From Candidatus Heimdallarchaeota archaeon (GTDB lineage: Archaea > Asgardarchaeota > Heimdallarchaeia > Heimdallarchaeales > Heimdallarchaeaceae), in the NCBI GenBank assembly GCA_019057815.1, contig JAHLWR010000001.1, forward strand, positions 224,001 to 288,000: a stretch of 64,000 bases of DNA, in the 5' to 3' direction. Positions 1 through 64,000 of the stretch are shown here, in pieces. The translations under genes were made by a program, and so were the position numbers. The notes beneath the pieces are model-generated. The model saw nothing but the letters and a program-made list of their open reading frames with translations, did no database searches and was not told the DNA's origin. Position 1 is the first letter of the stretch; each line of letters opens with the position of its first letter.

Positions 1-812
1 ATCCTTCTTTCAAATCTTCTTCTAAATGCAGCATCAATGGATTCAGGGATATTTGTGGCACCAACAGTAACAATTCTATCAGTTTCAGCGCTTGACAAAC
101 CGTCCATTGATGTTAAGAGTTCAGTTTTTACTCTTCTCATCGCGTCATGTTCTCCTCCACGAGCTCCTGCTAAAGCATCTACTTCATCAATGAATATAAT
201 ACTGGGTTGCCTTTCTCTTGCTAATTTAAATAATGTTTGTACTAGCTTTTCTGATTCACCTAACCATTTTGAAATTATAGAAGCTGCACTAACATTGAAA
301 AAAGTTGCTTCTACTTCAGCTGCTGTAGCTTTTGCTAAAAGAGTCTTACCACACCCAGGAGGACCAAAAAGTAAAATTCCTTTCCAAGGACGGCGTGCCC
401 CTGAAAAGAGATCAGGTCTCATTAAAGGTAACACTATAGCTTCCCGTAGAGTTTGTTTAGCAGTTTCCAATCCTGCTATGTCATTCAAAGTCACAGAAGG
501 CTTTTCAACTACAATAATATCCTGTAAAGCTCCTTCTATTTTATCAGTTTCATCGTCTGAAACTTTAGTTTTTCTTTCCTTTCGTTTCTTGATAAGTTCT
601 TGCAGTTCCTGAGCACGGGCTATATACATCTCAGCTTTTTTCCTTAAAGTGCGAGCTACCTGGGGATTACGCTCGAATCTTATAGCTTTCATCAATGCTT
701 CAGCTGCATCTAGATAGTGTGGAATTGCTTCACTATAATTCTTCTCTTTATCAAAATTATATGCCTTTACAGCAAATTCTCTCGCATGATCAATTAAGCC
801 TTGAGCTGACAA
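1..812 (-). CDS. vps4: Vps4-family AAA+ ATPase with N-terminal MIT domain (runs off the window start)
   Basis: Not in the ORF track; translated by hand from TTG at 812: [47 protein letters not shown] (MIT-like), [18 protein letters not shown] (Walker A), IIFIDEVD (Walker B), [19 protein letters not shown]. It lies directly downstream of two ESCRT-III genes. Confidence 0.93.
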
Positions 813-930
813 TTGAAGTTACAACCACCGATTAGTAAGTTTCTATACTATTATTTCATTCATGGATTATAAATATAATACTTCTGTTGCTCTCATTTAA
901 CAAAGTAAAAAGAAAAAGAGAGGGGAAAAG

Positions 931-1593
931 CTATTTTTTGTCAGAATTAGACACTTTTTTACGCAAACCCTCAAGTTCTGCTTCTAGCTCAGAAGTATCA
1001 TCTTCCTCCTTAGCAGCTCCTGAAGGAGTTGCAGGAAGACCAGAAAGATCAGGAAGGGATGTTGTAGTGCCTAGTTCCATTTCTGCTTCAAGTTGTGCTA
1101 ATTGATCATCAATTGCATTATCATCTTCAATGCCTAAAATTCCATCGGAAAGGGCAGAATCGGTCAACGTTTCAGTCATCATTTCAAGCTTATCGCGCTG
1201 AGTGATAACTTTGTCCATTACTTGCTCAGCCTTCTCTGGTGATATTTGTGTAAATTGTTGGTCAACAATTTTAGTACCTATATCCATAGCTTTAACAGTA
1301 TCAACAGTAGATTTGGCAGTTTGAATACTATCCATCTGAGCTTGAAGATTCATAAGCATATTATGAACGGTGTTTAAACGCTTGGTATAAACGGTCCTAC
1401 GTTTAAGAGCCTGTCTAGCACCGGACTTATTACCTGCTTGGAGCATTTTAGAAGCAAGAACTTTCTGTTCATCAGCTTGTCTTTCAAGATTGCGACCTTC
1501 ATGTTCATATTTATTTATTTGAGCTTTTAGAGTTGCAAGAGCTCCAGAATCTTCTTTTCTACTATCCCCAAATAACCAATTTTTCAGTCCCAC
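931..1593 (-). CDS. ESCRT-III Snf7-family protein (Vps20/32/60-like)
   Basis: N-terminal MGLKNWLFG amphipathic motif, helical core with GNKSGARQALKRR, acidic tail. GTG start 6 nt after a GGTGA SD. Confidence 0.9.
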   Translation of the reverse strand: MGLKNWLFGDSRKEDSGALATLKAQINKYEHEGRNLERQADEQKVLASKMLQAGNKSGARQALKRRTVYTKRLNTVHNMLMNLQAQMDSIQTAKSTVDTVKAMDIGTKIVDQQFTQISPEKAEQVMDKVITQRDKLEMMTETLTDSALSDGILGIEDDNAIDDQLAQLEAEMELGTTTSLPDLSGLPATPSGAAKEEDDTSELEAELEGLRKKVSNSDKK

Positions 1594-1606
1594 GACATTT
1601 CACCTT

Positions 1607-2218
1607 TTATTCTTCTTTCTTTCTTAATTTTTGGATTTCAGCTTCTAAATCATCAGTCTCTACAACACCAACAGTTGGTAATCCTGCTTGAGTTGATACA
1701 CCCAGTTCTACAGCAGTTTGTTCTATTAATCTATCGACTTCTACAGGATCTGTGTCAGAAACCAATAAATCGTCTATTCCGTCTTCTAATGTTCCAGTAC
1801 TCTCTTCAATTCCATCAATTGACGCTTCCATATCTTGTATGACTCTGTCTAAATCGGGAATTTGTAATTGAGCATTTGCTGAACGCAAAGCATCTGCGAC
1901 ACCATGCATTTCTTCAGCCATACTAGCAGCTGAATCCGCGCGCTCTAATTTAAAAATCAAACCATTTATTCTTGAAACTAATTTTTGATATCCTAACTCC
2001 CATTTCCTACTACGAACGATGTCTGTTGCAAATAAACGTGCTCCTTCTATGTCTCCCCTCTGAATAGATTGTTTCATTTTTAGTTGCATTTTGGATTCAT
2101 CACGCTCAAGTTTTCTTTGCGCTCTTTCTAACCTTCTAACAGTTAAACGAAGGTTAACAATGTTGTCTCTACTTGATTTTGATGTACCTAGAAGCCAGCC
2201 CATAAAATTTCGGAACAA
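1607..2218 (-). CDS. ESCRT-III protein (Vps2/24/46-like)
   Basis: NLRLTVRRLERAQRKLERDE...GDIEGARLFATDIVRSR pattern typical of the Vps2/Did2 class; C-terminal DDLEAEIQKLRK. TTG start after GGTGA. Confidence 0.9.
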   Translation of the reverse strand: MFRNFMGWLLGTSKSSRDNIVNLRLTVRRLERAQRKLERDESKMQLKMKQSIQRGDIEGARLFATDIVRSRKWELGYQKLVSRINGLIFKLERADSAASMAEEMHGVADALRSANAQLQIPDLDRVIQDMEASIDGIEESTGTLEDGIDDLLVSDTDPVEVDRLIEQTAVELGVSTQAGLPTVGVVETDDLEAEIQKLRKKEE

Positions 2219-2451
2219 TTTCGATTCACCGTGAATATTTGTTGATTTATTCTATTTAAGCTTTGGTGCTTAATATAATTATCTTTTCTTGATGTATCCA
2301 ATTTTTTAGTATGTTATCCCTTTCCTTTTATTGTTAATTTAATAATACTACTATTCCAAAATTAATTCAAACAAAAAATATCCAAAACGTATAAACGGAA
2401 AAACTATTATAATCTTGATTTTAAAATCATGTAAAACTAGGTGAAAAACGT

Positions 2452-2784
2452 ATGTTGTTGAATAAGAGAATGGTATTCAAAACTCTTTTAATTCTTGGTA
2501 TTATGGGTATTATAACCTTAACTGCTACTACTGTATTCGCACAAGAGGATAATGATACTGTTACAGTTACAGAAGATACTTCTGGACTAAAATATATAGG
2601 AGCTGCTATTGCAGTATCTTTTGCCGGTATTGGAGCTTCAATAGGAATGGCAATGGCAGGTAGTGCAGCTATAGGGGCCATCGTCGAGAAACCAGAGCTC
2701 TTTGGAAAAGTTTTCTTGTTTGTAGTGCTTATTGAAGCTGTAGCCATCTACGGTCTATTAGCAGCTATTCTTATGGTTCTCTAA
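2452..2784 (+). CDS. atpK: A/V-type ATP synthase subunit K/c (proteolipid) with N-terminal signal-like extension
   Basis: Single hairpin GAAIAVSFAGIGASIG...EKPELFGK...VLIEAVAIYG carrying the essential Glu; GGTGA SD. Confidence 0.92.
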   Translation: MLLNKRMVFKTLLILGIMGIITLTATTVFAQEDNDTVTVTEDTSGLKYIGAAIAVSFAGIGASIGMAMAGSAAIGAIVEKPELFGKVFLFVVLIEAVAIYGLLAAILMVL

Positions 2785-2818
2785 ATAAGTACCTTAAAAT
2801 CTCTTTCCTTTTGTTTAA

Positions 2819-3202
2819 GTGATTAAAATGAATAAAGAAGAGCGTCCAATGCAATCCCCCGCTTCAATGAAACTGAGATCCTTGATAGATTTGGTTAAAT
2901 TACTTATTTCTACTGCCCGACCCGGAGAAAGATCAGGTGGTTACCTGGGGTACTATGGTGATAGTGATAGATCAATTTACTTTCTAATAAATACAACTTT
3001 AGGTTATTACGAACTTAATGCTCTACCTTTTGTTGTCTGGGTAGAAGAATCTGAAAAACCTACTAATGCGTTTCTTAGGTATCAAACTTCGCCATCCGAA
3101 AAACTAGAGTTTTCTGATGATGCAACAGACCCTAAATGGTTTACACTTCCTATCATCAAATTTGAAGAAATGCCAAAGTACTTAAGAGTCTGGGAACAAT
3201 AA
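2819..3202 (+). CDS. Hypothetical protein
   Basis: 127-aa ORF with normal composition, co-oriented with atpK; the start may be the ATG at 2828 or 2849. Confidence 0.7.
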   Translation: MIKMNKEERPMQSPASMKLRSLIDLVKLLISTARPGERSGGYLGYYGDSDRSIYFLINTTLGYYELNALPFVVWVEESEKPTNAFLRYQTSPSEKLEFSDDATDPKWFTLPIIKFEEMPKYLRVWEQ

Positions 3203-3246
3203 GAAACATAACTAGATCATTTTATATTTTTATTCATTCAATTTAC

Positions 3247-4665
3247 TTAATACCAATCATCTTCATAACGAGTATCGTATTTATCAGCTTTTGCTCTAAC
3301 TTCTTCAATGTTGGTCTTAATCTTACTATACTCTCGTTTTAATTTGTTCATCAACCCATCGTAACCTTTAGTACTTGGATACCCAGATTTTATTGAATCA
3401 CGAAATGTTTGCATTTTCCTTTCGACTGCGAAGAGCTTATCTAAAAGCTTATCCAGGGTGAAATCTAACCCTTCTCGCCAGTAGTATTCCCTTTTAATTT
3501 CACGTTTGTTCAAAACTTTTTTCTTGAGAATTATTATATGTTTTTGTATATTGTTTTTCAATTCATTGATAGTTAAAGATCTCTGTTGTATGTCTTCAAT
3601 TATAGAAGTTTTCTTAATAGCATACTCAATATATTCATCTATTATTTTGAAATAGAATTGAAATTGATATAAGCTTTCATTGCTACCAAATAGAAGATAA
3701 GAATCGTTGCTTGTTTTTATCCTTAAAGTCTTCCCAATCAATAGTTTATAGGAATATTTCTTGCTAACCAAGTATAAAAGACTTATAGTTTCTCTTAATT
3801 TCAATCTGACATCTATTAATCCTTTTTCTCTAATAAGATATATACTCTTACTTGTTAGAACCACTAAGTACTTTTTAGGAAGATTTCCATTTTTCCTTAT
3901 CCACAATCTAGGAATAATAGAGATCATCTGTTCTCCTTCAACTTCAGGTAAATAAGGTTGTATTTTCTCTAGTAAATTAAATTGATATTTAACATAAGCA
4001 ATTTTTTGATTCAAAGAACAGAAATCGTCCTCCATCTCATTTGAGTTAGTTTCAAGAATCTTTTCCAGTAAAAGGTATCTTCCTTCAAGCAATGATAGAA
4101 TTTCTTCTGCTCTTTCCAAGTTGTCTAAATCTGAGTGCCTTAAGAAACCAATTGTATGAAGTCTTTCATCAAGCATTGAAAAAGTATTATTTTCAAATTT
4201 TATAATATTATCAATGAATATTGATATTTTACCATCTAAGAGAACTAAATTATTTTCTATGTGAGGAAACAGCATTATCTTTGATTGTCTCACTGTAAAA
4301 GTGGTTTCTACTAAATCATGATAACGCTGAGTTAACCCCCAAACATGAGCCATTTTTTTATTAAGTTTATCAATAGCTGTGAATATTAAATGTGGCATTT
4401 CTTGGTGATATAGTAAGCCATCTACAACATCTGGAGATTTACACCAGTCACATCTATACACAGTTTCATTTTTTGAATAAGTAGTTTCACTTTTACAAGT
4501 TGGACAGGTAGATTCGAAAACATCCTCATCACATTCGTCACAATGATAAACTGTATTAGTGATAACTACGTGTTTAAGACACAACTTACGTTTACACGAT
4601 TTACAGTAATAATGAGCTGGACTTACACAAGAACTACAACTAGTCACTACCGGCAGAGTGCTCAC
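3247..4665 (-). CDS. Multi-zinc-finger (B-box-like) / coiled-coil / PH-like domain protein
   Basis: N-terminal C-x2-C-x7-C-x2-C-x4-C-x2-H plus three further CxxC pairs, a long heptad region, a beta-rich segment (KKYLVVLTSKSIYLIRE) and a C-terminal coiled coil. The domain names are inferred from pattern only. Confidence 0.7.
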   Translation of the reverse strand: MSTLPVVTSCSSCVSPAHYYCKSCKRKLCLKHVVITNTVYHCDECDEDVFESTCPTCKSETTYSKNETVYRCDWCKSPDVVDGLLYHQEMPHLIFTAIDKLNKKMAHVWGLTQRYHDLVETTFTVRQSKIMLFPHIENNLVLLDGKISIFIDNIIKFENNTFSMLDERLHTIGFLRHSDLDNLERAEEILSLLEGRYLLLEKILETNSNEMEDDFCSLNQKIAYVKYQFNLLEKIQPYLPEVEGEQMISIIPRLWIRKNGNLPKKYLVVLTSKSIYLIREKGLIDVRLKLRETISLLYLVSKKYSYKLLIGKTLRIKTSNDSYLLFGSNESLYQFQFYFKIIDEYIEYAIKKTSIIEDIQQRSLTINELKNNIQKHIIILKKKVLNKREIKREYYWREGLDFTLDKLLDKLFAVERKMQTFRDSIKSGYPSTKGYDGLMNKLKREYSKIKTNIEEVRAKADKYDTRYEDDWY

Positions 4666-4826
4666 CTTTATTGTATCTGAAAAGCTAAGCTAATTTATGT
4701 ATTAATGTAATATCTACAGAATAATGATGATTTTATCGCAGAATCTGGAGAACTCAAATAATGTCATACCATTAGTTTTATTTTAGTGTGCTTTATGTTA
4801 ATATAAAAATCAAAGAGATTATTACT

Positions 4827-6035
4827 ATGAAAATTTCAAATCGTACAGCAAATTTCCAATATGCAATCAGAGATGTTCTTACAGTTGCAGCAGAAGTTGA
4901 AGCGCAAGGTCACAAGTTAATCAAGTTAAATATAGGTGATCCGATAAAATACCATTTTAAGACCCCAAAATTACTTACAGAACCGCTTAAATATGCTGAA
5001 GATGAAAATTATAATTTTTATGCTGATTCTCAAGGTATACTAGAATTTCGAGAAGCAATAGCATCTTATGAAAATCGCAAGCACAAAGTCGGAGTTACTG
5101 CCGATAAAGTAGTAGTGACAGCTGGAGTTTCTGAAGGAATACAAATGACCTTCATGTCTTTCACCAATCCCGGAGATCAAGTATTAATCCCAGGAATTCA
5201 TTACCCAAGCTATTCAGGAAACGCAACAATCTTTGACGTGGATCCTCAATATTACAAAACTGTTGTAAGTGACTGTTTCTATCCTGATTCCGACCATATA
5301 AGATCGTTAATGAATGAGAAAACAAAAATGGTCATTTTAAATACTCCAAACAACCCCACAGGTTCTGTTTATCCAGAAAAAGTAATCAAAGAGATAGTTG
5401 ATATTGTTGGTGAATATGATGCTTGTATAATATCTGATGAAACTTATGATGAATTGTTGTTAGATGAAGGACTGAAACACACTGCAACTGCCACTATTGC
5501 AAAAGATGTCCCTGTAATAACCTACAATGGTTTCAGTAAAGTTTTCTTGGCTCCAGGTTGGCGCCTTGGATATGCTTATCTTCAAGATCCCGACAACAAA
5601 ATCTCAGATCCATGGGATGGTTTGAACAAATTAACTCGATTGCGTTTGTGTGCTTCAACACCTTTACAAAAAGCTGGGACAGAGGCACTTAAAGCAGATC
5701 AAAGTACATATTTGCCGGAAACAATAAAAACTCTCAAAGAACGCAGAGATTTAATGTACAATCGACTGGAAAATATGGAAGGAATCTCCGTCTACAAACC
5801 AGAAGCTGCTTTCTACATATTCCCAGTTCTAGATTTAGAGCAATTTACATGGAAAAGTGATAAAGAATTTGTTTTCGATTTCTTAAGGAAAAAACATGTA
5901 TTAACTGTTTTTGGATCAGGATTTGGGCCTTTTGGAGAAAATGGATTTAGAATGGTGTACTTACCAACACTAGAAAAGATAGAAGAAGCTATGAACAAAC
6001 TTGAAGATTTATTGAATGAAAATAGAATGAAATAG
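4827..6035 (+). CDS. PLP-dependent aminotransferase class I/II (alanine aminotransferase-like)
   Basis: KLNIGDP, NTPNNPTG, ISDETYD and NGFSKVFLAPGWRLGY motifs; ATG at 4827 preferred over 4788. Confidence 0.9.
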   Translation: MKISNRTANFQYAIRDVLTVAAEVEAQGHKLIKLNIGDPIKYHFKTPKLLTEPLKYAEDENYNFYADSQGILEFREAIASYENRKHKVGVTADKVVVTAGVSEGIQMTFMSFTNPGDQVLIPGIHYPSYSGNATIFDVDPQYYKTVVSDCFYPDSDHIRSLMNEKTKMVILNTPNNPTGSVYPEKVIKEIVDIVGEYDACIISDETYDELLLDEGLKHTATATIAKDVPVITYNGFSKVFLAPGWRLGYAYLQDPDNKISDPWDGLNKLTRLRLCASTPLQKAGTEALKADQSTYLPETIKTLKERRDLMYNRLENMEGISVYKPEAAFYIFPVLDLEQFTWKSDKEFVFDFLRKKHVLTVFGSGFGPFGENGFRMVYLPTLEKIEEAMNKLEDLLNENRMK

Positions 6036-6060
6036 AAATACTAACAATACCAGCTTCTAT

Positions 6061-7056
6061 TTACTTTTTATTGATAGTTACTTTCTTGTCTTCCAGTTTT
6101 ATTTTTTTAAAGAACAAAGTTGTTTGGGAAATAGACGTAATCGCAATTCCTAGTAAGATGACAAACATATAAAGAACAGTAATGGGTCGAGGAATCTCGC
6201 TTAAAATTACTATTCCTAAAATCGTTGCTCCTACAGGTTCCGCTACTATTACTGTACCAACAAAATAAGCTGGTAATCGTCTAAGAGAATAATTATAAGT
6301 TGCATGTCCGATTAAAGAAGGACCAATAGCCATTAACAGAATGAAAACAAAAGCAATAGCTGTATATTCGAATAAATCATAACCTCTTATTATATTGTAA
6401 AAAAGTAAACTTATCCCAGAAATTAAATTAACCAAACCAAAATATGGCCATAGAGGAGAATCTTGAAGGATTTTCTTACCGATTAGAAAATAGAAGGTTA
6501 CAGTTAACGCTCCAATAAGAGCAAAAAATATTCCCAATACCGGATTAACTTGTGATGTATCATCTGTTGTAGCAAAAGCCAATAATACACCTCCAACAAA
6601 TGCGAAGATAATCCCTATAATACCAAAACAATTAATTTTTTCTTTGAAGATAACAAAACCAAAGATTGCCATAAAAATAGGAACTGTATCTACTAGAGTT
6701 GTTGAAATGGCAACAGAAACATATTCTAATGATAAAAACCATGTCGCGAAATGTATTGCTAATAATATTCCTGAAATTATTATCCAATGTAATCTTTTAA
6801 CTGTGGTAGGTTTAACAATCCAATTTATTTCTCCCCTAGATAGTGCAAATATCAAGGCTATAACCCCAGCAAACAATGTTCTATACATTGCTATTACTTC
6901 AGAGGGCACATTATACCCAAATTCTGATGACTGAAGTACTGAAACAATAGGTGCAGCGAAAGAAACAGATATTATAGCTATGAATAACAAAAGATAAGGA
7001 AATAATCCTTTTTTATTTTCATTGATGCTTTTGTTTTCATTTTGCATAAATCGCAC
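6061..7056 (-). CDS. DMT/EamA-family transporter
   Basis: About 10 TM segments; HFATWFLSL and AEPVGATILG EamA patterns. Confidence 0.88.
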   Translation of the reverse strand: MRFMQNENKSINENKKGLFPYLLLFIAIISVSFAAPIVSVLQSSEFGYNVPSEVIAMYRTLFAGVIALIFALSRGEINWIVKPTTVKRLHWIIISGILLAIHFATWFLSLEYVSVAISTTLVDTVPIFMAIFGFVIFKEKINCFGIIGIIFAFVGGVLLAFATTDDTSQVNPVLGIFFALIGALTVTFYFLIGKKILQDSPLWPYFGLVNLISGISLLFYNIIRGYDLFEYTAIAFVFILLMAIGPSLIGHATYNYSLRRLPAYFVGTVIVAEPVGATILGIVILSEIPRPITVLYMFVILLGIAITSISQTTLFFKKIKLEDKKVTINKK

Positions 7057-7077
7057 CTATTTTGTTGAACACTATAT

Positions 7078-8304
7078 CTAAGCACCAAATTTTTCAACTA
7101 AGTGAAGTTCATTAAGTAGGATACCCATTAGGTTTTTTCCTAAAATTCTTCCCAATCCGCCTTTATAACAAGCTCTTTCACCAAAGCTTTGCACCTCATC
7201 TTTAAGACAATCAGGGGAAGTAATCATAACAGGCACGGGATCAGCAGAATGATCTTTAAAACTACAAGGAGTACTATGGTCACCACAAACTGCTATAACT
7301 AGTTTATCTTTATAATTTTCAGGTAGGAAACGGTATAACTCTTTGTCTACCTTTTCAATAAATTCAGCTTTTCCTTTTGCATCTCCATCATGACCTAAAT
7401 TATCTGTACCCTTTACATGTGTAAAAACAAAACTATAGTTTTTTAGCATCTCATAAGCGGTTTCAAACTTTATTTGAAGGTTAGTATCAACACCACCTGT
7501 TAGTTCAGGTTTTTCAATAATATCCATTCCTAACATTCGCGCAATGCCTTTGTATAATCCACCACCCGCAACACAAGCTGTCTTTAATCCATATTCTTTT
7601 TCAAAATTCGGCAACTTAGGAACCTTTCCTGCACCTCTAATTAATAAATAATTAGCAGGTAACAACCCTTTTTCTTCTCGCTCTTTGTTAATTTCAGATT
7701 GTTGCAAAATATCGTGTGCTTTATTTGAAAAAGCGTTTAAGACTCTAACTGTTTTTTGAGCTTCTGAGCTATTATCCAATGCCTTAAACTCATAAGGTTC
7801 CTTTCCTTCTATCTTAGGATCGTTCCCTTTAACTTTGTCTGATAATCCATCGCCTCTTAAAACCATTGCAGCCCTATGTTCAGTACCATCAGCTACGACA
7901 ACTTTGATGCCCTCAAACTCCATACCTTTTAGTGATTCAATAAGGTCATATGTACGTTCCTTTATCCTTCCAGCTCGTCGATCAATAATAATACCATTTT
8001 CTAGAGTAGCAAAATTAACTCTGAAAGCTACATCGCCTTCTTTAATTTGTAAACCAACACCTGCGGCTTCAAAAGGTCCTCTACCTGTATAGTATTTGAA
8101 AGGGTCCACACCAAAGAGAGCTAAATGAGCTGTATCACTCCCTGGTGTAACTCCAGGCGATATAACATCCATAATACCAGTTAGACCTTGTTTTGCTAGA
8201 ACGTCCAAATTAGGGGTATTAGCATATTCTAAGGGTGTTTTCCCATCAAGTTCTAACGAAGGGCGGTCACCTACACCATCTAGTATGATAAATAATAGTT
8301 TCAT
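7078..8304 (-). CDS. apgM: 2,3-bisphosphoglycerate-independent phosphoglycerate mutase, archaeal type
   Basis: LDGVGDRP, TPGSDTAHL, YTGRGPFEA, HVKGTDNLGHDG and GDHSTP motifs. Confidence 0.95.
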   Translation of the reverse strand: MKLLFIILDGVGDRPSLELDGKTPLEYANTPNLDVLAKQGLTGIMDVISPGVTPGSDTAHLALFGVDPFKYYTGRGPFEAAGVGLQIKEGDVAFRVNFATLENGIIIDRRAGRIKERTYDLIESLKGMEFEGIKVVVADGTEHRAAMVLRGDGLSDKVKGNDPKIEGKEPYEFKALDNSSEAQKTVRVLNAFSNKAHDILQQSEINKEREEKGLLPANYLLIRGAGKVPKLPNFEKEYGLKTACVAGGGLYKGIARMLGMDIIEKPELTGGVDTNLQIKFETAYEMLKNYSFVFTHVKGTDNLGHDGDAKGKAEFIEKVDKELYRFLPENYKDKLVIAVCGDHSTPCSFKDHSADPVPVMITSPDCLKDEVQSFGERACYKGGLGRILGKNLMGILLNELHLVEKFGA

Positions 8305-8433
8305 ACTTTGTTCTAACTAGATGAACAAATAAGTGTTATTCTCTAAATTACATTTTTTTGAACTGTTCAAAACTAGATTAGAAAACGCCTAGATAAACGC
8401 TTAAAATTTCAAAATCAAGAGTAACAAAGAATT

Positions 8434-8445
8434 TTTATATGCTTT
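8434..8445 (+). promoter_or_regulatory. TATA box of the proS leader transcript (TTTATATGCTTT)
   Basis: The identical 12-mer occurs upstream of thrS (33751-33762) at nearly the same distance from the shared GAGGACAATGAA motif. Confidence 0.65.
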
Positions 8446-8467
8446 CTAGGATGAAGATTTGAGGACA

Positions 8468-8506
8468 ATGAAAGGTGACTATGTTCCGACAAATACTTGT
8501 AAGTAA
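8468..8506 (+). promoter_or_regulatory. Putative proS leader uORF MKGDYVPTNTCK (Pro codon CCG at 8486-8488)
   Basis: ATG AAA GGT GAC TAT GTT CCG ACA AAT ACT TGT AAG TAA; the motif is shared with the thrS and leuS leaders. Confidence 0.6.
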
Positions 8507-8589
8507 CTGTTCTTCACGTGAGAGAAGGAATATCTGCACCAGAAACTCAACACTTTTGATTAATATAATACAAAGAAAGGTGAAATTAG

Positions 8590-10026
8590 ATGTCAGTATT
8601 TTCTAAAAACAAAGAAGAGAATTTTATGGCTTGGTATCTAGATATTGTTCGTCGCGCACAAATCGTTGACACAAGAACAGAAGTTAAAGGTGCGAATGTT
8701 CTTATGGCGAATGGTTATGAGATATGGGATAGGATGAAAAACATCCTTGATGGGAAATTCCGCAAAACAGGACACAAAAACATGTACTTTCCTCTATTAA
8801 TTCCTGAAAAATTCTTAACACTTGAAAGTACGCACTTTGAGGGATTTGTTCCCGAAGTTGGTTGGGTAACAAAAGTTGGCGAAAGAGATTTAGAGGAAAT
8901 CTATGCTTTACGACCAACATCAGAAACAATCATGTATCATATGTACGCCCAATGGATTAGGGCATATACTGATATGCCTCTGAAAGTAAACCAATGGTGT
9001 AATATCATACGCATAGATACAAAAGATACTAAACCTTTACTCCGAGATAGAGAATTTCAATGGACAGAGGCGCATACATGTCATTCATCTGCAGAAGAAG
9101 CAGAAGAGCAAGTTAAGCAATCAATGTGGATATATGGTTCATTCTTCGATGAGTGTTGCTTGCCTTATATAATTGTCAAACGTCCTAAACATGACACTTT
9201 TCCTGGTGCTCTATATAGTGTTGCATATGATTGTCCTCTCCCAGATGGCAAAAGTTTGCAAATTGGTACTACTCACAATCTTGATCAAGGATTTAGTAAA
9301 ATCTTTGAAATTCGTTTCCAAAAAGCTGATGGTAGTCATGATTACGCATATCAAACCTGTTATGGTTTATCTACTAGAGTTATTGCAGCTGTAATAGGTG
9401 TACATGGTGATAGTAGAGGATTGATTATCCCTCCTTTTCTCGCACCAATACAAGTTGTAATTGTTCCTATTTTGTTCAAAGGAAAGGAAGAAAAAGTTGT
9501 AAACGAATGTAAAGAAGTTTTAGGAACTGTAGAAAAAGCAGGATATAGAGTTCTATACGATGATAAAGATAAAACCAGCGGTTGGAAATTCAACGAATAT
9601 GAGCTACTGGGTGTTCCCCTTCGCATTGAAATAGGTCCTAAAGATGTAGAAAAAGAATCAGTGGTCGTCGTTCGCAGAGATACAAAAGAGAAAATATCCG
9701 TAAAAAAAGACAACATAGTAAGAACAATTAATGAATTACTAGAAAAAATAACTGATGAACTAAAGACTAGAGCTAAGAAATTTTTGGAAAGTTCGATTAC
9801 AGATGTATTAACATATGAAGAACTTGAAGCGCAATTAACTCTAGATAAAGCAGGTTATATTCGAACTAACTGGTGTACAGATGTTTCTTGTTCTGACCAT
9901 ATAAAGGAAAAATTCAAGGCAAATATTCTAGGAACAAAATATGGTGAAGAGGAAAAGAGCTTTGGTAATTGTGCTATATGTGGAAATGAAGCTAAAGAAG
10001 TTGTATATATTTCTAAAACCTATTAA
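8590..10026 (+). CDS. proS: Proline--tRNA ligase, archaeal/eukaryotic type
   Basis: LRPTSET, NQWCNIIR, LLRDREFQW, QIGTTHNL motifs, anticodon domain and C-terminal Zn site ending in KTY. Confidence 0.97.
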   Translation: MSVFSKNKEENFMAWYLDIVRRAQIVDTRTEVKGANVLMANGYEIWDRMKNILDGKFRKTGHKNMYFPLLIPEKFLTLESTHFEGFVPEVGWVTKVGERDLEEIYALRPTSETIMYHMYAQWIRAYTDMPLKVNQWCNIIRIDTKDTKPLLRDREFQWTEAHTCHSSAEEAEEQVKQSMWIYGSFFDECCLPYIIVKRPKHDTFPGALYSVAYDCPLPDGKSLQIGTTHNLDQGFSKIFEIRFQKADGSHDYAYQTCYGLSTRVIAAVIGVHGDSRGLIIPPFLAPIQVVIVPILFKGKEEKVVNECKEVLGTVEKAGYRVLYDDKDKTSGWKFNEYELLGVPLRIEIGPKDVEKESVVVVRRDTKEKISVKKDNIVRTINELLEKITDELKTRAKKFLESSITDVLTYEELEAQLTLDKAGYIRTNWCTDVSCSDHIKEKFKANILGTKYGEEEKSFGNCAICGNEAKEVVYISKTY

Positions 10027-10153
10027 CTTCTTTTTTCAAAAACCTAAAAAAACAAAAACGCCCTTCTTTCTTTTTTAAAAAATCCATTAGTCAAGTTTAT
10101 GCACAAACAAAGGATTTTAATAGAAAAACAATGGATATTATGAAGAAGGAAAA

Positions 10154-10540
10154 ATGTCGATTGATTTAAAACCAGAACAGAAACATCAACTAGTTCGAAT
10201 ACTCAAACAAATTTCTCTTGGTTGCGATTTAGAAGCTTTAGCTGTTGTTAATACGGAAGGATTAAAAATAGCATTTTTTTCCGAAAAAGGTAAGGTTGAC
10301 CCAGATTTAATGTCAGCATTAGCTTCAGCTATGAATAGCACAGGAAAGATGGTAGCTGAACAACTAAAACACGGAGGAATTGAACTAGTGCTAGTTAGAG
10401 GAGAAAAAGGTTTTACCATCCTATCAAATGCAGATAAATATATTCTTATTGGAGCCTCCGTTGATTTAACAAATACTGGTCTAGCATTACAAGTTATGAG
10501 GCGGTATGTACCAGAGGTTATAGAGATTCTTTCAGAATAA
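10154..10540 (+). CDS. Roadblock/LC7 domain protein
   Basis: ALAVVNTEGL...LMSALASAM...VLVRGEKGFTIL...LGLAL roadblock pattern; 128 aa. Confidence 0.88.
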   Translation: MSIDLKPEQKHQLVRILKQISLGCDLEALAVVNTEGLKIAFFSEKGKVDPDLMSALASAMNSTGKMVAEQLKHGGIELVLVRGEKGFTILSNADKYILIGASVDLTNTGLALQVMRRYVPEVIEILSE

Positions 10541-10597
10541 CTCTATATTCCCTATTATTTTTGTTTTGACCTTAAATGAACAAAGAAAGTTTATTTT

Positions 10598-11596
10598 TTA
10601 CATTTGTAAACTATAAAAGAGTAAGCTTTCGCGAATTTCTTTTTCTGAAAATCCAGCGTTAATTCCAACAATAATACGTATTACATCCATCGTTTCAGCA
10701 AGTTTCAACTCAAAAAAAGCTATAACCACATCAATTTTTAATGTTATTCCATAACGGAATATCTTTTTCCATTTTTTAAGCTGATATCTTTCAACTGTAA
10801 ATTCTAAGTCGTGTAAAGGAACATTATCCCTACCTATATAAGGTGAAAAAATAGTTTTGTATATACCATAATTGTATTTTTCTAAAACTTCTGAAATAGT
10901 ATTACAACTAAGAGCCTTAGCAATGAATTTGTTTGGTAAGATATACCTGTATGCTGGAATACCCAAAGCAATGCAACGACTAAGAGCGAGTATGTTCTTC
11001 AGATTTACATAAGTAGAGTAAGATTTAGAGAGATTTGTTAGAGTATCATAAATATACTGATCAATAGCTGATTCGATCGGAGTAAATCGTCCTGTTGACT
11101 CATATTCCTTGTATCCATCTTTAAGAAGATTTTTAAGATTTGTCTCATTTTGTTCATCTATAATTTCACCGATGGTGAGAGGAAGTAGTTTTTCGTAGTA
11201 ATCTAAGGAATATTCAGCAACTGGAATAATCCTAGAGATTATTTCTTTATAAGACATTCCCATAAACTTTCCGTGTAAAATATAACGAAGGTTCTCAGCA
11301 TTATATCTTTCAAAGAATATACCTATTTTTTTCTTTGCAGATAACGAAGTTTGTCTGTAAAATAACATTATAAGATCTGAAAAAGTTTTCTTAAAGCGAC
11401 GATCTACTTCGGGCATTTGCGTTTCTAAGTTTAAATCTTTAATAACTTCATCATACATTGTTTGTGTGAAAGCTGCTCGAAGTTCTTTTAGGTTAGAAGA
11501 CGCTAATAGCAAACTCAATTGAGATTTTGTTAACACATTACCTATAATTCCGTGAGCCCTGCCTATTAAATAACTGATATCGCCTAAAGAAAACAT
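10598..11596 (-). CDS. atpC: A/V-type ATP synthase subunit C (AC39/d family)
   Basis: YLIGRAHG N-terminus, YNAENLRYILHGK, IESAIDQY; co-transcribed with subunit I. Confidence 0.85.
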   Translation of the reverse strand: MFSLGDISYLIGRAHGIIGNVLTKSQLSLLLASSNLKELRAAFTQTMYDEVIKDLNLETQMPEVDRRFKKTFSDLIMLFYRQTSLSAKKKIGIFFERYNAENLRYILHGKFMGMSYKEIISRIIPVAEYSLDYYEKLLPLTIGEIIDEQNETNLKNLLKDGYKEYESTGRFTPIESAIDQYIYDTLTNLSKSYSTYVNLKNILALSRCIALGIPAYRYILPNKFIAKALSCNTISEVLEKYNYGIYKTIFSPYIGRDNVPLHDLEFTVERYQLKKWKKIFRYGITLKIDVVIAFFELKLAETMDVIRIIVGINAGFSEKEIRESLLFYSLQM

Positions 11597-11598
11597 TT

Positions 11599-14500
11599 CT
11601 ACAACCCTTTAGATGAAACGAAGTGAATAAAGTTCGTTTTTTCAGTGATAGGTTTATATTTTAAACCATCTCCAACGTAGAATTTGCTGAAGAATTCAAC
11701 CCATGTAAGTCTCAGAGCATTTAAGAAACTTAAGAGACCTTCAAGTGGTACAATAATCATCGACATCAATAAAACTGTTACCCACCATAAAACACTTAGT
11801 GGCTCTAATCCATCTATTAATCGTAAGGGTAGACCACTTAGAATTGCATGAACGAGTAATAAAGCCATTAATCGACTGAATGAAAGCGTGTTTGAAATTA
11901 ATGCGATTATGTGGTCTATACCATCGAGAATTCCATCTGTTTTTGCATGAAAATATTCAGATATGAACATAACAGGTAGCATGACAGCCATTATTATAAT
12001 AATAATGGTCATTACATTTGGGGGAATTTTGTGAACCCAAATACCTAGAGAATGAACTTCTAAACCTTCACCTACCATCATATTGTATAGTACACTGAAT
12101 ATACCAACATAGACTAAGGATAGGGAAGCGGGAGCAATTTTAGACGCGATACCATGACCAAATTTCATATTTTGAACAAATTTTAACAAAATTCCCAACT
12201 GAATTATTACAAAACCGACAACAATTGCGAATGTCAATAATAATTGAGTTTCGTGCATAGGGCTGATGAGAGGTATCCAATCCATCCCAATACCGTGGAA
12301 GAATTTTGGTATCAGCTCTTCATCACCAAAAAACGAACCAAAAAGCACACCCATGAAAGCTGAAGTTAAACCACAAATAATGAGCAATTCTGCTCCAGAA
12401 TAGAGATAGCCTAACATGGATTCATCAGGTTCGATTTTGTTTTTCTTTTTCTTATATAAGAGGAAACCACCGATTAAAGCTAGCATTAAACCATGACCCA
12501 AATCTGCGAACATCAATCCAAAGAGCAATGGAAAAGTATACTTGACTATTGAATAAGGGTCAACCTCGTTCAGATTTGGTTCTCCTATTCCTCCAACTAA
12601 ATCACGAATAACTCCCATAAACTTTCCTTGTTTTGTTATGGAAGGACTTATAAGAGGAACTTTTTCAGTGAAGGTAATCTTCATTTCAAATTTTGCCTCT
12701 TCATTAGCTTTTAAAATCTGGTCAATTTTATCTGCTGGAATCCATCCCCAGAGCGTAATTTCATCTTCCATAGTTTGGCAAGTTTCTTCTGTTCGGATTC
12801 TCTCAAGTTCTACCTCTATAATTTCGTTTACTGTAGCTAGTCTCTCGGATATAGAAGAGCATATTTCTTCAAGAGATTCATTAAGTTTTTCTTTTTCTGT
12901 GTTCAATTTTGCGATAGTTTCCTCAAGAGATTCATCAAGTTTCATTATTTCTGTATCAAATTCAATTTCCTGGAAAGAATACTCGCCCAACACCCTCAAA
13001 ACTGCAGGTTCATATTCCTTTAAAGATAAAACAAGAAGACGTTTCTCATTTCCTTTGGAATACTTTTGTTCTGAGAACCGAAACAAAATATTTCCATCAG
13101 TTACTTCCTTCAGGAAAAATTTTACTGCTTTGAACTGGCTTTTTGGTACTGTTCCTATTTTTGTTATTGTTTGAAAACCTTCTTCAAAAAGATCAATTTC
13201 TAAATCTTCTTTGTGAAATTGCGTTTCAAAAGTAAGAGAAAGATTCATTTGGTCTATTTTTTTCTGAATTTGGTTTCGTTCACTTGTAATAGATAAAATC
13301 TTTTCCTCGTTTTCCTGAAGGAAATTTTCAATGAAAGCTTTTGAGTGAATATATTGATCTACTAGTTTATATTTATTGGAAATTAGTGCTTCAGGAGTCT
13401 CAAATTGAGTTACATCTATAATTTTCTTTATCCTTGCTAGATATTGAGTAAGTTCCATCCTTTTCGAGTTGAGTTTTTCAATTCTCTCTTGATTTTGAGA
13501 ACCTATTTTAATTGGATGAACAGTATTTAATGATAAAAGAAGAGAAATGAACTGTCTTGAATATTCCTCAGAAGCTTCAAATTTCACAAATGAAGATTTT
13601 TTGGGGAACAATAATCCACCTTTTGCATGTAATCCTCTGTGAGATAAGGGAGTAATGCGTTTCACTCCAAGCTCAAGTTTTTTAGGAGTAATAATAGTTA
13701 ATTCGTCTCTTTCTTCACTTTTACTTTTTTTGTAATCAAAAGGAACCTCTGAGAGTTCATTCACATTAACTTCAAATGATAATAGTTTTAACTCCTCAAT
13801 AAAATCATTAAGCTGTTTCTTTCTTATCCATCCCCAGAGTGTAAGAGTTTTTTCGGAAGTTCTACCTTTTTCCTCCATTATTAAAAGATCATGAGCTACA
13901 TAAATAAGAGAAATTTTGTATAAGATTTTATCTTTTGATTTAGAGGTAATATTATCTAGTTCATTTTTTGCTTGCTCAAGATCTGTACCAACCCTACTAT
14001 AGAGCTTGTTGATACTCGCTGTTTTTGTAATTTTATCAATAGAATCAAAATCAGATAGATCTAATTTGGTAGTATCAAAATGATTCTCTTGAAGAACATC
14101 TTCTATCTGAGATTTGTAATCATTAAGAGAGACGCAAATAATAGCACGTCTTTCTGGATTATTTGTAGTTGTGCTCCAGAAAAAGAAATTATCTGCAGAT
14201 ATTTCTTTTATGTAGAAACGGATTAACTCTTCGTAAGAAGTGGGTATTTCACCAAGAAGTGTAAAAGTTCTAGAACCCGAAGATAACATATCAAGAGATA
14301 ACTCATTTTCTTCAACTTCTCCTTTAAATTTTGCTAATGCAGAAAGAATTCGTTCGTCCTTTAATAATTCTTGATATTTATCATATAATGAATTTATTTG
14401 ACTCTCCTTATTTTCTACAAGCGCTTTAATCTCAGAATCTAATTTGTTCAGATTGAAAAGAGTACTGTAATCTTCCTTTTCTAAAGTTGGAAGAGATGAA

Positions 14501-14745
14501 AAATCAAACCCCATTTTAAAACTCATTAGTCCTAATCGGTTATAACTCTCTTCGAGAGAGTCTTTTAATTGTTGTATCCTAGCCTGTTGTTTGGGAGATT
14601 GGGGGTCAACAATTTGTTGATTGAAAGATTCATTTCCATGAAGTTCTATTAATAGAGGAAGCGTATCATCTACTTTAGTCTGTACTTTAACAAGTATTTG
14701 AGGAGATGTAATAAGATTTTTAATCTTGTTCAAGCCTAGAACCAT
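11599..14745 (-). CDS. atpI: A/V-type ATP synthase subunit I (a) with duplicated N-terminal soluble domain
   Basis: EVDP...FPLLFGLMFADLGHG, SNTLSFSRLMAL (essential Arg), LRLTWVEFFSKFY; 1048 aa with two copies of the LWGWI-containing domain. Confidence 0.93.
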   Translation of the reverse strand: MVLGLNKIKNLITSPQILVKVQTKVDDTLPLLIELHGNESFNQQIVDPQSPKQQARIQQLKDSLEESYNRLGLMSFKMGFDFSSLPTLEKEDYSTLFNLNKLDSEIKALVENKESQINSLYDKYQELLKDERILSALAKFKGEVEENELSLDMLSSGSRTFTLLGEIPTSYEELIRFYIKEISADNFFFWSTTTNNPERRAIICVSLNDYKSQIEDVLQENHFDTTKLDLSDFDSIDKITKTASINKLYSRVGTDLEQAKNELDNITSKSKDKILYKISLIYVAHDLLIMEEKGRTSEKTLTLWGWIRKKQLNDFIEELKLLSFEVNVNELSEVPFDYKKSKSEERDELTIITPKKLELGVKRITPLSHRGLHAKGGLLFPKKSSFVKFEASEEYSRQFISLLLSLNTVHPIKIGSQNQERIEKLNSKRMELTQYLARIKKIIDVTQFETPEALISNKYKLVDQYIHSKAFIENFLQENEEKILSITSERNQIQKKIDQMNLSLTFETQFHKEDLEIDLFEEGFQTITKIGTVPKSQFKAVKFFLKEVTDGNILFRFSEQKYSKGNEKRLLVLSLKEYEPAVLRVLGEYSFQEIEFDTEIMKLDESLEETIAKLNTEKEKLNESLEEICSSISERLATVNEIIEVELERIRTEETCQTMEDEITLWGWIPADKIDQILKANEEAKFEMKITFTEKVPLISPSITKQGKFMGVIRDLVGGIGEPNLNEVDPYSIVKYTFPLLFGLMFADLGHGLMLALIGGFLLYKKKKNKIEPDESMLGYLYSGAELLIICGLTSAFMGVLFGSFFGDEELIPKFFHGIGMDWIPLISPMHETQLLLTFAIVVGFVIIQLGILLKFVQNMKFGHGIASKIAPASLSLVYVGIFSVLYNMMVGEGLEVHSLGIWVHKIPPNVMTIIIIIMAVMLPVMFISEYFHAKTDGILDGIDHIIALISNTLSFSRLMALLLVHAILSGLPLRLIDGLEPLSVLWWVTVLLMSMIIVPLEGLLSFLNALRLTWVEFFSKFYVGDGLKYKPITEKTNFIHFVSSKGL

Positions 14746-15292
14746 ATATGTTTCACCAGAGTGAAAATTATGTTAGATTACGAGAATTTAAGATTATTTT
14801 AAAGTCTTCCTCTCCGACAGAGATTAGGGTATAAAGTATCATAATAATGTTATTTCTCCAAGCATTTTTTCTTATTTTCTCAGGCATTTTTCCAATTGCA
14901 TTAACGTAAAGAAACTCTAGACATACTAGATTTATTTTTCAAAACATACTGATAGTGTCCTCTTTATACAAAATGCTAGTTTTCTTTAACAATAGGAAAA
15001 GATTCGACTAAATTGTTGAATCGTTTTAGAAGAGCAAAAAGAGTCGATGCCTTTTAATAGAATCTTGAAGGAATGAATAACATAATAACGATACCTAAAA
15101 CTAGGTCTAGAAATAACACAAAGTATAAAAACATCGAAGAGAGAGTGAATAAGCGCTCAAGTGAGCATAAGACTATAGGGAGATAGTAACAAAGACTATC
15201 AAAAACATTAAATACTAAATTAATAGTAACTGATTCATATAATCCTTATAGCTAAAGTTAAGCTCAAAATATAGCATAAAAGGTGAAATATA

Positions 15293-16429
15293 TTGGAAGA
15301 AGTAATAAGTAACAAACCACTCGTAATCGACAATGGTACTGGTTTCACTAAAAACGGTTTTGCTGGTGAAGACCAACCAAGAAGCGTTTTTCCAACTATT
15401 ATTGGTTATCCTAAATATCAGATAATCATGACAGATGTTGAACACTATGTCCGAGAGTACTACATTGGCGAAGAAGCTATCAATCTGCGTGGTGTGCTCA
15501 AACTTGTTTATCCTGTTGAGCATGGTCAAGTTCAAGATTGGGATGCTATGGAAAGAATTTGGCACTACACGTTTTATAATGATTTGCGTGTTAATCCTAA
15601 TGAACATCCTATTCTATTAACTGAACCTCCGCTGAACAAGAATCAGAACAAGGAGAAAATGGCTGAACTGATGTTTGATACATTTAATGTTCCTGCTATG
15701 TACATCTCCATGCAAGCTATTCTATCTCTCTATGCTTCTGGCCGTACAACTGGTATTGTCGTCGACTCTGGTGATGGTGTTACACACATCGTGCCAGTCT
15801 ATGAAGGTTTTGCTATCCATCACGCTATCCACAGATCAGATATCGGTGGTCGTGATGTTACTGACTACCTACGCAGACTCCTCAGACAACGAGGTTATTC
15901 ACTTTCCAGCAGTGCTGAACGTGAAATTGTCCGTGATATCAAAGAACGTCTTTGCTATGTTGCTCTTGACCCTGAAAAAGAATTAAGATTAGCTGAAAAA
16001 GTTTCAGGAATGGAGAAGACATACACTCTCCCTGATGGTGAGACACTTACCATTGGTGCAGAGAGATTCATGGCCCCTGAATTGTTCTACAACCCTGGCG
16101 CTATTGGATCAGAAGAAAATCCTCTAGACGATTTGATTTACCGATCAATTCAAAGCTGTGATATCGATCTCCGAAGAGATTTATATGCAAATATAGTTCT
16201 ATCTGGTGGTTCAACAATGTTCCCAGGTCTTAAAGAACGTCTACATAAAGAAATAACTGAACTCGTTCCTGAGACTATAGAAATAAAGATCATTGCCCCA
16301 CCCGAGAGAAGATATTCAGTCTGGATAGGTGGAAGTATTCTTAGCAGCCTTAAGACATTCACAAAGTTGTGGGTAACCAAGAAAGAGTACCAAGAAAGTG
16401 GACCAACTGCAGTTTATCGTTGCATTTAA
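15293..16429 (+). CDS. Asgard actin (eukaryote-like actin)
   Basis: [75 protein letters not shown] start after GGTGA; codon choice rich in C-ending codons, suggesting high expression. Confidence 0.97.
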
Positions 16430-16437
16430 GGTGCATA

Positions 16438-16505
16438 ATTTCTTTCTTTTTTCTTTTATTTTTTATTAATCTAAATGTTAAATTGTTTTTTTGTACATTG
16501 TTTTT
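16438..16505 (+). terminator. U-rich archaeal terminator region after actin
   Basis: Multiple T-tracts immediately after the stop codon. Confidence 0.6.
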
Positions 16506-16718
16506 CGAAAAACAGAATATACAAAGCCTTATGGGAGAATTTTTGCCTTTAAAGGTGTTTTCACTACTTTCTTTGTAATTATTAAAAAGGTTTTACGCAT
16601 TCTTCCATCCTGATTTGGTTTTATTAGAAATTACAAGTAATTAGTAAAGTGTAAAACACCAAAAGACTTATTTTATTTCTCCATTTGCATGTTTTAATAA
16701 TAAAAATGAGGTTTTCTA

Positions 16719-17063
16719 ATGTCCACACCACAACAACTTACTCCTGAACAGCAACAAGATGTTCAACGTTTTAATCAGTTAGTTCAACAACTAGAGATTC
16801 TAAAGATGCAGATTCAGCAACTAGAAGTTGAAAAACGCGACGTTGATATTGCTCTAAAAGAAACTGAAACTATGGCTTCCGATGCTGTTATTTATCGTTC
16901 AGTTGGCAGGCTTTTATTCAAAGACAGCCTAGAAAATGTAAAGAAAAACTTGGTTTCTCAACAGGAAAAGGGAGAAGTAAGGATTTCATCATTACGCAAT
17001 CGTGAACAAAAAATCACAAAATCTGTAAATGAACTCAAAGAGAAACTTATGACGAAGAGCTAG
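16719..17063 (+). CDS. pfdB: Prefoldin beta subunit
   Basis: Coiled coil - IYRSVGRLLFK hairpin - coiled coil; 114 aa. Confidence 0.93.
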   Translation: MSTPQQLTPEQQQDVQRFNQLVQQLEILKMQIQQLEVEKRDVDIALKETETMASDAVIYRSVGRLLFKDSLENVKKNLVSQQEKGEVRISSLRNREQKITKSVNELKEKLMTKS

Positions 17064-17115
17064 TTTTAAGAAGAAATTATATCTTTTTTTCTCATAGCTT
17101 TAGAGTTGATGTTTA

Positions 17116-17430
17116 ATGACGTCTGATATAATAGATATTGGGATAGGTCAATTAGATGATGAACGGTTAGAAGAACTTGCTATCAAAATAGAGACACAAC
17201 TCCATAAATATCTTAGAAAGCATCCTCAATGGGATCTATTATCAGATTTCTCAATTCTTATTAAACTCTCACAAGACGAAGATAATGTTCTCACACTTGA
17301 TTTGGAGTATAACACGACAGGAGCACTTACATCCTCTCAACATGAACAAATACATGAAAATCTTGCAATTCAAGCTGAAGAAATTTTGAAAGAGGCGCTT
17401 ATTTGTCTGAAGAATTCCAAAAAATCATAA
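17116..17430 (+). CDS. Conserved archaeal small protein (DUF3194-like)
   Basis: IGIGQLDDERLEELA N-terminus; located between pfdB and a DHH gene, as in other archaea. Confidence 0.6.
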   Translation: MTSDIIDIGIGQLDDERLEELAIKIETQLHKYLRKHPQWDLLSDFSILIKLSQDEDNVLTLDLEYNTTGALTSSQHEQIHENLAIQAEEILKEALICLKNSKKS

Positions 17431-18422
17431 ATTATGTACAAGAACATAAGTGTCAACACATAGGTATTTTTGCTCACCAAAATGCCGACCCCGATGCAAT
17501 AGCTAGCGCCATCGGGTTAAAATATTTGATTCTATCTTACTTTCCCTTGATTCATGTAACTCTTTATGCTTCTTCCCTTAGTTTGCTCTCCCAGAAAATC
17601 CTATCAAATTATGATGAGAAATTTGAAGATAATATTGTACAGAATAATCTAGATGCTATTTTTCTGTGTGATACAAATAATTTGATCCAATTGGGTGATA
17701 TATCAATAGACGAATATATTTCCAACAATGTTCCTGTTTTTATTATTGATCATCATTCTTATCATGAATTCACAAAACAAGCTATTGTATCAATTGTCAA
17801 ACCTATTACTTCAACAGCTGAAATTATTGCACAAATATATAAGGAAACAGCAATTCAATTACCTGAAAACGTTGGAACAATTTTACTTTCAGGAGTGCTT
17901 TTTGATACTAGGAGATTTATCCATACCTCACCTGCAACGTTTGAATTAACACAGTTTTTGATAGCGAATGGAGGAAACTATGACACAGCACTCTCTATCT
18001 TACAAAAACCATTTACAAAGTCTGAACGTATAGCTCATCTTAAAGGAGCAAAGCGAATGATTATTCATTATGAGGATAGGGGAATTGTTGTTGTTTCACA
18101 TGTTGGCTCTTACGAATCCTCTGTTGCTAGATCCCTTGTAAATTTAGGTTCAGATTTTGCTGTAGTTTTTGCTTTAACCTCCTCGGACGAATTGCGAATT
18201 AGTTTTCGTTGCTCTAATAATTATGCTTCTAAAACCGCTATAAATCTTGGAGAACTTGCTAATAAGATTGCCACAAAATTTGGTGGCACGGGAGGAGGAC
18301 ACAAAACTGCAGCAGGAGCGAATATTAAAGATATTAAAGAATTTCCCAAGAATAAAGATAAAATCGCTAAATTCTTGCTAAACATATTACTTGAAGAATT
18401 AGAGTTGCTGAAAGAAACTTAG
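17403..18422 (+). CDS. DHH-family phosphoesterase (NrnA-like)
   Basis: HQNADPDA, IIDHH and GGTGGGHKTAAG motifs. Confidence 0.92.
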   Translation: MSEEFQKIINYVQEHKCQHIGIFAHQNADPDAIASAIGLKYLILSYFPLIHVTLYASSLSLLSQKILSNYDEKFEDNIVQNNLDAIFLCDTNNLIQLGDISIDEYISNNVPVFIIDHHSYHEFTKQAIVSIVKPITSTAEIIAQIYKETAIQLPENVGTILLSGVLFDTRRFIHTSPATFELTQFLIANGGNYDTALSILQKPFTKSERIAHLKGAKRMIIHYEDRGIVVVSHVGSYESSVARSLVNLGSDFAVVFALTSSDELRISFRCSNNYASKTAINLGELANKIATKFGGTGGGHKTAAGANIKDIKEFPKNKDKIAKFLLNILLEELELLKET

Positions 18423-18432
18423 AGGTTTTTAA

Positions 18433-19929
18433 GTGATGAATGAGTTCATTTCTTTTCGAAATTTTAGTTTTCGTTATTACTTGAGGAAGGAATGGTCTTT
18501 AAAATCAGTGGACCTTAATATAAAAAAAGGGGAACTTATTATTCTTACAGGACCTAGTGGTTCTGGAAAAACCTCAGTATGCTATTCAATAAATGGTCTC
18601 ATTCCTCATTTTTATGCTGGGGAAGTTAAAGGAAATGTATTTGTAGCGGAAAAAAAGGTAAGTAAAAGACCAGTCTCAGAATTAAGTAAAAAAATTGGTT
18701 ATATTCCCCAAAGAGCTGAAAATTCTTTCGTCACGCCATATGTTTTCAGTGAATTAGCTTTTCCTCTTGAATATCGAAGTTTCTCTAAAGAGAGTATAAA
18801 AAACAAAATTCTTGAACTTGCAAATTATTTGGATCTTACAAAACTCTTGAAGAGAAACCCAAATGAATTATCTGAAGGTGAAAAACAGAAATTGGCAATT
18901 GGGTGCGCTTTAGTTACAGAACCCGAAATTATTGTAGCTGACGAGCCTTTAGCAAATCTGGATTATTCTAACCAACAAAAGATTATTACAATTTTCAAAT
19001 CACTTCAACAGAAAGGAAAAACGATTATCATAGCGACACACGAGTATTTCAAATATAGAGAGCTCAACCCAAGATTCATACAGATTGAAAAAGGACAAAT
19101 AACGGGGAATCTTATAGAAAATGGGGAAGGAAGTAAAAAGGAATTCGAAATCATCAAAAAGAAATTATGTCTCAACGATATCAAAAGTGAAAAAGAAAGC
19201 GAAGTTTCAAAAAGTGAGGTAGAAGTGAAAAATCTTAGCTTTAAATTTTCGAATGGTTTTTCTATTTCAGATATTAATTTCACAACAAATCGTGGCAAAG
19301 TAATAGGGTTGATTGGTGACAATGGTTCTGGAAAAACCACTCTTTTTAGACTACTTTGTGGATTTTTAAAACCTGATTCTGGTTCAATAAAACTGTCTGG
19401 AAAAGACCTGAAAGATTGGAATTGGTCGGAATTAGCAGCGTATTTAGGGGTTATTTTTCAGGATCCAGATAAACAGTTTTTTGAAGAAGAAATTGGGAAA
19501 GAGGCAGTTTTTATTTCAAAAAACTTAGACTTGAATCTTATAGACACTAATAAAATTGAGAACGAATTATCCAGTTGTCATTTAGAGAATTATGTGTTAT
19601 ATAATCCCCATTCTTTATCACATGGGGAGAAGAGACGATTAGCATTTGTTTCCTCAACGTTTCACAAACCAGAACTTATCTTAATTGATGAAGTAACTAA
19701 TGGACTCGATAGAGAAAATAAAGAATGGGTATCTAATCAAATATTAAAACTTAAACAAGAAAATAAAATGTTAATTATTGTATCTCATGATTGGCATTGG
19801 TTATCAAAATTTGTAGATGAGATTATTTACCTTAAGAACGGAAGAATTGAACAAGTATTAAATAAAGACCAATTTTACAGCATTCTTCAGAAAGCTACAA
19901 AGGGTGAAACTATTCTTTTGGAGAGATGA
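18433..19929 (+). CDS. ECF transporter fused double ATPase
   Basis: Two ABC domains: GPSGSGKT/LSEGEKQ and GDNGSGKT/LSHGEKR. Confidence 0.9.
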   Translation: MMNEFISFRNFSFRYYLRKEWSLKSVDLNIKKGELIILTGPSGSGKTSVCYSINGLIPHFYAGEVKGNVFVAEKKVSKRPVSELSKKIGYIPQRAENSFVTPYVFSELAFPLEYRSFSKESIKNKILELANYLDLTKLLKRNPNELSEGEKQKLAIGCALVTEPEIIVADEPLANLDYSNQQKIITIFKSLQQKGKTIIIATHEYFKYRELNPRFIQIEKGQITGNLIENGEGSKKEFEIIKKKLCLNDIKSEKESEVSKSEVEVKNLSFKFSNGFSISDINFTTNRGKVIGLIGDNGSGKTTLFRLLCGFLKPDSGSIKLSGKDLKDWNWSELAAYLGVIFQDPDKQFFEEEIGKEAVFISKNLDLNLIDTNKIENELSSCHLENYVLYNPHSLSHGEKRRLAFVSSTFHKPELILIDEVTNGLDRENKEWVSNQILKLKQENKMLIIVSHDWHWLSKFVDEIIYLKNGRIEQVLNKDQFYSILQKATKGETILLER

Positions 19930-19932
19930 ATA

Positions 19933-20670
19933 TTGAGTATAGAAAACTATTCCGACGATAAAACCTTCTTTCATTTGTCTAAGAAATACTCAATTGATTC
20001 CCGTACAAAACTAGTAATCTTATCCTTAATGCTTTTTTCCATTTTCTTTTTCAGAGATTGGATAGTCCTATTGTCTTTAACTGCTACTTCTGTGCTATTT
20101 GTAATTCTAGTGAAACCTAAAATTGTTTTCTTGATTAGATTTATAGTATTCTTACTTGTTTTTTCATGTTTAGCAACCTTTTTTGCGTATCGTTCTAATT
20201 CAACTATTGATCCGTTTGAAATTTTTGCTATTATCAGTAGTAGATTTTTGACCACGTTTTTTATCATTACATGGTTCTTTAGCTCAGTACAACCTTATGA
20301 ACTCGCGGTTGTTCTTGAAAAGATGTATGTACCCACCAGAATCACTTGGTTTCTTACAACTATTTATCAATTTATTCCAATTCTTACAAAAGAAGCTCAA
20401 ACCATAAACGAGATTAGAAAATTAAAAGGTTTAACAGCAAAAATGTGGCAATTCAAGAAACAAGTTATTATAATAAAAAGTACGTTGAAGCCGTTAATAA
20501 GCGGAACAATGAATAAAGCAATAGATTTAGCAGAAGCAATGACAATAAAGGGATTTCAACCAAATATTAGAAGAGAGCACATAGTTAACATGAATTTAAG
20601 AATATACGATTTAATTCTAATATTGGTTATGGGAACCTCTCTAATATGTCTAATTATATTTGTAAGATAA
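19933..20670 (+). CDS. ECF transporter T component (CbiQ/EcfT family)
   Basis: IDSRTKL, TM helices and LAEAMTIKGF; follows the ECF ATPase. Confidence 0.85.
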   Translation: MSIENYSDDKTFFHLSKKYSIDSRTKLVILSLMLFSIFFFRDWIVLLSLTATSVLFVILVKPKIVFLIRFIVFLLVFSCLATFFAYRSNSTIDPFEIFAIISSRFLTTFFIITWFFSSVQPYELAVVLEKMYVPTRITWFLTTIYQFIPILTKEAQTINEIRKLKGLTAKMWQFKKQVIIIKSTLKPLISGTMNKAIDLAEAMTIKGFQPNIRREHIVNMNLRIYDLILILVMGTSLICLIIFVR

Positions 20671-20682
20671 CTATCAACACAA

Positions 20683-21309
20683 CTATTTTTTAATCCTTTC
20701 TAGAATAATTTTGAGAATGTCTCTATGTACATCTTCTTTTTCTCGTGAAACATTTATGAGAAAGAATAAGTCGGGAAATTCATTAACAAGTTCTAAGTAG
20801 ATATTTCTCACTCGTTGAAGACTTTCATGCTTTTCAAAAGTATTGGTTCCATGTGTTCTTTCTTTAGATATCCTTTCTACTGCCTCATCGACACTTAAAT
20901 CTAGTAAAATAACGATTTTTGGTTCAATTGCAATTTTCATATTTTCGTTGAGAATATATTTCCAATTTAACCCTCTAGAACCTTGGTAAGCTACAGATGA
21001 GAAATAATAACGATCTGTAACAATTATCTTACCTTGATGAAGTAATGGAATAACTTCCTCTTTTAAATGGAGTTTTCTATCCTCTAGAAACAGTTTAAAT
21101 TCCTCTTCAACCGATAAACGTGTCGGAGCAAAAAAGCTTTCACGTAGTTTTTTTCCTTGTTCTGACCACTTTGTAGGTTCAGTTGTATATTCTGCATCAT
21201 AACTCAACGAACAGAGACGTTCAACAAGTAACTTTGAATGAGTAGTTTTTCCAGAACCATCAATTCCTTCCAAACAGATAAGAAAACCAGCAGAGGTTGA
21301 ATCAGACAT
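20683..21309 (-). CDS. tmk: Thymidylate kinase
   Basis: LEGIDGSGKTT, TTEPT, TDRYYFSSVAYQG; ATG at 21309 preferred. Confidence 0.94.
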   Translation of the reverse strand: MSDSTSAGFLICLEGIDGSGKTTHSKLLVERLCSLSYDAEYTTEPTKWSEQGKKLRESFFAPTRLSVEEEFKLFLEDRKLHLKEEVIPLLHQGKIIVTDRYYFSSVAYQGSRGLNWKYILNENMKIAIEPKIVILLDLSVDEAVERISKERTHGTNTFEKHESLQRVRNIYLELVNEFPDLFFLINVSREKEDVHRDILKIILERIKK

Positions 21310-21456
21310 GGTGTCAAATGTATGCTCAATAAATAAAATACTTGTGGTCAACAACTTCTCAAAAACAATAAAATATAAAATCATCCCTTTTTAGGAAAGC
21401 TTTAAATTCCTACTTTTCCCGTTTGATTTAACCTAGAGGCCATATCTCTGGTTGAT

Positions 21457-22830
21457 GTGAGTGGTACTATGTTTTCACAAAACTTTGCAGAATTAATAGA
21501 TTATGCAATTAAAAAGTTTGAAATTAACTTTTTTGATTCTTTTGAAATTAGCTGTGTTGACAGATTGCACGCATTAACACGGTTTACAAAATCAACTATA
21601 CACCAAAATGTTTCAAATCATACAAACCACTTTTTATTTAGAGTTTCAAAGGGTAAACGAATATGTTCAACATCTCTTACTTCTCTAACTCCCAAATCCA
21701 TAGATGATACGATTTCAGAACTAAAAAACATGGTTTCACATTTGCCTGAAATACCTTTCTTTGAAGGTTTCATAGAACATCCAACAGCTACTGTTCCTTC
21801 TGTTCAGGTAACAGATTCATTGTTAGATGAATACCAGCGAGCTGATATAGTAGAAGAAGCAGTAAATGCTGCAGAAGAAGTAGATCCCAATGTAAGACTT
21901 GCTGGTTCAGTATTTATTACGGATTTGCGTTTTTGTATAATTAATTCAAATGATATTGATTTTTCCCATCATTTGACTTATAATGGTTTAATAGTCAACG
22001 CACTCACTGAACGTGAAAATAAGGGTTATGCTAAAGAAGAACAATACGTTAGAGATCCATTAGAACTCAATCCATCTGATATTGCAAGAAAAGCAACAGA
22101 ATTATCAGTTAATACTTGTTTTGCTAGAAGTTATGATCAAGGCGAGTATGAAGTAATTCTCTCTCCTTCTGCAGCAGGAACATTGTTACGATTTCTTTCA
22201 TTTGGTTTCAATGGTACGAGTTATCATGAATCGCAGAGTTTCATTTCTGATGAAATTGGAAGCCAATTATTTGATACTAAATTGACGTTGGTTGATGACC
22301 CTCTTAATGAAGAAACAATGCTATCCTCACCTATTGATGGTGAAGGAGCCCTAAAAAAGCAACTTTGCTTAATAGAAAATGGAATACCTAAAACAATCCT
22401 CTACGACAGTTTTTTAGCATCAAAATATCTTGGAGATAAATCTAAAACTACAGCCCATAAAGTAGTTCCCTATTCAGACTATATTTTTGGAGGAGCTTTA
22501 CCACTTAATCTTGTTCTTCAACCAGGCAACTCAAATCTAGAAGAAATGTTTGAAGAAACTAAAAAAGGATTTTTCATAAATCGGTTACATTATACAAATT
22601 TTGTTAACAGGCGCTTAGGAGCTATTACTGGTCTCACAAGGGATGGTTTGCAATATATTGAAAATGGAGAAATAGTTTCCGCAGCCAAGAATTTCAGATT
22701 CACAGATAGTCTTACAAGGATTCTAAAAAACGTTTCACTAATAGGAAAGAAACTTCATACAAGTGCGACAATAAAATGCCCTGCAATTAAACTCCCATCA
22801 TTCAAATTCACTGGAAAAAGTAAGCATTAG
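21457..22830 (+). CDS. TldE/PmbA-family protein
   Basis: LTRFTKSTIHQNV, DDPL...PIDGEG, TGLTRDG...IENGE; no HExxxH motif. Confidence 0.88.
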   Translation: MSGTMFSQNFAELIDYAIKKFEINFFDSFEISCVDRLHALTRFTKSTIHQNVSNHTNHFLFRVSKGKRICSTSLTSLTPKSIDDTISELKNMVSHLPEIPFFEGFIEHPTATVPSVQVTDSLLDEYQRADIVEEAVNAAEEVDPNVRLAGSVFITDLRFCIINSNDIDFSHHLTYNGLIVNALTERENKGYAKEEQYVRDPLELNPSDIARKATELSVNTCFARSYDQGEYEVILSPSAAGTLLRFLSFGFNGTSYHESQSFISDEIGSQLFDTKLTLVDDPLNEETMLSSPIDGEGALKKQLCLIENGIPKTILYDSFLASKYLGDKSKTTAHKVVPYSDYIFGGALPLNLVLQPGNSNLEEMFEETKKGFFINRLHYTNFVNRRLGAITGLTRDGLQYIENGEIVSAAKNFRFTDSLTRILKNVSLIGKKLHTSATIKCPAIKLPSFKFTGKSKH

Positions 22831-22875
22831 CCAAATAAGTTGTTACTAACGTAGAATACTAACCTGGTTGTCAAG

Positions 22876-23835
22876 ATGTTTAAAGAAGTAGAATTAACTT
22901 ATCAAAGAATACAAAAAATTGCTAATCACACGCCTGTAATGACTTCAACTACATTAAATAAGAAAGTAAACGCAGAATGTTATATTAAATGCGAAAATTT
23001 TCAAAAAACAGGATCATTCAAATTTAGGGGAGCGTTAAATAGCTTATCACTTTTGTCTCCCGAAAACAAAAAAAGGGGTGTTATCACTCATTCTTCGGGA
23101 AATCATGCTCAAGCTCTAGCATTAGCTGCAAAACTAATTGGAGTGAAAGCTGTTATTGTTATGCCAAAAAATGCTCCAAAAGTGAAAGTTAAAGCAACAA
23201 AAGGGTATGGAGCAGAAATTATTTTTTGTGGAAATAAACCTGGAGATAGAGAAAAAGCTGTTGACCTATTAATAGAACAATATAGTTACAAATTAATTCA
23301 TCCTTCAAACGATTTAGAAATTATTTATGGGCAAGGTACTGCAGCTTATGAACTCATAAGAGAAGTAGGAGATCAGGATTTTGTTTTCGCTCCTTGTGGT
23401 GGTGGTGGTCTTTTATCAGGAACATCAATTGCATCAAAAGGATTGTGTCCCAATGTAAAAGTAATAGGTGTAGAACCAAAGAACGCTGATGATGCCTATC
23501 GATCTTTTAGAGATGGAAAAATATATCCTTCGCTTAACCCTAATACAATAGCTGATGGTTTAAGAACATCCCTCGGTACAAATACTTTCAAAATAATCAG
23601 AAAACAAGTTGATAAAATCATCACAGTAACAGAACAAGAAATAGTTAACGCAATGAAGTTTTACTGGACAAGAATGAAACTAATTGTAGAGCCTTCAGGT
23701 GCAGTTTCACTAGCTGGCGTATTGTCAAATAAAATTAATCTAACTTCTAAAAAAGTGGGCATAATCATTTCTGGTGGAAATGTTGATTTAACAGATTTTT
23801 TCAATAAAATTATAGAAGAACTAAATCACGAATAG
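22876..23835 (+). CDS. Serine/threonine dehydratase (serine racemase-like, PLP fold II)
   Basis: KCENFQKTGSFKFRGA, SSGNHAQ, GGGGLLSG, VEPSGA and SGGNVD motifs. Confidence 0.92.
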   Translation: MFKEVELTYQRIQKIANHTPVMTSTTLNKKVNAECYIKCENFQKTGSFKFRGALNSLSLLSPENKKRGVITHSSGNHAQALALAAKLIGVKAVIVMPKNAPKVKVKATKGYGAEIIFCGNKPGDREKAVDLLIEQYSYKLIHPSNDLEIIYGQGTAAYELIREVGDQDFVFAPCGGGGLLSGTSIASKGLCPNVKVIGVEPKNADDAYRSFRDGKIYPSLNPNTIADGLRTSLGTNTFKIIRKQVDKIITVTEQEIVNAMKFYWTRMKLIVEPSGAVSLAGVLSNKINLTSKKVGIIISGGNVDLTDFFNKIIEELNHE

Positions 23836-23930
23836 AAGAAAATAAGTGGTGATTACCAGTCCGTATTTTAATCTATGTAACCTTTGAAATTCTAGCAGGT
23901 TTTGATGAAGTATTTCTACAAAACGTGATA

Positions 23931-25364
23931 TTAGGATGTAAGTGTTAAGGTTGTAGTTGGTTTAGAAGCAAAGCGATAGCACTTAGTAAGAATAGCAATA
24001 AGGATTGTTGTTACCAATAAAAATACTCCTGAGCCCACCATTGTAGCAATTATTCCGACATTGTCTGCTGTAAACCCTGATAATGAAAGACAAATTACAC
24101 TTAGTATCTGAATATACGAGTTGACAGCTCCATAAGCTCGCCCTCTAACTTCATTAGGAATAGATTCAGCAAAAATTGCGTTAATAGATAAACTAAACAT
24201 CCCATTAACTATTCCAAATATTGAATTGAAAACTACAAGTAGAACAAATGATGGTCCAAAAATAAAAATTATATAAAAAGCTGCCATTGCAAAGGAGCCC
24301 ATAAAAATTGCTCTTCCTCTACCTATTTTTTTTTCATATTTTCCAAAGGCTAAATTTCCCATTATTGCGCCTGCAGCTCCAAAAGCTCCAAGTATTCCAT
24401 ATTCTGTTTGAGCAGCTTTTTCAATCAAATTTAGATTGATGAGTGAATCATATCTATTGATTGTTTTTAGTAAAGTTATCATTTTCGCAGATAAGGCTTG
24501 ATAAGCTGGGGTTTGGCCATGTACAATCTCAAAAAGATATGGGAAGAGCAAGGGACCTGCAAAGGCTGTACCTAGAATTAAGAAACTAAATAAGATAATA
24601 AGAATTCGAACTGTCTTGTGCTTAAACAGGTATTTGTACCCCTCTTTCATATCGCTAAATACTGTTTTTACTGTAATCTTACCTGTTTTATCTCTTGAGG
24701 CAGAAGGAATTTTTGTAAAAGAAAGAATTACTGCGGAAATAAAGTAACAACTTGCAATTATCCAAAAAGTATTGGATCCTAATAAGGGATAGATTGGCGC
24801 AGCAATAAGGGGACCAAGAACTGCTAAAGTTTGAAAGACTAGCTGACTTAAACTAATCGCTTTCACATATAAACGTAATCCTGTGATTTCAGGAATTGCA
24901 GCAGAACGTGGAGCAACAAACGAAGCTGATGCTAACCCTATAAAAAAGGAAATGATGACGATGCCAGATATGCTGGTCATAAAAGGCAGCAATATAATAG
25001 AGACTCCACGAAGAATATCTGAGCTTATCATCATTGTCTTACGATTAACACGATCTGCAAAAACTCCCGCAATTGGAGCTATTATGACCCACGGAATTGT
25101 TTGCGCTGCTAAAACTAGAGTCATCTGTGTTTTTGATCCAGTTATAGAGTAAACATACATTATTATTGCAATTCGAAAAATAGCATCCCCAAAATTACTG
25201 AAGAATTGACCTGAAAGGAGTCTCATAAAATCTTTGTTTTTGAATACATCCCTGTAGCTTGGTTCACTTCCCTCAACAGATGCAGAATCAGATTGGTGCT
25301 CTTCATGACCATTTGATTCTAACTCGTTATTAGGATGATTCTCAGAATTTGTGGGGTCATTCAT
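23931..25364 (-). CDS. MFS transporter (DHA3/H+ antiporter-like)
   Basis: GVFADRVNRK motif A; about 12 TM segments. Confidence 0.88.
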   Translation of the reverse strand: MNDPTNSENHPNNELESNGHEEHQSDSASVEGSEPSYRDVFKNKDFMRLLSGQFFSNFGDAIFRIAIIMYVYSITGSKTQMTLVLAAQTIPWVIIAPIAGVFADRVNRKTMMISSDILRGVSIILLPFMTSISGIVIISFFIGLASASFVAPRSAAIPEITGLRLYVKAISLSQLVFQTLAVLGPLIAAPIYPLLGSNTFWIIASCYFISAVILSFTKIPSASRDKTGKITVKTVFSDMKEGYKYLFKHKTVRILIILFSFLILGTAFAGPLLFPYLFEIVHGQTPAYQALSAKMITLLKTINRYDSLINLNLIEKAAQTEYGILGAFGAAGAIMGNLAFGKYEKKIGRGRAIFMGSFAMAAFYIIFIFGPSFVLLVVFNSIFGIVNGMFSLSINAIFAESIPNEVRGRAYGAVNSYIQILSVICLSLSGFTADNVGIIATMVGSGVFLLVTTILIAILTKCYRFASKPTTTLTLTS

Positions 25365-25456
25365 AAAATCTACTTTCACAATTTCTTTTTAACGAAGAAG
25401 ATTTTCGTGTAATAATAACTTTTTCTTTCCTATATTTCGTTATTAACTGCTTGTTA

Positions 25457-26938
25457 TCATTTCAAGAGTCCTGTTTTCTCATTGAATTCAACGATTAACT
25501 CATCTATATCTTTACTCAACAGTGGAATAGTTCTCCAGTAATCATCGTCATACCATTGATTGTTAAGCTCTTCCAGTTCTCGATTTTGTTGCTCAATCCA
25601 AGTAAAATACTTCAGATTATGAATTCTTTTTTTCTCCATGTAATCTAATTCTAGCATATTATCAATTTTTTGTCCTTGTAAATGAGCATAAAAGTCACGT
25701 ATAGAGTCTTCTCGAGTATATGGACCAATTTTTTGATTCAATTCTTGTAACCGTGATTGATACAATTCCATTGAATCTGTAAAAACAGTAACTATCACAT
25801 CATTTTTTGTTAATTCAAAGTATTTTGCGAATTTAATAGACATAAGCATATTTGCAATGCTAGAGATGCCTAGGAGTGGAAGTTTCTCTATTACTTCCTC
25901 AGTTATTCCCATTTCTTTAAGATATTTTTGACCTTCTTTTTCATTAAATAAACGCATTATTCTCACTGTATCAACATCATCAATTGCAATTACCATATCT
26001 GTATTTTTGATGTTGTGAATCCAGGGTATATGCTTGTCTCCTATTCCTTCAATTTTATGTGCGCCATATCCAGTTAATAACATGGTAGGACATTGTAAGG
26101 CTTCTCCTGCAACAATTTTCATACTAGGGTATATTTGTTTAAGATAATCACCACACCCAAGTGTTCCAGCTGATCCTGAGGTTAATGTTAGACCTCTAAA
26201 CTTGTTGTTACCTAACTCTTTATCTAGAACTTCTTCGATGGCAGGCCCAGAAACTTGATGATGCCACAAATAGTTACCAAATTCTTCGAATTGATTAAAA
26301 ATGAAGAGATTTTCACGAGTTCTTTTTAATTCCCAAACTTTGTCAAAAATCTCTTTCACATTGCTTTCGCTTCCAGGTGTTTTTATAATCTCTCCTGCAA
26401 CTGATTGCAACCACTTAAACCGCTCTGAAGACATTTCTTCAGGTAAGATAGCTATTGATTCACAAGCAAGTAAAGTTGAATCGTAAGCACCCCCTCGACA
26501 ATAGTTTCCGGTACTAGGCCAGACAGCTTTGTGAATAACAGGATTAAATTGTCCAGTAACTAAACGAGGAATAAGACAGCCAAAAGTGGCGCCGACCTTA
26601 TGAGAACCAGTAGGAAAATATTTGCCAACCAAACCAATAATACGTGCTTCCACTCCCGTTATCTCAGGAGGTAATTCAAGATAGTTAACATTATTGAAAC
26701 CACCGCCGTCAGGAACAGGATCATTCTTCCAGTTAATCCTAAAGAGATTTCGAGAGTGAATATCCCAAAGACCAATAGATTGTAATTCTTCTGTAATGGA
26801 AGGAGGAATTAATGTTGGATCTCTTTGCTGTGCAAAAGTGGGTATGATAATATTTCTCTCACGAGCGCGTTGGATAGCACTTTCCAATCCCTTATCATTT
26901 ATTGTTAAATCAATCATTAGTAAACCTTCAATTACCAA
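25457..26938 (-). CDS. PLP-dependent enzyme, cysteine-synthase-like fold II, function unknown
   Basis: FPTGSHKVGA (PLP Lys), WPSTGNYCRGG, GSAGTLG, IEGIGDKHIP; the start may be the ATG at 26917. Confidence 0.82.
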   Translation of the reverse strand: MVIEGLLMIDLTINDKGLESAIQRARERNIIIPTFAQQRDPTLIPPSITEELQSIGLWDIHSRNLFRINWKNDPVPDGGGFNNVNYLELPPEITGVEARIIGLVGKYFPTGSHKVGATFGCLIPRLVTGQFNPVIHKAVWPSTGNYCRGGAYDSTLLACESIAILPEEMSSERFKWLQSVAGEIIKTPGSESNVKEIFDKVWELKRTRENLFIFNQFEEFGNYLWHHQVSGPAIEEVLDKELGNNKFRGLTLTSGSAGTLGCGDYLKQIYPSMKIVAGEALQCPTMLLTGYGAHKIEGIGDKHIPWIHNIKNTDMVIAIDDVDTVRIMRLFNEKEGQKYLKEMGITEEVIEKLPLLGISSIANMLMSIKFAKYFELTKNDVIVTVFTDSMELYQSRLQELNQKIGPYTREDSIRDFYAHLQGQKIDNMLELDYMEKKRIHNLKYFTWIEQQNRELEELNNQWYDDDYWRTIPLLSKDIDELIVEFNEKTGLLK

Positions 26939-27039
26939 GTTTCTTTAATTTTGTGTATTAATAGAGAATAAGCTTTGTGGATTTTATTTAAAAATAAACC
27001 AAGAATGCTAAAAATCAGATTTATAGAAGACGGGGAAAA

Positions 27040-28503
27040 TTAATTCAATATCCCAACACGAACATTCTCAAATCTAGTGGGAGCAATTCCATGACCTACA
27101 TAAGCTGCTTGTCCTGGTTCTCCCTTTCCACAATTGGGTGTACCAAATACTCTCCACTCTTTTTCTTTGCATATCCCACTCACACTTCCCCAAAATTCAG
27201 GTGTTATTCCCGTGTAAGTTGCATTTTTTACCATTTCTGTCATTTCACCATTTTTTATTCTGTAGCAAATCTCACTACCAAATTGGAAATTCATTCTTAT
27301 ATCATCTATACTCCAGCTTCTATTTGTGTCAAGGAAGTAGCCTTCCTTTGTATCAGCTATTAATTCATCAAAATCCCAATCCCCTGGTTTTAAATTCACA
27401 TTAGTCATTCTAATGATGGGTATTTTATCATATCCCATTGATCTTGCTGCGCCTGAACTTCTTTCTAGACCCGCTGTTTTAGCTGTTTCGCGTGATGATA
27501 AATATCCCACAAATATTCCTTTATCTACCAATAAGTTGCTTTGAGCTTTTACTCCTTCATGATCATAAAAGAATGTCCCCAAACCTCCAGGCACAGTTGC
27601 ATCAGCAACCATTGTTACTAATTCATTTCCATACTTGAAATTCTTATTTAAGAGATCAGGAGTTAGAAAACTTGTTCCTGCATATGCTGCCTCGTAACCT
27701 AAAGCCCTGTCAAGTTCTGTAGGGTGACCACAACTCTCATGAACTTGTAAAGCCAGTTGAGAATGTCCCAAGATAATAGTTGATTTTTCTTGAACCATCT
27801 TTTTAGCTGTTAGTAGTTCTATCGCTTCTTTTGCAGTCTTTTCAGCTGCTTCAAGTAGATTCAATTCTTCAAAGTGCTCATATCCTCTAGTCTGAAAATC
27901 ACCTCTGAAGCTAGCAGGTAAACTTCGTGTTTGTACTTCTCCACTTTCTATTGCAGTTGAAGCTACCCCCCCTCCACACCAAGTCGTTAGTTGATCTATT
28001 CTTGTTCCTTCTGTTGTATGAAGAACTAGATGATCTTTTCTCGCTATAAAATTACTCGTTGCCACCTTTATTGTTTCAGAATGTGATTTTGCCCGTTTCG
28101 TGCATTCTTGTAAAACACCTATTTTTTCATCGATTCCAACCTCGAAAGGATCCTTTTTGACCGGTGTTTTTACAGTATCTTCATAAATTGGTTCATCAGC
28201 TAATTCAATTTCAAACTTCCTTACTAGTGATGAAGCTTTCGCTATTTTTACAGCGCTTTCAGCAAGTTCTGTTATTTTATCTCTTGTTAATTCATTTGTT
28301 GATGCAAAACCCCATGAGCCATTTTTCAGAACTCTTATCCCCAATCCTCTCTTTTCTGTCCTATTCATAGACTCTAAAGATTCATTCTTGAAAGAGATTG
28401 ATTCTATATGGGTGTCCATAAATCTCGCATCAGCGTAATCTGCTCTCCTTAATTCACAACATTTTAATGCATAGGTTACTAAATCAGCTAGATTTCCGGA
28501 CAT
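27040..28503 (-). CDS. tldD: TldD-family metalloprotease
   Basis: HESCGHPTELDR (HExxxH), RMTN and CGKGEPGQ motifs. Confidence 0.92.
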   Translation of the reverse strand: MSGNLADLVTYALKCCELRRADYADARFMDTHIESISFKNESLESMNRTEKRGLGIRVLKNGSWGFASTNELTRDKITELAESAVKIAKASSLVRKFEIELADEPIYEDTVKTPVKKDPFEVGIDEKIGVLQECTKRAKSHSETIKVATSNFIARKDHLVLHTTEGTRIDQLTTWCGGGVASTAIESGEVQTRSLPASFRGDFQTRGYEHFEELNLLEAAEKTAKEAIELLTAKKMVQEKSTIILGHSQLALQVHESCGHPTELDRALGYEAAYAGTSFLTPDLLNKNFKYGNELVTMVADATVPGGLGTFFYDHEGVKAQSNLLVDKGIFVGYLSSRETAKTAGLERSSGAARSMGYDKIPIIRMTNVNLKPGDWDFDELIADTKEGYFLDTNRSWSIDDIRMNFQFGSEICYRIKNGEMTEMVKNATYTGITPEFWGSVSGICKEKEWRVFGTPNCGKGEPGQAAYVGHGIAPTRFENVRVGILN

Positions 28504-28661
28504 ATTTCTCAGAGGAATCTAATCATTCTACTTTAAAACATTTTTCGAACTAATTAAATTCTACAAAAAGAACATTCATGTAATCATAATTCCAGATATA
28601 ATGTTTTAAATAATTGACTCTTTTAATATATTTCTAGATATTATTGGTGATGTGAGAAATA

Positions 28662-29465
28662 ATGAGAACGAAAACTGAGATTTTTGTGTTTTGGTGTATT
28701 ATTGGGTTATTAATAACATCCCTGAACGTATCTTCAATGCAAGAAATTCCTGAAATTGATTCTATCACTTTTCATGAATCCGTGGTGAAAGAAGCTGTCT
28801 TTGATTGGAAAGTAGAGAAACATAGATTTGAAGGAGGAGATATTATCGATACAATGTCTTACCACACTCTTCATTATCAAGAAGGTGACACTTTATCCAT
28901 CAAAATAGTAAAAGACCCATCTGAATCTTCTCCTGAAGAAGTAGGTTTTGGAATTTTTGAATATCAACTGAACGGAACACCGTTTTCATTTGAAGATTCA
29001 CTATTTATGATGAGCGATACTCTTCGAACATTTTATTATATATTACTGTATCCAATTCAATACAGTAATAACACTGGTACACATGACTTTTTCGAATTAT
29101 ACTATGAGTATTTATTATTGCGGAAAGAGTCGAAAGAATCAATGAGCGAAGATATAACAATAACTGTTGAATTTGGTAATAAATATCTGTCTTATGAACA
29201 AGATATTTTAACAGAAATAGAAGGTATGTCACTAGAAAGCCATGATAAAGCAATTTGGAACATAGAAACCGGATTTCTGGAAAAATCTGAAACTTATACT
29301 GAGGTTAATAATGATGGAAACATATCATCTTATGAGTCATTAATAGAGCTTCAAAATGGCAGTATCAGTATACCATTCAACTGGATTTATAGCTTGTATG
29401 GGCTAATTTTCATTAGTATATCTGTGTTAGTATTCAGAAAAAGAAAGAAAATTCTTGATAAATAG
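28662..29465 (+). CDS. Secreted/surface protein with C-terminal TM anchor
   Basis: N-terminal signal-like hydrophobic segment, acidic beta-rich body, C-terminal IPFNWIYSLYGLIFISISVLVF-RKRKK anchor. Confidence 0.78.
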   Translation: MRTKTEIFVFWCIIGLLITSLNVSSMQEIPEIDSITFHESVVKEAVFDWKVEKHRFEGGDIIDTMSYHTLHYQEGDTLSIKIVKDPSESSPEEVGFGIFEYQLNGTPFSFEDSLFMMSDTLRTFYYILLYPIQYSNNTGTHDFFELYYEYLLLRKESKESMSEDITITVEFGNKYLSYEQDILTEIEGMSLESHDKAIWNIETGFLEKSETYTEVNNDGNISSYESLIELQNGSISIPFNWIYSLYGLIFISISVLVFRKRKKILDK

Positions 29466-29541
29466 TTCAAACTTTTTTTTTCTTTTTTCAGTTTAACATA
29501 GAATAACAGAGAGTTCTTGTCCTTTATGTGGTGGTAGTTCC

Positions 29542-30292
29542 TCAATCTGTTTCCCGAAATTCTTGAAGATAACAGTCAATTAACGCTTCAAGTAGGATAT
29601 TTGAATAAGATATAACTACCTTCTTCTCTATAAACTCATCTGTAACATGTAATTTATCCATTCTTCCAGGACCAAAAATCACGAAGGGTGTGTTTTTAGG
29701 AGGGATTAAAATCCCTGCGTCAGTTCCGTAAGCTAACCGATTTTTTCCCCCCCACCCATCTTATGTGCTTTTTCTTTCAAGGATGTAATGAAATCTGATT
29801 GTTCATTATACTCAATTGCAGGGATGGTGAAAATATATTCTAGTTCAGCTTTTGCTTTATTTTCGCGATTAAACTGTGAAATAGTTTCTTCAAACTTAGA
29901 TCTAATCTGATTATCATCAATACTAGATGGTAATCTATAAATGCTGCAACAGCACCTTTCATATCAGTTGAGCCTCGACCATAGATATTATCATCATATT
30001 CCTCTCCGCTAAGAGGAGGATAAGTCCATCGCTTTTTATCCCCTGAAATAACAGTATCAATATGGCCAGTTAGAATAATAGATTTTTCACCCTCACCATA
30101 TTCAGCTATTAGATTAGCATGGTCTTCTTTATATTCTTGGATTTCACATTTGATACCTCCTGATTTGAGAATGTTTGCAATAAATTTTACAGCCTCAATA
30201 GTTCTACCAGGAGGGTTTTCAGTGTTGAACTGTATTAATTTTCTAAGTAAAGGAATAACATCATTTTCAGTAATTGTTCCTTCGTACATCAT
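29542..30292 (-). pseudogene. Degraded tandem copy of the M20 (ArgE/DapE) peptidase
   Basis: The N-terminus parallels 30373..31506 up to MKGAVAAF, then jumps to IDY (equivalent to LDY of the intact copy). A frameshifted C-terminal remnant YGTDAGILIPPKNTPFVIFGPGRMDKLHVTDE ends at TGA 29542. Confidence 0.85.
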
Positions 30293-30372
30293 TTCTCAAA
30301 TTAATTTAAAAAAAAGAGAATTAAAGGTGTTTCGGGAAGAAATCTTTCTTCTAATATCCTCTTTTAATGCTT

Positions 30373-31506
30373 TCATTTGTAGTGTTTTAGAATTGTATCG
30401 AGTATGATATTTGAATATAATACCACTTCTTCTTTCAAAGTATATTCATCAGTAACGTGCAACTTGTCTAACCTTCCAGGTCCAAATATTGCAAAAGCTG
30501 TGTTATTCTCAGGAACGAGGATAGCTCCATCAGTCCCAAAAGTTACTCCAAAGATTGAACCGTAGTTATCTTTTTCAGCTCTTCTTTTGAGAAGGTCTAA
30601 GAATCTTGACTCTTGGGTCATATCAATTGAAGGTGTATCCTGCATAATTTCCATTTCTGTTTGAGATTTATTGTTTTTATTGAAATCACTTATAATGGTT
30701 TGAATTGATTCTTTAATGGTTTCACGGTCTATATTGGGTATAATGCGATAATCCAATGTGAATTCACAATACTCTGGTACAACATTTGGGGCCGTTCCCC
30801 CCTTTATTTGACCAATGTTCAATGTGGATTTACCAAGAAGATGATGATTGAGATTAGGAACTATTTCTTTCATTTTAGGTATAAGTTCAGTAGCAGCTTC
30901 AATTGAATTAACTCCTAAATGAGGTGTAGAACCATGAGCTGATTCTCCTGTAATTTTTATTTTAATCCATAGTACTCCTTTTTGAGCTTTGGCAATTTTT
31001 AACTCAGTTGGTTCGCCAATAAGAATGAAATGGCAGTTTTCCATCACACCCGCTTTCTGTGATACTTTAGCCCCTTCCATCCCTATTTCTTCATCAGAAG
31101 TAATCAAGAGTTTTATTTTACCATTCAATTTTACATTCTGTTGCTTGAGATATTTGATTACAGCCATGAAAGAGGCAACAGCACCTTTCATATCAGTAGA
31201 ACCACGTCCATAGATTTTTCCGTCATGTTCTTCGCCACTAAATGGAGGGTATGACCATTTAGATTCATCTCCAGCTGGAACTACATCAATATGTCCACAT
31301 AATATAACGCTCTCTTCTCCTTCTCCATATTCAGCTATTAAATTTGCATGGCCTTCTTTATATTCTTGGATTTTACATTTTATACCTAAGTTTTCAAACA
31401 TTTCTGCCAAATATTTTATAGCTTCAATTGTTTTGCCTGGAGGGTTAACTGTTCTAAATTTAATTAATTCTTTTAATATAGGAATTACATCATTTTCTAG
31501 AATCAT
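30373..31506 (-). CDS. M20-family metallopeptidase/deacylase (ArgE/DapE-like)
   Basis: GHIDVV, YGRGSTDMKG, DEEIG, GEPT, GTDG and HVTDE motifs. Confidence 0.93.
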   Translation of the reverse strand: MILENDVIPILKELIKFRTVNPPGKTIEAIKYLAEMFENLGIKCKIQEYKEGHANLIAEYGEGEESVILCGHIDVVPAGDESKWSYPPFSGEEHDGKIYGRGSTDMKGAVASFMAVIKYLKQQNVKLNGKIKLLITSDEEIGMEGAKVSQKAGVMENCHFILIGEPTELKIAKAQKGVLWIKIKITGESAHGSTPHLGVNSIEAATELIPKMKEIVPNLNHHLLGKSTLNIGQIKGGTAPNVVPEYCEFTLDYRIIPNIDRETIKESIQTIISDFNKNNKSQTEMEIMQDTPSIDMTQESRFLDLLKRRAEKDNYGSIFGVTFGTDGAILVPENNTAFAIFGPGRLDKLHVTDEYTLKEEVVLYSNIILDTILKHYK

Positions 31507-31551
31507 TTTATCACCAAAACTCTTTGATTGTAAGAAATTCTTTTATTGACA

Positions 31552-33159
31552 TTAAATCACTTCTTCTGAAATATGTTTTCTTAATTTAAATTGCTTATAA
31601 TTACTTGGTCGAAGGAAGAGATACGCAATAATACCTATAACAGCTATTAATGCAGCTATATAAAAAGTGATAATATATGCATATGCATCTAAACCAAAAT
31701 CAGTTACTGAAGCCATAACACTATTCGCATATGAAGATAGAGAAGAAAGATAGAGATTAGGATCAGATATTCTAGAAACAATTATAGCATTTGTAATTGG
31801 TTTTGTGAGAAAAGCTATTCCAGTACTCAATAGAATAATATATCCTATCAACCATGAGAGATTTAGATACTTCTTTTTTTTCACTGGAAGTACTTTTTTT
31901 GAAAGTAAATATATCAACAACCCAACAATTACAAGAACCATAATTGTGTAAATCATAATTATTACAGAATTAGAGGCAACAATGGCATCAGCTACTGGTC
32001 CTGTTAGAATTGTTCCACCCAATCCCCATGCTAAAAAGAAAGCAGCGTTATAATATCCCATCATTCTCCCCCTTCTTTCTAGAGGAACGACTCTTGTTAC
32101 CATGGCATAAGAAGTTGTTTGTATCCAAACTCGCGATGTACCTTTAAGAGCCATATAAATGAAATAAATAACTATACTAGAAGCGAAAGGAAGGGAAATA
32201 GTAGCTATAAATACTAACGAAAAACCAATAAGTAACATACGGTCATCACCGAAACGAGTAGTGAAAAATCCAATAGCTAAACCTGCTATAATCATTGCAA
32301 TGCTACTTGTGTTTCTTAATTGCGCTATCACAATATCAGAAGCTGCAAATGTGTCTGGTAAGCGAGTATAAATTTGAATCATTTGACCTATGCTGTTTCC
32401 ACCGATGTTTACAATAGCTACAATAATGATTAACCAAACAAACAGTTTCCAGTTCCAGATAGATGAAGGCTTCTTACGATTTTTCAATGCTAAATCTGAA
32501 TTAATTTCTTGTTTTACATTATTTTCTTCTATCTGTTCTTCTAAATCAGCATATGATTCAGGAATTAAAAACAAGGCAACTATGCTAAAAACCATAATCC
32601 CAGATGAGATATAGAAGAGAGAACCATCCCAAAACCCTAATCCGCTATTGTAGAGAAATCCACTAGCAGTAACGCCCAAAACATTTCCTATCCCACCAAC
32701 AAATTGTAACCTACCCATGACTTTGCTTCTTTCTGTATCTTTAGTTAAATCAGCAATTAGAGTTGACCAACCTAAATTGCTACTACTCCATCCTGCTTCA
32801 ATGACGGTAAAACCTATAATTATTACAAAAGCTGCAGCTCTTAAACTGTTATTCGCTCCAACACGTTTATGTATCCAGAACACCACAAGATACCCAATTG
32901 CTGCGTATGTTTCACCAAAGATAATTAGTAGCCTTCTTTTCTTGAATCGATCAGAAATTCTACCCCACAATGTTGATTGAGCAACAATATTTACGACCAT
33001 TGGCAATGTTGCAAAAAGAGTCATCTCGGTGTTTGATACTCCAAGAAATTCTTTCAAGTAGATACTAAGAAAAAAATAGAAAATACCACGTCTAAACATT
33101 GTCATGACTTGAAATATTGATAAGCTCACAAAGTGTTTAGTCTTCAATTGGTAAAGCAC
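31552..33159 (-). CDS. MFS transporter (extended C-terminal TM region)
   Basis: WGRISDRFKKRR motif A; many TM segments. Confidence 0.85.
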   Translation of the reverse strand: MLYQLKTKHFVSLSIFQVMTMFRRGIFYFFLSIYLKEFLGVSNTEMTLFATLPMVVNIVAQSTLWGRISDRFKKRRLLIIFGETYAAIGYLVVFWIHKRVGANNSLRAAAFVIIIGFTVIEAGWSSSNLGWSTLIADLTKDTERSKVMGRLQFVGGIGNVLGVTASGFLYNSGLGFWDGSLFYISSGIMVFSIVALFLIPESYADLEEQIEENNVKQEINSDLALKNRKKPSSIWNWKLFVWLIIIVAIVNIGGNSIGQMIQIYTRLPDTFAASDIVIAQLRNTSSIAMIIAGLAIGFFTTRFGDDRMLLIGFSLVFIATISLPFASSIVIYFIYMALKGTSRVWIQTTSYAMVTRVVPLERRGRMMGYYNAAFFLAWGLGGTILTGPVADAIVASNSVIIMIYTIMVLVIVGLLIYLLSKKVLPVKKKKYLNLSWLIGYIILLSTGIAFLTKPITNAIIVSRISDPNLYLSSLSSYANSVMASVTDFGLDAYAYIITFYIAALIAVIGIIAYLFLRPSNYKQFKLRKHISEEVI

Positions 33160-33372
33160 CTTTCTTTAGTTTTTTAAATCAATAGACTCTTTTTTGCTTC
33201 TGTTTCAAAAAAAATACAAACGGGTTATTAAGATTATGTTTTGGATTATTTTGCGTTTTTCACTTATGAAAAAACCATTAATAGGATAGTGTATACATAA
33301 CTTAAGTATCATTAATAAGTGTCCAAATTACAAAAAGTAATAATTCTCATCAAAAGATAGGATAGGATTTAT

Positions 33373-33708
33373 GTGTCTGTTTCTACAAAAACATCTTTTA
33401 CCTACAGAAGTATACTTTCTATTGGATTAGTGATACTTGGGTTATCCTTAATAATAGTTAGAATTTGGATTGATAGCTCTTTATGGAAAATAGTACTTAT
33501 TGCTGTTGGAGCATCTATTGCATTATTTGGATATTTATCAACAAGAACCATTTCTCAATTAAATGACCATAAGTGTCCTATTTGCAAAGGTACAGGAAGC
33601 ACTTGTTCAAGAGCTTGTATTAGTTGTTCAATTAAATCTTCTAAATGTACATATTGTAATGGTACTGGTAGAATAGTAAAAGAAAGCAAAGAAAGGACGA
33701 ATCTTTAG
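33373..33708 (+). CDS. Small 2-TM membrane protein with DnaJ-type zinc finger
   Basis: Two hydrophobic helices followed by CPICKGTG...CRACISC...CTYCNGTG. Confidence 0.75.
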   Translation: MSVSTKTSFTYRSILSIGLVILGLSLIIVRIWIDSSLWKIVLIAVGASIALFGYLSTRTISQLNDHKCPICKGTGSTCSRACISCSIKSSKCTYCNGTGRIVKESKERTNL

Positions 33709-33750
33709 GCTGTTCTTTTGCAGGTTTCTTCTCTTTTATTTGAAAAATCT

Positions 33751-33762
33751 TTTATATGCTTT
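33751..33762 (+). promoter_or_regulatory. TATA box of the thrS leader transcript (TTTATATGCTTT)
   Basis: Same 12-mer as upstream of proS. Confidence 0.65.
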
Positions 33763-33785
33763 GATTCTTCCTTTATTTGAGGACA

Positions 33786-33818
33786 ATGAATAAAGGTGAA
33801 TGCGAAACAAACAGATAA
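33786..33818 (+). promoter_or_regulatory. Putative thrS leader uORF MNKGECETNR (Thr codon ACA at 33807-33809)
   Basis: ATG AAT AAA GGT GAA TGC GAA ACA AAC AGA TAA; shares TTTGAGGACAATGAA..AAGGTGA with the proS leader. Confidence 0.6.
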
Positions 33819-33889
33819 AGATTTTATTGTGCCTTTATTTAGTAATTATGTACTCTTTGATCCTAATAGTAAAGTTTTGAGGTGTTTAC

Positions 33890-35815
33890 ATGTCAATGGT
33901 AGAAGTTACTTTGCCTGATGGTAGTAAAATAGAGATAAAAAAAGGTAAAACGGTCTTAGATGTAGCTGAAAACATAGGACCAGGTTTAGCAAAAGCTGCT
34001 ATTGCTGGTAGGTTGAATGATGACTTTGTAGATTTAACTTGTAAAATCGTAGATAATTGTAATCTTGAGATTATTACACTAAAATCTGATGATGCTTTTC
34101 ATATCCTCAATCATAGCGCAGCTCATATCATGGCAAGTGCGGTTGTAAAAATATTCCCAAATGCCCGTCCAACCATCGGACCTGCAGTTGATGAGGGATT
34201 TTACTATGATTTTGCAATTGACGAACCCTTTTCTCAGGAGGATTTAGAGAATATCGAATCTCAGATGAAGGAATTCATAGAAGCTGATACACCCTTTGTA
34301 AGGGAGGATATCTCCATTAAAGAAGCGATAGAATACTATAAATTAACTGAAGATAACAAATTCAAGGTAGAAATACTTGAAGAAATTGATGATAGTAACT
34401 CAATATCATTTTATAGTCATAATAATGGGGATTTCAAAGATTTATGCCGAGGACCGCACGTTCCCTCCACAAAGAGAGTGACAACTGTTAAACTACTTAG
34501 TGTTTCCTCAGCTTTCTGGAGAGGTGATGCTAAACGTGAGTCACTTCAACGAATTTATGGGATAGCTTTTCCAACAGAAAAGGATCTTAAGAAGCATCTT
34601 AGGATGCTTGAAGAAGCTAAAAAACGCGACCATAGAATTCTTGGCCCACAACTTGATCTTTTCGACACTGCAGACGAATGGGGGCCTGGAATGCCTTTAA
34701 TCTTTCCCAAAGGTCGAGTTATTCTAGAAACTATGAGAAACTTTTGGGAAAAAGAACACAAGAAAGCTGGATATGAGATAGTACAAACACCTCACATATT
34801 CAAAGAAATAGTATGGCAAACAAGCGGTCATACTGAATATTTCATCGAAAATATGTTTCCTGTAGATTTACGAGGAGAACTTTGGTATGTAAAACCAATG
34901 AACTGTCCAGGACACATGATGATCTACAACAGACGTGCTTATTCATACAAAGAATTACCTGTACGTATTGGAGAAATGGGAACTGTTTATCGATATGAAT
35001 TATCTGGAGTTTTGCATGGTCTATTTAGAATACGTAGTTTTACTCAAGATGATGCACATATATTCATGCTACCTTCCCAACTAGAAGATGAAATTGTCAA
35101 TGTAATAAACATGGTTAATCATTTCTACAAGACTTTTGGGTTTAAGGAATGGGAATATTTCATAAGTACTAAACCTGCAAAAGCTATTGGAACAGAAGAA
35201 GGTTGGGAACATGCAACTAATGCACTGATAAATGCCATGAAACGTGTTGATATACCTTTTAAAATTAAGAAGGGTGATGGAGCTTTTTATGGTCCTAAAA
35301 TTGATGTTGATGTCAAAGATGCAATAGGGCGAAAATGGCAACTATCAACCATTCAAGTTGATTTCAACTTACCTGAAAGATTTGACATTAATTATTTAGG
35401 AGAAGACAGTCAAAAGCATAGACCGTATGTTATTCATAGAGTAATATATGGTGCAACGGAGAGGTTCTTAGCAATACTAGTCGAACACTATGAAGGTAAA
35501 ATGCCTGTTTGGTTGAGTCCTATACAAGTTGTAGTTATTCCAATTACTGACAATCATGTAAATTATGCTAAAAAAGTAGTTGAAGAATTCAGTAAAGCAG
35601 AAATTCGCGCAGAAGCAGATACGAGCGGTGAAAGAATGGAATATAAAATCCGTCAAGCTACTTTAAACAAAATCCCATATATACTAAATGTTGGTGATAA
35701 AGAACTTGAATCTAAGACAATAGCAGTGAGATCCAGGGGAAATAAAGTAGAATTTGGGGTAAACATTCCAGACTTTATCAATAAAATACTAAAGGAAATT
35801 GAAAATTATCAATAA
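33890..35815 (+). CDS. thrS: Threonine--tRNA ligase (bacterial/eukaryotic architecture: TGS + editing domain)
   Basis: VTLPDGS (TGS), HSAAHIMA, DLCRGPH, RDHR, KPMNCPGH, FTQDDAH, GAFYGPKID motifs. Confidence 0.97.
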   Translation: MSMVEVTLPDGSKIEIKKGKTVLDVAENIGPGLAKAAIAGRLNDDFVDLTCKIVDNCNLEIITLKSDDAFHILNHSAAHIMASAVVKIFPNARPTIGPAVDEGFYYDFAIDEPFSQEDLENIESQMKEFIEADTPFVREDISIKEAIEYYKLTEDNKFKVEILEEIDDSNSISFYSHNNGDFKDLCRGPHVPSTKRVTTVKLLSVSSAFWRGDAKRESLQRIYGIAFPTEKDLKKHLRMLEEAKKRDHRILGPQLDLFDTADEWGPGMPLIFPKGRVILETMRNFWEKEHKKAGYEIVQTPHIFKEIVWQTSGHTEYFIENMFPVDLRGELWYVKPMNCPGHMMIYNRRAYSYKELPVRIGEMGTVYRYELSGVLHGLFRIRSFTQDDAHIFMLPSQLEDEIVNVINMVNHFYKTFGFKEWEYFISTKPAKAIGTEEGWEHATNALINAMKRVDIPFKIKKGDGAFYGPKIDVDVKDAIGRKWQLSTIQVDFNLPERFDINYLGEDSQKHRPYVIHRVIYGATERFLAILVEHYEGKMPVWLSPIQVVVIPITDNHVNYAKKVVEEFSKAEIRAEADTSGERMEYKIRQATLNKIPYILNVGDKELESKTIAVRSRGNKVEFGVNIPDFINKILKEIENYQ

Positions 35816-35894
35816 CCTTTCTCCATTTTTCTTTTAACTGATTTTAAAAATTATTAGAAAACAGGATATTATAAATAAAAGAAAAAGAGAGAGA

Positions 35895-36581
35895 TTACTT
35901 TTGCATTTTAGCAAACTCTTCTTCAATATGAGCAATTTTTATACCTAAACTGTCCATAAGCTGGAAACACCAACCTAACCAGACATTAACAAAACCTTTA
36001 GCTCCTGCATCAACTACTCCAGCTTCTTTTAAAACAGGCAATAGATTAGGAGTATTTTCTAACGAAGAAACAGCCTCTTTATATGATTCTATTATCATTT
36101 CTGACCAACCTCCGTCCCCATCAACGATTTCTCGAGCCTTATTAGCGGTATCCTTCATAACTGTTAAAATCGTACCTTCCGCAGGATTTAAAACAGCTTC
36201 ATAAGCCCATTCAGAGCCAGTTTGAAGAGCTTTAGCAAATTCTTTAACTGTAACTTCATCATATTCTTCGATTTCAGCGCTAAAACCTTGGAAGAATTGG
36301 GAGATAATAACTCCAGAATTTCCTTTAGCTCCCATAAAACTCCCTTTTGTTAATAATTCTGCAGCTTCACGAACTGAACTGGGTTCAACATCATTAAATT
36401 GTTCCACAACAGTACGCATGGTCAAAAACATATTAACGCCTGTGTCACCGTCTGGTATAGGGAAGACATTTATAGCGTTTATTTCTTCTTTTGTTTGTTC
36501 TAGATTATTTGCAGCAGATATGACCATTTTTTTCAGTGTTATTCCGTCTAACTTTGAACTGTTTAACATCATAATTTTCAC
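35895..36581 (-). CDS. Stand-alone DAK2-domain protein (N-terminal half of fatty-acid kinase FakA-like proteins)
   Basis: INAINVFPIPDGDTGVNM, GAKGNSGVIISQ, EGTILTV, AGVVDAGAKG; ends at 228 aa. Confidence 0.88.
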   Translation of the reverse strand: MKIMMLNSSKLDGITLKKMVISAANNLEQTKEEINAINVFPIPDGDTGVNMFLTMRTVVEQFNDVEPSSVREAAELLTKGSFMGAKGNSGVIISQFFQGFSAEIEEYDEVTVKEFAKALQTGSEWAYEAVLNPAEGTILTVMKDTANKAREIVDGDGGWSEMIIESYKEAVSSLENTPNLLPVLKEAGVVDAGAKGFVNVWLGWCFQLMDSLGIKIAHIEEEFAKMQK

Positions 36582-36826
36582 CCATCTTGTGGGTTAGATA
36601 CCTTCGCTTTTAACATATTTGATGCCTTATTTAATATTTACGTGCTTTTCCCGTCATATAATATGGCTTCATATGCTCTTCATGAGAGTGCGTCTATCAA
36701 AGATGGTTACAAAGTCTTTATAAAATTATTCATATTTCAATATTATACGCGTGGAGAATAGTGTTTTCGTAATTAATGAAAAAAGAAAGATAAATTATGC
36801 TTTAAATTATTTAGTCCTTAATTGCA

Positions 36827-39760
36827 CTATTCTAGAAGTAATGCAGGTTTCATTGGTCTGGCTTTTTGGGCTTTCTTTTGTGGATCATAAATCTCTTTTT
36901 CGTCAGCCATATGAATTAGGATTTTAGCTTTGTTGTATTTATCACTTATGAATTCTGTATATCCTTCTATTGCATTTTTTTGGTTTTTGGTAGATAGTAT
37001 TTTGATCCGAAAAATTGTTGGATCTTTCAGCATTAATTTTGCTTCATTTGCAATTTCCTTCATGTATTTACTTAGTTCATTATTATCTTTAGATGCTGAC
37101 ATTACTTTTCCTATTTGTACTGCTTCTTCCTCAAATATTTTTTTTGCTAATTCATATAATACATTCTTCCATTCTGCGTTGATGTAAATATGAATCTTCT
37201 TTGGCTTAGTTTTAACCAATTTAACTATCTGTTCAATATCTTCCATTAAATCAGTCATATATTTAGATTGCAGAGCATATAGTAAATCTTCATTAGTAAT
37301 AACAATATCTGGAATTAGTTTCAACGAAACATAGTCTGTATACCCCATTCTCTCATTCAACTCTTCACAGATATGAGGAATTGCTGGTGCCATAATAATG
37401 ACTATCTTCTCAATAATGTCTCTTAAAACAGCTTTTTTCTCGGTTTTTGGTAGATGTTCCGCTATTTTATAATATTCATCAATCGCTCTTATATTTGCAT
37501 AGAATCCATCTAAAATATAGTCTCTTGCATTGAACTTCTCAATTGCTTCTAGTGCACTTTTTAGGTTGGTTTTTACAGAAGAATGCAATATTTTTGATGG
37601 GAATGAGTAGGCAATGTTTTTCTTTCCAGTGGTATCTGTTACACTTAAAGCATATTCCCAGAATTTCCTCAACCTTTGTTTAGCATAATTCACTTCTGTA
37701 TCTTTCCATTCTAACACAGTCTCTGGTGTTGCAACAGATGCTAGATGTAATCTTGTTAGGTCAACACTGTATTTCTCCGGAACAAGGGCTATTGGAATAA
37801 CATTTCCTTTACTCTTACTCATCGCTTCTCCGAAACGACTTACCATATCGTTTAATGAGAAAGCAGGTAACCAGTATTTTTCAGGGAATATCGCTACATG
37901 GTGAAAGATTGCGAATGATAAATGATTAGAGATATGATGAATAGCTGTATGTCTAAGATCATTAGGATACCAATACTCAAATTCTTCTTTCATTTGTTTT
38001 ATAATATGTTCTGATAATTCTGTTTTCTTACTTACTTCCTTAATGTCACCTTCATCTAGAAGGATATAATCAAACAGCATAGGTTTCAGTTGATTAGCTT
38101 TTATATTGTTCTTTTTTATGTGTTTAACAATTGTGTAATATGCCATATAAATCACTGAATCACTCAGTGACTCAATTATCCATCCTTCTCCTTTTGTTAA
38201 TGGAAATTCTGTTCCTAGTCCTCTTCTTCTCACACAAGGTCTTTTATCTAACCAATTGAAAGTATTTTCAAAACTTTGTCTATATTTTTCTGGAATGATT
38301 GTCATTTTATTTAATGCTTCGAATGCTTTTTTATTCCATTCAGCATCTCCATAATTTAGGAAATATTGGTTCTGAATAATTGCTACAATAATTTGACCAC
38401 CACATCTACAAGAAGCTTTAGCAGATGTCTCATAAATAGGTGCTGCTAAATTAATATCAAATAGAACATCTGCGATTCTATCTTTTGCCTCTTCAATTTT
38501 TAATCCTTCGAAGTCTCCTGTATTATCCTTCATAATCCCAGAGTAATATTCATCCTTGTAAATCGTTTGAGTAGCCTTTTCTAATTTTCCAGTATCTTCT
38601 TGCGATTTAACACCCAATTTCTGACATAACTCTACTGCTGGAAAATCACCATAGTCTTTTACTTTAATCATGGATATAGGATTTATTTGTTTCAGCTTTT
38701 CAGAATTTAAAGCATATTTTTCAATTGTTTTTTCATCTTTCTGCAAATCAACTAAAGCAGTATAATCATAAGGAGCATGCCCAGGAACACTATAAACGAT
38801 ACCAGTAGCATGATCAGTATCAATAAAATTAGCTGGGTAAACAGGAATTTTACTTTTTGTTATTGGAACTTCAACAATCTTGTCTAAGATTTCTTCACCC
38901 TTCAGCTCTCTAATTATGGTGATTTTATGATCTTGTTCCATTAGCTTCATAGTTGCTTCTTTAGAAATTATCCATGTTTCATCATCGATGGAGATTTCAT
39001 TATAGAAACCATCAGGATGTATCCAAACATTGGTTGCTCCGAATATTGTTTCGGGTCGAAGTGTAGCTGCAACTAAAAAGGAGTTATTTTCAAGAATGAA
39101 TTTAATACCAACAAACTCAGTAACTTCTACTTTAATCTCATCTCCTGCTTGAATGTCATCTTCACCAACAGCGTTTTTATCGTTTATGCACCATAAAATA
39201 GGGTGATTTCCTTTAGTAATAAGGTTTTTATTGTTTAGCTTGATGTATTGCCATTCAATGAATTTGTTGTATTCTGAATCTCCTGTAGTGAATTGTCTAG
39301 TAGTATCAAGTGAATATCCCATTTTTAGAAAATCTTGAATTATTTTCTTTGCAAAATAACTAGCAACATTTTCTGGTTTTGTAAAAGAAGAGATTACTTC
39401 CTCAATTCTTTTTGTATCCTTTTCATATATTGAAATGTATTCACGATATTTTTTCCATTCATCTTCATCGTTATTCCGAATTTTCCAGGATACAGCGAGA
39501 ACTGGAGTACCAGTTATATGAAAACCCATTGGCCACAAAACATTGTATCCTTGTTGTCTTTTGTATCTGGCAAATATATCACCTAAACCATAAGTTCTAC
39601 TATGACCTATGTGAAGAGGAGCAGTAGCATAAGGATAAGACACTGTTAGAAACCATTTTGGTTTGCTCTTATCAATAACACCTACGAAAACATTATCTTC
39701 TTGCCATTTCTTTTGCCATTTCTTTTCGATCTCACGTATTACTTCGAGAAAATTCGTCAT
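36827..39760 (-). CDS. leuS: Leucine--tRNA ligase, archaeal/eukaryotic type
   Basis: YPY...LHIGH, GFHITGTP, ATLRPET, SVPGHAPYD, IESLSDS, AMSKSKGN, KARPMKPAL; ATG at 39760 (GTG at 39769 is an alternative). Confidence 0.97.
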   Translation of the reverse strand: MTNFLEVIREIEKKWQKKWQEDNVFVGVIDKSKPKWFLTVSYPYATAPLHIGHSRTYGLGDIFARYKRQQGYNVLWPMGFHITGTPVLAVSWKIRNNDEDEWKKYREYISIYEKDTKRIEEVISSFTKPENVASYFAKKIIQDFLKMGYSLDTTRQFTTGDSEYNKFIEWQYIKLNNKNLITKGNHPILWCINDKNAVGEDDIQAGDEIKVEVTEFVGIKFILENNSFLVAATLRPETIFGATNVWIHPDGFYNEISIDDETWIISKEATMKLMEQDHKITIIRELKGEEILDKIVEVPITKSKIPVYPANFIDTDHATGIVYSVPGHAPYDYTALVDLQKDEKTIEKYALNSEKLKQINPISMIKVKDYGDFPAVELCQKLGVKSQEDTGKLEKATQTIYKDEYYSGIMKDNTGDFEGLKIEEAKDRIADVLFDINLAAPIYETSAKASCRCGGQIIVAIIQNQYFLNYGDAEWNKKAFEALNKMTIIPEKYRQSFENTFNWLDKRPCVRRRGLGTEFPLTKGEGWIIESLSDSVIYMAYYTIVKHIKKNNIKANQLKPMLFDYILLDEGDIKEVSKKTELSEHIIKQMKEEFEYWYPNDLRHTAIHHISNHLSFAIFHHVAIFPEKYWLPAFSLNDMVSRFGEAMSKSKGNVIPIALVPEKYSVDLTRLHLASVATPETVLEWKDTEVNYAKQRLRKFWEYALSVTDTTGKKNIAYSFPSKILHSSVKTNLKSALEAIEKFNARDYILDGFYANIRAIDEYYKIAEHLPKTEKKAVLRDIIEKIVIIMAPAIPHICEELNERMGYTDYVSLKLIPDIVITNEDLLYALQSKYMTDLMEDIEQIVKLVKTKPKKIHIYINAEWKNVLYELAKKIFEEEAVQIGKVMSASKDNNELSKYMKEIANEAKLMLKDPTIFRIKILSTKNQKNAIEGYTEFISDKYNKAKILIHMADEKEIYDPQKKAQKARPMKPALLLE

Positions 39761-39924
39761 AATAATCACTTTGTTTCTCCTTTTGTCTATAGTTCACTGA
39801 TGATTCCATACAACGCTTTGAATTGTAGAGCCAAAACGCTAAATTAAAAGCTTTACTTCCAATCATTAGAATAGATTTTCCTAAGAATAAAATCTGGAAA
39901 CCACTAAATTTCAAAGGTAGAGCT

Positions 39925-39954
39925 TCAAATGGGAAGAACACATTCACCAGTCAT
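39925..39954 (-). promoter_or_regulatory. Putative leuS leader uORF MTGECVLPI (Leu codon CTT at 39936-39934)
   Basis: Minus strand GGAGAATAATATA ATG ACT GGT GAA TGT GTT CTT CCC ATT TGA; same G-E-C core as the thrS uORF. Confidence 0.55.
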
Positions 39955-40016
39955 TATATTATTCTCCGTGTAGTTTCCTAAAGAATCAAGAATTCTTTAC
40001 ATTTTTAAATTTTATG

Positions 40017-40031
40017 AAGAAGAAGAAGAAG
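40017..40031. repeat. (AAG)5 trinucleotide repeat, read as (CTT)5 Leu codons on the leuS strand
   Basis: Direct reading of the sequence. Confidence 0.85.
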
Positions 40032-40260
40032 TTGGCGTAATTGGGCTGTTTGGTGCTCACACACTAGTAAACAAGCGTATTAGAAATTGTTTTATCATCG
40101 TTCACACCTTTTGAAACATAACTTGCATTCTTGAAGAATGAAATAACAAGAATTTGTTATTTATTTTTATGTTCATTTATTCAGTTTAATGAACTGTCGT
40201 TATATCATTGACTTTTTAAGTTGCTAAAAAACGACCACATAGGAATATCGAGGTTATATA

Positions 40261-41073
40261 ATGCAAGCTAATATCCAAACAGAAGAGGACAAAATAATTG
40301 AGGGAATACTAAGCAAGTTTAAGCATAAATTTGCTGTTTTAAGTGGAAAAGGTGGTACAGGAAAAACTACCATAACAGTAAACATTGCACAAACATTAGC
40401 CAATCTAGGTTATAAAGTAGGAGTTTTAGATTCAGATATAACAGGACCTAATATCCCATTAATGTTTGGGGTTGAGCACGCAACTTTACAATCAAAAGAC
40501 AATAAAATCCTTCCAATAGAAGTCGGCAATATAAAAATCGTTTCAATCGAATTCTTACTTGAGGATAAAAGCAAAGCTATAATTTGGCGAGGTCCTATGA
40601 AAATTAAGGCTTTAAAACAGCTTATAAAAGATGTTGAATGGGGAGAGTTAGACTTTTTCATAGTAGATTTACCTCCTGGAAGCAGTGACGAACCATTAAG
40701 CATAGTACAAACAATAAAAGATCTGGATGGAATGGTTATAGTTACCACACCACAAGAAGTATCGCTACTAGATGTTAAGAAATCAATCAACTTTGCTGAA
40801 GTTACCAATGTTCCAATTATAGGTATCATAGAAAACATGAGTGGTTTTAAGTGTCAACACTGTAATGAAATAACATACATCTTCAAAAAAGACGGTGGAA
40901 AAAATATTGCTAAAGATCTTTCTCTCGATTTTCTAGGAGTCATTCCTATAATACCTGAAATCTGTGAGGCTGGCGATATAGGTGAACCCGCTGTAAATAC
41001 TAATGATGCGACGAAAAATGTATTCCTTGAAATAGTTAATAAAATAATTAACAAGACTTCAAATAAGGCTTAA
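40261..41073 (+). CDS. Mrp/NBP35 Fe-S carrier ATPase
   Basis: SGKGGTGKTT, DSDITGP, IWRGP, DLPPG, VTTPQ, ENMSGFKCQHC motifs. Confidence 0.93.
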   Translation: MQANIQTEEDKIIEGILSKFKHKFAVLSGKGGTGKTTITVNIAQTLANLGYKVGVLDSDITGPNIPLMFGVEHATLQSKDNKILPIEVGNIKIVSIEFLLEDKSKAIIWRGPMKIKALKQLIKDVEWGELDFFIVDLPPGSSDEPLSIVQTIKDLDGMVIVTTPQEVSLLDVKKSINFAEVTNVPIIGIIENMSGFKCQHCNEITYIFKKDGGKNIAKDLSLDFLGVIPIIPEICEAGDIGEPAVNTNDATKNVFLEIVNKIINKTSNKA

Positions 41074-41100
41074 TCCTTATTTTTCTCATTTTTCTAGAAA

Positions 41101-41619
41101 TCATTCTTTGAACATAGCATTTTCTTGTCTAAGCATTCGTTTTTTCATCGGGTGGTTACTTTTTCCTGCAAATTTACCTATTTTACCACTAGAAAGAATT
41201 ACTCTATGACAAGGAACTATTGGCCCAAATCTGTTTTTCATCATAACATTGCCAACAAAACGAGCGCCATACGGAACGCCAACTCTTTTGGCTAGTTCTC
41301 CATAGGAAACAACTTCTCCTGCAGGTACTTTTAGAAGTTCATTTAAAACATCAATTTCTTTTTCCGTAAATCCACTAAAATCAAAATTAATTTTTGGTAA
41401 ATCAAAAGATGTGCCATTCACAATATCATTGATAGCATCTAAAATTGGATGATCTCTTTCTTCAATTTCCACTTCTTCTTTTGCTATTTTTGATAAATAT
41501 GCAACAGCTTCTTTTTTGTTTTTGAAAGAATAAGAAGTATAATATAATTTTTCTTCATTAAGAAGTATACCTGTCCATGAATCCTTATTTTTTGATACAA
41601 TAATCTTCATCTTATACAC
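41101..41619 (-). CDS. ogt: Methylated-DNA--protein-cysteine methyltransferase
   Basis: VSYGELA...ARFVG...IVPCHRV active-site motif. Confidence 0.93.
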   Translation of the reverse strand: MYKMKIIVSKNKDSWTGILLNEEKLYYTSYSFKNKKEAVAYLSKIAKEEVEIEERDHPILDAINDIVNGTSFDLPKINFDFSGFTEKEIDVLNELLKVPAGEVVSYGELAKRVGVPYGARFVGNVMMKNRFGPIVPCHRVILSSGKIGKFAGKSNHPMKKRMLRQENAMFKE

Positions 41620-41672
41620 AACATTTTTCTATTATTTCACTATATAAAACTTACATCAGAAAAAGGGTAATA

Positions 41673-42722
41673 GTGAAACAGCTGAAAGAGAAGATGCTCA
41701 AATACCTTAAAAAGGCGTGTCCAAACAAAAAAGATTTACAAATCAACGAATTTTGCAATATTACTACTGGATGGGAGACAGAGATATTTTCGTTTACACT
41801 AGTATTTCAGGAAAATGGAAACGAAAAGCAAGAAGAGTTAATCTTAAGGATGTATTTAGGTAATTTAGCAGAAAATAAAGCTGTGAAAGAATACAAATCT
41901 ATGAAAAAACTTTTTGAAGCAAAATATCCAGTTCCTGAACCCTTGTTGGTTGAAAAAGATTCATCTATTCTAGGAAAACCTTTCATGATGATGGAGAAAA
42001 TTGATGGAGAAAACATGGGAAAAAGGTTTCTTATAGCACTTGAAACTAGCGATCAAGAAATAATTGACAACATGATAATACCCAAGTTTTGTGAACTTTT
42101 TATTAATCTTCATGATTTGGATTGGGTGTCTATTTCTGATGAAAGAATCAAGCATGTATACTCAAATCCATACAGTTTCATAGTAAACCATCTATCCAAT
42201 TTTGAAAAGAAACTTGATTATTTCAATAAGGGGGAGCTAAGACCGATTACCAAATGGTTAGCAGATAGAATAATAAATGTTCCTTGTTATAAAATGTCAG
42301 TTATACACCAAGATTTTCACCCTCATAACATACTAATAACTAAAAACGAAAGATATTATGTTATAGATTGGTCAAGTTGTAGTATTGGAGATTTTAGATT
42401 AGATTTGGGGTGGACATTACTACTAACATATGCTTTCACATCAAAAGAAATTCGAGATAAAATCTTATCGACATATGAAAATCTATCTGGGTGGAAAGTA
42501 GAAGAGATTGAATTCTTTGAAGTTTTAGCTATTTGTAGAAGATTATTTGACATATCTATCTCATTTAATCAGGGAGCTGAAGAGCTAGGAATGCGTAAAC
42601 AAGCAGTAGAAAAAATGAAAGAGAGTGGTTTTCATATAAAGAGGGTTTATTCTTTATTGCAAGAAAAAACTGGTATCTCAATAAAAGAGATAGAAAACCT
42701 AATTAGAGAAATATCAGAATAG
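41673..42722 (+). CDS. Aminoglycoside-phosphotransferase/choline-kinase-like protein
   Basis: ILRMY, PVPEP, MMMEKIDG, HQDFHPHNIL and VIDW motifs. Confidence 0.87.
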   Translation: MKQLKEKMLKYLKKACPNKKDLQINEFCNITTGWETEIFSFTLVFQENGNEKQEELILRMYLGNLAENKAVKEYKSMKKLFEAKYPVPEPLLVEKDSSILGKPFMMMEKIDGENMGKRFLIALETSDQEIIDNMIIPKFCELFINLHDLDWVSISDERIKHVYSNPYSFIVNHLSNFEKKLDYFNKGELRPITKWLADRIINVPCYKMSVIHQDFHPHNILITKNERYYVIDWSSCSIGDFRLDLGWTLLLTYAFTSKEIRDKILSTYENLSGWKVEEIEFFEVLAICRRLFDISISFNQGAEELGMRKQAVEKMKESGFHIKRVYSLLQEKTGISIKEIENLIREISE

Positions 42723-42878
42723 AAAAACGTTCTATCTTGATATTTGGCAATTTTTAGTTGCCAAATGAGCATTTTCCATTTTCTGTAAAATCTATTAATC
42801 ATTATGTAACCTCAAAAAAATCTCGAAAAAAGACAATAAAATATAAATAAAAAGTCTACAAAGATAAATGGGATAAAA

Positions 42879-43400
42879 ATGTCAGATAATAGTAAAACTG
42901 GTAACTGGACAAAAATCATTAAAGCAGTCAGAACACCTATTGCTTATTTCACTCTTTTGGCACTTATTATTGAATCAACCCTTATTGCTTTAGGAAAAGA
43001 CCATATTGAAGTTGTAATTGGTGGATTGGCGCTAATAGGTTTACTCATAGTTGTTGTTGGACTTATTTTATGGAAGAAACCTGAAGTCTTCAATCCTAAA
43101 ACACCGTTTATCATTGGTTTTGATTTTCCTAATATTGTAGATCTCAATGTTGATCAATGTACAATGCTAGTTCGTGACAACGTGCAAGAAAATAAATATA
43201 AGGGAAGGGCTAATATTACAGACGACTTTGGAAACTGGGTTCTTTCGTTGAATCATCCAAATTCCCCTTTGACTGTTGATTATTCAGACTCAATTGATAT
43301 TACACTTGTTGAAATGCCGGATGATAATGGTAATATAAAAAAGTGGACAACACGTCCATTTAAAGTCAATAAAATTCTAAAAAAGGTGAAAAAGCTATGA
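42879..43400 (+). CDS. Hypothetical 2-TM membrane protein with C-terminal beta domain
   Basis: Two N-terminal TM helices; its stop overlaps (ATGA) the start of the YEATS gene. Confidence 0.75.
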   Translation: MSDNSKTGNWTKIIKAVRTPIAYFTLLALIIESTLIALGKDHIEVVIGGLALIGLLIVVVGLILWKKPEVFNPKTPFIIGFDFPNIVDLNVDQCTMLVRDNVQENKYKGRANITDDFGNWVLSLNHPNSPLTVDYSDSIDITLVEMPDDNGNIKKWTTRPFKVNKILKKVKKL

Positions 43401-43699
43401 ATAAACAAATAGAATTCAAATTTAACAATGATGCAAAATCCTTGCCTAACATCTCTAGAGGAAACTACACATGGTATGAATGGACAATTTATATGGACGA
43501 AGACGATTCTAAACTGGATTCAGTTGATAAAGTCGAGTACCACTTACATCCAAGTTTTCCTGATCCGATTCAAGTTGTAACAAACCGTGACACAAAGTTT
43601 GCTTTTAGTGCAAGAGGATGGGGAACATTTCGAATTGATATCGTAATCTACCTCAAAGATGGTACAGAAGCACATGCTCATCACAATCTTAAGTTCTAG
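43397..43699 (+). CDS. Stand-alone prokaryotic YEATS-domain protein
   Basis: YEWTIY...VDKVEYHLHPSFPDP...SARGWGTFRIDIVIY, carrying the YEATS LHPSF and GWG-x-F hallmarks. Confidence 0.9.
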   Translation: MNKQIEFKFNNDAKSLPNISRGNYTWYEWTIYMDEDDSKLDSVDKVEYHLHPSFPDPIQVVTNRDTKFAFSARGWGTFRIDIVIYLKDGTEAHAHHNLKF

Positions 43700-43842
43700 A
43701 TAGCTTAAGAAAACAAATACTATTTCACCGCTAATAGAATCGGAAAATTGGCAGAAAAATCACTAAAGAATATATTACTAGGAAATTACAGACATTAATA
43801 GCAAGGAAAGCACTACTTCTCACATAAGGATATAGATAAACT

Positions 43843-44535
43843 ATGGATTCGGAAAAAAAAGTTAGTTTTCCTTATAGAGGAGAGCACATTGAAGGGATAA
43901 TCAAACGATTGAATCGGAAAACAGTAACAGTCATTGTCAATGATCAGATTCTATTTAGAGTACCTTACCAATTATTAACTCCAATAATTAAACCTCCTCT
44001 GAAAAAAAACATGAAAAAGAATGCTTATACAAATAAAAAATGGACAAAAGAGCAGAACAGAGATTATAAAAAGTCCAATAATGCGGAAATTTATTTACCA
44101 TCTAAGAACACGTTAATATCATTAAAAACAAATGTAAAAATGCTTGCAAAGACGTTAAAAAATGAAGACAATATCATGATAAAACAATACTCAAATAGTA
44201 TTATAGAGGAACTAAATACTGAATATAAACTTCCCTCATTGCCAGTATTTACTGGTGGAAAACGAAGATTAACAAGAAGTGGGAACCAATATTATGGTGT
44301 TCATAGAACAAGAGGAGGAGAAAATAAACATTCATCAATTTCGGTATATAGTAGAACAGCTAAAACGCAAAAATATGTAGCTCCTAAGACCTTTTTGAGA
44401 ACGCTAATTCATGAGTGGTCTCATTCTTTCGATAGGTATAAGTTGAAATTATCAAGCACTTATCATACAAAAGGATTTTACGAACGAGTTAACTTAATTT
44501 ACAACGAGCTAAAAAAGCCTTTAGAAAAAAATTGA
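43843..44535 (+). CDS. Putative SprT-like Zn metalloprotease with N-terminal SH3/KOW-like domain
   Basis: TLIHEWSH (HExxH) followed by YHTKGFY; very basic; N-terminal GIIKRLNRKTVTV. Confidence 0.72.
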   Translation: MDSEKKVSFPYRGEHIEGIIKRLNRKTVTVIVNDQILFRVPYQLLTPIIKPPLKKNMKKNAYTNKKWTKEQNRDYKKSNNAEIYLPSKNTLISLKTNVKMLAKTLKNEDNIMIKQYSNSIIEELNTEYKLPSLPVFTGGKRRLTRSGNQYYGVHRTRGGENKHSSISVYSRTAKTQKYVAPKTFLRTLIHEWSHSFDRYKLKLSSTYHTKGFYERVNLIYNELKKPLEKN

Positions 44536-44656
44536 CACAGTAACCTTTTCTTTAAGTTTCTAAGACACGTTGAAATAGTGTTTTGGATAGCAGGTTTTTA
44601 AGGTGAAATAAGGTTTTTGCGGGTTTTAAATAGTTTGGAATTAAATAATTTATGAA

Positions 44657-45685
44657 ATGAGTATAGAGCTTCGCAATGTTTCCAAGTCATTCAATAAACG
44701 GGGGAGAAAAATACATGCTTTAGATGATATATCTCTCAAAATTAAGCAAGGCGAATTTCTTGGACTGCTTGGACCAAATGGAGCTGGAAAAACGACACTT
44801 ACTAAAATCCTCTCAACATTACTTTTACCAACCTCTGGAGAAGCTTACATCAACGATATTCCGATAACAGAGGATAAAAAAATAAGAAAAATAATCAGTA
44901 CAGCTTTTGGTGAAAGTGGCGGAAGGAGTCTTTACTACAGATTATCTATTGAGGATAATCTAAGATTTTATGCTACTCTAGCTGGTGTTCAAAAAAAAGA
45001 AGCTCAAAATAGAATTGCTGCTTTGTTAAAGTATTTTGATTTAGAAGAAAAAAGAAAAACGCTTGTAATGAAACTTAGTACGGGAATGAAGGCAAAAGTG
45101 GTACTCATTAGATCGCTAATTCCTTTACCTCAAGTTCTTTTATTGGATGAACCCACACTAGGGTTTGATGCTATTTCTTCTGAAAAAGCTAAAAATTTAC
45201 TTGCAGATTTTAATAAAGAGTTTGGGACTACAATTCTATTAACTAGTCATAATTTTTCAGAAATTGATGCGCTAACAAGAAGAATCATATTAATCGATCA
45301 AGGGAAAATGGTTGAAGATTGTGCCCCCTTTGCATTTAAGAAAGTAGCATCTCAAGAACTTGTAGATGTTATTTTTTCCGTACCTAATTTTCAAAAAGAA
45401 ATATTTAGTGAAATAATTCGTCAAGTAGCCCATGCCAAAATTATCCGTCTAGTTGAGAGCACAAATTACGTAAATTCATATGAAGCTCAAATACAAGCCG
45501 AACGTTATCCTTTGAATGAAACCATTTCCTTAATTACAGTTTTAATTTTAGAACGTGGAGGGAAAGTTTTCAAGATAGCTCCCTTCATACCAAGCTTGAA
45601 GGAGTCTTTTCTTGCTTTTCTTAAAATCAAAGAGGAACAAGAGAAAGAGACTATTCTTTCGATCCCTATTGAAATGGTGGAGTAA
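44657..45685 (+). CDS. ABC-2 exporter ATP-binding protein
   Basis: GPNGAGKTT, LSTGMK and LLLDEPT motifs. Confidence 0.92.
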   Translation: MSIELRNVSKSFNKRGRKIHALDDISLKIKQGEFLGLLGPNGAGKTTLTKILSTLLLPTSGEAYINDIPITEDKKIRKIISTAFGESGGRSLYYRLSIEDNLRFYATLAGVQKKEAQNRIAALLKYFDLEEKRKTLVMKLSTGMKAKVVLIRSLIPLPQVLLLDEPTLGFDAISSEKAKNLLADFNKEFGTTILLTSHNFSEIDALTRRIILIDQGKMVEDCAPFAFKKVASQELVDVIFSVPNFQKEIFSEIIRQVAHAKIIRLVESTNYVNSYEAQIQAERYPLNETISLITVLILERGGKVFKIAPFIPSLKESFLAFLKIKEEQEKETILSIPIEMVE

Positions 45686-45687
45686 TA

Positions 45688-46548
45688 ATGGCAACTATTA
45701 ATCAGGTTTTGAACTCTTTCAGTCATCCTACAGCTTATAGCTCCTTTTTCACACGAATTAAAGCAATTTTTATCACCAGAGTTAAAATGGCTTTAAATTA
45801 CAAAAGCAGCTACTTAATGGTAGTTCTTCTTAACCTGGTTACTATTTTTATTTACTTTTTTTATGGTAAACTAAATCCAAATCTAAGTGTTTTTGGTATT
45901 AATGCAGCTTATTTTGAATTTGTGTTTATTGGTCTCTCGTTACAAATGCTGATAGGAACTACACTATCAACTGTAAACGGAGGTATCCACCAAGAAATAC
46001 TTACAGGAACGTGGTCACATACTTTATTGCACTTCAATTTTATTGAATATGCGATTGGTACAGCTCTGGCAGGTGCTTTTCTTTCCTCCTTTTCTATTTT
46101 AGCAGCACTTATTGTATCACAAATTTTTCTTGGATTGCAAATAGTTTTTTCTTTGTTTCAAATAATTATGATTTTCCTTCTTCTAATCTTATTAATAATC
46201 TCCCACATAACAATTTCGATGCTTTTTAGTGCTTTCATAATTTGGTACAAAAAAGATAATGGTCTTGTTTCGTTGATCTATCAATTGACAAAAACTTTTT
46301 CTGGAGTTGTTTTCCCGATAGCACTTCTAAGTGGGTTCCCATTATTTATTTCGAAAATCCTTCCCTTGACTTATGGGCTTCAATCTATGCAAATGGTGAT
46401 TTTCAATCCGGGAGAAGACTTTACGATAGTTCTTCTAAATGCCTTATTCTTGTTAGGTTTTACTATAATAGTTGGATATATATCTTGGATTCTGACTAAA
46501 ATTAGTATAAGAAATTCAAAAATCAAAGGAACAGTGGATGATTATTAG
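45688..46548 (+). CDS. ABC-2 type permease
   Basis: About 6 TM segments; EILTGTW, FSGVVFPI, LPLTY. Confidence 0.87.
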   Translation: MATINQVLNSFSHPTAYSSFFTRIKAIFITRVKMALNYKSSYLMVVLLNLVTIFIYFFYGKLNPNLSVFGINAAYFEFVFIGLSLQMLIGTTLSTVNGGIHQEILTGTWSHTLLHFNFIEYAIGTALAGAFLSSFSILAALIVSQIFLGLQIVFSLFQIIMIFLLLILLIISHITISMLFSAFIIWYKKDNGLVSLIYQLTKTFSGVVFPIALLSGFPLFISKILPLTYGLQSMQMVIFNPGEDFTIVLLNALFLLGFTIIVGYISWILTKISIRNSKIKGTVDDY

Positions 46549-47438
46549 TGAGCACTAAAATCATACAACAAGTTAGAAAAACGTTTGATTCTACGATTCC
46601 CAACTCTTCAAACTCATTTTTTTGTGGATTCCTTCAGACATTAAAACGAAATATTAAAATCATCTGGCAGTATAGATTCCTGCTGATTAAAGGATTTCTT
46701 AGCACATTAACAGTTGTGTCTCTATACTACTTTATTTCTTTACTTATAGAAAGTGGAATAATAGAAAATGATGGATATAGAATCTCCAGTGTGTCTTTTA
46801 TTTTTGTTGGTATAATTATTGTTGAAATAACCGCTAAAACAATCACAAGTACTCTAGGTTCCTTTCAAAACGAAATGAGACAAGGTACCTTTGAAGCTTT
46901 AATCACAACACAGTTTGGTTTGAAGAAGTATATATATGCGGAAACCTTTGCAGAGGTAGTCTACACTCTTGTTTTAAACATTATTTATTATATACCAGTT
47001 TTTTTCATTTTTCCACTTTTAAGAGACGTTTCAGTAACATTATCTTCATCATTAACAATTTTATTATTACTGTTTTTCACATTTGTTTTTTTTACTTCTT
47101 TAGCACTTGTAGGAGCAAATTTTACTGTTTTAATTAAAAAAGGAAGGGAGATCTCCATGGTTATTGTTGGTTTTTTATTGTTATTAAGTGGAAGTTTGTT
47201 TCCTTTGAGCGTTTTTCCAAATTGGTTGAGAATGATAGCACAAATTTCTCCTCTTACACAAGTAGTCAAGGCTATCCGTTTCTGTTTATTTGGGCAAGGA
47301 ATAATAACTGATTCCATAGTATGGATTGCTCTATTGGTTCTTGTAGCAGGTTCATTAATTCTCTTTGTAGTTTTCCAAATATTATTCAAATCAATCTACA
47401 AGAGGATACAACATAAAGGAACATTTCATGAATACTGA
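46548..47438 (+). CDS. ABC-2 type permease
   Basis: EMRQGTFE, LSGSLFPL, SPLT; paralog of the preceding gene. Confidence 0.87.
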   Translation: MSTKIIQQVRKTFDSTIPNSSNSFFCGFLQTLKRNIKIIWQYRFLLIKGFLSTLTVVSLYYFISLLIESGIIENDGYRISSVSFIFVGIIIVEITAKTITSTLGSFQNEMRQGTFEALITTQFGLKKYIYAETFAEVVYTLVLNIIYYIPVFFIFPLLRDVSVTLSSSLTILLLLFFTFVFFTSLALVGANFTVLIKKGREISMVIVGFLLLLSGSLFPLSVFPNWLRMIAQISPLTQVVKAIRFCLFGQGIITDSIVWIALLVLVAGSLILFVVFQILFKSIYKRIQHKGTFHEY

Positions 47439-47494
47439 AGAAAAAATGGTATCTTCTACTCCCCACAAATTCTATAAGTTAATAATTAATTGAA

Positions 47495-48358
47495 TTAATA
47501 ATCAAATGATAATTGCGTGCCGACATGGCATGGTTTAACAATATTTTCTCCAAAGCGCGCTTTCAACTGTTCAATAATGTGGTTTCCTGTACAGTGATTT
47601 AGGTAGAGTTGGGGAGTCCCATAACGCGATTCAAGAATGTCACCAACATGAGTTACTTCATCTCCAGTAAAAGCTACCATATGTGTTCCACCTAAAATGG
47701 AATGGATTTTTTCGTCTTTATGGTTTTCAGCGACTTGTTTGAGAACATTCAACAAACCTGCATGACAACAACCACAGATAAGAACTAAACCTTTTTTTGT
47801 TTTCAACACCAAAGAAAGATCATCTAACATTGGATCACGAACCCATTTTCTTCCCTCTTTGTGGATTAAACGTTCACTAGTTCCATCTCTTTCCTCTCTA
47901 TTAAGAACAACTCCTGAAGTGTATAACCAAGGTGTTATTTGATAAGGTGTCTCAACAAATTTGAATTTAAGTTTTTTAAGTGGTTTTTTTTCAATTTTCG
48001 GCATCCCTATATCGTATTTATAAGAAAACCAGAACTTTTTTCCTCTTGCTTTTTTACTTTCCAAGATGGAGGGATGAGCAATGGTTAGCAGGGGATTCTG
48101 AGATTTCCTTAATCTTAATAATTCTTCTAAACCACCAGTGTGGTCATAATGTCCATGACTAAAGACTAAGTAATCGATTGTACTGGAACTAATGTTCATC
48201 AAAGCAAAATTATGAAATAAGTCTTTACCATTCAATCCTGTATCATAAAGGATTTTTGTGCTTTCAGTTTCAATAAAAAATGACTGACCATGACCTTTTT
48301 TCAAGTTTGAACCTTGCATAGCAGTGTTGTTGTAAACGTTAGTAACAGTAATTTTCAT
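47495..48358 (-). CDS. MBL-fold metallo-hydrolase (dihydropteroate-synthase-like archaeal family)
   Basis: YDTG, SHGHYDHTGG, GCCHAG, GGTH and HCTG motifs. Confidence 0.88.
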   Translation of the reverse strand: MKITVTNVYNNTAMQGSNLKKGHGQSFFIETESTKILYDTGLNGKDLFHNFALMNISSSTIDYLVFSHGHYDHTGGLEELLRLRKSQNPLLTIAHPSILESKKARGKKFWFSYKYDIGMPKIEKKPLKKLKFKFVETPYQITPWLYTSGVVLNREERDGTSERLIHKEGRKWVRDPMLDDLSLVLKTKKGLVLICGCCHAGLLNVLKQVAENHKDEKIHSILGGTHMVAFTGDEVTHVGDILESRYGTPQLYLNHCTGNHIIEQLKARFGENIVKPCHVGTQLSFDY

Positions 48359-48558
48359 TGTTAAAACATTTTTTACTCATAATATTTAATTATATGCTAC
48401 TATTTAGAATTTCAGAATGAGAAAGAACTGGAAAACTTTTGTCTGTTAATTAGGATTGATTATCATTTTTTCGTGGACTCTATCAACATTGCTACCATTA
48501 GGATAAAGGAAACTTCCTTCTTATTCTTCTAGAATAAACATTTATTTTTAGCAAATAA

Positions 48559-49272
48559 CTAAAAAGAGCTTGCAACTGCTATGTATATTGCTGTATAATG
48601 CAGTGAACCACCAAGTAAAACAAATAAATGCCATATATCGTGGAATTCAAAAATGCCAGGTAAAGGCTTATTCTTGTTAAAGCTATGAATAATTGCACCT
48701 ATTGTAAAAGAAAGACCACCTGCCAATACTAGCATAAGAGAAGAAATGGGTATATTAGCTATTAGCTGTTTGAAGGGTAAAACCGCCATCCATCCCATTG
48801 AAATATACATCCCCACTTCTACCCATCTAGGGAAATCTAAAACAAAAGGAGTCAGAATCAAACCCAAACCTACAATAGACCACTGTGCTATGATAATTCC
48901 CCATTTCCAAGCGCCATCTAAATAGATGTAAGCGATAGGAGTGTATGTTCCAGCAATCATAAAAAAAATAGCAATATGGTCAAATATCCGCCATAAATTG
49001 TATTCATCTTCCTTTTTCTTCAAAGAATGATAAAAAAAACTTGCAGCAAACAGTAAACAAATGGAGAAACCATAGACATATGTGACAATCATATTTGGAG
49101 TATTTCTTGCTAACCAAACTAACACAACAGAACCTACTATAGAAGCAATCAAACCAACTAGGTGAGAGTATGCAGAGAATCTTTCCTTTTTTAGCAATGT
49201 TGTGTCAACTCTTTCTTTTCTAATATCAATGAGAGTGAAACCCTTATTCTTAAAGATTTCAATGAAACCCAT
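48559..49272 (-). CDS. Hemolysin III / PAQR-family membrane protein
   Basis: SFFYH, DHIAIFFMIAGTYTP and FHDIWHLFV motifs. Confidence 0.92.
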   Translation of the reverse strand: MGFIEIFKNKGFTLIDIRKERVDTTLLKKERFSAYSHLVGLIASIVGSVVLVWLARNTPNMIVTYVYGFSICLLFAASFFYHSLKKKEDEYNLWRIFDHIAIFFMIAGTYTPIAYIYLDGAWKWGIIIAQWSIVGLGLILTPFVLDFPRWVEVGMYISMGWMAVLPFKQLIANIPISSLMLVLAGGLSFTIGAIIHSFNKNKPLPGIFEFHDIWHLFVLLGGSLHYTAIYIAVASSF

Positions 49273-49331
49273 AAAAAAAGGTTTACAGTTTTTAAGCGCG
49301 CATTTTTCTAGAAATATTGCGATGCGATAGG

Positions 49332-49392
49332 TTTATATATCAGATTAAAGAATATACTATTGAACAAAAAGTTCAATACTCATAGTTCAATA
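49332..49392 (+). promoter_or_regulatory. Heat-shock operon promoter: TATA box plus palindromic operator TATTGAAC-N5-GTTCAATA and an extra half-site
   Basis: TTTATATA at 49332-49339; perfect 8-bp inverted repeat at 49358-49365/49371-49378; third GTTCAATA at 49385-49392. Confidence 0.75.
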
Positions 49393-49470
49393 CGAAACAC
49401 TTCGGATAATTTGCTATAAACTTTTGGAAAAAAGGGGTTTATAGCAGAAAATTGAGATTGGTGATAATAT

Positions 49471-50133
49471 ATGAAAAAGAAGAAAAATATTGATAGTAAT
49501 GGTTCCCCTGAAGGTTTTTATGAAGAAAGCAGGAGTGTAAGATTTTACTCCAATTTGAATGGGGGAGAAAATGAATATGGTTATGATTACAAACGTTCAG
49601 CTGATGGTAAGGAAGAATTTACAGAAATAGGTGACATACCAGCTGATTTCGGTATTGATTTTAATGAAAGAGTTAACAATCTTGATAGACAGTTTAGTGA
49701 ATTTGGAAATATTTTAGCTAAATCTATTAACTCCGTGACAGGTCTTTTTCCAAGTTTTGCTGAATTCATGGGTAATATGGATTTACCTCGTCTTTTAATC
49801 GGTAAAGAACCTATTTTGAAACCTAGAAGTGAAGAACCATCTGTTTCTGATATCCCTTATGATATTCAACTAGATGATAATAAAAACGAATTATATGTTC
49901 TTGTGGAATTACCTGGTTTCTCAAAAGAAGACGTTAAGATCAAATTAACAAAGAAAGGATTGTACCTTACTGGTGCTAATAGTAGTAAGCAAATTGAAAC
50001 TACAATTCCCTTAGATAATGGGATAGACCCAACTAGAAAGATTTCTGCTAGTCTAAGAAATGGGATTCTTGAAGTCAAAATGAAACTTCTCAATTCACAA
50101 CACAAGGAAGGATTTGATATTTCTATTAACTAG
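49471..50133 (+). CDS. Small heat-shock protein (Hsp20)
   Basis: VELPGFSKEDVKI...ASLRNGILEV alpha-crystallin domain. Confidence 0.9.
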   Translation: MKKKKNIDSNGSPEGFYEESRSVRFYSNLNGGENEYGYDYKRSADGKEEFTEIGDIPADFGIDFNERVNNLDRQFSEFGNILAKSINSVTGLFPSFAEFMGNMDLPRLLIGKEPILKPRSEEPSVSDIPYDIQLDDNKNELYVLVELPGFSKEDVKIKLTKKGLYLTGANSSKQIETTIPLDNGIDPTRKISASLRNGILEVKMKLLNSQHKEGFDISIN

Positions 50134-50159
50134 GTTTTCTAAAGTAAAGGTGAGTAATT

Positions 50160-52388
50160 ATGTCAACAGAAGAAGAAACTGGAAAACAACTCAGAGTAAA
50201 AGAATCACTACAAAGAGATGTAGGACGAGGCATTGTGCGCATTTCCCAAGATGTTGCTGATGATTTACGCATTGGTAGTGGAGATATTATATGCATAAAA
50301 GGTTCTAAGAAAACATTCGCTCGTGCATGGAGAGGTATTCCTGAGGATTTTGGTAAAAACACTGTGCGTCTTGATCGTGTGATTAGAATGAATGCTGGCG
50401 TGGGGTTAGATGATAGAGTTACTGTCTTTAAAACAGAAGCAAAAAAAGCCAAACGCTTAGTCTTTGCATTTACAGAAAGAGTTCAAGTTGCAGGAATTGA
50501 AAGTTGGTTAAAACAGAATCTTGAAGATCGTGTTTTATCGATTGGAGATGTTATACCAATCAGTCTAGGGATGGGACGGAGATTATATATTGGCGTAGCA
50601 AATATTGCTCCTGCTGTTGAAGTTGTGATTATGACTTCTGAAACAGTCGTACAAATTAGCGATAAACCTCTAGAAGATGCCCAAGCAGTAGGTATTGAAA
50701 AGATTAGTTATGAAGATATTGGAGGTTTATCCGAAGAAATTAGTCGTGTTCGCGAAATGATTGAATTGCCTTTGCGCCATCCTGAACTCTTCAAACGTCT
50801 GGGTATAGAGCCACCAAAAGGAGTTCTTTTACATGGTCCTCCGGGAACAGGAAAAACGCTACTTGCTCGTGCTGTAGCTAATGAAACAGAAACTAGTTTC
50901 TATAACATTTCAGGTCCAGAAATTATGTCCAAATTTTACGGAGAATCAGAGCAAAAATTGAGAGATCTTTTCAAAGAGGCTCAACAGAATGCTCCAAGCA
51001 TCATTTTCATTGATGAAATCGATTCAATAGCTCCAAAACGAGAAGAAGTTACAGGAGAAGTTGAACGAAGAGTAGTTGCACAACTTTTATCCTTGATGGA
51101 TGGTTTGGAATCTCGTGGAGAAGTTATTGTTATAGGTGCCACTAATAGACAAAATGCACTAGATCCAGCCCTTCGTCGACCTGGAAGATTCGATAGAGAA
51201 ATTGAAATTGGAATCCCAGATCGTGACGGTAGATATGAGGTTCTACTTATTCATACTCGTGGTATGCCATTGGCGGAAGATGTTGATTTAGGTATATTTG
51301 CTGATAAAACTCATGGTTTTGTTGGAGCCGACCTTTCAGCCTTAGTAAAAGAAGCTGCTATGCAATCTCTTCGACGTGTTTTGCCAGAAATTAATCTAGA
51401 GGATGATGAGGTACCCTTAGAGATACTTCAAAAAATTGATGTTCAAAAACAGGATTTTCTAACTGCTTTAAGAACTATTGAACCATCTGCATTAAGGGAG
51501 GTTTTTGTTGAGATTCCAGATGTCGAATGGGGAGATATTGGAGGTTTGGATGAAGTCAAGGCTGAATTGAGACGAGCAGTTGAATGGCCTTTAAAATATA
51601 AGGATTTATACTCTACTATGAAAGCTGAATCACCTAAAGGAATCCTTCTATACGGTGCTCCAGGAACTGGAAAAACTCTGCTTGCAAAAGCTGTTGCTAA
51701 CGAATCAGAGGCTAATTTCATAAGTGTTAAGGGACCGGAGATTTTATCGAAGTGGGTTGGAGAGAGTGAAAAAGCTATAAGAGAAATTTTCCGTAAAGCA
51801 CGACAAGCAGCCCCATGTATAATATTCTTAGATGAAATTGATTCTATAACTCCAGTGAGAGGTAGAAGTACAGATTCAGGAGTTACAGAGAGAGTAATAA
51901 GTCAACTCTTAACTGAGTTGGATGGATTAGAAGAATTAAGAGGAGTTATAGTTATAGGTGCAACTAATAGGCCAGATATGGTCGATACCGCACTTTTGCG
52001 ACCTGGAAGATTTGATAGACTTGTTCTCGTTCCTAATCCAAACTTCAAGGCTAGAAAGCAGATTTTCGAAATACATTTACAAGATGTACCAAGAGCTGAT
52101 GACGTTAATATTGAAGAGTTAGCTAAGGAAACAGAAGGGTTTAATGGTGCGGATATAGCGGCTATAAGCAGTGAAGCTAAATTAAGTGCAATAAAGAAAT
52201 ATGTTGAAAAACATTCTACAGAGCTTGAAAAAGGAGGTACTATAGATCCTGAAGAATGTGACTGCAAGATTAATCAACAAATTCTTCTAGAATCATTAGA
52301 ACAAGTTAAACCCGCAGACAAAAGAGCTAAGGCTATTAAAAAGGATATTCATAAAAAATCAGAGGATGAAGATTTGGGATTCGTATAA
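50160..52388 (+). CDS. cdc48: Cdc48/p97/VAT AAA+ ATPase
   Basis: N-domain followed by two AAA modules (GPPGTGKT; GAPGTGKT), each with RPGRFDR. Confidence 0.96.
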
Positions 52389-52409
52389 AATCCCAACTAG
52401 GTGATACTA

Positions 52410-53132
52410 ATGTCAAGAGCGAGTGGTGATAACAATCTTGATTTCGACGCAATTTTGGATATTTTATCCAGTACAACTAGAAGAAAAATACTTCAATTGT
52501 TAACGACTGAAGACTTATATCCATTTCAAATTTCAAGGATTCTCGATATTTCACCTCGGATAATTGGAAAATATATTGATGAGCTTGTAGAACTTGGTAT
52601 AGTTGAGACTTATGAAAGTGAAAGAATAAAAGGTCCTTCTCGCAGATATGCAAAACTCAACAAATCTTTTTCCTTTATTATTGATATCAGTCCTAGCAAT
52701 TTTTCATGGAAGATTGTTCCAATTGATAATATTGTAGTAGAAACAATTGAGGAAGAGAAAGAAATAATTGTTAGTAAAGAAACCAGTAACGAAATACTGG
52801 AAATAAGAGATTGCATTAGAACAAAAATAGAAGACATAGAATTAATAAATGAAAAGCGTAAAAAGCTAGTTCGCGAAGTTAATGAGGCTTATAGTCGTTT
52901 TAATAAGATACTTGACTCTATTGTTAGTGATTATTATGATAGAGAGATTATGAGAGCTCTCTTTAAAGTCATTGTAAATAAATCTAGTAATGAAATTTCA
53001 CTAGTTGAACTTGCAAATGAAACACGAATGTGGCAAGGAACACTAGTAGAAAGAATTACTATCCTTGCTAGAGAAACAAAACTTGTTAAAATTGTTCAAG
53101 ACAAAAAAGGTGTGATTTGGTTTTCAATCTAA
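52410..53132 (+). CDS. ArsR-family wHTH regulator with coiled coil (Phr/HSR1-like heat-shock regulator)
   Basis: ILDILSSTTRRKILQLL...ISRILDISPR...GPSRRY; in an operon with hsp20 and cdc48. Confidence 0.82.
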   Translation: MSRASGDNNLDFDAILDILSSTTRRKILQLLTTEDLYPFQISRILDISPRIIGKYIDELVELGIVETYESERIKGPSRRYAKLNKSFSFIIDISPSNFSWKIVPIDNIVVETIEEEKEIIVSKETSNEILEIRDCIRTKIEDIELINEKRKKLVREVNEAYSRFNKILDSIVSDYYDREIMRALFKVIVNKSSNEISLVELANETRMWQGTLVERITILARETKLVKIVQDKKGVIWFSI

Positions 53133-53162
53133 TATCTTAAATTCTCTTTCGGAATTTTTTAT

Positions 53163-54533
53163 TTGGCTATCAACTTGAAAACGCATCATATTAAGATACT
53201 ACATATTGGGTTTGATGACACTGACTCTCTTAAAGGGAGCTGTACAACTCATTTAGCTGTGCTTATTATTGAAAAAATTTCAAGAAATGTTACATTCAAA
53301 GATTATCCAAGATTAATCCGTAATAATCCCAATATTCCTTGGAAAACCAGAGGAAATGCGGGAATATGTTTATCATTAGAAGTAGAAGAAGAGCTAATAG
53401 ATTCAATCATTGAAACGGCAATTGAAACTTTGGAAAAGTACTACCAAAAAGATCCAAAAACTAATCCAGGTTTTGTAGTCATTACTGGTCAAATTCCAGA
53501 AATACTCAAAGAATTCTCAATTAGAGCTTTAACAGATGTTATTTCCATTTCTGAAGCTAAAAAAATAGCGAAACAATATTGTTATGCTTCATATTTTATT
53601 GGTAATGGTCGAGGGTTGATTGGAGCTCTTGCAGTAGTAGGAAACCAACTTAAGCCCTTTGAAGAAGACTACACTTACGAATTGCTTACTTATAGAAAAT
53701 TAGAATTCATTGGTACTAAAAGGCAAATAGATGAAGAATCAGTTAAGATGATGGATGCAAAGTTAGCTCCTTTCGTTTTTAATAATATCGATGAAGAAAA
53801 AGGCAAGGTTCTTATTTCTCCAACAGGATTAGATCCTGTTTTTTATGGGGTTAGAGGTGAAGATCCTTCTATTTTGTTAGAAGCAAAAAATTTAATCAAA
53901 TCTAAAGAAATAATTGAAAAATATTGCATTTTTCGTACCAATCAAGGAACAGATCAACATTTCAAATATGCAGATCATTCAATCAGGAATTTCAATGTCT
54001 TCAGTGGAGAAATCGAAGTAATAGATTATCCCAAAACAGAAGTAGGAGGGCATGTTTTTTTCAAGGCAAAAGTACTTCTCAGCAGCAAAACGGTAAATGT
54101 AACAGCCTTTGAACCGACTAAAAGCTTTCGAAGAGTTATTCGTCAATTAATCCCTGGAGACAGGTTAAAAGCTTATGGTGGGTTAAGATATTTTAGCAAG
54201 AAGGGTGAAAAATTCAATTTACAACTAGAAAAATGCGAAGTTACTTTTCTTGCAGAACATTTTCATGAGGAAAGTCCACTTTGTCAACAATGTGGTAAAA
54301 GAATGACTAGTAATGGACTAAATAAGGGGTACAAATGTCGGAATTGTGGATTAAAAAACCGTACCATTAAAAAAAGTTTAGTGCCAATTGAAAGGAAAAT
54401 CTCAGAAGGCATGTATATTCCTCCAGCACAAGCTCAGAGACACTTAGTCAAACCTTTAAGGAGATATGAAATCCAAGAGAAAGAAGGTTTTGAGATTATT
54501 CAAAATTTTTGGGGAAAAAGGAGATCTCAATGA
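53163..54533 (+). CDS. tiaS: tRNA(Ile2) agmatinylcytidine synthetase
   Basis: IGFDDTDS..GSCTT, NPNIPWKTRGN, GRGLIGA, TNQGTD, FEPT, C-terminal Zn ribbon and RHLVKP. Confidence 0.95.
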   Translation: MAINLKTHHIKILHIGFDDTDSLKGSCTTHLAVLIIEKISRNVTFKDYPRLIRNNPNIPWKTRGNAGICLSLEVEEELIDSIIETAIETLEKYYQKDPKTNPGFVVITGQIPEILKEFSIRALTDVISISEAKKIAKQYCYASYFIGNGRGLIGALAVVGNQLKPFEEDYTYELLTYRKLEFIGTKRQIDEESVKMMDAKLAPFVFNNIDEEKGKVLISPTGLDPVFYGVRGEDPSILLEAKNLIKSKEIIEKYCIFRTNQGTDQHFKYADHSIRNFNVFSGEIEVIDYPKTEVGGHVFFKAKVLLSSKTVNVTAFEPTKSFRRVIRQLIPGDRLKAYGGLRYFSKKGEKFNLQLEKCEVTFLAEHFHEESPLCQQCGKRMTSNGLNKGYKCRNCGLKNRTIKKSLVPIERKISEGMYIPPAQAQRHLVKPLRRYEIQEKEGFEIIQNFWGKRRSQ

Positions 54534-54648
54534 GTTGAAAGATTCTCTCCCCCCAGGAGCGTGTTTGAACTAGCTGAGCTTGGTTGTAAGAAATAGTACT
54601 CAGCCAAGACAATAAGGGAGAGGAGATATATAAATGTAACGTGGTAAC

Positions 54649-56457
54649 TTACCATCCCCAGTACTTACTTGTAGTTTCACGTTTTATTTTTGCCAATTCT
54701 TCTAGAACTAGTATGTCATCAGATGATATCATATCCTTATACCTTACCATGAGTAAAACAGCATGCTTTTCAGGCACATCGATGTATAAAGTGTCCCCTT
54801 CTCTTATTTGTCTTCCTACAGTTGGTCCTCTTAGTGAAATCGCTACTTGCTTTCCTTTAGTTGCTTCTTGTGTCGATTCCCTATTGTCTTGTATTTGTTG
54901 AATTCTTCCAACTCTTCTATTATCTTCTCTAATAAGCATTAATTTAGTTTTAATTCTTCCACCCAGAACTTCAACTCCAACTATAGCCGGTTTATTCGCC
55001 CTAAAAGTGTGATTTGGTAAAAGGATTATTTTTCCGGGCAGGATGAGATCTTTCAACGATTCAGCTTTGATTGCTTCTTTTTGATCTATCATCCATCTCT
55101 CATAATCATCGATTAAATTGTAAATCACATCGTCTTTGAAGACTTTTAAATCGTTCACTTCTATCTCTTCGCTAGCATCTGGGAGAATGTCAACATTGAA
55201 GCAGAGTAAAGCTCCGTGTTCGGGTGTTTTATCTGCTACTATTGCTGCATCTATTGCATCTTTCTTTGTTACATCTCCAACATCAGCTTTTTGAATAGGA
55301 ATATTTCTTTCTTTTAACATATCGACAATTGCTTCTAGACTGCCAAGAGTGTCAACTTTTACTATAATACCACTATCTTTTGTCTCGATTCTAAAGCTTT
55401 CAAGTTCCTCAGCAACTTCATTTAAAATGGTTTGCTCTTCTCCAGGAGGGGCAACACGTACAGGTGCTCCTGATAACGAATCCTCCAACCCAGGAGCACT
55501 GATTTTCAAACCAGCAGAAGCAAAAACATAATCAACTGGCTTAAATTTATCTCGAGGATCTCTCATTTCATCCAACTCTTTTGGCTGAAGAAGAGCTCTA
55601 ATATTCAGAAGTTTAGGTTCTTGCCTTCCCCCAACTACTATTTTATCTTTTTTTCGAATAACACCGTCATAAAGAATGACATCAATTGTTGTACCTAATC
55701 CCTCTACTTCTTTAACTTCTAAAACAGTGCCTTTTCCAGGTCCTTCGCTATACTCAAGTCGTTGCATCATAAATTGTTGAGTGATTCCTGCAAGAACTAA
55801 AAATAAATCAGGAATCCCTTCTCCTGTTTTGGCACTGGTTGGAATAATTGCTACTTTTTTTCTAAAATCTTCGATTTTATCATATCTGTCAGATTCATAA
55901 CCAAGCTCAGCTAGTTCACCCATTATCTCATATATTCGATTATCCAAATCTTCAGCAGCTTTAGGAATCTGTTTTCTGTAGGTTTCGCTAAAAGAAGCCC
56001 CATTAACACTCTTCCAAGCAGATATACGATCAATTTTATTAGCTGCTATAATAAAAGGAACTTTACGCACTTTTAATATATCCATACTCTCATAAGTTTG
56101 AGCTTGAAAACCACGAGTTAGGTCAACAACAAGAATAGCAATATCAGCTACTGATGCTCCCCGTTTGCGTAAATTAGTAAATACTTGATGACCAGGAGTA
56201 TCAACAATCAATATACCAGGAAGACCAAGTTCAATATTTGCCTTTTGAAGCAGGTTTCCACAGGCTTCCAAAACAGTCTCTGCAGGAAAGTAAGATGCTC
56301 CAACATGTTGAGTGATTCCAGCAGCTTCACGTGCTTGAACAGCAGTACCACGAACCTTGTCTAGCAAACTTGTTTTGCCAGAATCAACATGCCCAAGAAT
56401 AACTGAAATCGGGCTTCTTAGTCTTTTACCTGTTTTTTCATCTATTACCTTTGACAT
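54649..56457 (-). CDS. infB: Translation initiation factor aIF5B (IF-2)
   Basis: LRSPI..LGHVDSGKT, GITQHVGA, DTPGH, NKID and DTLGSLEA motifs. Confidence 0.97.
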   Translation of the reverse strand: MSKVIDEKTGKRLRSPISVILGHVDSGKTSLLDKVRGTAVQAREAAGITQHVGASYFPAETVLEACGNLLQKANIELGLPGILIVDTPGHQVFTNLRKRGASVADIAILVVDLTRGFQAQTYESMDILKVRKVPFIIAANKIDRISAWKSVNGASFSETYRKQIPKAAEDLDNRIYEIMGELAELGYESDRYDKIEDFRKKVAIIPTSAKTGEGIPDLFLVLAGITQQFMMQRLEYSEGPGKGTVLEVKEVEGLGTTIDVILYDGVIRKKDKIVVGGRQEPKLLNIRALLQPKELDEMRDPRDKFKPVDYVFASAGLKISAPGLEDSLSGAPVRVAPPGEEQTILNEVAEELESFRIETKDSGIIVKVDTLGSLEAIVDMLKERNIPIQKADVGDVTKKDAIDAAIVADKTPEHGALLCFNVDILPDASEEIEVNDLKVFKDDVIYNLIDDYERWMIDQKEAIKAESLKDLILPGKIILLPNHTFRANKPAIVGVEVLGGRIKTKLMLIREDNRRVGRIQQIQDNRESTQEATKGKQVAISLRGPTVGRQIREGDTLYIDVPEKHAVLLMVRYKDMISSDDILVLEELAKIKRETTSKYWGW

Positions 56458-56787
56458 AATTATCCCTTTGATCTTCTCAGTTTGTTATTATTGAGTTCCA
56501 GTCATATTTACAACATTCTCACACTCTTTCGAGAGGATTGAAATAAAAAGAAATTGGTTCAATAGAGAAAAACTTCAACAAAAAACTAAGGGTTTCAGTA
56601 TTTTTTTCCCAGAAAAGTGAATTAAATATAATTTTTTTCAAGACCCAAAAGACTTTTTTAAATTCCAGAATTATCTATAGGAGAATCAGTTTTGTTATTG
56701 GAGAATTAATAGCTACAATCATTCTACTGAAAAAGTGTAAAATATTTGCAAAGAAGAAGTAAGTAAAATAGTGAAATAAAAAAGGGT

Positions 56788-57237
56788 TTATTCGTAAAGC
56801 CATTCTTCATCTATTTTATTATACTCTACAAATTCCTTTTCACTAAAATAGATTTTATATTCATAAATAGCATTTTCTGGGGAATCACCAGCATGAATAA
56901 TATTTCTACCAATTTCTAATGCAAGGTCTCCTCGAATAGAGCCGGGGACTGCATCAGTAGGATTAGTAGCTCCAACAATTTTTCTTGTAACCCTAACCGC
57001 ATCCTTACCCTCAACAACAATTGCAACAACAGGACCACACGTTATGTGTTCTAATAAACCATCATAGAATGGTTTCCCTTTATGAATCGCATAATGTTGT
57101 TTAGCTTGCGCTAAAGATACTTTAAGCAGTTTCAGTCCAATTATTTTAAAACCCACATTTTCGATTCTTTTCACAACTTCTCCAATTAATCCTCTTTGGA
57201 CACCATCAGGTTTTATCATTATAAATTCTCTTTCCAT
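56788..57237 (-). CDS. ndk: Nucleoside-diphosphate kinase
   Basis: IKPDGVQRGL, GATNP, PGSIRGD and NIIHAGDS motifs. Confidence 0.97.
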   Translation of the reverse strand: MEREFIMIKPDGVQRGLIGEVVKRIENVGFKIIGLKLLKVSLAQAKQHYAIHKGKPFYDGLLEHITCGPVVAIVVEGKDAVRVTRKIVGATNPTDAVPGSIRGDLALEIGRNIIHAGDSPENAIYEYKIYFSEKEFVEYNKIDEEWLYE

Positions 57238-57278
57238 TTATATCACCATAAAAATAAAATATTGAAAAAAGGGAGTGT

Positions 57279-57467
57279 TTACAAAATTTTTCTCTCGTAT
57301 TTAGCACTCCACTTCAACTTCTTTGGATCGCGTTTTAATTTTAATTGAGATTTTTTGCATTTATTTGAACAGAAGTTCAATACTGAGCCTGATCTTTGAA
57401 CATAAATCATACCGTAACCTTGGTTGTATTCTTTTCCACAAAATGAGCATTTTCGTACAATAACCAT
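57279..57467 (-). CDS. rpl24e: 50S ribosomal protein L24e
   Basis: CSFCG...FCSNKC...RDPKKLKW. Confidence 0.96.
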   Translation of the reverse strand: MVIVRKCSFCGKEYNQGYGMIYVQRSGSVLNFCSNKCKKSQLKLKRDPKKLKWSAKYERKIL

Positions 57468-57479
57468 TTTTTCATCACC

Positions 57480-57704
57480 TTAACGTTTTCTAATTTTCTT
57501 AGCTTCCCGCTCTGTTTCTCTTAGCATTATGATATCCCCTTTTCGCACGGGACCTTTCAAGTTTCTCGTTAAGATACGATTTTTATCTCTACCTTCGAGA
57601 ACCTTAACTCTTGCTTGAATAACTTCTCCAACGCTACCTGTACGGTTGAGTACTTGAATTACTTCAGCGGGAGTAGCTTCATCACCATAAGACGCTTTGC
57701 TCAT
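57480..57704 (-). CDS. rps28e: 30S ribosomal protein S28e
   Basis: RTGSVGEV...[20 protein letters not shown]. Confidence 0.96.
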
Positions 57705-57717
57705 TATTCTTCACCAG

Positions 57718-58077
57718 TTATTTCTTTAGTTCTTCTATTTTTTTTGTTAAGTTTGTGAGAGATATTTTCGCTTCTCCTGCGTCTACAATTGCTATTGATG
57801 CAGAACCTATCTTTAATCCAGCAGCATCTCCAAGTCCATCTTTTGATGGGACAAAAGTATAGGAGATTTTTTTCTCTTCACATAAAAGTGGTAAATGCAT
57901 AACGATTTCAGGAGGGGAAACATCTTCAGCAATATAAACTAAAAGGGCTGTTTGCCGTTCTATTGCTTTAGTAACTTCATTTGTTCCTTTCCTAATTTTA
58001 CCTGTTCTAATAGAAGATTCTAAAACATTTAGTGACTCCTTAACGAGCTCTTCGGGTAAATCGATTTTTTTGTACAT
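57718..58077 (-). CDS. rpl7ae: 50S ribosomal protein L7Ae
   Basis: KIRKGTNEVTKAIER, IAEDVSPPEIVMHLPLLCEEK. Confidence 0.97.
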   Translation of the reverse strand: MYKKIDLPEELVKESLNVLESSIRTGKIRKGTNEVTKAIERQTALLVYIAEDVSPPEIVMHLPLLCEEKKISYTFVPSKDGLGDAAGLKIGSASIAIVDAGEAKISLTNLTKKIEELKK

Positions 58078-58085
58078 GTTTTTTT

Positions 58086-58122
58086 CACCTCAGGAATTCG
58101 AAAAGAATTCCATCATAAGGTC
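58086..58122 (-). promoter_or_regulatory. K-turn (box C/D-like) in the rpl7ae 5' UTR, putative L7Ae autoregulatory element
   Basis: Minus strand ACC-TTAT-GA-T-GGAATTC-TTTTC-GAATTCC-T-GA-GGT: ATGATG and CTGA boxes flank a 7-bp hairpin and overlap the GAGGTG SD. Confidence 0.82.
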
Positions 58123-58190
58123 ATTATTAAGAGACGAGAATTTGTTGAATTTAAAAGAATTACCTTTAACGAGTTCTTCATTGGTTTTTT

Positions 58191-58988
58191 TTACTCTTTT
58201 GTCAATGTTGTACACTTTGTTTCTTCGTTATTTAATAACCTCAATAGTCGATTCTTAACCAATCCATTGACAATCTGAACCCTTTCCACATTATTTAGTA
58301 TATGAAAGATAGAAGAGATTTTTCCTATCATATTTCCTGTTACATCTATGGTTTGATTGTTTATAATCTCGACAAATTTTAAGTCTTGAAGCTCGGATAT
58401 TGTTGCTTTTTCAATTAAAAATGTTTCATTTGATTCAGGTTTTTCTCCCCACAAACCATCTACATCAGTCACAAAGATTACTCGATTTATAGACAATCTT
58501 TGAGATAAAAAATCTATCAATGTATCACCACTAAGAATTGTGAAAGAATTGTTTTTCTCAAAGCAAATATCACCGTATAATACAGGGGTTAAACCAAGAG
58601 AAAAAGCCTTTTCGATGGGCTGTAAGAAAAATTCTTGGTGTTTTTTTTCTGAATCCAAATAAGCTAAAGCACTAGTTTGAAAACTTAATGCTTGTACGCC
58701 CTGATCACGTAAATTTTCTACTACACTTCGATTAAGCTTTAGCATATCTTCCCGAATCTGGAGCAAACCTTTAAGCTGGGATTCATTTCTATATCCTGAA
58801 ATTATATCATGTTTCTCTGCAATTATATGACCAAAAGAACCAGCACCATGAACTATAATACATTTTTTCCCCCATCTTCCAATTTCAGTACAAATTTGTT
58901 TCAAAGCTTCGTCTTTGAGAGTTGCATATTCAGATTTATTTGTAATTACAGACCCACCTATCTTTATTACGTCAATCTTTTTAGTCAT
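58191..58988 (-). CDS. ipk: Isopentenyl phosphate kinase
   Basis: KIGGSVIT, VHGAGSFGH, SGD and DVTGNM motifs; follows mevalonate kinase. Confidence 0.92.
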   Translation of the reverse strand: MTKKIDVIKIGGSVITNKSEYATLKDEALKQICTEIGRWGKKCIIVHGAGSFGHIIAEKHDIISGYRNESQLKGLLQIREDMLKLNRSVVENLRDQGVQALSFQTSALAYLDSEKKHQEFFLQPIEKAFSLGLTPVLYGDICFEKNNSFTILSGDTLIDFLSQRLSINRVIFVTDVDGLWGEKPESNETFLIEKATISELQDLKFVEIINNQTIDVTGNMIGKISSIFHILNNVERVQIVNGLVKNRLLRLLNNEETKCTTLTKE

Positions 58989-59952
58989 CTATTGTCACAC
59001 CAATTTTTGTATAATTTGCAGTAAAAGCTTGATATCCTTTTTTCTTAATATTTTTTATAGCTGAATGAGCATCTTTAATGTTGTCAAATAACCCAACAAC
59101 ACATCCACCAACACCAGCACCTGTGAGTTTTTCGCCCACAGAACCATTTTTCTTAAGTATTAACAATAAGTCTGTCACTTTGGAATGACCCACACCTAAT
59201 TGTTCTAAGAGGGTCTGATTTTCTTTCATTAGTTCACCGATTTCATCAAGCTTATTATTTTTGATACATTCCTTTCCCCTAATAACAATGCTATGAATTA
59301 AGTGGAAAATTTCTTCGGTTTTTTCTTGTTTTCTTTTGTAGTTTTTTTGAACATTTGCAACTATATCTTTGGTATTTCTTTCTATCATACTATTTGCAAT
59401 AACCCAGAATCCAGAAAAATCATCAATGGTTATTTGTTCCATTAATCCATTTTGATAAAGAATAGATCCACCATAAGTTGAGATGTTATTGTCAATACCA
59501 CTTGGTTGCCCATGTTGGATTTTTTCAGCTTCAAAAGCTATTTTGTTTACATCTTCTAAAGAGTAGTTTCCTCCCAAGAAAGTTGAAAGAGAATTAGTTA
59601 AAGCCACAGAAACAGCTGCACTTGAACCTAAACCTGATGAAGAAGGTATTGAAGAGCTTATATCAATTTGTAGTGGGAGATTAGATTGGAAGTTGTCAAT
59701 TAGTTTTTTTATTAAAAAAAGAATAGCTTGTAAAGAAGAGGGAAAAGATTCTTTACATGAGACTAAAAACGTCTTACCTGGATAAAGATTTGTTGATAAC
59801 ACAACATCTTCATCTGATGAGTAGCTCGAAACAGTGCATTTCGCTCTTCTATCAATTGCTATAGCTAATGCAGGATAACCATAAACAACTGCATGCTCCC
59901 CAAATAAGATTATCTTACCTGGAGCAGTATAAGTTATTCTGCTACTATTCAT
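58981..59952 (-). CDS. mvk: Mevalonate kinase
   Basis: APGKIILFGEHAVVYG, GLGSSAA, HGQPSGID and KLTGAG motifs. Confidence 0.94.
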   Translation of the reverse strand: MNSSRITYTAPGKIILFGEHAVVYGYPALAIAIDRRAKCTVSSYSSDEDVVLSTNLYPGKTFLVSCKESFPSSLQAILFLIKKLIDNFQSNLPLQIDISSSIPSSSGLGSSAAVSVALTNSLSTFLGGNYSLEDVNKIAFEAEKIQHGQPSGIDNNISTYGGSILYQNGLMEQITIDDFSGFWVIANSMIERNTKDIVANVQKNYKRKQEKTEEIFHLIHSIVIRGKECIKNNKLDEIGELMKENQTLLEQLGVGHSKVTDLLLILKKNGSVGEKLTGAGVGGCVVGLFDNIKDAHSAIKNIKKKGYQAFTANYTKIGVTIDD

Positions 59953-60028
59953 ATGAAAACAAAAACATTAACCATTATAAAAAAATTGGTTTGAATTAAA
60001 TAAAATAAGAAGCAAAAAGGATAAAATA

Positions 60029-60667
60029 TCAGCTTTTCAACAATTTGAAAGAGAAATCTTCAACAGTTTCTTTCAGATCCTCTGTTTCACCTAATTCTCC
60101 ACGTTCTCTTAATATTTGTCTAGTTAGAAGGTAATACACTTGAGCTAAAGATTTTCGTCCTTTGTTATTAACTGGGACAACAAAATCAACATAGGTTGTG
60201 ATATTATCTGTATCACATAAAGCAACTGTAGGAATACCTCTAGAAGCAGCCTCGGTTAAAGCTTGTTTGTCTGCTCTTGGATCTGTGAGAATTACAGCAT
60301 CAGGTTCGATATATTTCTCATAAGAAGGATTAGTGAGAGTCCCTGGTATGAAACGCCCGGGAACAACAGTAAAACCGCAAAGACGAGCCATTTTAGTGCT
60401 TGGAACAGAAGCATATTGTCTAGTTGCAAAAACTGCAACCTTAGAAGACTCGAAACGAGCTAAAAATTTTGCTGCTATTCTGACTCTATCATCTGTTGCA
60501 TTTACATCTAAAACATAAATTCCATCAGATCTAATTCTGTATTGAAAAGGTAACATAAAGCTTGTGCACACGCTTGTACCAATGTGGATACCACTTACTA
60601 AATATTCATCTCTGGGTATCAGCAGTTGTTTTTCTTCTTCTTGAGTTACTTCAGTTTCATCAGACAT
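60029..60667 (-). CDS. rps2: 30S ribosomal protein S2
   Basis: GIHIG, GRFIPGTLTNP, CDTDN and PVNNKGRKSL motifs. Confidence 0.96.
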   Translation of the reverse strand: MSDETEVTQEEEKQLLIPRDEYLVSGIHIGTSVCTSFMLPFQYRIRSDGIYVLDVNATDDRVRIAAKFLARFESSKVAVFATRQYASVPSTKMARLCGFTVVPGRFIPGTLTNPSYEKYIEPDAVILTDPRADKQALTEAASRGIPTVALCDTDNITTYVDFVVPVNNKGRKSLAQVYYLLTRQILRERGELGETEDLKETVEDFSFKLLKS

Positions 60668-60780
60668 TTTTAATCCTCATATACTTAGATGGATATTATT
60701 TACCTCATTATGGGCAGTAAGAGCTCAAACAATTTCAATAAAAACCTTCTGTTCTTTCAGTTCGTTGAAGAAAATCCTCA

Positions 60781-60981
60781 TTATGTAAAGGGGAGGAATT
60801 CGTCAATTAGGTCAATATGAGAGATTATCATTCGGCGACAGCACCATCTTTTAACATGTAAATCATCCAACACTTTGTTGGGTTTTTCTCCTTCTTCTAC
60901 ACGTTTACTAAAAACTTCAAACTTATCTCCAATCAATGCACCACAAGAGAAACAGCGAACGGGTATTAGTATCTTGAGCAC
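60781..60981 (-). CDS. rpoN: DNA-directed RNA polymerase subunit N (Rpo10)
   Basis: IPVRCFSCG...[14 protein letters not shown]. Start uncertain: ATG 61008, GTG 60981 or ATA 60972. Confidence 0.93.
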
Positions 60982-61029
60982 CTCACTCTCAAAATCCTTC
61001 TTGAGCATTTAACATTTGTGTTTATGTAT

Positions 61030-62199
61030 CTAAAATCCCCAATCACGAGCGATTTTGAATCCCCTATACATATAAAATAAGCCAACAGGATGAAACAATA
61101 AGGAAGGTTTCATGGAAATTTTTGCTAGAGTTTTCAGAATTCTTATACCTTCAATGCGGTTGATATACTGTCTATTAAAAACTTGACCTATCTTTGCTAA
61201 AACAGCATTCGAACAGCTATAAAAGAACTCATGACATTTCAAATTTAGTGTGCTCATAAATTTATATTTCTGAAGATTTTTTTGATAATCTCCAGAATCA
61301 GGAATTGGCTCTTTTTCGCCACGTAAAAGTACAGCAGATAAGAATTCCCCTGCAACTCTACCACTGGTCATTCCTAAACGAATACCGCCATAAAAAAGAG
61401 GGTTAACCATCCCTGCTGTATCACCTACTAATAATATTCTGTCACCTTGTAATTTGCTAACAGGTCCCTTCATTGGAATAGTACCACCAACTTTTTTAAG
61501 AATATCTCCTGCTATATTACATTCTTTGAGAAAATTGTCCAATCGCTCCTTCCTGTTTTGAGCGGTTGTTACAATTCCAACGTTAGTTTCATTATCTCGA
61601 GGAAAAATCCAACAGTACCCATAAGGGCTTCTTTTTGCATCAAAATAGAACTTCACATCTTCTCCCCATTCACCCTTAATTTTGTACTCAAACGCTCTAA
61701 TTGAGATAGGTGTGTCAAAGCCCATACTTCTAGCTAAGTTAGCTCTTGATCCTTCCGCTAATATGACATGCTCACATTCATAATGCTCCTTACTATTTCC
61801 TGAAACGATCAATTCAATGTGTTCTTTTTTTCTTCTAAGCTCAGTAATTTTGCTTGATAGTCGAATTTCACCCCCATTTTCAATGGCTTTCTCTGCTAAA
61901 TAATTATCAAACTCATCTCTCTTAATCATAAACGAATGAATATCTCCAAAAATTTGGGTGTTAGAGGGAAAGTGTATTTTGGTGTCTTTGAAATCTCTAA
62001 TCACAAAATCGCATTTCTCAGGAGAAAGTGACAAATCTTCAAAAACACCAATACTGACTCCTTCACCACATTGAATTGGTCGCCCTATAGAAGAATGTTC
62101 TTCAAAAACGACAGGAGAAATTCCACTCTTTGAAAGAGTTAAAGCTGCTGTCAAACCTGCTGGTCCTCCCCCTACGATTGCAACTTCTATTCTTTTCAT
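61030..62199 (-). CDS. Geranylgeranyl reductase-family FAD oxidoreductase
   Basis: GGGPAG, QCGEG, YCWIFP and VGDTAGMVNPLFYGGI motifs. Confidence 0.88.
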   Translation of the reverse strand: MKRIEVAIVGGGPAGLTAALTLSKSGISPVVFEEHSSIGRPIQCGEGVSIGVFEDLSLSPEKCDFVIRDFKDTKIHFPSNTQIFGDIHSFMIKRDEFDNYLAEKAIENGGEIRLSSKITELRRKKEHIELIVSGNSKEHYECEHVILAEGSRANLARSMGFDTPISIRAFEYKIKGEWGEDVKFYFDAKRSPYGYCWIFPRDNETNVGIVTTAQNRKERLDNFLKECNIAGDILKKVGGTIPMKGPVSKLQGDRILLVGDTAGMVNPLFYGGIRLGMTSGRVAGEFLSAVLLRGEKEPIPDSGDYQKNLQKYKFMSTLNLKCHEFFYSCSNAVLAKIGQVFNRQYINRIEGIRILKTLAKISMKPSLLFHPVGLFYMYRGFKIARDWGF

Positions 62200-62326
62200 A
62201 AGTGCTTGTTATTCTGAAAATACAAAAATATATCGGATTCCTATATCGGTTGCGAAAGTTTTTTAGATAAACTTTCTTTCTCTAGCACAATTGAAGCAGA
62301 AATAAAAAATTAGGAGAGTTTATTAA

Positions 62327-63604
62327 ATGGACCCAATAAGAACGATGTTAGCTGAATGGACAAGTGAAGTACCAGAAAGTGAAATTAGAAAACTCTTGAA
62401 GCAAAAAACAAAATATTACCTCGCAGGAGGACTTCCAGGAAACTTACCCACTAAAATTTTCCCGGAGATATTAAGGGAACTAGCAGAATATTATGATTCA
62501 GATGAGCAAAATGTAATCAATGAGTTTCAATATGGCCCTACCGCTGGTCACCCTGGTCTTCAAAAAGTTTTAGCAGAAAGACTAGCAAAAAGAGATAAAA
62601 TCCCAGGTATAAGTGGCGAACAAGACTATGAAAAAGTGTTTATCTCAACAGGATCTCAACAAGGTACATATCTTGTCCTTGACATTCTTATTAACAAAGG
62701 AGATATAATCATAACACCTAGCCCAGCATATTTAGGGTTTGTAACAGCTTGTGTAAAAGTAGGAGGACATGTTGTGACCGCACCTACTGATGAATATGGT
62801 TTAATCCCAGAATATGTTGAAAATACCATAGTTAAAGCTGAAGAAGGGTTTGGAAAGAAGGTTAAACTCCTTTATGTTGTAAGCGATAGCGATAATCCAA
62901 AAGGAACAACCCTACCTGTTAAGAGGAGAGAAGCCTTGTTTAATATTGCAGAACAGTATAACGTGATGATTTTAGAAGATCAAGCCTATAAAGAAATACA
63001 ATTCGAAGAAAAAAGACCGCCAATCAAATCATTTGATAAAGATAACACTCGCGTAATTTATGCTTCGACAACATCTAAAGAAGCAGCACCAATAAGAATT
63101 GGATATAATATTTTACCGGATGAATTATTTAAAGAGGCAGAAAAAGCGAAAGGGTATATAGATCTATGCACACCAACGTTAACGCAAAGACTGGTGGAAA
63201 TATATTACAGAAAATACATTGATGAAGAGCTACCAAAAATAGTCCAAAAATATAAAGAACAAAAAGGAATAGCATATAAGGCACTAGTAGAAACATTTCC
63301 GGAAGGGGAATATACAAACCCAACAGGAGGGTTTTTCATCTGGTTCCAAGCAAAAGGAGAAAAAGCATACACATTCGATGTAGACAAGTTTAACCAAGAA
63401 GTGTTATACCCAAATGAGGTACTAATAGTACCAGGAGGAGCATTCTATCCACCAAAAGGGTCATCATATGATGAGGAAGCAAGAGAAATAAAACCTCTAA
63501 AAGTAATAAAAGGAGGGATGAGGATAGGATATTCATTCCTAAAAAAAGAGCTAATAGATGAAGGAGTAAGAAGACTAGGAAAACTACTCTCAGAGCAGCT
63601 ATAA
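62327..63604 (+). CDS. PLP-dependent aminotransferase (LysN/Aro8-like)
   Basis: AGGLP, FQYGPTAG, TGSQQ, NPKG, LEDQAY, TTSK and GGFFIW motifs. Confidence 0.9.
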   Translation: MDPIRTMLAEWTSEVPESEIRKLLKQKTKYYLAGGLPGNLPTKIFPEILRELAEYYDSDEQNVINEFQYGPTAGHPGLQKVLAERLAKRDKIPGISGEQDYEKVFISTGSQQGTYLVLDILINKGDIIITPSPAYLGFVTACVKVGGHVVTAPTDEYGLIPEYVENTIVKAEEGFGKKVKLLYVVSDSDNPKGTTLPVKRREALFNIAEQYNVMILEDQAYKEIQFEEKRPPIKSFDKDNTRVIYASTTSKEAAPIRIGYNILPDELFKEAEKAKGYIDLCTPTLTQRLVEIYYRKYIDEELPKIVQKYKEQKGIAYKALVETFPEGEYTNPTGGFFIWFQAKGEKAYTFDVDKFNQEVLYPNEVLIVPGGAFYPPKGSSYDEEAREIKPLKVIKGGMRIGYSFLKKELIDEGVRRLGKLLSEQL

Positions 63605-64000
63605 CTTGAGTTTCTACAAATTTGCAATTATAGACAATTATGGAAGAGAAGAAGTATCAAAAATACAAAAATAAGATAATTACCAGAATAAACAAGAAAC
63701 AAAAAAGCTCAATAATCAAATTAAGAACTATATATACTTCTGGGCAAGAGGAGGAATATGGACAGAATAACAAGAAAAAACAAAGGATTAAGAATGAAAA
63801 TATAAAAACAATTTATCCTATATAAAAAGATATTATTTGTAGAGAAAACATTAATGTCCAACCGTTAAACAAAGGAATTGAACGAGAGGACGAAAAAGAG
63901 GAGAATACAAGGGTTTGGAGGGGGGTAGAATAGCAAAAGGTATGCAGAAGGGTTGTAATAAGGAAAAAAAAGAGCACAACCGAAAAGGTTTTTAATAGAC

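Follow-up and report, generated by a model that had tools for sequence, protein, structure and literature searches.

Cognate-codon mini-frames upstream of aminoacyl-tRNA synthetase genes in a Heimdallarchaeota lineage: candidate ribosome-read sensors of charged-tRNA supply

How might an archaeon match the level of an aminoacyl-tRNA synthetase to the supply of its amino acid? T-box riboswitches and attenuation by leader peptides are viewed as inventions of bacteria, and we know of essentially no mechanism by which archaea perform this matching. The question is raised by the window analyzed here, that is, the whole stretch of 64,000 nt from a Candidatus Heimdallarchaeota (Asgard) genome, in which proS, thrS, and leuS each follow a very short reading frame containing a codon cognate to the enzyme encoded downstream. 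The initial annotation had proposed these frames as regulatory leaders. Its three mini-frames are correct to the base in position and peptide, each contains the GGTGA described, with the cognate codon 7 nt later, and the genes that follow are identified by NCBIfam profiles as proS, thrS, and leuS. The features of these leaders are collected in Table 1.

Table 1. Coordinates of leader features and associated genes (window positions, except for the ileS paralogs, which are given by contig)
Feature	Position	Strand	Basis or comment
proS leader promoter, TATA-like TTTATATG	8434..8441	+	Sequence reading; transcription start inferred from position
5' element TTGAGGAC	8459..8466	+	SD-like GAGG ahead of mini-frame; 5' strand of predicted outer helix
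proS mini-frame MKGDYVPTNTCK	8468..8506	+	ATG at 8468, TAA ends at 8506
Internal SD-like GGTGA	8474..8478	+	7 nt ahead of Pro codon; complementary to 16S 3' end
Cognate Pro codon CCG	8486..8488	+	Rarest Pro codon in the genome, 4% (codon usage)
Downstream strand GGAATAT-CTG-CACC	8527..8540	+	Predicted to pair with ATGTTCC and GGTG of mini-frame
Closing-helix strand CTCAA, then CAC, then TTTT	8546..8557	+	Predicted hairpin, then U-run
Main SD GGTGA of proS	8579..8583	+	Sequence reading
proS, proline--tRNA ligase	8590..10026	+	TIGR00408, 557.6 bits
thrS leader TATA-like TTTATATG	33751..33758	+	Sequence reading
GAGGAC, 5' strand of outer helix P1	33779..33784	+	RNAalifold
thrS mini-frame MNKGECETNR	33786..33818	+	GGTGA at 33795-33799
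Cognate Thr codon ACA	33807..33809	+	Invariant in 10 distinct thrS leaders
TTTT run, then CCTTTATT	33822..33839	+	Pairs with AATAAAGG at 33789-33796 within mini-frame (minimum-energy folds)
thrS, threonine--tRNA ligase	33890..35815	+	TIGR00418, 673.5 bits
leuS leader TATA-like TTTAAAAA	40002..40009	-	Sequence reading
SD GGAG	39964..39967	-	9 nt ahead of leuS mini-frame
leuS mini-frame MTGECVLPI	39925..39954	-	GGTGA at 39948-39944
Cognate Leu codon CTT	39934..39936	-	Leu invariant; CTT or CTA among orthologs
leuS, leucine--tRNA ligase	36827..39760	-	NF008957, 1057 bits
ileS paralogs	C11:6224-9427; C35:63846-67058		36% identical; each with Ile mini-frame

We located 21 synthetase genes and one AsnA-like paralog in the 3.7-Mb source assembly (G000) by Pfam searches, named them with NCBIfam, and inspected the regions upstream of all located synthetase genes for mini-frames. 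Seven synthetase genes have an upstream mini-frame with a cognate codon, and they represent the Pro, Thr, Leu, Ile (two paralogs), Trp, and Phe classes. The codon matches the enzyme in 6/6 classes, and the claim that it tracks synthetase specificity extends to all seven genes. From base composition, we estimate the probability of six matches by chance at 8e-9 with the position fixed and at ~1e-4 when a frame may match at any of five positions. The frames share a general grammar: a start, one to six codons, usually Glu, Asp, or Val, the cognate codon, one to three further codons, and a stop. Across leaders of 60 to 190 nt, the mini-frames span 4 to 12 codons. Both ileS paralogs carry ATG-G[GA]T-CGT-GAA-ATT (M-[GD]-R-E-I), and the stop comes after one to four more codons; the leader of the C35 copy is ~200 nt long. 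The corresponding frames in the source genome are TTG-GAC-TGG-CGA-TAG for trpS and TTG-GAA-TTT-TAT-TAG for pheS.

The mini-frames are preceded by an SD-like GAGG or GGAG. The 3' end of the 16S rRNA in this genome reads GGAUCACCUCCU; thus, GGUGA and GAGG are both complementary to the anti-SD. The 16S 3' region, present in two copies on the minus strand of contig C23 (~28645 and ~43160 in minus-strand coordinates), also has a ~33-nt insertion between CCUGCGG and UGGAUCACCUCCU, which could reflect an expanded helix 45 or a small intron.

The pattern does not extend to every synthetase gene: such a frame is missing from valS and lysS, and no obvious cognate mini-frame lies upstream of the remaining synthetase genes in the source genome. 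For valS, the absence of a cognate mini-frame extends to the orthologous leaders. A conserved hairpin, UUGGGUG-loop-CACUCAA with UUUUU directly after it, is located ~35 to 45 nt upstream of valS on contig C41, and its stem is GGGUG, GAGUG, or GAGUU against CACUC among genera; this hairpin may represent another type of leader element. A candidate lysS mini-frame, MLMTTTLKLQVKIFC, was rejected since orthologous leaders do not keep it and the sister genome has a Glu codon in place of the Lys codon. Another synthetase-like gene, at C35:44751-47112, encodes a 653-residue protein that scores as a glutamine--tRNA ligase (TIGR00440, 703 bits), an enzyme unusual for an archaeon.

To compare leaders, we fetched up to 40 relatives per enzyme at the orthologous loci. 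The mini-frames are kept in orthologous leaders from up to four families (f1 to f4) of one Heimdallarchaeota order, and the cognate residue is invariant in every class while the neighboring residues vary. Among proS orthologs, the core G-[DE]-[YFC]-[VLF]-P is found in 19 leaders (17 distinct cores) from four families. The GGT of GGTGA is invariant in 17/17 distinct leaders; so is the Pro, encoded by CCG in 10 of them, CCA in 6, and CCT in 1. A second type of ProRS (~490 to 503 amino acids, 38 to 41% identical), the only ProRS match found in relatives G002, G003, G010-G012, and G018, is without a Pro leader, indicating that this leader travels with one gene lineage. For leuS, orthologous mini-frames include MKGDYVLL, MNGECVLL, MGYRVLL, MRNRVLL, and MCSVLL; V-L is kept even where LeuRS identity is 31 to 51%, and 13/16 distinct leuS leaders have two cognate Leu codons. 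The prediction that the sensing codon varies only synonymously among orthologs was borne out (CCG/CCA/CCT for proS, CTT/CTA for leuS). Rare-codon use was rejected as a general rule, given that it fits only CCG; Thr and Ile are encoded most often by ACA and ATT, respectively.

The other classes show comparable patterns at different phylogenetic depths. The thrS core G-[ED]-[YCW]-E-T is present in all five genera of family f1, and a search of ~185,000 species for the thrS leader pattern returned matches in 18 genomes only. All of these are archaeal metagenome-assembled genomes (MAGs), titled Candidatus Heimdallarchaeota (15), Promethearchaeati (1), or archaeon (2). The ileS consensus M-D-[RH]-[EQ]-I occurs in three of the order's four families, with the leader pattern found in 29/30 genomes of f1, 1/1 of f2, and 3/3 of f4; there is one match per genome, except for two in G001 that correspond to its two ileS loci. 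Outside the order, the ileS pattern was found in 3/22 genomes of another order and 1/~330 elsewhere in the phylum, and the reversed pattern, used as a control, gave zero matches in 400 genomes. The trpS consensus, TTG-GA[CA]-TGG-NNN-stop, is shared by families f1 and f3, and that of pheS, TTG-GAA-TTT-NNN-stop, is found in f1.

Several features of these alignments are those of a translated frame. In 105/118 distinct leaders, the cognate frame has a start at most 8 codons ahead of the sensing codon and a stop at most 4 codons past it; each of the other two frames gives 0/118, although the orthologs are related and these counts overstate their independence. All three stop codons occur at the equivalent site among leaders, and the distance from the ATG to the core differs between lineages by 0, 3, or 6 nt, in steps of three. 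The frames, their conservation, the match of codon to enzyme, and this reading-frame signature are direct observations. For pheS and trpS, the assignment is less simple. We first read their leaders in the ATG frame (MGRIVTWNF for pheS, MRVVTWTG for trpS) and then dropped this reading for the -1 frame, TTG-GA[AC]-cognate-NNN-stop, which is preferred for pheS and family-f1 trpS because the conserved stop exists only there. In family f1, the ATG/TTG frame (…V-T-W…) and the -1 frame overlap, both are conserved around ACTTGGA, and both contain the cognate codon. Since TTG is the sole possible start of the conserved-stop frame and an ATG frame overlaps it, which of the two is translated in pheS and trpS is uncertain.

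The GGTGA with the cognate codon at Gly+4, advanced in the initial annotation as the defining rule, describes one subfamily; ileS, leuS of genus g3, and trpS of family f3 do not keep this register. Non-SD-like pentamers, CAUUA and GAUUA, occupy the place of GGTGA in the source-genome pheS and trpS leaders, and an internal SD with 7-nt spacing is a feature of the subfamily and not of the system as a whole. Unrelated upstream regions had been suggested as the background. GGTGA look-alikes occur there too: MQGEFYK, a mini-frame with GGTGA at C24:17411-17434, lies 115 nt ahead of a response-regulator/PAS/GAF gene. As this gene is unrelated and has no amino-acid link, we take the frame as a chance instance that gauges the background. 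The match of codon to enzyme exceeds chance.

Taking these observations together, we favor the reading that each leader is a cis sensor, read by the ribosome, that reports how much of one charged tRNA is available and through which the synthetase gene would be controlled; we assign it a probability of roughly 0.7. That the ribosome stalls, in which direction expression responds, and how the output is achieved are what we infer from the sequences. Transcription would begin shortly before the mini-frame, which is 4 to 12 codons long, and a translating ribosome would meet the single cognate codon after a short conserved context, usually Glu, Asp, or Val, and, in one subfamily, 7 nt after the SD-like GGUGA. 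If the cognate aminoacyl-tRNA were abundant, the ribosome would arrive at the stop one to three codons on and depart, whereas under scarcity it would remain on the mini-frame. Occupied in this way, the mini-frame would be unavailable for base pairing with its complement further along the leader, a pairing that, where present, would form a hairpin ending beside a U-run. The stalled ribosome may also keep a termination factor off the nascent RNA, so that more polymerases would read through into the synthetase gene. Because the stop lies only one to three codons past the sensor codon, stalled and terminating ribosomes would cover nearly equal stretches of RNA; the variable is more likely the residence time of the ribosome than the RNA segment that it covers.

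How well does RNA structure agree with this model? In the minimum-energy fold of the proS leader, the strand at 8527..8540 pairs with the mini-frame (-14.6 kcal/mol as a duplex; z = -2.4). Outside this core pairing, the TTGAGGAC element pairs with CTCAA at 8546-8550 in an outer UUGAG/CUCAA helix with a UUUU run after it, and in most family-f1 proS leaders a U4 to U7 run lies 0 to 3 nt from the closing helix. Pairing between the mini-frame core and a downstream strand is predicted for proS in families f1 and f4 and for ileS, leuS, and trpS of several genera (z from -2 to -4.5). For proS, it is compensatory between families, with UUUGUUCC/GGAACAAA in one and CUGCCUU/AAGGCAG in another. A leader hairpin with compensatory changes and a U-run is seen in proS and in some ileS, leuS, and trpS leaders; none was detectable in thrS, pheS, and several genus-g3 leaders, and duplex scores were not significant for thrS, pheS, and the leuS and ileS of genus g3. 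Among 19 thrS leaders, RNAalifold pairs GAGGAC with GUCCUC (P1), two pairs of which show compensatory changes, and the partner strand in the source genome is degenerate (GUACUC). Helix P1 was all that emerged from RNAalifold; mixed proS, leuS, ileS, trpS, and pheS leaders yielded no consensus. A segment AUAUCAC, considered as an anti-SD switch in thrS, was rejected, not being kept among thrS leaders. The proS, thrS, and leuS leaders of the window fold no more stably than shuffled sequences (z from -0.5 to +0.6).

U-runs are similarly uneven. Many leaders of the Thr, Ile, and Trp classes have a run of at least 5 U soon after the cognate codon; such runs are rare or absent in Pro (3/18), Leu (1/22), and Phe (0/13) leaders, against a background of 22%. 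This enrichment is class specific, and we reject a universal U-tract terminator on that account. As far as these folding models tell, one RNA architecture common to all leader classes is absent.

Premature termination is our tentative choice for the output step, at less than even odds, and an output through mRNA stability or translation, though less likely, is a live rival. Archaeal termination is, to our knowledge, not known to require hairpins. Archaeal terminators are U-tracts acting with aCPSF1/FttA (PMC8716108), and a hypothesis exists that FttA and a coupled ribosome compete or exclude each other sterically (PMC11616081). Against the sensor reading stands the single regulatory codon per leader, or two in many of the leuS leaders; in bacteria, classical attenuators usually carry runs of such codons. 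The context might make one hungry codon sufficient, with the P site holding an acidic residue or Val and, in the subfamily, with GGUGA 7 nt upstream. In its most specific form, the model would describe the first archaeal regulon of ribosome-mediated amino-acid attenuation, in which frames of 4 to 12 codons with one context-enabled sensor codon let the ribosome block an FttA-dependent hairpin/U-tract terminator; we give this form somewhat less than even odds.

Three other explanations deserve consideration. The first keeps the sensor and changes its output: the stalled ribosome would shield the mRNA from 5'-to-3' decay or alter access to the main ribosome-binding site (RBS). Stalled ribosomes stabilize ermC mRNA in Bacillus. 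In favor of this explanation, the mini-frames lie within a few to ~25 nt of the predicted 5' end, and an output of this kind requires no common RNA structure, which fits the structural heterogeneity described above. In proS, CACC (8537-8540) could pair with the internal GGUG or with the main SD, as control of the RBS would have it. Yet this alternative pairing amounts to only 4 bp and has the wrong sign, in that a stall would free the anti-SD strand, and most of the predicted folds leave the main SD unpaired. We consider this explanation unlikely.

The second possibility is that the mini-frames are translated constitutively and sense nothing, serving as upstream frames that fix the level of translation or assist the loading of ribosomes, the cognate codon being a by-product of leader duplication or of an RNA constraint. 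The proS, thrS, and leuS leaders are indeed clearly paralogous. Those of proS and thrS are near-copies, both with TTTTATATGCTTT and then ATTTGAGGACAATGAA 16 to 17 nt further on, and GAGGACAATGA has exactly two copies in the 3.7-Mb genome, one ahead of each of these genes. Conservation of the GGT of GGTGA at the nucleotide level and the look-alike mini-frames ahead of unrelated genes point the same way. However, paralogy predicts an equal residue at the sensing position, and this residue instead differs between paralogs and matches the enzyme in 6/6 classes. The match also extends to the non-homologous leaders with M-D-R-E-I, TTG-GAC-TGG, and V-L-L. We consider non-sensing frames very improbable.

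In the third, the triplet would be the specifier codon of a T-box-like riboswitch, read by the anticodon of an uncharged tRNA without translation. A cognate codon in a structured synthetase leader is the niche of the T-box, the two systems have synthetase genes and a single cognate codon in common, and in proS leaders the triplet lies at a helix edge. In a T-box, though, the tRNA reads the codon and no frame is involved; the strict frame signature found here (starts, stops, and 3-nt indels) would have no role. The base after the codon is variable rather than a conserved purine, and leaders of this size show no common platform or acceptor-binding bulge. Rfam searches returned no match at the gathering threshold in the window and none, T-box models included, even at E ≤ 1 in seven leader loci. 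The likelihood of this explanation is slight at best. A tRNA-mimic operator of the E. coli thrS type, in which the synthetase binds a leader hairpin that displays the cognate anticodon, finds no support in these sequences: what is conserved is a codon (ACA, CCN, CTT) and not the anticodon, and the thrS leader alignment has no conserved anticodon-like loop.

The favored reading, a ribosome-read sensor of charged-tRNA supply, has parallels in several known systems, although we found no archaeal precedent for cognate-codon synthetase leaders in the literature. Bacterial synthetase genes with leader attenuators include pheM-pheST in E. coli and predicted cases at leuS and trpS in Streptomyces (PMC1262725). 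Like these, the leaders described here place a short frame with codons for the amino acid of the synthetase ahead of its gene, and in the proposed logic a hungry ribosome on the leader would likewise raise expression. They differ in being archaeal and in having one sensing codon, with a stop one to three codons later, in place of a codon run; no demonstrable terminator/antiterminator pair was found in them, and archaeal termination relies on U-tracts and FttA rather than on hairpin terminators. As in the pyrBI leader and the Rho-dependent tnaC system, a leader-bound ribosome may block a terminator hairpin or mask factor entry near the stop. Those attenuators sense UTP and free tryptophan, respectively, whereas the leaders described here would respond to how much cognate aminoacyl-tRNA is available, with FttA/aCPSF1 as the factor.

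The erm/cat leaders, the arginine attenuator peptide, and the MAGDIS peptide of AMD1 are also very short and conserved, with a context that sets the position of the stall. They sense drugs or metabolites via the nascent chain; in the present leaders, unlike in erm/cat and the eukaryotic upstream open reading frames (uORFs), the variable codon matched to the enzyme points to decoding as the sensed step. Finally, the autoregulatory site of prfB (RF2) resembles the GGUGA-N4-[GUU or GAA]-[cognate codon] arrangement in placing an internal SD-like motif a few nucleotides upstream of a slow A-site codon. At prfB, the ribosome shifts into the +1 frame at a stop codon, and we see no sign of frameshifting here beyond the overlapping pheS and trpS frames.

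The organisms that carry these leaders are uncultured and represented by MAGs. Conserved mini-frames matched to the enzyme ahead of seven synthetase genes constitute a concrete, directly testable candidate mechanism, and the codon-swap prediction of the sensor reading is simple to test. If the reading is correct, transcription-translation coupling would be used for regulation in archaea, and the leaders would offer a natural substrate for studying the interaction between the ribosome and FttA. It would also place uORF-based sensing in the Asgard lineage, the archaeal relatives closest to eukaryotes.

Follow-up and report, generated by a model that had tools for sequence, protein, structure and literature searches.

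The number of peripheral stalks is a defining difference among the rotary ATPases, and F-type enzymes have a single one. Eukaryote-type V-ATPases are defined by a duplicated, four-helix proteolipid c, and for the origin of the collar subunit C, which occurs only in eukaryotes, we know of no explanation. According to PMC6131620, the number of stalks is two in A-ATPases and three in V-ATPases, where the head of subunit C holds the third; the same source states that this subunit has no homologues in A- and F-type enzymes. Each lobe of the cytoplasmic N-terminal domain of subunit a (a-NT) binds one stalk, as stated in PMC10313074.

Here, we analysed a subunit I (a) gene from an archaeon of the family Heimdallarchaeaceae. 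The gene lies in a stretch of 64,000 nucleotides, the whole of which is called the window. An earlier note on this DNA had described a single protein of 1048 residues, assigned it to the A/V-ATPase subunit I and stated that its soluble domain occurs twice in tandem. The minus-strand reading frame and its translation confirmed the first of these statements, and the other two also held. The features discussed below are the following:

11599..14745, minus strand: gene of the A/V-ATPase subunit I (a), a single ORF of 1048 aa plus stop (ORF list and translation)
13711..14703, minus strand: N1, additional cytoplasmic dumbbell at the N-terminus, residues ~15-345 (self-BLASTP, hhalign, AF2, Foldseek)
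13597..13710, minus strand: linker between N1 and N2, residues ~346-383 (pLDDT, alignment block, dN/dS)
12631..13596, minus strand: N2, the canonical cytoplasmic domain in the a-NT position of a normal subunit I, residues ~384-705 (NF004430, homologue alignment, AF2)
11602..12630, minus strand: membrane domain with the conserved Arg958 in long C-terminal helices, residues ~706-1048 (conservation, Foldseek)
12741..12753, plus strand: 13-mer TCCATCCCCAGAG, N2 copy, the minus strand of which encodes part of TLWGWI (exact search)
13827..13839, plus strand: 13-mer TCCATCCCCAGAG, N1 copy (exact search)
10598..11596, minus strand: gene of subunit C/d (AC39) (Pfam PF01992, E 1.2e-29)
2452..2784, plus strand: gene of subunit K/c (proteolipid), a single hairpin (one PF00137 match, residues 49-108)

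Assignment of the protein to subunit I is based on Pfam, NCBIfam and Foldseek. It scored 133.5 bits against PF01496, which is above the curated Pfam cut-off of 30.7, and matched the NCBIfam subunit I equivalogs with an E-value of 1.5e-65, although all scores were far under the equivalog cut-offs (e.g. 221.6 vs 766). Foldseek matched the whole AF2 model to V-ATPase subunit a and T. thermophilus subunit I (E 3.9e-30 to 1e-23), with 9brd_a as the best match. Positions 4-643 of the 646 positions of NF004430 map to residues 381-1039, and the alignment of normal homologues (670-720 aa) begins at residue ~379 of the long protein. By Pfam and NCBIfam, residues ~384-1048 make up a complete A/V-ATPase subunit I. 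The length of this profile, together with Asgard frames outside the family of 390-803 aa among the matches listed (sample of 301 Asgard genomes), also agrees with the earlier statement that a normal subunit I is much shorter. In the membrane domain, for which the AF2 model has helices at residues 909-955, 957-978 and 981-1022, Arg958 and 12 further positions were invariant in 46 sequences; we take Arg958 to be the essential arginine of the subunit a/I membrane domain. Public annotation lists the long proteins as "hypothetical" or as "116kDa subunit family", and the doubled domain is not flagged there.

The linker of ~38 residues is charged, variable and predicted to be disordered, with pLDDT below 50 at residues 342-348 and 352-361, and ends in a conserved GG.LF.KK motif that leads into N2. 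We also considered that an internal start might yield a normal-length subunit as a second product, and rejected this since no conserved internal methionine was found in the linker across 24 aligned sequences.

The repeat itself was evident at several levels. All six quoted motifs are present, FTLLGEIP, RFYIKEISADN and TLWGWIR at residues 161, 176 and 302 of the first copy and TKIGTVP, KFFLKEVTDGN and TLWGWIP at residues 528, 542 and 664 of the second. The 13-mer, which encodes the LWGW strand common to both copies, occurs exactly twice in the window, at the two positions given for it, which are separated by 1086 nt (362 codons). When residues 1-385 were compared with residues 386-1048 by BLASTP, the identity was 23% over 236 columns (E 1e-15), with the same offset of 362. 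Using hhalign, the profiles of N1 (24 sequences) and N2 (21 sequences) were aligned over 314 columns and across the whole domain, with a probability of 100 and an E-value of 3.4e-41. The likeness of N1 to N2 is far above chance.

N1 has retained conserved residues of the canonical a-NT at the aligned places (G165, E181, F223, W304, W306 and P335). Among the 24 N1 sequences 25 positions are invariant, and both lobes contain such positions. In addition, the proximal lobe of N1 carries a near-invariant motif of its own, IVDPQSPK(E/Q)QARIQ (residues 45-58), that is absent from N2. Pfam recognised neither V_ATPase_I nor V-ATPase_C in any of the 24 N1 sequences, and none matched the subunit C family PF03223 at E <= 1. 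A search of PDB sequences with the N1 profile returned five chance-level matches (best E 0.022), none of them an ATPase and none a solved a-NT or C chain. Because of this lack of a sequence link to solved structures or Pfam families, the only connections of N1 to a-NT are N2 and the fold. A comparison of charge or pI between N1 and N2 was uninformative, the median pI being 4.9 for N1 vs 5.0 for normal a-NT.

The fold was predicted with AF2. In the model the cytoplasmic dumbbell, consisting of a proximal and a distal lobe with a helical hairpin between them, is present twice, first as N1 and then as N2. Both copies share one succession of secondary-structure elements (beta-alpha-beta / helical hairpin / beta-alpha-beta-beta-alpha / return helix / beta-alpha-beta), and N1 modelled alone reached a pLDDT of 87.5 and a pTM of 0.77. 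The best Foldseek matches of N1 were the a-NT of the yeast, mammalian and Thermus enzymes and 3rrk, with E-values of 1.5e-11 to 1e-8 and TM-scores of at most 0.62; the top match was a subunit a (6o7u_a, E 1.5e-11), and 3rrk was matched with E 2.9e-11. The match to yeast subunit C (1u7l) was weaker, with E 5.3e-6 and a TM-score of 0.27. Judged from the model, the first copy folds like a-NT and is closer to it than to subunit C. The highest TM-scores (0.57-0.62) were obtained with a-NT of isolated, autoinhibited yeast Vo structures, a likeness that may reflect only the degree to which the hairpin is bent.

The earlier note had allowed that the duplication could be isolated or an assembly feature. 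The long form was found in 28 of the 30 other genomes assigned to the same family, Heimdallarchaeaceae according to the sources. In genome G004, which is 89% complete, no subunit I was found. In 25 genomes the frame has 1043-1071 aa, and two of these genomes consist of a single contig; in addition, an 801-bp contig from another study spans the junction of N1, linker and N2, while stretches lacking cover in runs X3 and X5 were left out of the evidence. The long frame is therefore not an assembly artefact. In the other families of the same order, the subunit I forms have 684-732 aa. A free-standing N1-like protein was not found in a word-based search, which distant free forms could escape. It yielded fragments only: four matches of 279-493 aa, each from a contig of 950-3437 bp, with one match marked as partial. 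In the literature searched, with subscription papers outside its scope, we found no description of a duplicated subunit I N-domain in Asgard archaea.

In order to date the duplication, we used a tree that contained 11 of the 24 N1 and 11 of the 21 N2 sequences together with same-order and distant forms, rows of less than 250 residues having been dropped. A previous tree without the same-order and distant forms consisted of three monophyletic groups, from which the duplication could not be dated. N1 (100/100) and N2 (99/89) now formed sister clades (N1+N2 100/99) with congruent inner branching, nested among normal-length Asgard forms. We conclude that a single duplication took place on the stem of the family and that it is younger than the split of the family from its order relatives; as far as the sequences tell, it is derived and specific to this one lineage. 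The sister of N1+N2 in the tree was a normal form of 674 aa (P0026), which is at most 32% identical to any locus compared and for which no match at E <= 1e-120 was found in 400 Asgard genomes. The stem branch leading to N1 (1.1) has four times the length of the N2 stem branch (0.26). Between two of the genomes (G000 vs G002) dN/dS was 0.13 for N1, 0.33 for N2 and 0.72 for the linker, the first of these values placing N1 under purifying selection. The duplication is real, functional and lineage-specific.

Subunit I is encoded at one locus in the whole genome, and subunits A, B, D, E, F, K and C are likewise single-copy, hence N1 must belong to the only such enzyme of the cell. The C/d gene starts 2 nt past the stop of the subunit I gene, and for this reason the two genes are probably co-transcribed; the pair is preserved in relatives from the family and the order. 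The gene for K/c lies ~9 kb from that for subunit I, and its product of 110 aa contains one PF00137 hairpin. The genes for A, B, D, E and F are located elsewhere in the genome, outside the window, in a dispersed order. The E gene lies at C16:80620-81192, and for H/G we found only one weak candidate in the genome, at C12:6148-6393 (E 0.25). No match in the genome was found for the subunit C family PF03223 at E <= 1, nor for the subunit H family PF03224 in a search run without a positive control. Since c is a single hairpin and the eukaryotic C and H families have no match, the remainder of the enzyme is A-type as judged by its gene content.

How might a second a-NT be used? In the explanation that we favor, one tandem duplication on the family stem copied the entire cytoplasmic dumbbell of the sole stator subunit I (a) of a rotary A-type ATP synthase. 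N2 remained joined to the membrane domain and would have kept the canonical anchoring of two E-H peripheral stalks, one per lobe. N1, suspended from N2 by the flexible linker of ~38 residues, evolved fast after the duplication and then came under strong purifying selection. It might add an arm to the stator collar and act there as subunit C does in eukaryotes, though fused to subunit I and of separate origin. With one lobe next to N2, N1 could extend the other to the single B-subunit position that is vacant when an enzyme has two stalks, and a third E-H stalk would be held at this position.

Taken as a whole, we give this explanation a little less than an even chance. Its structural and evolutionary part is highly probable; the mechanism of the third stalk is tentative and somewhat less likely than not. 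Anchoring of a third stalk is the single likeliest specific role for N1, yet it is less probable than all alternatives combined. It is rather unlikely, though far from negligible, that a built-in second a-NT in the part of eukaryotic subunit C holds a third peripheral stalk in the Heimdallarchaeaceae, whose rotary ATPase would then be the first with three stalks known from a prokaryote. Several observations speak against the third stalk. The long stem and the new motif of N1 fit a changed partner equally well as retained stalk binding, and with its single E gene and weak H/G candidate the genome gives no hint of additional stalk proteins, which a third stalk would not require in any case. Furthermore, N1 goes unrecognised by Pfam and by the profile search of PDB sequences.

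A changed partner is the core of the alternative that comes next, namely that N1 acts as a regulatory or docking hub for lipids, an assembly factor, cytoskeletal actin or another partner, or blocks the rotor when the A1 head is absent. An actin gene adjoins I or C in the window and at the three family loci examined (G005, G009 and G023). The arrangement of these genes differs between loci, however, and the adjacency may be coincidence. Such a role would suit the long stem branch of N1 and its own proximal-lobe motif, and also the likeness to a-NT of autoinhibited Vo, unless this only mirrors the bend of the hairpin. The a-NT domains of eukaryotes act as regulatory hubs, and eukaryotic a-NT is stated to bind RAVE, phosphoinositides and ARNO (PMC10313074). 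On the contrary, the canonical a-NT positions are retained in both lobes of N1, which points to a retained ancestral role, and we consider the hub unlikely, although it deserves to be taken seriously.

Slightly less likely still, N1 could brace the existing two-stalk stator by a second contact to the E-H stalk(s) or to N2 and so render the collar stiffer without a third stalk. The unchanged fold and conserved lobes of N1 are in line with this, as is a tether that holds N1 near the proximal lobe of N2, and the foot of yeast subunit C is stated to share one stalk with a-NT (PMC6131620). However, an entire second dumbbell exceeds the need of one added contact. The present data do not separate a brace from the third-stalk model.

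The earlier note had suggested that the doubled subunit might represent a transitional stage from the A-ATPases of archaea to the V-ATPases of eukaryotes, which would make it an ancestor of subunit C. The host is indeed an Asgard archaeon that encodes a eukaryote-like actin, and the dumbbell fold of N1 is common to a-NT and subunit C. Nevertheless, this part of the note did not stand and is very improbable, as it is contradicted by distribution and tree: the long form was found in a single family, with forms of normal size in the rest of the order and of no more than 803 aa in other Asgard archaea among the matches listed, and N1 and N2 are sisters inside the normal forms. The c subunit with its single hairpin, the closer structural match of N1 to a-NT than to subunit C, the lack of genome matches to PF03223 and, with the control caveat given above, PF03224, and the failure of the word-based search to find a free-standing N1-like protein also argue against it. 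There is a negligible chance that N1 is decaying after a neutral duplication, or that the long ORF was produced by faulty assembly or gene calling: in one MAG the gene is broken within N1 into P0176 and P0177, and the G011 frame contains a TAA, but the low dN/dS of N1, the intact frames in 25 genomes, the invariant positions, the confident AF2 model and the independent contig across the N1-N2 junction refute this reading.

A whole archaeal family has doubled the stalk-anchoring domain in its only enzyme and kept the copy under selection. This offers a concrete, purifiable test case for whether a duplicated a-NT can recruit a third stalk and for how stators gain parts. As a duplication of a-NT is viable in nature, a derivation of subunit C from a-NT becomes more credible, without making this lineage ancestral. 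If the third-stalk explanation is true, the family would have repeated, independently and in nature, the step that possibly gave rise to the V-ATPase stator, in which a-NT was duplicated and the collar then gained an arm, and the extra anchoring point may resemble what eukaryotic proton pumps obtain from a separate protein.

Compared with known systems, the long protein is closest to the A/V-ATPase subunit I (PF01496; T. thermophilus 6r0z_N and 6qum_N; the N-domain of Meiothermus ruber, 3rrk). The full-length profile is matched, membrane domain and N2 superpose on solved subunit I/a chains with Arg958 conserved, and the gene is adjacent to that for C/d, with K/c also in the window. The difference consists of ~380 extra N-terminal residues that form a second complete dumbbell. 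Eukaryotic subunit a (Vph1/Stv1, ATP6V0a1-4) provides the best structural match for the whole model (9brd_a) as well as for N1 (6o7u_a), but has one a-NT where the Heimdallarchaeaceae protein has two. Among six homologues of 809-835 aa, about the size of eukaryotic a, four (P0035, P0047, P0051 and P0070) contain no internal repeat, and neither does P0162. A partial internal repeat of ~155 residues, not the whole domain, is found in the cytoplasmic part of P0152 (974 aa) and P0161 (835 aa); both are low in the match list, aligned through the membrane domain only, and unrelated to the N1 clade. In contrast to the duplicated four-helix c of the eukaryote-type enzyme, c is here a single hairpin of 110 aa. 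Eukaryotic subunit C (Vma5p, 1u7l, PF03223) is an elongated, two-lobed collar protein that also binds actin and has a fold related to a-NT and N1, and the paper on the 3rrk structure reportedly remarked on a likeness to it. Being another dumbbell next to a-NT, N1 would hold the equivalent logical place in the stator. Subunit C is free and releasable, whereas N1 is fused to subunit I, has no sequence-family match to subunit C and resembles 1u7l with the low TM-score given above. Because N1 arose from the lineage's own a-NT, any likeness in role is convergent, and N1 at most parallels, by convergence, the route along which subunit C may have originated. As such, it is plausible that N1 is a built-in, subunit-C-like arm that would hold a third stalk.

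Subunit I of this archaeon carries an ancient, family-wide tandem duplication of a-NT, the cytoplasmic N-terminal domain of A/V-ATPase subunit a/I, that has been maintained by selection. The gene is:

11599-14745, minus strand: subunit I ORF, 1048 codons (ORF list, translation)

Pfam V_ATPase_I was assigned to the 1048-aa protein with 133.5 bits. Residues 381-1039 align end to end with NF004430, the NCBIfam profile for subunit I (646 positions); a complete subunit I therefore starts near residue 380, preceded by ~380 extra residues. The earlier note had read these residues as a second cytoplasmic domain, and the repeat was confirmed throughout. All peptide motifs it quoted were found (residues 161, 176 and 302 in copy 1; 528, 542 and 664 in copy 2), and its 13-mer occurs in the window only at 12741 and 13827, a spacing of 362 codons (exact search). 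Residues 1-385 align with the rest of the protein at 23% identity over 236 columns (BLASTP, E 1e-15). Profiles of relatives (24 N1 segments, A2; 21 N2 segments, A3) matched the extra domain N1 (~15-345) to the canonical copy N2 (~384-705) across the whole domain (hhalign, probability 100, E 3.4e-41, 314 columns). By sequence, none of the 24 N1 sequences matched V_ATPase_I or V-ATPase_C in Pfam, and no ATPase chain was matched among PDB sequences. The alignment of relatives contains no conserved Met in the linker that follows N1, the word-based homologue search found no free-standing N1-like gene, and a Logan contig of a separate study spans the N1-linker-N2 junction.

AlphaFold2 prediction of the whole protein on a 46-sequence alignment (pLDDT 79.7, pTM 0.62) placed strands and helices in identical order in N1 (strand 16-24 to strand 326-330) and N2 (strand 384-392 to strand 689-693), with a low-confidence linker between them (~342-383). 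Modeled on its own, N1 reached pLDDT 87.5 and pTM 0.77. Its predicted fold agrees with the proposed a-NT identity: Foldseek returned a-NT of the yeast, mammalian and Thermus enzymes (E 1.5e-11 to ~1e-8, TM at most 0.62) and, in the same E range, the isolated subunit I N-domain 3rrk. Yeast subunit C (1u7l) ranked 39th (E 5.3e-6, TM 0.27). The whole-protein model resembles V-ATPase subunit a and Thermus subunit I.

The duplication is not confined to one assembly. In a class-level survey of 83 whole genomes, source genome included, N1 was matched in 28 of the 30 other Heimdallarchaeaceae genomes. Frames of 1043-1071 aa are present in 25 genomes of the family including the source, two of them single-contig genomes; in four the gene is truncated at contig ends, subunit I is missing altogether from G004, and G018 shows only a canonical gene of 678 aa. 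Same-order families gave single weak N1 matches with frames of 684-732 aa (7/16 genomes), and in three other families of the class nothing matched (0/36). Across the phylum, a membrane-domain query matched 258 of 301 sampled Asgard genomes; among the 150 matches listed, with 199 more beyond these, the 22 frames that reach 1043 aa or more all belong to the family, and frames outside it measure 390-803 aa. With residues 1-385 as query, a word-based search recovered 20 further proteins, 902-1076 aa long and 38-90% identical; their sources are named Heimdallarchaeota, Heimdallarchaeaceae or Asgard group. When 1.84 billion representatives were scanned exhaustively with HMMER, the long form turned up at full length in four clusters, along with fragments; below these the score falls sharply (E 1e-189 to 1e-70) to normal forms of 670-720 aa that align only from residue ~379 on.

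Four family genomes hold a second, canonical-length subunit I (G013:C39, G026:C182, G017:C116 and G018:C221, the last at locus L015) of 678-689 aa, with membrane domains 31-33% identical. It belongs to a second ATPase or else comes from a contaminant contig, and the source genome has none. The G018 gene is flanked by an E/H-like gene and a K gene, as in a classical operon. In one MAG the long gene is split within N1 into 297- and 778-aa products on the same contig (P0176, P0177), and the G011:C79 frame holds a single TAA. Since the break is not at a domain boundary, these are probably sequencing errors and not gene fission. P0152 (974 aa) and P0161 (835 aa), two unrelated subunit I proteins, contain partial cytoplasmic repeats of ~155 residues (E 2.5e-31 and 4.9e-15); therefore, N-domain elaboration occurred more than once.

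We dated the duplication with a tree (IQ-TREE, LG+C20 PMSF) built from 11 rows each of N1 and N2 plus 31 normal N-domains, of which eight came from same-order families. N1 (100/100) and N2 (99/89) were each monophyletic, and together they formed a clade (100/99) nested among other normal forms, with the normal form P0026 as sister (97/94). The N1 and N2 subtrees branch congruently, on stems of 1.1 (N1) and 0.26 (N2) substitutions per site. Topology and stem lengths indicate a single duplication on the family stem, after which N1 changed rapidly. Between the source genome and its congener G002, dN/dS was 0.13 in N1, 0.33 in N2, 0.35 in the membrane part and 0.72 in the linker. Across 24 sequences, 25 N1 positions in both lobes are invariant. 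At aligned places N1 keeps the canonical G of LG.IP, E of F.L.E, WGW and VP, and it has a near-invariant motif of its own, IVDPQSPK.QARIQ. The P0026 lineage (with cluster members P0172-P0175; 664-674 aa, contigs up to 2.85 Mb), the normal-length lineage closest to N1+N2, was without a close match among the 400 Asgard genomes sampled.

The enzyme is otherwise A-type, and the duplication sits in its sole stator subunit. The source genome, 95% complete at 3.74 Mb in 48 contigs, contains a single subunit I locus and one match each for A, B, D, E, F and K/c. These genes are scattered: contig 12 carries A, B and F together with a weak H/G candidate, contig 16 carries E, and contig 41 carries D. Neither the eukaryotic subunit C family PF03223 nor, in a search without positive control, the subunit H family PF03224 was matched in the genome. 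Neighbors in the window include a eukaryote-like actin, a Roadblock protein and ProRS:

2452-2784: K/c, c subunit with a single hairpin
10154-10540, plus strand: Roadblock/LC7 gene, immediately downstream of C/d on the opposite strand
10598-11596: C/d, starting 2 nt past the I stop codon
15215-15607, minus strand: 130-aa ORF
15293-16429, plus strand: actin gene (Pfam Actin, E 2.6e-134)

The 130-aa ORF is probably spurious, because it overlaps the actin gene and has no family match. As in the window, an actin gene adjoins I or C in three family genomes (L010, L013, L014); outside the family none was seen near I/C in the flanks fetched. Roadblock/LC7 adjoins C/d in the G005 and G009 loci of the family and lies ~6 kb off in G023. 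I, C/d and K/c form a separate membrane-sector cluster (2452-2784, 10598-14745), away from A, B, D, E and F. The same split exists where subunit I is of normal length: I-C-K stand in a row in five of six loci from the same-order families f2 and f4 (L050, L051, L052, L053, L056; the sixth, L055, showed I only in a 9-kb fetch), with no A1-sector genes within the 9-17 kb fetched. Archaeal ATPase genes usually lie in a single operon, and this division into 'Vo-like' and 'V1-like' genes differs from that arrangement.

As to function, we tentatively favor, as the likeliest single role though at less than even odds, that N1 would hold a third stalk, an E-H heterodimer. A changed role of N1, regulatory or docking, is unlikely, though a serious candidate, and a brace of the stator without a third stalk is slightly less likely still. 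The A-to-V intermediate suggested in the earlier note is not supported, because the feature is derived and occurs in a single family, N1 has its nearest relative in the N2 of its own protein, and both the rotor and the set of subunits are of the A type. Literature searches aimed at a duplicated subunit I N-domain yielded no description, and in the accessible text of a preprint from 2026 on the evolution of rotary ATPases (bioRxiv 10.64898/2026.10.01.756066) the feature does not appear under Asgard, duplication or subunit I. Interest in the doubled a-NT would rise to high if three stalks were shown.

The third-stalk reading builds on known enzymes. In the accessible text of PMC10313074, each a-NT lobe holds one stalk; in that of PMC6131620, the two stalks of A-type enzymes contrast with three in the V type, where the head of subunit C holds the third and its foot shares a stalk with a-NT. 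The N1 lobes may likewise hold a third E-H stalk, perhaps with one stalk common to N1 and N2, and only one stalk position would be free on the ATPase head. With that single position, holding a third stalk would be the simplest retained function for N1, a dumbbell tethered to the N2 proximal lobe whose likely placement is much like that of eukaryotic subunit C.

Follow-up and report, generated by a model that had tools for sequence, protein, structure and literature searches.

How do archaea match the amounts of their aminoacyl-tRNA synthetases (aaRS) to the charging of the cognate tRNAs? To our knowledge archaea have no T-boxes, and we know of no account of how aaRS levels follow tRNA charging in these organisms. 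The question is raised by the leader of thrS in a Heimdall-group (Asgard) archaeon with a genome of 3.74 Mb, and by its resemblance to the leader of proS. The window analyzed here is a stretch of 64 kb of this genome, and all coordinates are positions in it (Table 1). The thrS, proS and leuS genes were identified with NCBIfam models, which all scored above their own cut-offs; the nearest non-Asgard relatives of the ThrRS are bacterial, with 42–50% identity. The program aragorn found 25 tRNAs in the genome, a low count that is probably due to intron-containing genes.

The promoter and leader module of thrS and proS

According to the preliminary description, thrS and proS share a TATA-like sequence that is followed 27–28 nt after its start by a second motif and then by AAGGTGA. 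These elements were confirmed. At thrS, the 12-mer TTTATATGCTTT (33751–33762) is followed, 28 nt after its start, by GAGGACAATGAA (33779–33790) and by AAGGTGA (33793–33799); the same three elements are located upstream of proS at 8434–8445, 8461–8472 (27 nt) and 8472–8478. The 15-mer TTTGAGGACAATGAA, described as identical at both genes, occurs exactly at 8458 and 33776 in the window, and in the whole 3.74-Mb genome the thrS and proS copies are its sole matches, exact or with up to one mismatch. It is thus not a generic promoter element, and the module is specific to synthetase leaders. The TATA-like 12-mer occurs three times genome-wide. The TATA-like element precedes the ATG of a short upstream open reading frame (uORF) by 34–36 nt in 20 of 20 thrS leaders, a distance that fits the earlier suggestion of a nearly leaderless uORF.

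RNA data consisted of assembled contigs from one study, in which uncovered parts prove nothing. A contig from a 96%-identical strain spans the region from 33802 into thrS, and there is no RNA cover upstream of 33802. Because this contig extends from 33802 into the gene, the thrS leader and thrS are co-transcribed; the start of the contig is a weak hint on the 5' end of the transcript. The leuS RNA contig ends at 39871, before reaching the leuS uORF.

Table 1. Positions of the leader elements, small reading frames and synthetase genes in the 64-kb window
Feature	Position	Strand	Remarks
TATA-like 12-mer, proS copy	8434..8445	+	
proS uORF1, MKGDYVPTNTCK (stop)	8468..8506	+	GTT-CCG at P-site/sensing positions; 19 leaders, four families
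proS +1 frame ORF, 43 codons	8475..8606	+	ends 16 nt past the proS ATG at 8590
proS	8590..10026	+	proline--tRNA ligase, archaeal/eukaryotic type; TIGR00408
TATA-like promoter 12-mer TTTATATGCTTT of thrS	33751..33762	+	identical to proS copy
GAGGAC	33779..33784	+	predicted transcript 5' end; anti-SD-complementary; 5' arm of long-range helix
thrS uORF1, MNKGECETNR (ATG to TAA stop)	33786..33818	+	single Thr codon; kept in 20/20 family relatives and 3 distant-family genomes
GGTGA, internal Shine-Dalgarno-like element	33795..33799	+	ends 4 nt before GAA codon
thrS +1 frame ORF, 40 codons	33796..33918	+	from within uORF1 over thrS SD and ATG; stop 26–28 nt past ATG
GAA, proposed P-site (slippery, NAA-A) codon	33804..33806	+	GAA in 20/20 thrS leaders
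ACA, Thr sensing codon (proposed hungry A-site codon)	33807..33809	+	ACA in 20/20 thrS leaders
GTACTC, degenerate host copy of GUCCUC helix 3' arm	33850..33855	+	leader alignment columns 82–87
thrS Shine-Dalgarno GAGGTG	33879..33884	+	thrS ATG at 33890
thrS	33890..35815	+	threonine--tRNA ligase, bacterial type, TGS N-terminus; TIGR00418, 673 bits
leuS	36827..39769	-	leucine--tRNA ligase, archaeal type; TIGR00395; GTG start at 39769
leuS +1 frame ORF, 71 codons	39732..39947	-	crosses leuS GTG start; P(open given shuffling) about 0.01
leuS uORF1, MTGECVLPI (stop)	39925..39954	-	GGTGA then GTT-CTT

Small reading frames in synthetase leaders

The thrS uORF comprises 9–11 codons with the pattern M-x-G-E/D-Y/C/W-E-T-..-stop in all 20 leaders of the family and in three of a distant Asgard family, whose ThrRS is 54% identical (tblastn) and whose leader is otherwise unrelated. 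In every relative examined, the frame is preserved by indels in multiples of three and by an in-frame ATG and stop, and uORF1 is probably translated. Sister uORFs are found ahead of proS, leuS and two ileS genes, and they support the proposal that Thr occupies a sensing position in the thrS leader: they carry Pro, Leu and Ile, respectively, at the aligned position. The cognate codon follows the enzyme: it is ACA in thrS, CCG, CCA or CCT in proS, CTT or CTA in leuS, and ATT in ileS, the Pro and Leu codons varying synonymously among leaders. There is one cognate codon per uORF in thrS, proS and ileS, and there are often two Leu codons in leuS.

A survey of 22 places of aaRS-family genes in the host genome found, by the criteria applied here, no such element at metS, cysS, gluS/glnS-like genes, tyrS, trpS, argS, lysS, alaS, aspS/asnS-like genes and three other class-IIb-like genes. 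The valS gene is preceded by an open off-frame of 30 codons and has no matching uORF, and the pheS leader, which does not match the register of the others, counts as a variant beside the five confirmed genes (thrS, proS, leuS and two ileS). Two sister families lack such a uORF before thrS; the ThrRS is of a distant bacterial type in one and of the archaeal type in the other. Outside the family, a phylum-wide pattern scan mostly returned coding sequences, for example that of a GEWETPLG protein, together with three matches upstream of thrS. Nearly all matches of a genome-wide regular expression for type-A uORFs, i.e. those of the thrS kind with GGTGA, and of a screen for a short ORF plus a long +1 frame were located in coding sequence or had no downstream gene. 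The match MSGECAFT was a false positive. A second start, ATG at 33800 (26-aa ORF, 33800–33880), was discarded since relatives do not keep it in the same frame with respect to the Thr codon.

The element GGTGA is invariant in 45 of 45 type-A leaders, its sixth base being free. The Gly codon is GGT in all 45, at a genome usage of 40% for GGT and 42% for GGA. A spacing of 4 nt separates GGTGA from the proposed P-site codon, which is the modal spacing between Shine-Dalgarno (SD) sequence and start codon in the genome. The anti-SD sequence was read from the genome's own 16S gene, whose product has the 3' end GGATCACCTCCT; GGUGA can pair with the bacterial anti-SD as well. In five of five leader sets the anti-SD duplex minimum amounts to –5 to –8 kcal/mol, with the window end 2–4 nt before the P-site codon, and leaders without GGTGA (leuS type B and ileS) have their minimum there as well. 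The codon before the cognate one is NAA or NUU, with the exception of one leuS leader with GAT: GAA or CAA are found ahead of codons starting with A (27/27 in ileS), and GTT, CTT or TTT ahead of codons starting with C. Conservation of this codon is reversed, positions 2 and 3 being fixed while position 1 varies and changes the amino acid. This fits the pattern that +1 re-pairing of a P-site tRNA would need; in NAA-A and NUU-C, two of three pairs are possible after a +1 slip, with the mismatch at the first codon position.

In the 20 thrS leaders (452 codons per frame), the stretch from the end of uORF1 to the main start has no stop codon in the +1 frame, as compared to 38 in frame 0 and 62 in the +2 frame. 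Shuffling of individual leaders gave probabilities for this openness of 0.09–0.41 for thrS and 0.04–0.31 for proS; for leuS, they are about 0.01 in one family (f1) and reach 0.27 in other families, whose leaders are shorter. The values of nearly all ileS leaders lie between 0.01 and 0.18. Multiplied over the five leaders of the host genome, the probabilities yield about 4e-7. In total, the +1 frame is free of stops in about 90 leaders. The sequence of the +1 peptide is not conserved, only the openness is. The frame ends between –13 and +41 nt relative to the main start, and these ends include ATGA, ATGGTAG and GTGCTAA overlaps. The preliminary description had missed the overlapping open +1 frame, which points to frameshifting rather than to the proposed switch in leader structure governed by a stalled ribosome.

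A proposed +1 frameshift at a hungry codon and competing readings

From sequence comparison, we propose that ribosomes translating the thrS leader sense the charging of tRNA(Thr) by a prfB-like +1 frameshift at the hungry cognate codon, which would be coupled to translation of the synthetase; we assign this reading a probability of about 0.5. Transcription would start about 7 nt upstream of the short uORF. After four to six codons, the ribosome would arrive at GAA-ACA, where pairing of GGUGA with the 3' end of the 16S rRNA, at the spacing of a start site, would keep GAA positioned in the P site, with the Thr codon ACA next to it in the A site. When charged tRNA-Thr is plentiful, ACA would be decoded and translation would terminate three codons further on. 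When it is scarce, the A site would remain empty and the peptidyl-tRNA might slip by +1, from GAA-A to AAA. The shifted ribosome would then read the stop-free +1 frame over the SD and ATG of thrS and terminate a few to about 30 nt later, and ribosomes could reach the thrS start by termination-reinitiation or by clearing of the start region. Translation of the +1 frame might also prevent transcription from terminating at the T-run that follows the uORF. The outcome would be increased production of ThrRS when its product is short, and proS, leuS and the two ileS genes may use the same device, each with its own codon.

What is observed of this scheme comprises a conserved uORF with the cognate codon, an SD-like element, the rule for the preceding codon, and a +1 frame that stays open and ends near the start codon. 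From these we infer that the ribosome shifts frame, that it does so in dependence on tRNA charging, and that the shift is positively coupled to thrS. Some features count against the scheme. The thrS gene has a good SD of its own, which is not masked by any conserved structure, and the way in which +1 translation would raise thrS expression is conjectural. Moreover, re-pairing after the slip would be imperfect, and the spacing of the SD-like element is relaxed instead of strained. The exceptions likewise speak against it: the GAT codon in one leuS leader, the register of pheS, and the thrS genes of the two sister families.

Both leader frames might also be translated without any frameshift, a reading that we regard as unlikely. 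The +1 frame would be initiated at the GUG within GGUGA, or reinitiated after uORF1, and stalling at the hungry Thr codon would place a ribosome over this GUG and alter the traffic over the long frame and the thrS start. An open +1 frame that ends near the start codon is compatible with translation of that frame by any route. Furthermore, all thrS, proS and type-A leuS leaders have the GTG of GGTGA in the +1 frame, with the 5' GAGGA element 10–13 nt upstream of it, so that independent initiation is conceivable for thrS itself and the case against it rests on the sister leaders. In 23 of 27 ileS and 8 of 25 leuS leaders, the +1 frame is kept open although neither the shift window nor the sequence before it contains an ATG, GTG or TTG in that frame, and the ileS leader of both complete Heimdallarchaeum genomes offers no +1-frame start codon at all; ordinary initiation of the +1 frame is therefore improbable. 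The feedback would also have the wrong sign, because the stall would shut off the long frame at the very time of demand for more enzyme; the sign would be rescued only if translation of the long frame inhibited thrS, which fits the ATGA-type overlaps badly. The NAA/NUU rule and the fixed 4-nt spacing between GGUGA and the codon would remain unexplained.

Classical ribosome-mediated attenuation, with or without the frameshift, would make use of the same conserved cognate-codon uORF. A stall at the Thr codon would alter the pairing of the leader, for example by blocking a GAGGAC/GUCCUC helix, or the position of the ribosome relative to RNA polymerase would decide on termination at a T-run. The helix, formed by 5' GAGGAC and GUCCUC about 70 nt downstream (6 bp), is the sole conserved one in the thrS leader alignment according to RNAalifold; it is 96% paired with two compensatory pairs, but mismatched in the host's own copy (GTACTC). 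An analogous covarying helix, GGAAACC/GGTTTCC, is present in leuS leaders. Oligo-T is the signal of intrinsic termination in archaea, and 14 of 20 thrS and 19 of 27 ileS leaders have a T-run of at least five residues after the uORF stop, while the host thrS leader has T4 only. Against attenuation, the uORF contains one cognate codon and not a run of them, and no mutually exclusive terminator and antiterminator hairpins are conserved, the T-runs after the uORF being devoid of hairpins. RNAalifold found no conserved structure over the thrS SD and no conserved hairpin near it in the leader alignment, and the MFE z-scores of leader folding, +0.28 (thrS leader) and –0.86, were no better than those of shuffles, so the idea that occupancy of the uORF switches the structure ahead of the thrS SD was not upheld.

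The preliminary description had based this idea on a stem between AATAAAGG at the uORF start (33789–33796) and CCTTTATT (33832–33839), and on an outer AGGA/TCCT pairing (TCCT at 33861–33864). Both pairings are complementary and occur in the host MFE fold, but the stem is absent from the same-genus genome G001 and all other relatives, and the outer pairing is not conserved in relatives, TCCT being changed even in the 96%-identical strain. All relatives examined have kept the uORF frame, and none has kept the stem. Taken alone, attenuation would also leave the stop-free +1 frame of so many leaders unexplained. As the sole mechanism it appears doubtful to us, about as much as translation of both frames without a shift; it could act alongside frameshifting.

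An element acting as RNA only, which binds uncharged tRNA in the manner of a T-box or ThrRS itself in the manner of the E. coli thrS operator, with the reading frames being incidental, is very improbable. GGUGA and the cognate triplet are conserved at the nucleotide level and the ThrRS is of bacterial type, as this reading would have it. However, an Rfam search of the whole window with cmscan gave no hit that reached the gathering threshold, and at E values up to 10 the region 33650–33950 gave noise and no T-box; significant structure is missing, the Pro and Leu codons vary synonymously, and the in-frame ATG, nearby stop, whole-codon indels and stop-free +1 frame are features of reading frames. 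A generic promoter or initiator module without regulatory meaning, for which the 25 genome-wide occurrences of TTTTATATGC, the TATA-like part and a common kind of sequence, might be adduced, can practically be dismissed given the restriction of the 15-mer to thrS and proS and the conservation, across families, of downstream features tied to synthetase genes.

Relation to known systems and implications

The proposed +1 frameshift closely recalls that of prfB, the gene of bacterial release factor 2, where an SD-like AGGGGG is followed by 3 nt, CUU and UGA-C. Both have an internal SD-like element close before the P-site codon, which in the thrS leader is a putative shift site, and in both the 0-frame ends early while the +1 frame goes on; the next codon would likewise be slow when the gene's own product is scarce, with the logic of negative feedback. 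Unlike in prfB, the proposed slow codon of the thrS leader is not a stop but a sense codon read by the enzyme's own aminoacyl-tRNA, and it is preceded by a start-site-like spacing of 4 nt after GGUGA where prfB has a strained 3 nt. Moreover, the +1 frame does not encode the regulated protein; it runs through the leader in a register other than that of thrS, with a peptide that is not conserved, and ends at the synthetase start. The host, too, differs in being an archaeon. Antizyme, the eukaryotic polyamine sensor, likewise uses a metabolite-dependent +1 frameshift for feedback, but its signal is polyamines acting at a stop codon and its frameshift product is a functional protein.

As in the bacterial attenuators thrL, hisL, pheL and pheM-pheST, a short leader ORF would report on one charged tRNA and control a gene of the same pathway or the synthetase; the archaeal leaders differ by their single cognate codon, the absence of a set of terminator and antiterminator hairpins, the overlapping open +1 frame, and the host. 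The T-box riboswitches of Gram-positive aaRS genes, including thrS, resemble them in that a cognate triplet occupies a fixed position and sister leaders differ in this triplet. In contrast to the T-box (RF00230), the leaders do not match the covariance model and lack the T-box sequence, Stem I and terminator, and their triplet is part of a conserved ATG-to-stop frame and varies synonymously, whereas the T-box specifier is read by the tRNA anticodon. The thrS operator of E. coli, in which ThrRS binds tRNA-like hairpins at its own SD, has no counterpart in a conserved hairpin near the thrS SD of these leaders. Termination-reinitiation coupling occurs at ATGA-type overlapping gene pairs in bacteria and archaea. 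The +1 frames, which stop on or within about 40 nt of a synthetase start with its own SD, are similar in this respect and may be followed by reinitiation; unlike in ordinary coupled genes, the upstream frame is a leader frame that apparently can be reached by recoding only.

In the literature we found no description of the sensing of tRNA charging by a +1 slip before a synthetase gene, nor any report of archaeal attenuation by leader peptides. Archaeal recoding was reviewed in 2021, and the sole demonstrated cellular frameshift listed there is that of fucA1, which is –1 (PMC8211752). If the proposed reading is true, the thrS leader and its sisters would provide the first programmed frameshift with a regulatory role in cellular genes of archaea. 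They would also represent the first natural sensor built on hungry-codon frameshifting, which so far has been an error or a laboratory phenomenon. For annotation, it matters that these leaders hold two overlapping small ORFs which gene callers ignore; the locus is a compact module of about 110 nt that is phylogenetically well supported. More generally, the odds are about even that Asgard archaea regulate several aaRS genes by a previously undescribed class of recoding sensor, in which a near-leaderless mini-ORF, an SD-like anchor, a slippery NAA or NUU codon and a single cognate codon would, at low charging, direct ribosomes by +1 into a coupled stop-free frame. Such a sensor would answer how archaea without T-boxes perceive tRNA charging, and would locate this sensing principle in the lineage closest to eukaryotes.

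The thrS leader and its distribution

In the genome of this Candidatus Heimdallarchaeota (Asgard) archaeon, thrS and proS are preceded by the same TATA-like 12-mer and by a short upstream ORF (uORF). At proS, GAGGACAATGAA follows 27 nt after the 12-mer and leads into the uORF; at thrS, an AT-rich stretch of about 70 nt separates the uORF from the Shine-Dalgarno (SD) sequence. The 15-mer which the preliminary description had noticed at both genes is exact at each of them, and a genome-wide scan (3.74 Mb, ≤1 mismatch) returned matches at thrS and proS only; the observation is therefore correct, and a generic promoter word is excluded. A 111-aa ORF (33373–33708, plus strand) with C-terminal CxxC repeats (KCPICKGTGSTCS...CTYCNGTG), whose CxxC end appears to resemble a DnaJ-type zinc-finger segment, is located just 5' of the thrS promoter. 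The neighbours thrS and leuS are convergent here (33890–39769) and in many relatives (e.g., contigs C96 of genome G006 and C123 of G010), with the leaders at the outer ends.

Features of the thrS, proS and leuS leaders (asterisk, stop)
Feature	Position	Strand	Remark
proS TATA-like 12-mer	8434–8445	+	same as thrS copy
proS uORF, MKGDYVPTNTCK*	8468–8506	+	
proS +1 frame	8475–8606	+	
proS	8590–10026	+	
thrS TATA-like 12-mer	33751–33762	+	first element of the leader
GAGGAC	33779–33784	+	between 12-mer and thrS uORF ATG
thrS uORF, MNKGECETNR*	ATG 33786 to TAA 33818	+	
thrS +1 frame	33796–33918	+	
thrS SD, GAGGTG	33879–33884	+	
thrS	33890–35815	+	TIGR00418
leuS +1 frame	39947–39732	minus	

Loci of thrS were collected from 40 relatives; the 5' region is intact in 20 members of the family, which form the leader set. 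Organism names among the thrS relatives include Ca. Heimdallarchaeum endolithica PR6, Ca. H. aukensis PM71, and MAG AB_125. The uORF frame is kept in all 20, and length changes 3' of its ATG are whole codons. Because the TATA-like element lies 34–36 nt before the uORF ATG in 20/20 leaders, the 5' UTR comprises only a few nucleotides, in keeping with the nearly leaderless uORF previously suggested. An RNA contig of a 96%-identical strain (one metatranscriptome study) spans 33802–34908, thus leader and thrS are co-transcribed. DNA contigs continue further upstream without RNA cover, and a transcript start near 33779 is plausible, on the basis of assembled contigs which are uninformative on ends or levels.

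A phylum-wide pattern scan of 400 genomes detected the thrS element in 27 of 30 family genomes. The only three real matches outside the family all belong to one other family, the ThrRS of which is 54% identical (tblastn); there, the uORF MLGE(C/Y)ETKR* is located 87 nt before thrS in leaders otherwise without similarity to those of the family. No such uORF was found in the thrS upstream regions of two sister families, one having a distant bacterial-type ThrRS (about 44% identical), the other an archaeal-type ThrRS. The family's own ThrRS (33890–35815; loci L169–L220) is of the bacterial type, its best matches after Asgard relatives being bacterial (42–50% identity), and the archaeal-type ThrRS of a sister family in the same order, with a uORF-less leader, shows 26–29% identity. 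This suggests that the ThrRS gene was replaced, the leader device sitting on the acquired type.

Cognate codons in other synthetase leaders

Since Thr in the thrS uORF becomes Pro, Leu or Ile in those of proS, leuS and ileS, the sensing position matches the amino acid of the downstream enzyme; variation at the sensing codon, where present, is synonymous. Codon tracking and synonymous variation together speak for decoding by the ribosome.

Leader uORFs by gene, with the probability of finding no +1 stop after shuffling
Gene	Leaders	uORF	Sensing codon	Preceding codon	P (no +1 stop)
thrS	20	ATG, 1–2 variable codons, GGT GA(A/C) T(A/G)N GAA ACA, 1–3 codons, stop	ACA	GAA 20/20	0.09–0.41
proS	19 (four families)	M-x-G-E/D-Y/F/C-(V/L/F)-P	CCG, CCA or CCT	GTT 12, CTT 6, TTT 1	0.04–0.31
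leuS	25	G-E/D-C/Y-V-L, or M-G-Y-R-V-L-L and variants	CTT or CTA	GTT 22, TTT 2, GAT 1	~0.01 in family f1; up to 0.27 in other families, where leaders are shorter
ileS (two paralogues, both TIGR00392)	27	M-D-R-E-I-(R/H)*, M-D-H-Q-I	ATT	GAA 24, CAA 3	0.01–0.18, one very short leader excepted

The two ileS paralogues of the window's genome, G000 (C35:63606–63845, L221; C11:6170–6262, L222), share 36% identity and both score higher than the TIGR00392 cut-off; either has an M-(D/G)-R-E-I leader uORF of its own and an open +1 frame; most relatives carry the C11 type only. Many genomes of the family's main genus possess a ProRS of a different kind (about 503 aa, 38–41% identical) and have no proS uORF upstream (L053–L060; G002, G003, G010–G012, G018, G035); the element occurs in step with the enzyme type. 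In one subclade of the family the leuS uORF was lost (L066, L073, L077 and L086 in G020, G012, G018 and G011, respectively); at these loci the upstream gene ends nearby, and three of the four have a stronger SD, GGAGGA. This loss could serve as a natural comparison case. The pheS alpha leader (G000:C5, ~68970–69090, minus strand; L223/L254; also L255–L283) contains an invariant core, (C/A)CTTGGAATTT, and a short ORF (..T/P-W-N-F..), overlapped by a frame without stops up to the pheS start. It falls outside a simple +1 scheme, because universal conservation of the Phe codon, TTT, is restricted to a third register (TTG GAA TTT).

The open +1 frame and a putative shift site

Counted from the GTG inside GGTGA, the +1 frame is stop-free until at or past the thrS start in every thrS leader; between uORF stop and thrS start, the 20 leaders (452 codons per frame) contain no stop in +1, 38 in frame 0, and 62 in +2. 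The proS, leuS (60–70 codons) and ileS leaders are likewise open, and the +1 stop falls −13 to +41 nt from the synthetase start, with overlaps such as ATGA, GTGCTAA and ATGGTAG. When each leader was shuffled separately, the probabilities for the five unrelated leaders of the window genome multiplied to about 4e-7; relatives are not independent of one another, yet their leaders are greatly diverged. The other-family thrS leaders cannot be aligned with those of the family, and still are open for 33 codons. The +1 peptide is not conserved; selection therefore acts on the act of translation.

Ribosomes may start at a GTG, which is available in the +1 frame of thrS, proS and the GGTGA-containing (type-A) leuS leaders. 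However, in 23 of 27 ileS and 8 of 25 leuS leaders the +1 frame is devoid of ATG, GTG or TTG in or before the uORF overlap, and in the ileS leader of two complete Heimdallarchaeum genomes it lacks any start codon and is open all the same. Its upstream limit is usually a stop located 8–14 nt 5' of the codon that precedes the cognate one. Entry must therefore fall within a window of few codons which holds the conserved core, and a +1 shift by ribosomes on the uORF is the simplest route.

The preceding codon is fixed at positions 2 and 3 (except for GAT in one leuS leader) and varies in position 1 and amino acid, the opposite of the usual coding constraint. It is NAA where the cognate codon has A as its first base, and NUU where that base is C. 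A +1 slip would bring the P-site tRNA opposite AAA or UUC with two pairs retained; G34 of tRNA-Val(GAC), tRNA-Leu(GAG) and tRNA-Phe(GAA), all encoded in the genome, would form a better pair with C. All 45 type-A leaders use GGT for Gly, although GGA is equally common genome-wide, and the base 3' of GGTGA is free; GGTGA is constrained at the nucleotide level. It is complementary to the 16S rRNA 3' end, GGATCACCTCCT, and the 4 nt from its end to the NYY codon equal the genome's most frequent GGTGA-to-start spacing. In leaders without GGTGA (leuS type B, ileS), the duplex with the anti-SD has a minimum at this offset as well. In both 16S rRNA genes (G000 C23, minus strand, outside the window), an insert of ~33 nt, AAATACATGAGTAGAAACTTATGTATCGCAAGT, possibly a hairpin, sits between the conserved CCTGCGG and the 3' terminus; a mini-intron, an expansion, and a processed spacer are candidates.

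With the +1 frameshift site of bacterial prfB, the core shares an SD-like element, a short spacer, a putative shift-prone codon, a predicted slow codon, an early 0-frame stop and an open +1 frame, whereas the slow codon is a sense codon here but a stop codon in prfB, and SD spacing differs.

Proposed regulation of thrS

If Thr-tRNA is scarce, the ribosome would be held on GAA with ACA in the empty A site, slip by +1, translate the leader in this frame, and terminate shortly after the thrS ATG, which would favour translation of thrS. Ribosomes that have shifted may in addition keep the transcript from being terminated at the T-run after the uORF, which has at least five T in 14/20 thrS and 19/27 ileS leaders, and four in the window's thrS leader. 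Judged from the sequences, such +1 frameshifting at a hungry codon, with coupling to the start of the synthetase gene, is the most likely mode of action of the thrS locus (probability about 0.5); that a conserved, translated cognate-codon leader regulates thrS is, as the broader statement, highly probable. Imperfect re-pairing after the slip, a spacing of the SD-like element that differs from prfB and the unmasked SD of thrS count against frameshifting, as does, for thrS itself, the GTG as an alternative point of initiation, and the GAT codon in leuS and the pheS register are exceptions to the shift-site scheme.

The preliminary description had envisaged that a ribosome occupying the uORF switches the leader structure via a stem, 33789–33796/33832–33839, and an outer AGGA/TCCT pairing. 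This interpretation holds in part: the thrS/proS module is specific and the uORF frame is kept, but the stem is missing in a same-genus genome and all other relatives, and the TCCT arm is changed in the 96%-identical strain (metagenomes). The folding energy of the thrS leader (−18.6 kcal/mol) resembles that of shuffles (−19.5 ± 3.1), with z = −0.86 for the leader of one relative. In the thrS leader alignment, RNAalifold predicted a single 6-bp helix of 5' GAGGAC with GUCCUC ~70 nt downstream (96% paired, compensatory change at two pairs; the window's own 3' arm, GTACTC, is mismatched) and no conserved structure over the thrS SD. An analogous covarying helix occurs in leuS leaders (GGAAACC/GGTTTCC to GGAGACC/GGTCTTC). 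A T-box-like RNA is disfavoured by the enzyme-matched, synonymously varying sensing codon. Rfam searches found nothing above the gathering threshold across the window, and in the thrS leader nothing relevant at E ≤ 10.

A full-text literature search gave no account of uORFs in the leaders of archaeal synthetase genes, or of frameshifting there; a 2021 review of archaeal recoding covers only selenocysteine/pyrrolysine readthrough, −1 PRF in fucA1, some viral cases, and a suspected magnesium chelatase (PMC8211752). The thrS locus belongs to a family, so far undescribed, of archaeal synthetase leaders that carry cognate codons.

Follow-up and report, generated by a model that had tools for sequence, protein, structure and literature searches.

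To our knowledge, the regulation of archaeal aminoacyl-tRNA synthetase genes is essentially unknown. The leuS gene of a Candidatus Heimdallarchaeota archaeon, which is preceded by a nine-codon upstream open reading frame (uORF) containing a leucine codon, raises the question of whether such a leader could report on the charging of tRNA-Leu, and if so by what means. The window analysed here is a stretch of 64,000 nt from this organism (GCA_019057815.1 JAHLWR010000001.1:224001-288000; genome G+C content 33%), in which positions are counted from the first letter, and the features discussed below are collected in Table 1. The product of leuS is recognised as a LeuRS by its Pfam domains, namely tRNA-synt_1, the LeuRS editing domain and Anticodon_1. 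Automatic ORF calling had placed the start of the gene at GTG 39769, which we rejected, as this triplet corresponds to the degenerate GGTGA Shine-Dalgarno (SD) sequence of relatives.

Table 1. Features of leuS and its leader, in window coordinates.
Feature	Position	Strand	Description
leuS	36827..39760	-	Archaeal-type leucyl-tRNA synthetase, 977 aa from ATG 39760; start set by alignment with relatives
leuS SD	39766..39770	-	AGUGA here, GGUGA in relatives; 5 nt ahead of ATG
+1 frame	39732..39950	-	TGA at uORF nt 2-4, then about 72 open codons across the leader and the leuS ATG to TGA 39734-39732
P2, CTTTTAAT(TT) element	39841..39850	-	Candidate proximal leuS promoter, inside the +1 frame; AT-rich site near 39845
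U-rich tract	39873..39895	-	UUUU 39892-39889, directly after the hairpin; second small hairpin possible (AGAUUUU/AAAAUCU); candidate termination signal
3' hairpin arm, GUGGUUUCC	39896..39904	-	20 nt past the uORF stop
uORF	39925..39954	-	ATG ACT GGT GAA TGT GTT CTT CCC ATT TGA, encoding MTGECVLPI; read from the sequence, homologues in 56 leuS leaders
Proposed shift site, GUU CUU	39934..39939	-	Val codon as P site, invariant Leu codon as A site; +1 slip would give UUC
Internal SD-like GGUGA	39944..39948	-	4 nt ahead of the GUU codon; candidate frameshift stimulator, function by analogy with prfB
uORF SD	39964..39967	-	GGAG; 9-nt spacer (aataatata) to ATG
5' hairpin arm, GGAAACUAC	39970..39978	-	Pairs with 39904-39896; the hairpin encloses the uORF
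P1, TATA-like box TTTAAAAA	40002..40009	-	Putative promoter, read from the sequence

The initial annotation had described the uORF as a GGAG followed, after 9 nt, by ATG ACT GGT GAA TGT GTT CTT, with its stop 164 nt from the leuS ATG (39760), and every detail of this geometry is exact on the minus strand. Two further synthetase genes in the same window are also preceded by short uORFs, encoding MNKGECETNR ahead of thrS and MKGDYVPTNTCK ahead of proS, each followed by a stop, and the resemblances that had been proposed among the three hold when the sequences are read side by side. GGTGAATG is common to the leuS and thrS uORFs (the latter reads ATG AAT AAA GGT GAA TGC GAA ACA), TRT-GTT is common to the leuS and proS uORFs (GAC TAT GTT CCG in proS), and a GAGGACA prefix is missing from the leuS uORF here, with a related TTGAGGAAACCAAAATG present in relatives. 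The underlying pattern, in which each uORF carries a codon for the amino acid of the synthetase encoded downstream, also recurs in relatives for proS (Pro) and thrS (Thr). The placement of Leu four residues after Gly needs to be read differently: the position of the Leu is real, and the register is incidental, as the Gly codon belongs to the internal SD-like GGUGA, which explains the Gly+4 spacing. Most relatives read M-R-N-Y-V-L or M-G-Y-R-V-L instead. Judged from the leaders compared, the conserved unit is an RGG or GGUGA, a fixed spacer, an NUU codon and then the cognate codon.

We took leuS 5' regions from 73 places in relatives and found a homologous uORF in 56 leuS leaders, a raw count that, like those that follow, overstates the number of independent observations because the sampled genomes are related. 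These leaders belong to six families (f1-f6), four of the same order and two of other orders of the class, and both the uORF and its Leu at this position are thus conserved in leuS leaders across the class. The commonest form consists of an SD (GAGGU or GAGGA), 7-8 nt, and then ATG AGG AAT TAC GTT CTN, and example peptides include MRNYVL..., MGYRVLL... and MKGDYVLL.... The distance from ATG to GTT is 6, 9 or 12 nt depending on the lineage, so that the frame is kept, and the stop lies 0-7 codons past the Leu codon in all 56 leaders. The invariant Leu codon is CTT in 33 leaders, CTC in 15 and CTA in 8; TTA and TTG, which together make up 48% of the Leu codons in the long ORFs of this genome, are never used. 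The codon that follows varies freely. Most of family f1 has two Leu codons in tandem, and the genus of this genome has a single one. By these comparisons, a uORF with an invariant Leu codon is far beyond chance. Against this background, the idea that the leuS copy studied here, as the most divergent member of the set, offers an independent test of the cognate-codon model needs changing: this copy derives from the common leuS leader and was not invented independently. MTGECVLPI is, from its alignment with the commoner forms, a version in which an insertion supplied a new SD and GGUGA took the place of RGG. The uORF is identical in three genomes (G000, G001 and G019), though their flanks differ.

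The same comparisons bear on the possibility that nothing is translated here, GTTCTTC being a pyrimidine-rich, anti-SD-like pairing motif of an untranslated RNA element, or a product of pure chance, with the Val-Leu reading as a by-product. UUCUUC does pair with purine-rich segments in all folds, the shift site of family f5 pairs, by eye, with a downstream GAGAACGU, and in the proS leader GTTCTTC is found outside the uORF as well. However, indels of 3 and 6 nt have left the start codon, the frame and the in-frame stop intact, the Leu codon has T, C or A at its third position without a change of meaning, and the frame-specific absence of stops and the cognate depletion described below cannot arise from untranslated RNA. 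We therefore consider this explanation highly improbable.

No uORF was found in family f7, where leuS overlaps the end of the upstream gene, nor in five genomes of the genus g3 (L009, L018, L019, L021 and L073). In L009 (G020:C31) the loss is a deletion: relative to L006, this locus lacks the uORF together with its promoter and the 5' half of the hairpin, and the upstream gene is immediately followed by leuS. Two copies of GATATC(T/C)GTTT flank the gap exactly, which therefore looks like a repeat-mediated deletion (or an assembly collapse). One genome, G046, has two LeuRS genes (C7:22708-23301 and C14:34961-35518; L073 and L069), one of the g3 type without the uORF and the other f3-like (38% identity), with a uORF encoding MRNCLLNN and a 75-codon open +1 frame; as G046 is 8% contaminated, the second copy may be from another organism. 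In G063:C5:40789-41067 (L056), a 115-aa open frame immediately ahead of the full-length leuS gives a second, short match to the LeuRS N-terminus, and no uORF was seen at this short match.

The codon immediately ahead of the invariant Leu codon is nearly as constrained as the Leu codon itself, being GTT in 50 of the 56 leaders, TTT in three, CTT in two and GAT in one, where it is followed by CTT CTT. The resulting motif is N-UUC-UN, with NUU followed by C in 55/56 leaders. Because the NUU that would occupy the P site precedes a C, a slip of the ribosome by one base in the +1 direction would place UUC in the P site. The tRNA genes encoded include Val(GAC), Phe(GAA), Leu(GAG) and Leu(UAG), and with the G34/A35 tRNAs (Val-GAC, Phe-GAA and Leu-GAG) a slip from NUU to UUC would, on base-pairing grounds, swap a G-U wobble for a G-C pair. 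On UUC, tRNA-Val(GAC) has a first-position mismatch, which counts against the model. We also considered P-site slippage of tRNA-Leu on the invariant Leu codon itself as a general mechanism, and rejected it because re-pairing is not possible on CUA-N and the codon after Leu shows no conservation.

An SD-like element, either RGG at 6 nt or GGUGA at 4 nt, lies ahead of the P-site codon in about 52 of the 56 leuS leaders. A matching anti-SD, CCUCC, is present, and the 3' end of the 16S rRNA carries GGATCACCTCCT and ends in GGAUCACCUCCU. The 16S rRNA is found in two copies on the minus strand of contig C23 of G000 (reverse-strand offsets 28643 and 43158). Its 3' end reads ...GAACCTGCGG, followed by about 32 extra bases (AAATACATGAGTAGAAACTTATGTATCGCAAG) and then TGGATCACCTCCT, and the extra bases form a small insertion or mini-intron just ahead of the anti-Shine-Dalgarno.

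Ribosomes that slip at this site would enter the +1 frame. Between the Leu codon and position -16 of leuS, none of the 2,475 codons of this frame in the 56 leaders is a stop, versus 312 stops among as many codons in frame 0 and 149 in frame +2, and in every leader the +1 frame is uninterrupted between the Leu codon and the leuS start. A shift of -1/+2 was rejected on the strength of the 149 stops in the +2 frame. Tested leader by leader against shuffles, the open +1 frame has p values of 0.003-0.01 in the 170-200-nt leaders of family f1 and 0.01-0.3 in shorter ones. Leaders of different families cannot be mutually aligned, and by our own estimate, multiplying one value for each of about seven unalignable lineages, the joint probability would be near 1e-10. 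The leuS leader of this window, taken by itself, has 68 open +1-frame codons beyond the shift site (p about 0.0065). The end of the frame is also placed with respect to leuS: in 18 leaders its stop overlaps the start codon as xTGA (+1), in six it lies at -16 to -7 and in 28 at +5 to +32. In three leaders, L034 (G026), L036 (G036) and L059 (G070:C38), the +1 frame is in frame with leuS, and a frameshifted ribosome would make a LeuRS with an N-terminal extension of about 18-40 residues.

An open frame of this kind might also be a second upstream ORF in its own right. In that case the long +1 frame (71 aa from GTG 39947) would start alone and be coupled to leuS, and the short uORF overlapping it would merely compete for ribosomes. 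GTG codons do occur in the +1 frame within the uORF in most of family f1 and in this genome (at uORF nt 8 and 14), and the ending of the frame at or near the leuS start resembles the arrangement of coupled genes. However, 13 of the first 35 leaders examined, including all of family f4 and most of f3, lack any ATG, GTG or TTG in the part of the +1 frame that runs from its upstream stop to the Leu codon, and in these the frame could be entered only from the uORF. A TGA at uORF nt 2-4 closes the frame in 20 of the same 35. Such GTGs as are present follow the SD-like element by 2-3 nt, too short a distance for a start, although in this genome the 71-aa frame may conceivably still initiate independently. 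Families do not share conserved +1 peptides, a Pfam search with the 71-aa +1 ORF gave no match, and independent initiation leaves both the invariant Leu codon and the cognate depletion unexplained. Such a pair of overlapping ORFs thus seems very unlikely to us.

A ribosome that has shifted for want of a charged tRNA should not meet the codon for that tRNA again, and we therefore tested the +1 frames for depletion of the cognate amino acid by comparing their amino acids with those of composition-matched shuffles. Leu is present at 0.46 of expectation in the +1 frames of leuS leaders, where Thr and Pro stand at 0.89 and 0.92. The +1 frames of thrS leaders contain Thr at 0.06 of expectation (Leu at 1.73), and those of proS leaders contain no Pro versus 11 expected (Leu at 0.76). 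In the leuS leaders the +2 frame is not poor in Leu, and within the +1 frame CUN codons are more depleted than UUR codons. No depletion of Leu was seen in the +1 frame of the genus to which this genome belongs (21 observed, 21.3 expected), nor in g5. Together with the single Leu codon of its uORF, the lack of depletion in its own genus suggests that the leuS copy in this genome may be a weakened version.

Classical leader-peptide attenuation without any frameshift, in which a stall at the Leu codon alone would remodel the leader RNA, namely its hairpin and U-tract, and let transcription or translation proceed into leuS, shares several elements with what is found here. The uORF is short and carries a cognate codon, in tandem in most of family f1; a hairpin encloses both the uORF and its SD, with a U-rich tract behind it; and transcription and translation are coupled in archaea. 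What stalling leaves unexplained is the difference in stops between the three frames, the ending of the +1 frame at the leuS start or its fusion to the gene, the scarcity of the cognate amino acid in that frame and the NUU ahead of Leu. In addition, we looked in the leuS leaders for a conserved pair of mutually exclusive structures and found none. We regard attenuation of this type as unlikely. A +1 frameshift sensor accounts for the data better than a stalling leader peptide does, because the +1 frame is both stop-free to the leuS start in 56/56 leaders and poor in the cognate amino acid. The original interpretation of the locus is to this extent partly supported: a cognate-codon sensor appears to be present, but of the frameshift type.

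In family f1 the uORF lies inside a long imperfect hairpin, whose outer stem joins the 5' end and SD region to a segment 18-20 nt past the uORF stop; in relatives GGAAACC or GGAGACC pairs with GGUUUCC or GGUCUUC, and G019 (L017) carries a compensating change, GUAGUUUCC. The register is supported in relatives, with 85.6% of cells paired, versus at most 59% when the arms are slid against each other. In the alignment of relatives, covariation in the three-tier hairpin is not beyond that of shuffles, RNAalifold gave no consensus structure on the 297-column alignment of family f1 leaders, and the structures in families f3 and f4 are inconsistent between genomes. The hairpin has a folding-energy z-score of -1.3, and the whole leader one of -0.15; as these energies are not unusual, we do not rest the case on structure. 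Runs of five to eight T residues follow the hairpin or uORF region in many relatives, and the hairpin and U-tract are a plausible, putative terminator or masking element. Searches against Rfam gave no match, T-box included, for the whole window at the gathering threshold, and only two chance-level matches to unrelated families for 39700-40300 at E values up to 1.

Transcription of leuS may start from two places. P1, ahead of the uORF, would set the transcription start about 25-27 nt downstream, immediately ahead of the 5' hairpin arm, and the equivalent site in relatives is AAAAGTTTAATAAAT, about 27 nt ahead of GAGGAAACC. The second element, P2, looks like an archaeal TATA box and is conserved across family f1 as AAAGATAACGCTTTTAAT, with the +1 frame remaining open across it. 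A wider form of P2, AAAGATAAC(G/T)CTTTTAAT, lies about 90 nt ahead of leuS in family f1. P2 is the only leader element kept in the five uORF-less genomes, and because it is conserved even there, a constitutive proximal leuS promoter probably coexists with the regulated leader. As P2 lies between the uORF and leuS, and is kept where the uORF is lost, much of the leuS mRNA may bypass the leader.

The leader of this particular genome might be a decaying relic, with leuS expressed from the proximal CTTTTAAT promoter and the uORF now regulating nothing. The conservation of that element, its retention in the five g3-genus genomes and the state of the leader in the organism's own genus, with a single Leu codon, a replaced SD and no Leu depletion in the +1 frame, would all be expected of a relic. 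A decaying leader would not readily account for a +1 frame that is still open for 68 codons past the shift site, for a uORF that is identical in G000, G001 and G019 despite their differing flanks, or for the compensating change in the hairpin arms of G019. We think it improbable that the leader has lost its function.

We propose instead that the leuS leader senses the charging of tRNA-Leu through a +1 ribosomal frameshift at a hungry codon, a model that we hold to be likely. From the observed anatomy, conservation, frame statistics and cognate depletion we infer frameshifting, its dependence on leucine and a route from the frameshifted ribosome to more leuS expression, which could operate as follows. 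Transcription would begin at the upstream promoter P1, and a ribosome would load on the nine-codon uORF and arrive with GUU (Val) in the P site and CUU, the single invariant Leu codon, in the A site. When Leu-tRNA-Leu is plentiful, Leu would be inserted and the ribosome would reach the stop two codons on, well short of leuS. When Leu-tRNA-Leu is scarce, the A site would stay empty, and the P-site tRNA-Val(GAC) would slip from GUU to UUC, its G34-U wobble giving way to a G34-C pair, possibly helped by the SD-like GGUGA a few bases upstream. The shifted ribosome would then read the stop-free +1 frame over the whole leader and end 27-29 nt past the leuS ATG. Its passage is predicted to raise LeuRS synthesis, possibly by termination-reinitiation at the leuS start, with direct fusion in the three genomes noted above; alternatively, passage could keep the hairpin and U-tract from ending transcription or masking sites. 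More LeuRS would restore charging and thereby close a negative feedback loop.

The nearest mechanistic counterpart of the proposed sensor is the autoregulatory +1 programmed frameshift of prfB, which encodes bacterial release factor 2 (PMC5009743). The two share a short ORF in the zero frame, closed shortly past the shift site, and a slippery P-site codon able to re-pair after a move of one base (CUU-U in prfB, NUU-C in the leuS leader), together with an SD-like stimulator, a candidate one in the case of leuS, a few bases upstream and a negative feedback logic. In both, the speed of decoding of the A-site codon depends on the product of the regulated gene, which in the leuS leader would act through Leu as the presumed rate limit. 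They differ in that the hungry A-site codon is a stop codon in prfB and, in the leuS leader, a sense codon for the cognate aminoacyl-tRNA, and in the distance of the SD-like element from the P-site codon (6 nt, or 4 nt for GGUGA, versus 3 in prfB). Moreover, the +1 frame of leuS stops at or near the gene start in 53/56 leaders and would there only carry the ribosome to a separate gene, with a fusion that encodes the product in only 3/56 leaders, and the leuS leader is archaeal and described here by comparative sequence analysis.

The closest precedent for a frameshift in a leader ORF that switches on a downstream gene is the ketolide-induced frameshift in the ermC leader (PMC5009743, section 28), which likewise carries ribosomes past the leader stop into the spacer. 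There, however, the trigger is an antibiotic on the ribosome and not tRNA charging, cognate-codon logic has no part, and the system is bacterial. Frameshifting in pheL is regarded as incidental (PMC5009743).

The trpL, leuL and pheM-pheST attenuators resemble the leuS leader in that a short upstream ORF reports one charged tRNA through cognate codons, ahead of a gene for the metabolism or charging of that amino acid, and leader-peptide attenuators have also been predicted in actinobacteria (PMC1262725). They depend on a stalled ribosome and on terminator and antiterminator hairpins that exclude each other, alternative structures of a kind not found in the leuS leader, and a stop-free, cognate-poor +1 frame that ends at the gene start has no role in attenuation. 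T-boxes, which are cis-acting leaders ahead of aminoacyl-tRNA synthetase genes in Gram-positive bacteria, also sense tRNA charging. They do so by binding uncharged tRNA directly, whereas the leuS leader, which lacks an Rfam T-box match, would be read by ribosomes. According to a 2021 review, the only demonstrated frameshift in an archaeal cellular gene is a -1 event in fucA1 of Saccharolobus (PMC8211752). In the literature on archaeal synthetase genes we found no leader-peptide, leader-ORF or frameshift control, and the way in which the leuS leader would sense tRNA charging is apparently unpublished.

If the model is true, no cis-regulatory system of archaeal synthetase genes would have been described before this one, which would also be the first regulatory +1 frameshift in archaeal cellular genes, and attenuation and T-boxes would be joined by a third cis-acting means of sensing tRNA charging. 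The closest archaeal relatives of eukaryotes would then gauge the charging of individual tRNAs by means of the ribosome, through the choice of frame at a single codon. The design joins the logic of bacterial leader peptides to that of prfB, and is simple and modular, such that changing one codon should change the amino acid that is sensed. It would also mean that short 'intergenic' leaders of these genomes are translated in two frames and have been missed by standard annotation.

Finally, we asked how far the arrangement extends to other synthetases. A genome-wide search with the peptide motif M-x(0-3)-G-[ED]-[CYFW] gave 72 matches that were mostly noise; as the motif proved too permissive, synthetases were examined gene by gene. 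The proS leaders (15, from four families) have NUU CCN, as GTT CCG, CTT CCA or CTT CCT, and an open +1 frame. The thrS leaders (23) have GAA ACA, where a slip would place AAA in the P site, with the +1 frame open and the +2 frame closed. The two ileS paralogs of this genome have GAA ATT and a +1 frame open to the gene start. GUU thus stands ahead of cognate codons with an initial C, and GAA ahead of cognate codons with an initial A, which by base pairing matches the need to re-pair after a one-base slip. In this genome, by eye and among ATG-started uORFs only, no similar uORF was seen before the Cys, Ala, Arg, Glu/Gln, Asp/Asn, Tyr, Trp, Met and Val synthetase genes, nor before the three other class II (2b) synthetase genes. 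We find it reasonably likely that at least the Leu, Pro, Thr and Ile synthetase genes, across the whole Heimdall-group class, are under one modular device, composed of an SD-like element, a slippery codon (NUU before C-initial and GAA before A-initial codons), one cognate hungry codon and a stop-free, cognate-poor +1 frame to the gene start.

Several of these leaders show individual features. The IleRS paralogs (about 1054 and 1070 aa) have uORFs that encode MGREIC and MDREIPFRK, each followed by a stop, at G000:C11 about 6170-6262 (plus strand) and G000:C35 about 63648-63845 (plus strand). In the proS uORF of this window (8467-8505, plus strand), the putative sensing codon, CCG, is the rarest Pro codon in the genome (4.2%), and GTTCTTC recurs just past the uORF stop. 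A uORF is also found ahead of the gene for PheRS alpha (G000:C5, minus strand), where it encodes MKIKGTCITWNFISPS, spans -113 to -62 and begins with ATGA, with a +1 frame open to +5 of pheS. Its Phe codon is preceded by AAU, and so lies outside the NUU or GAA rule.
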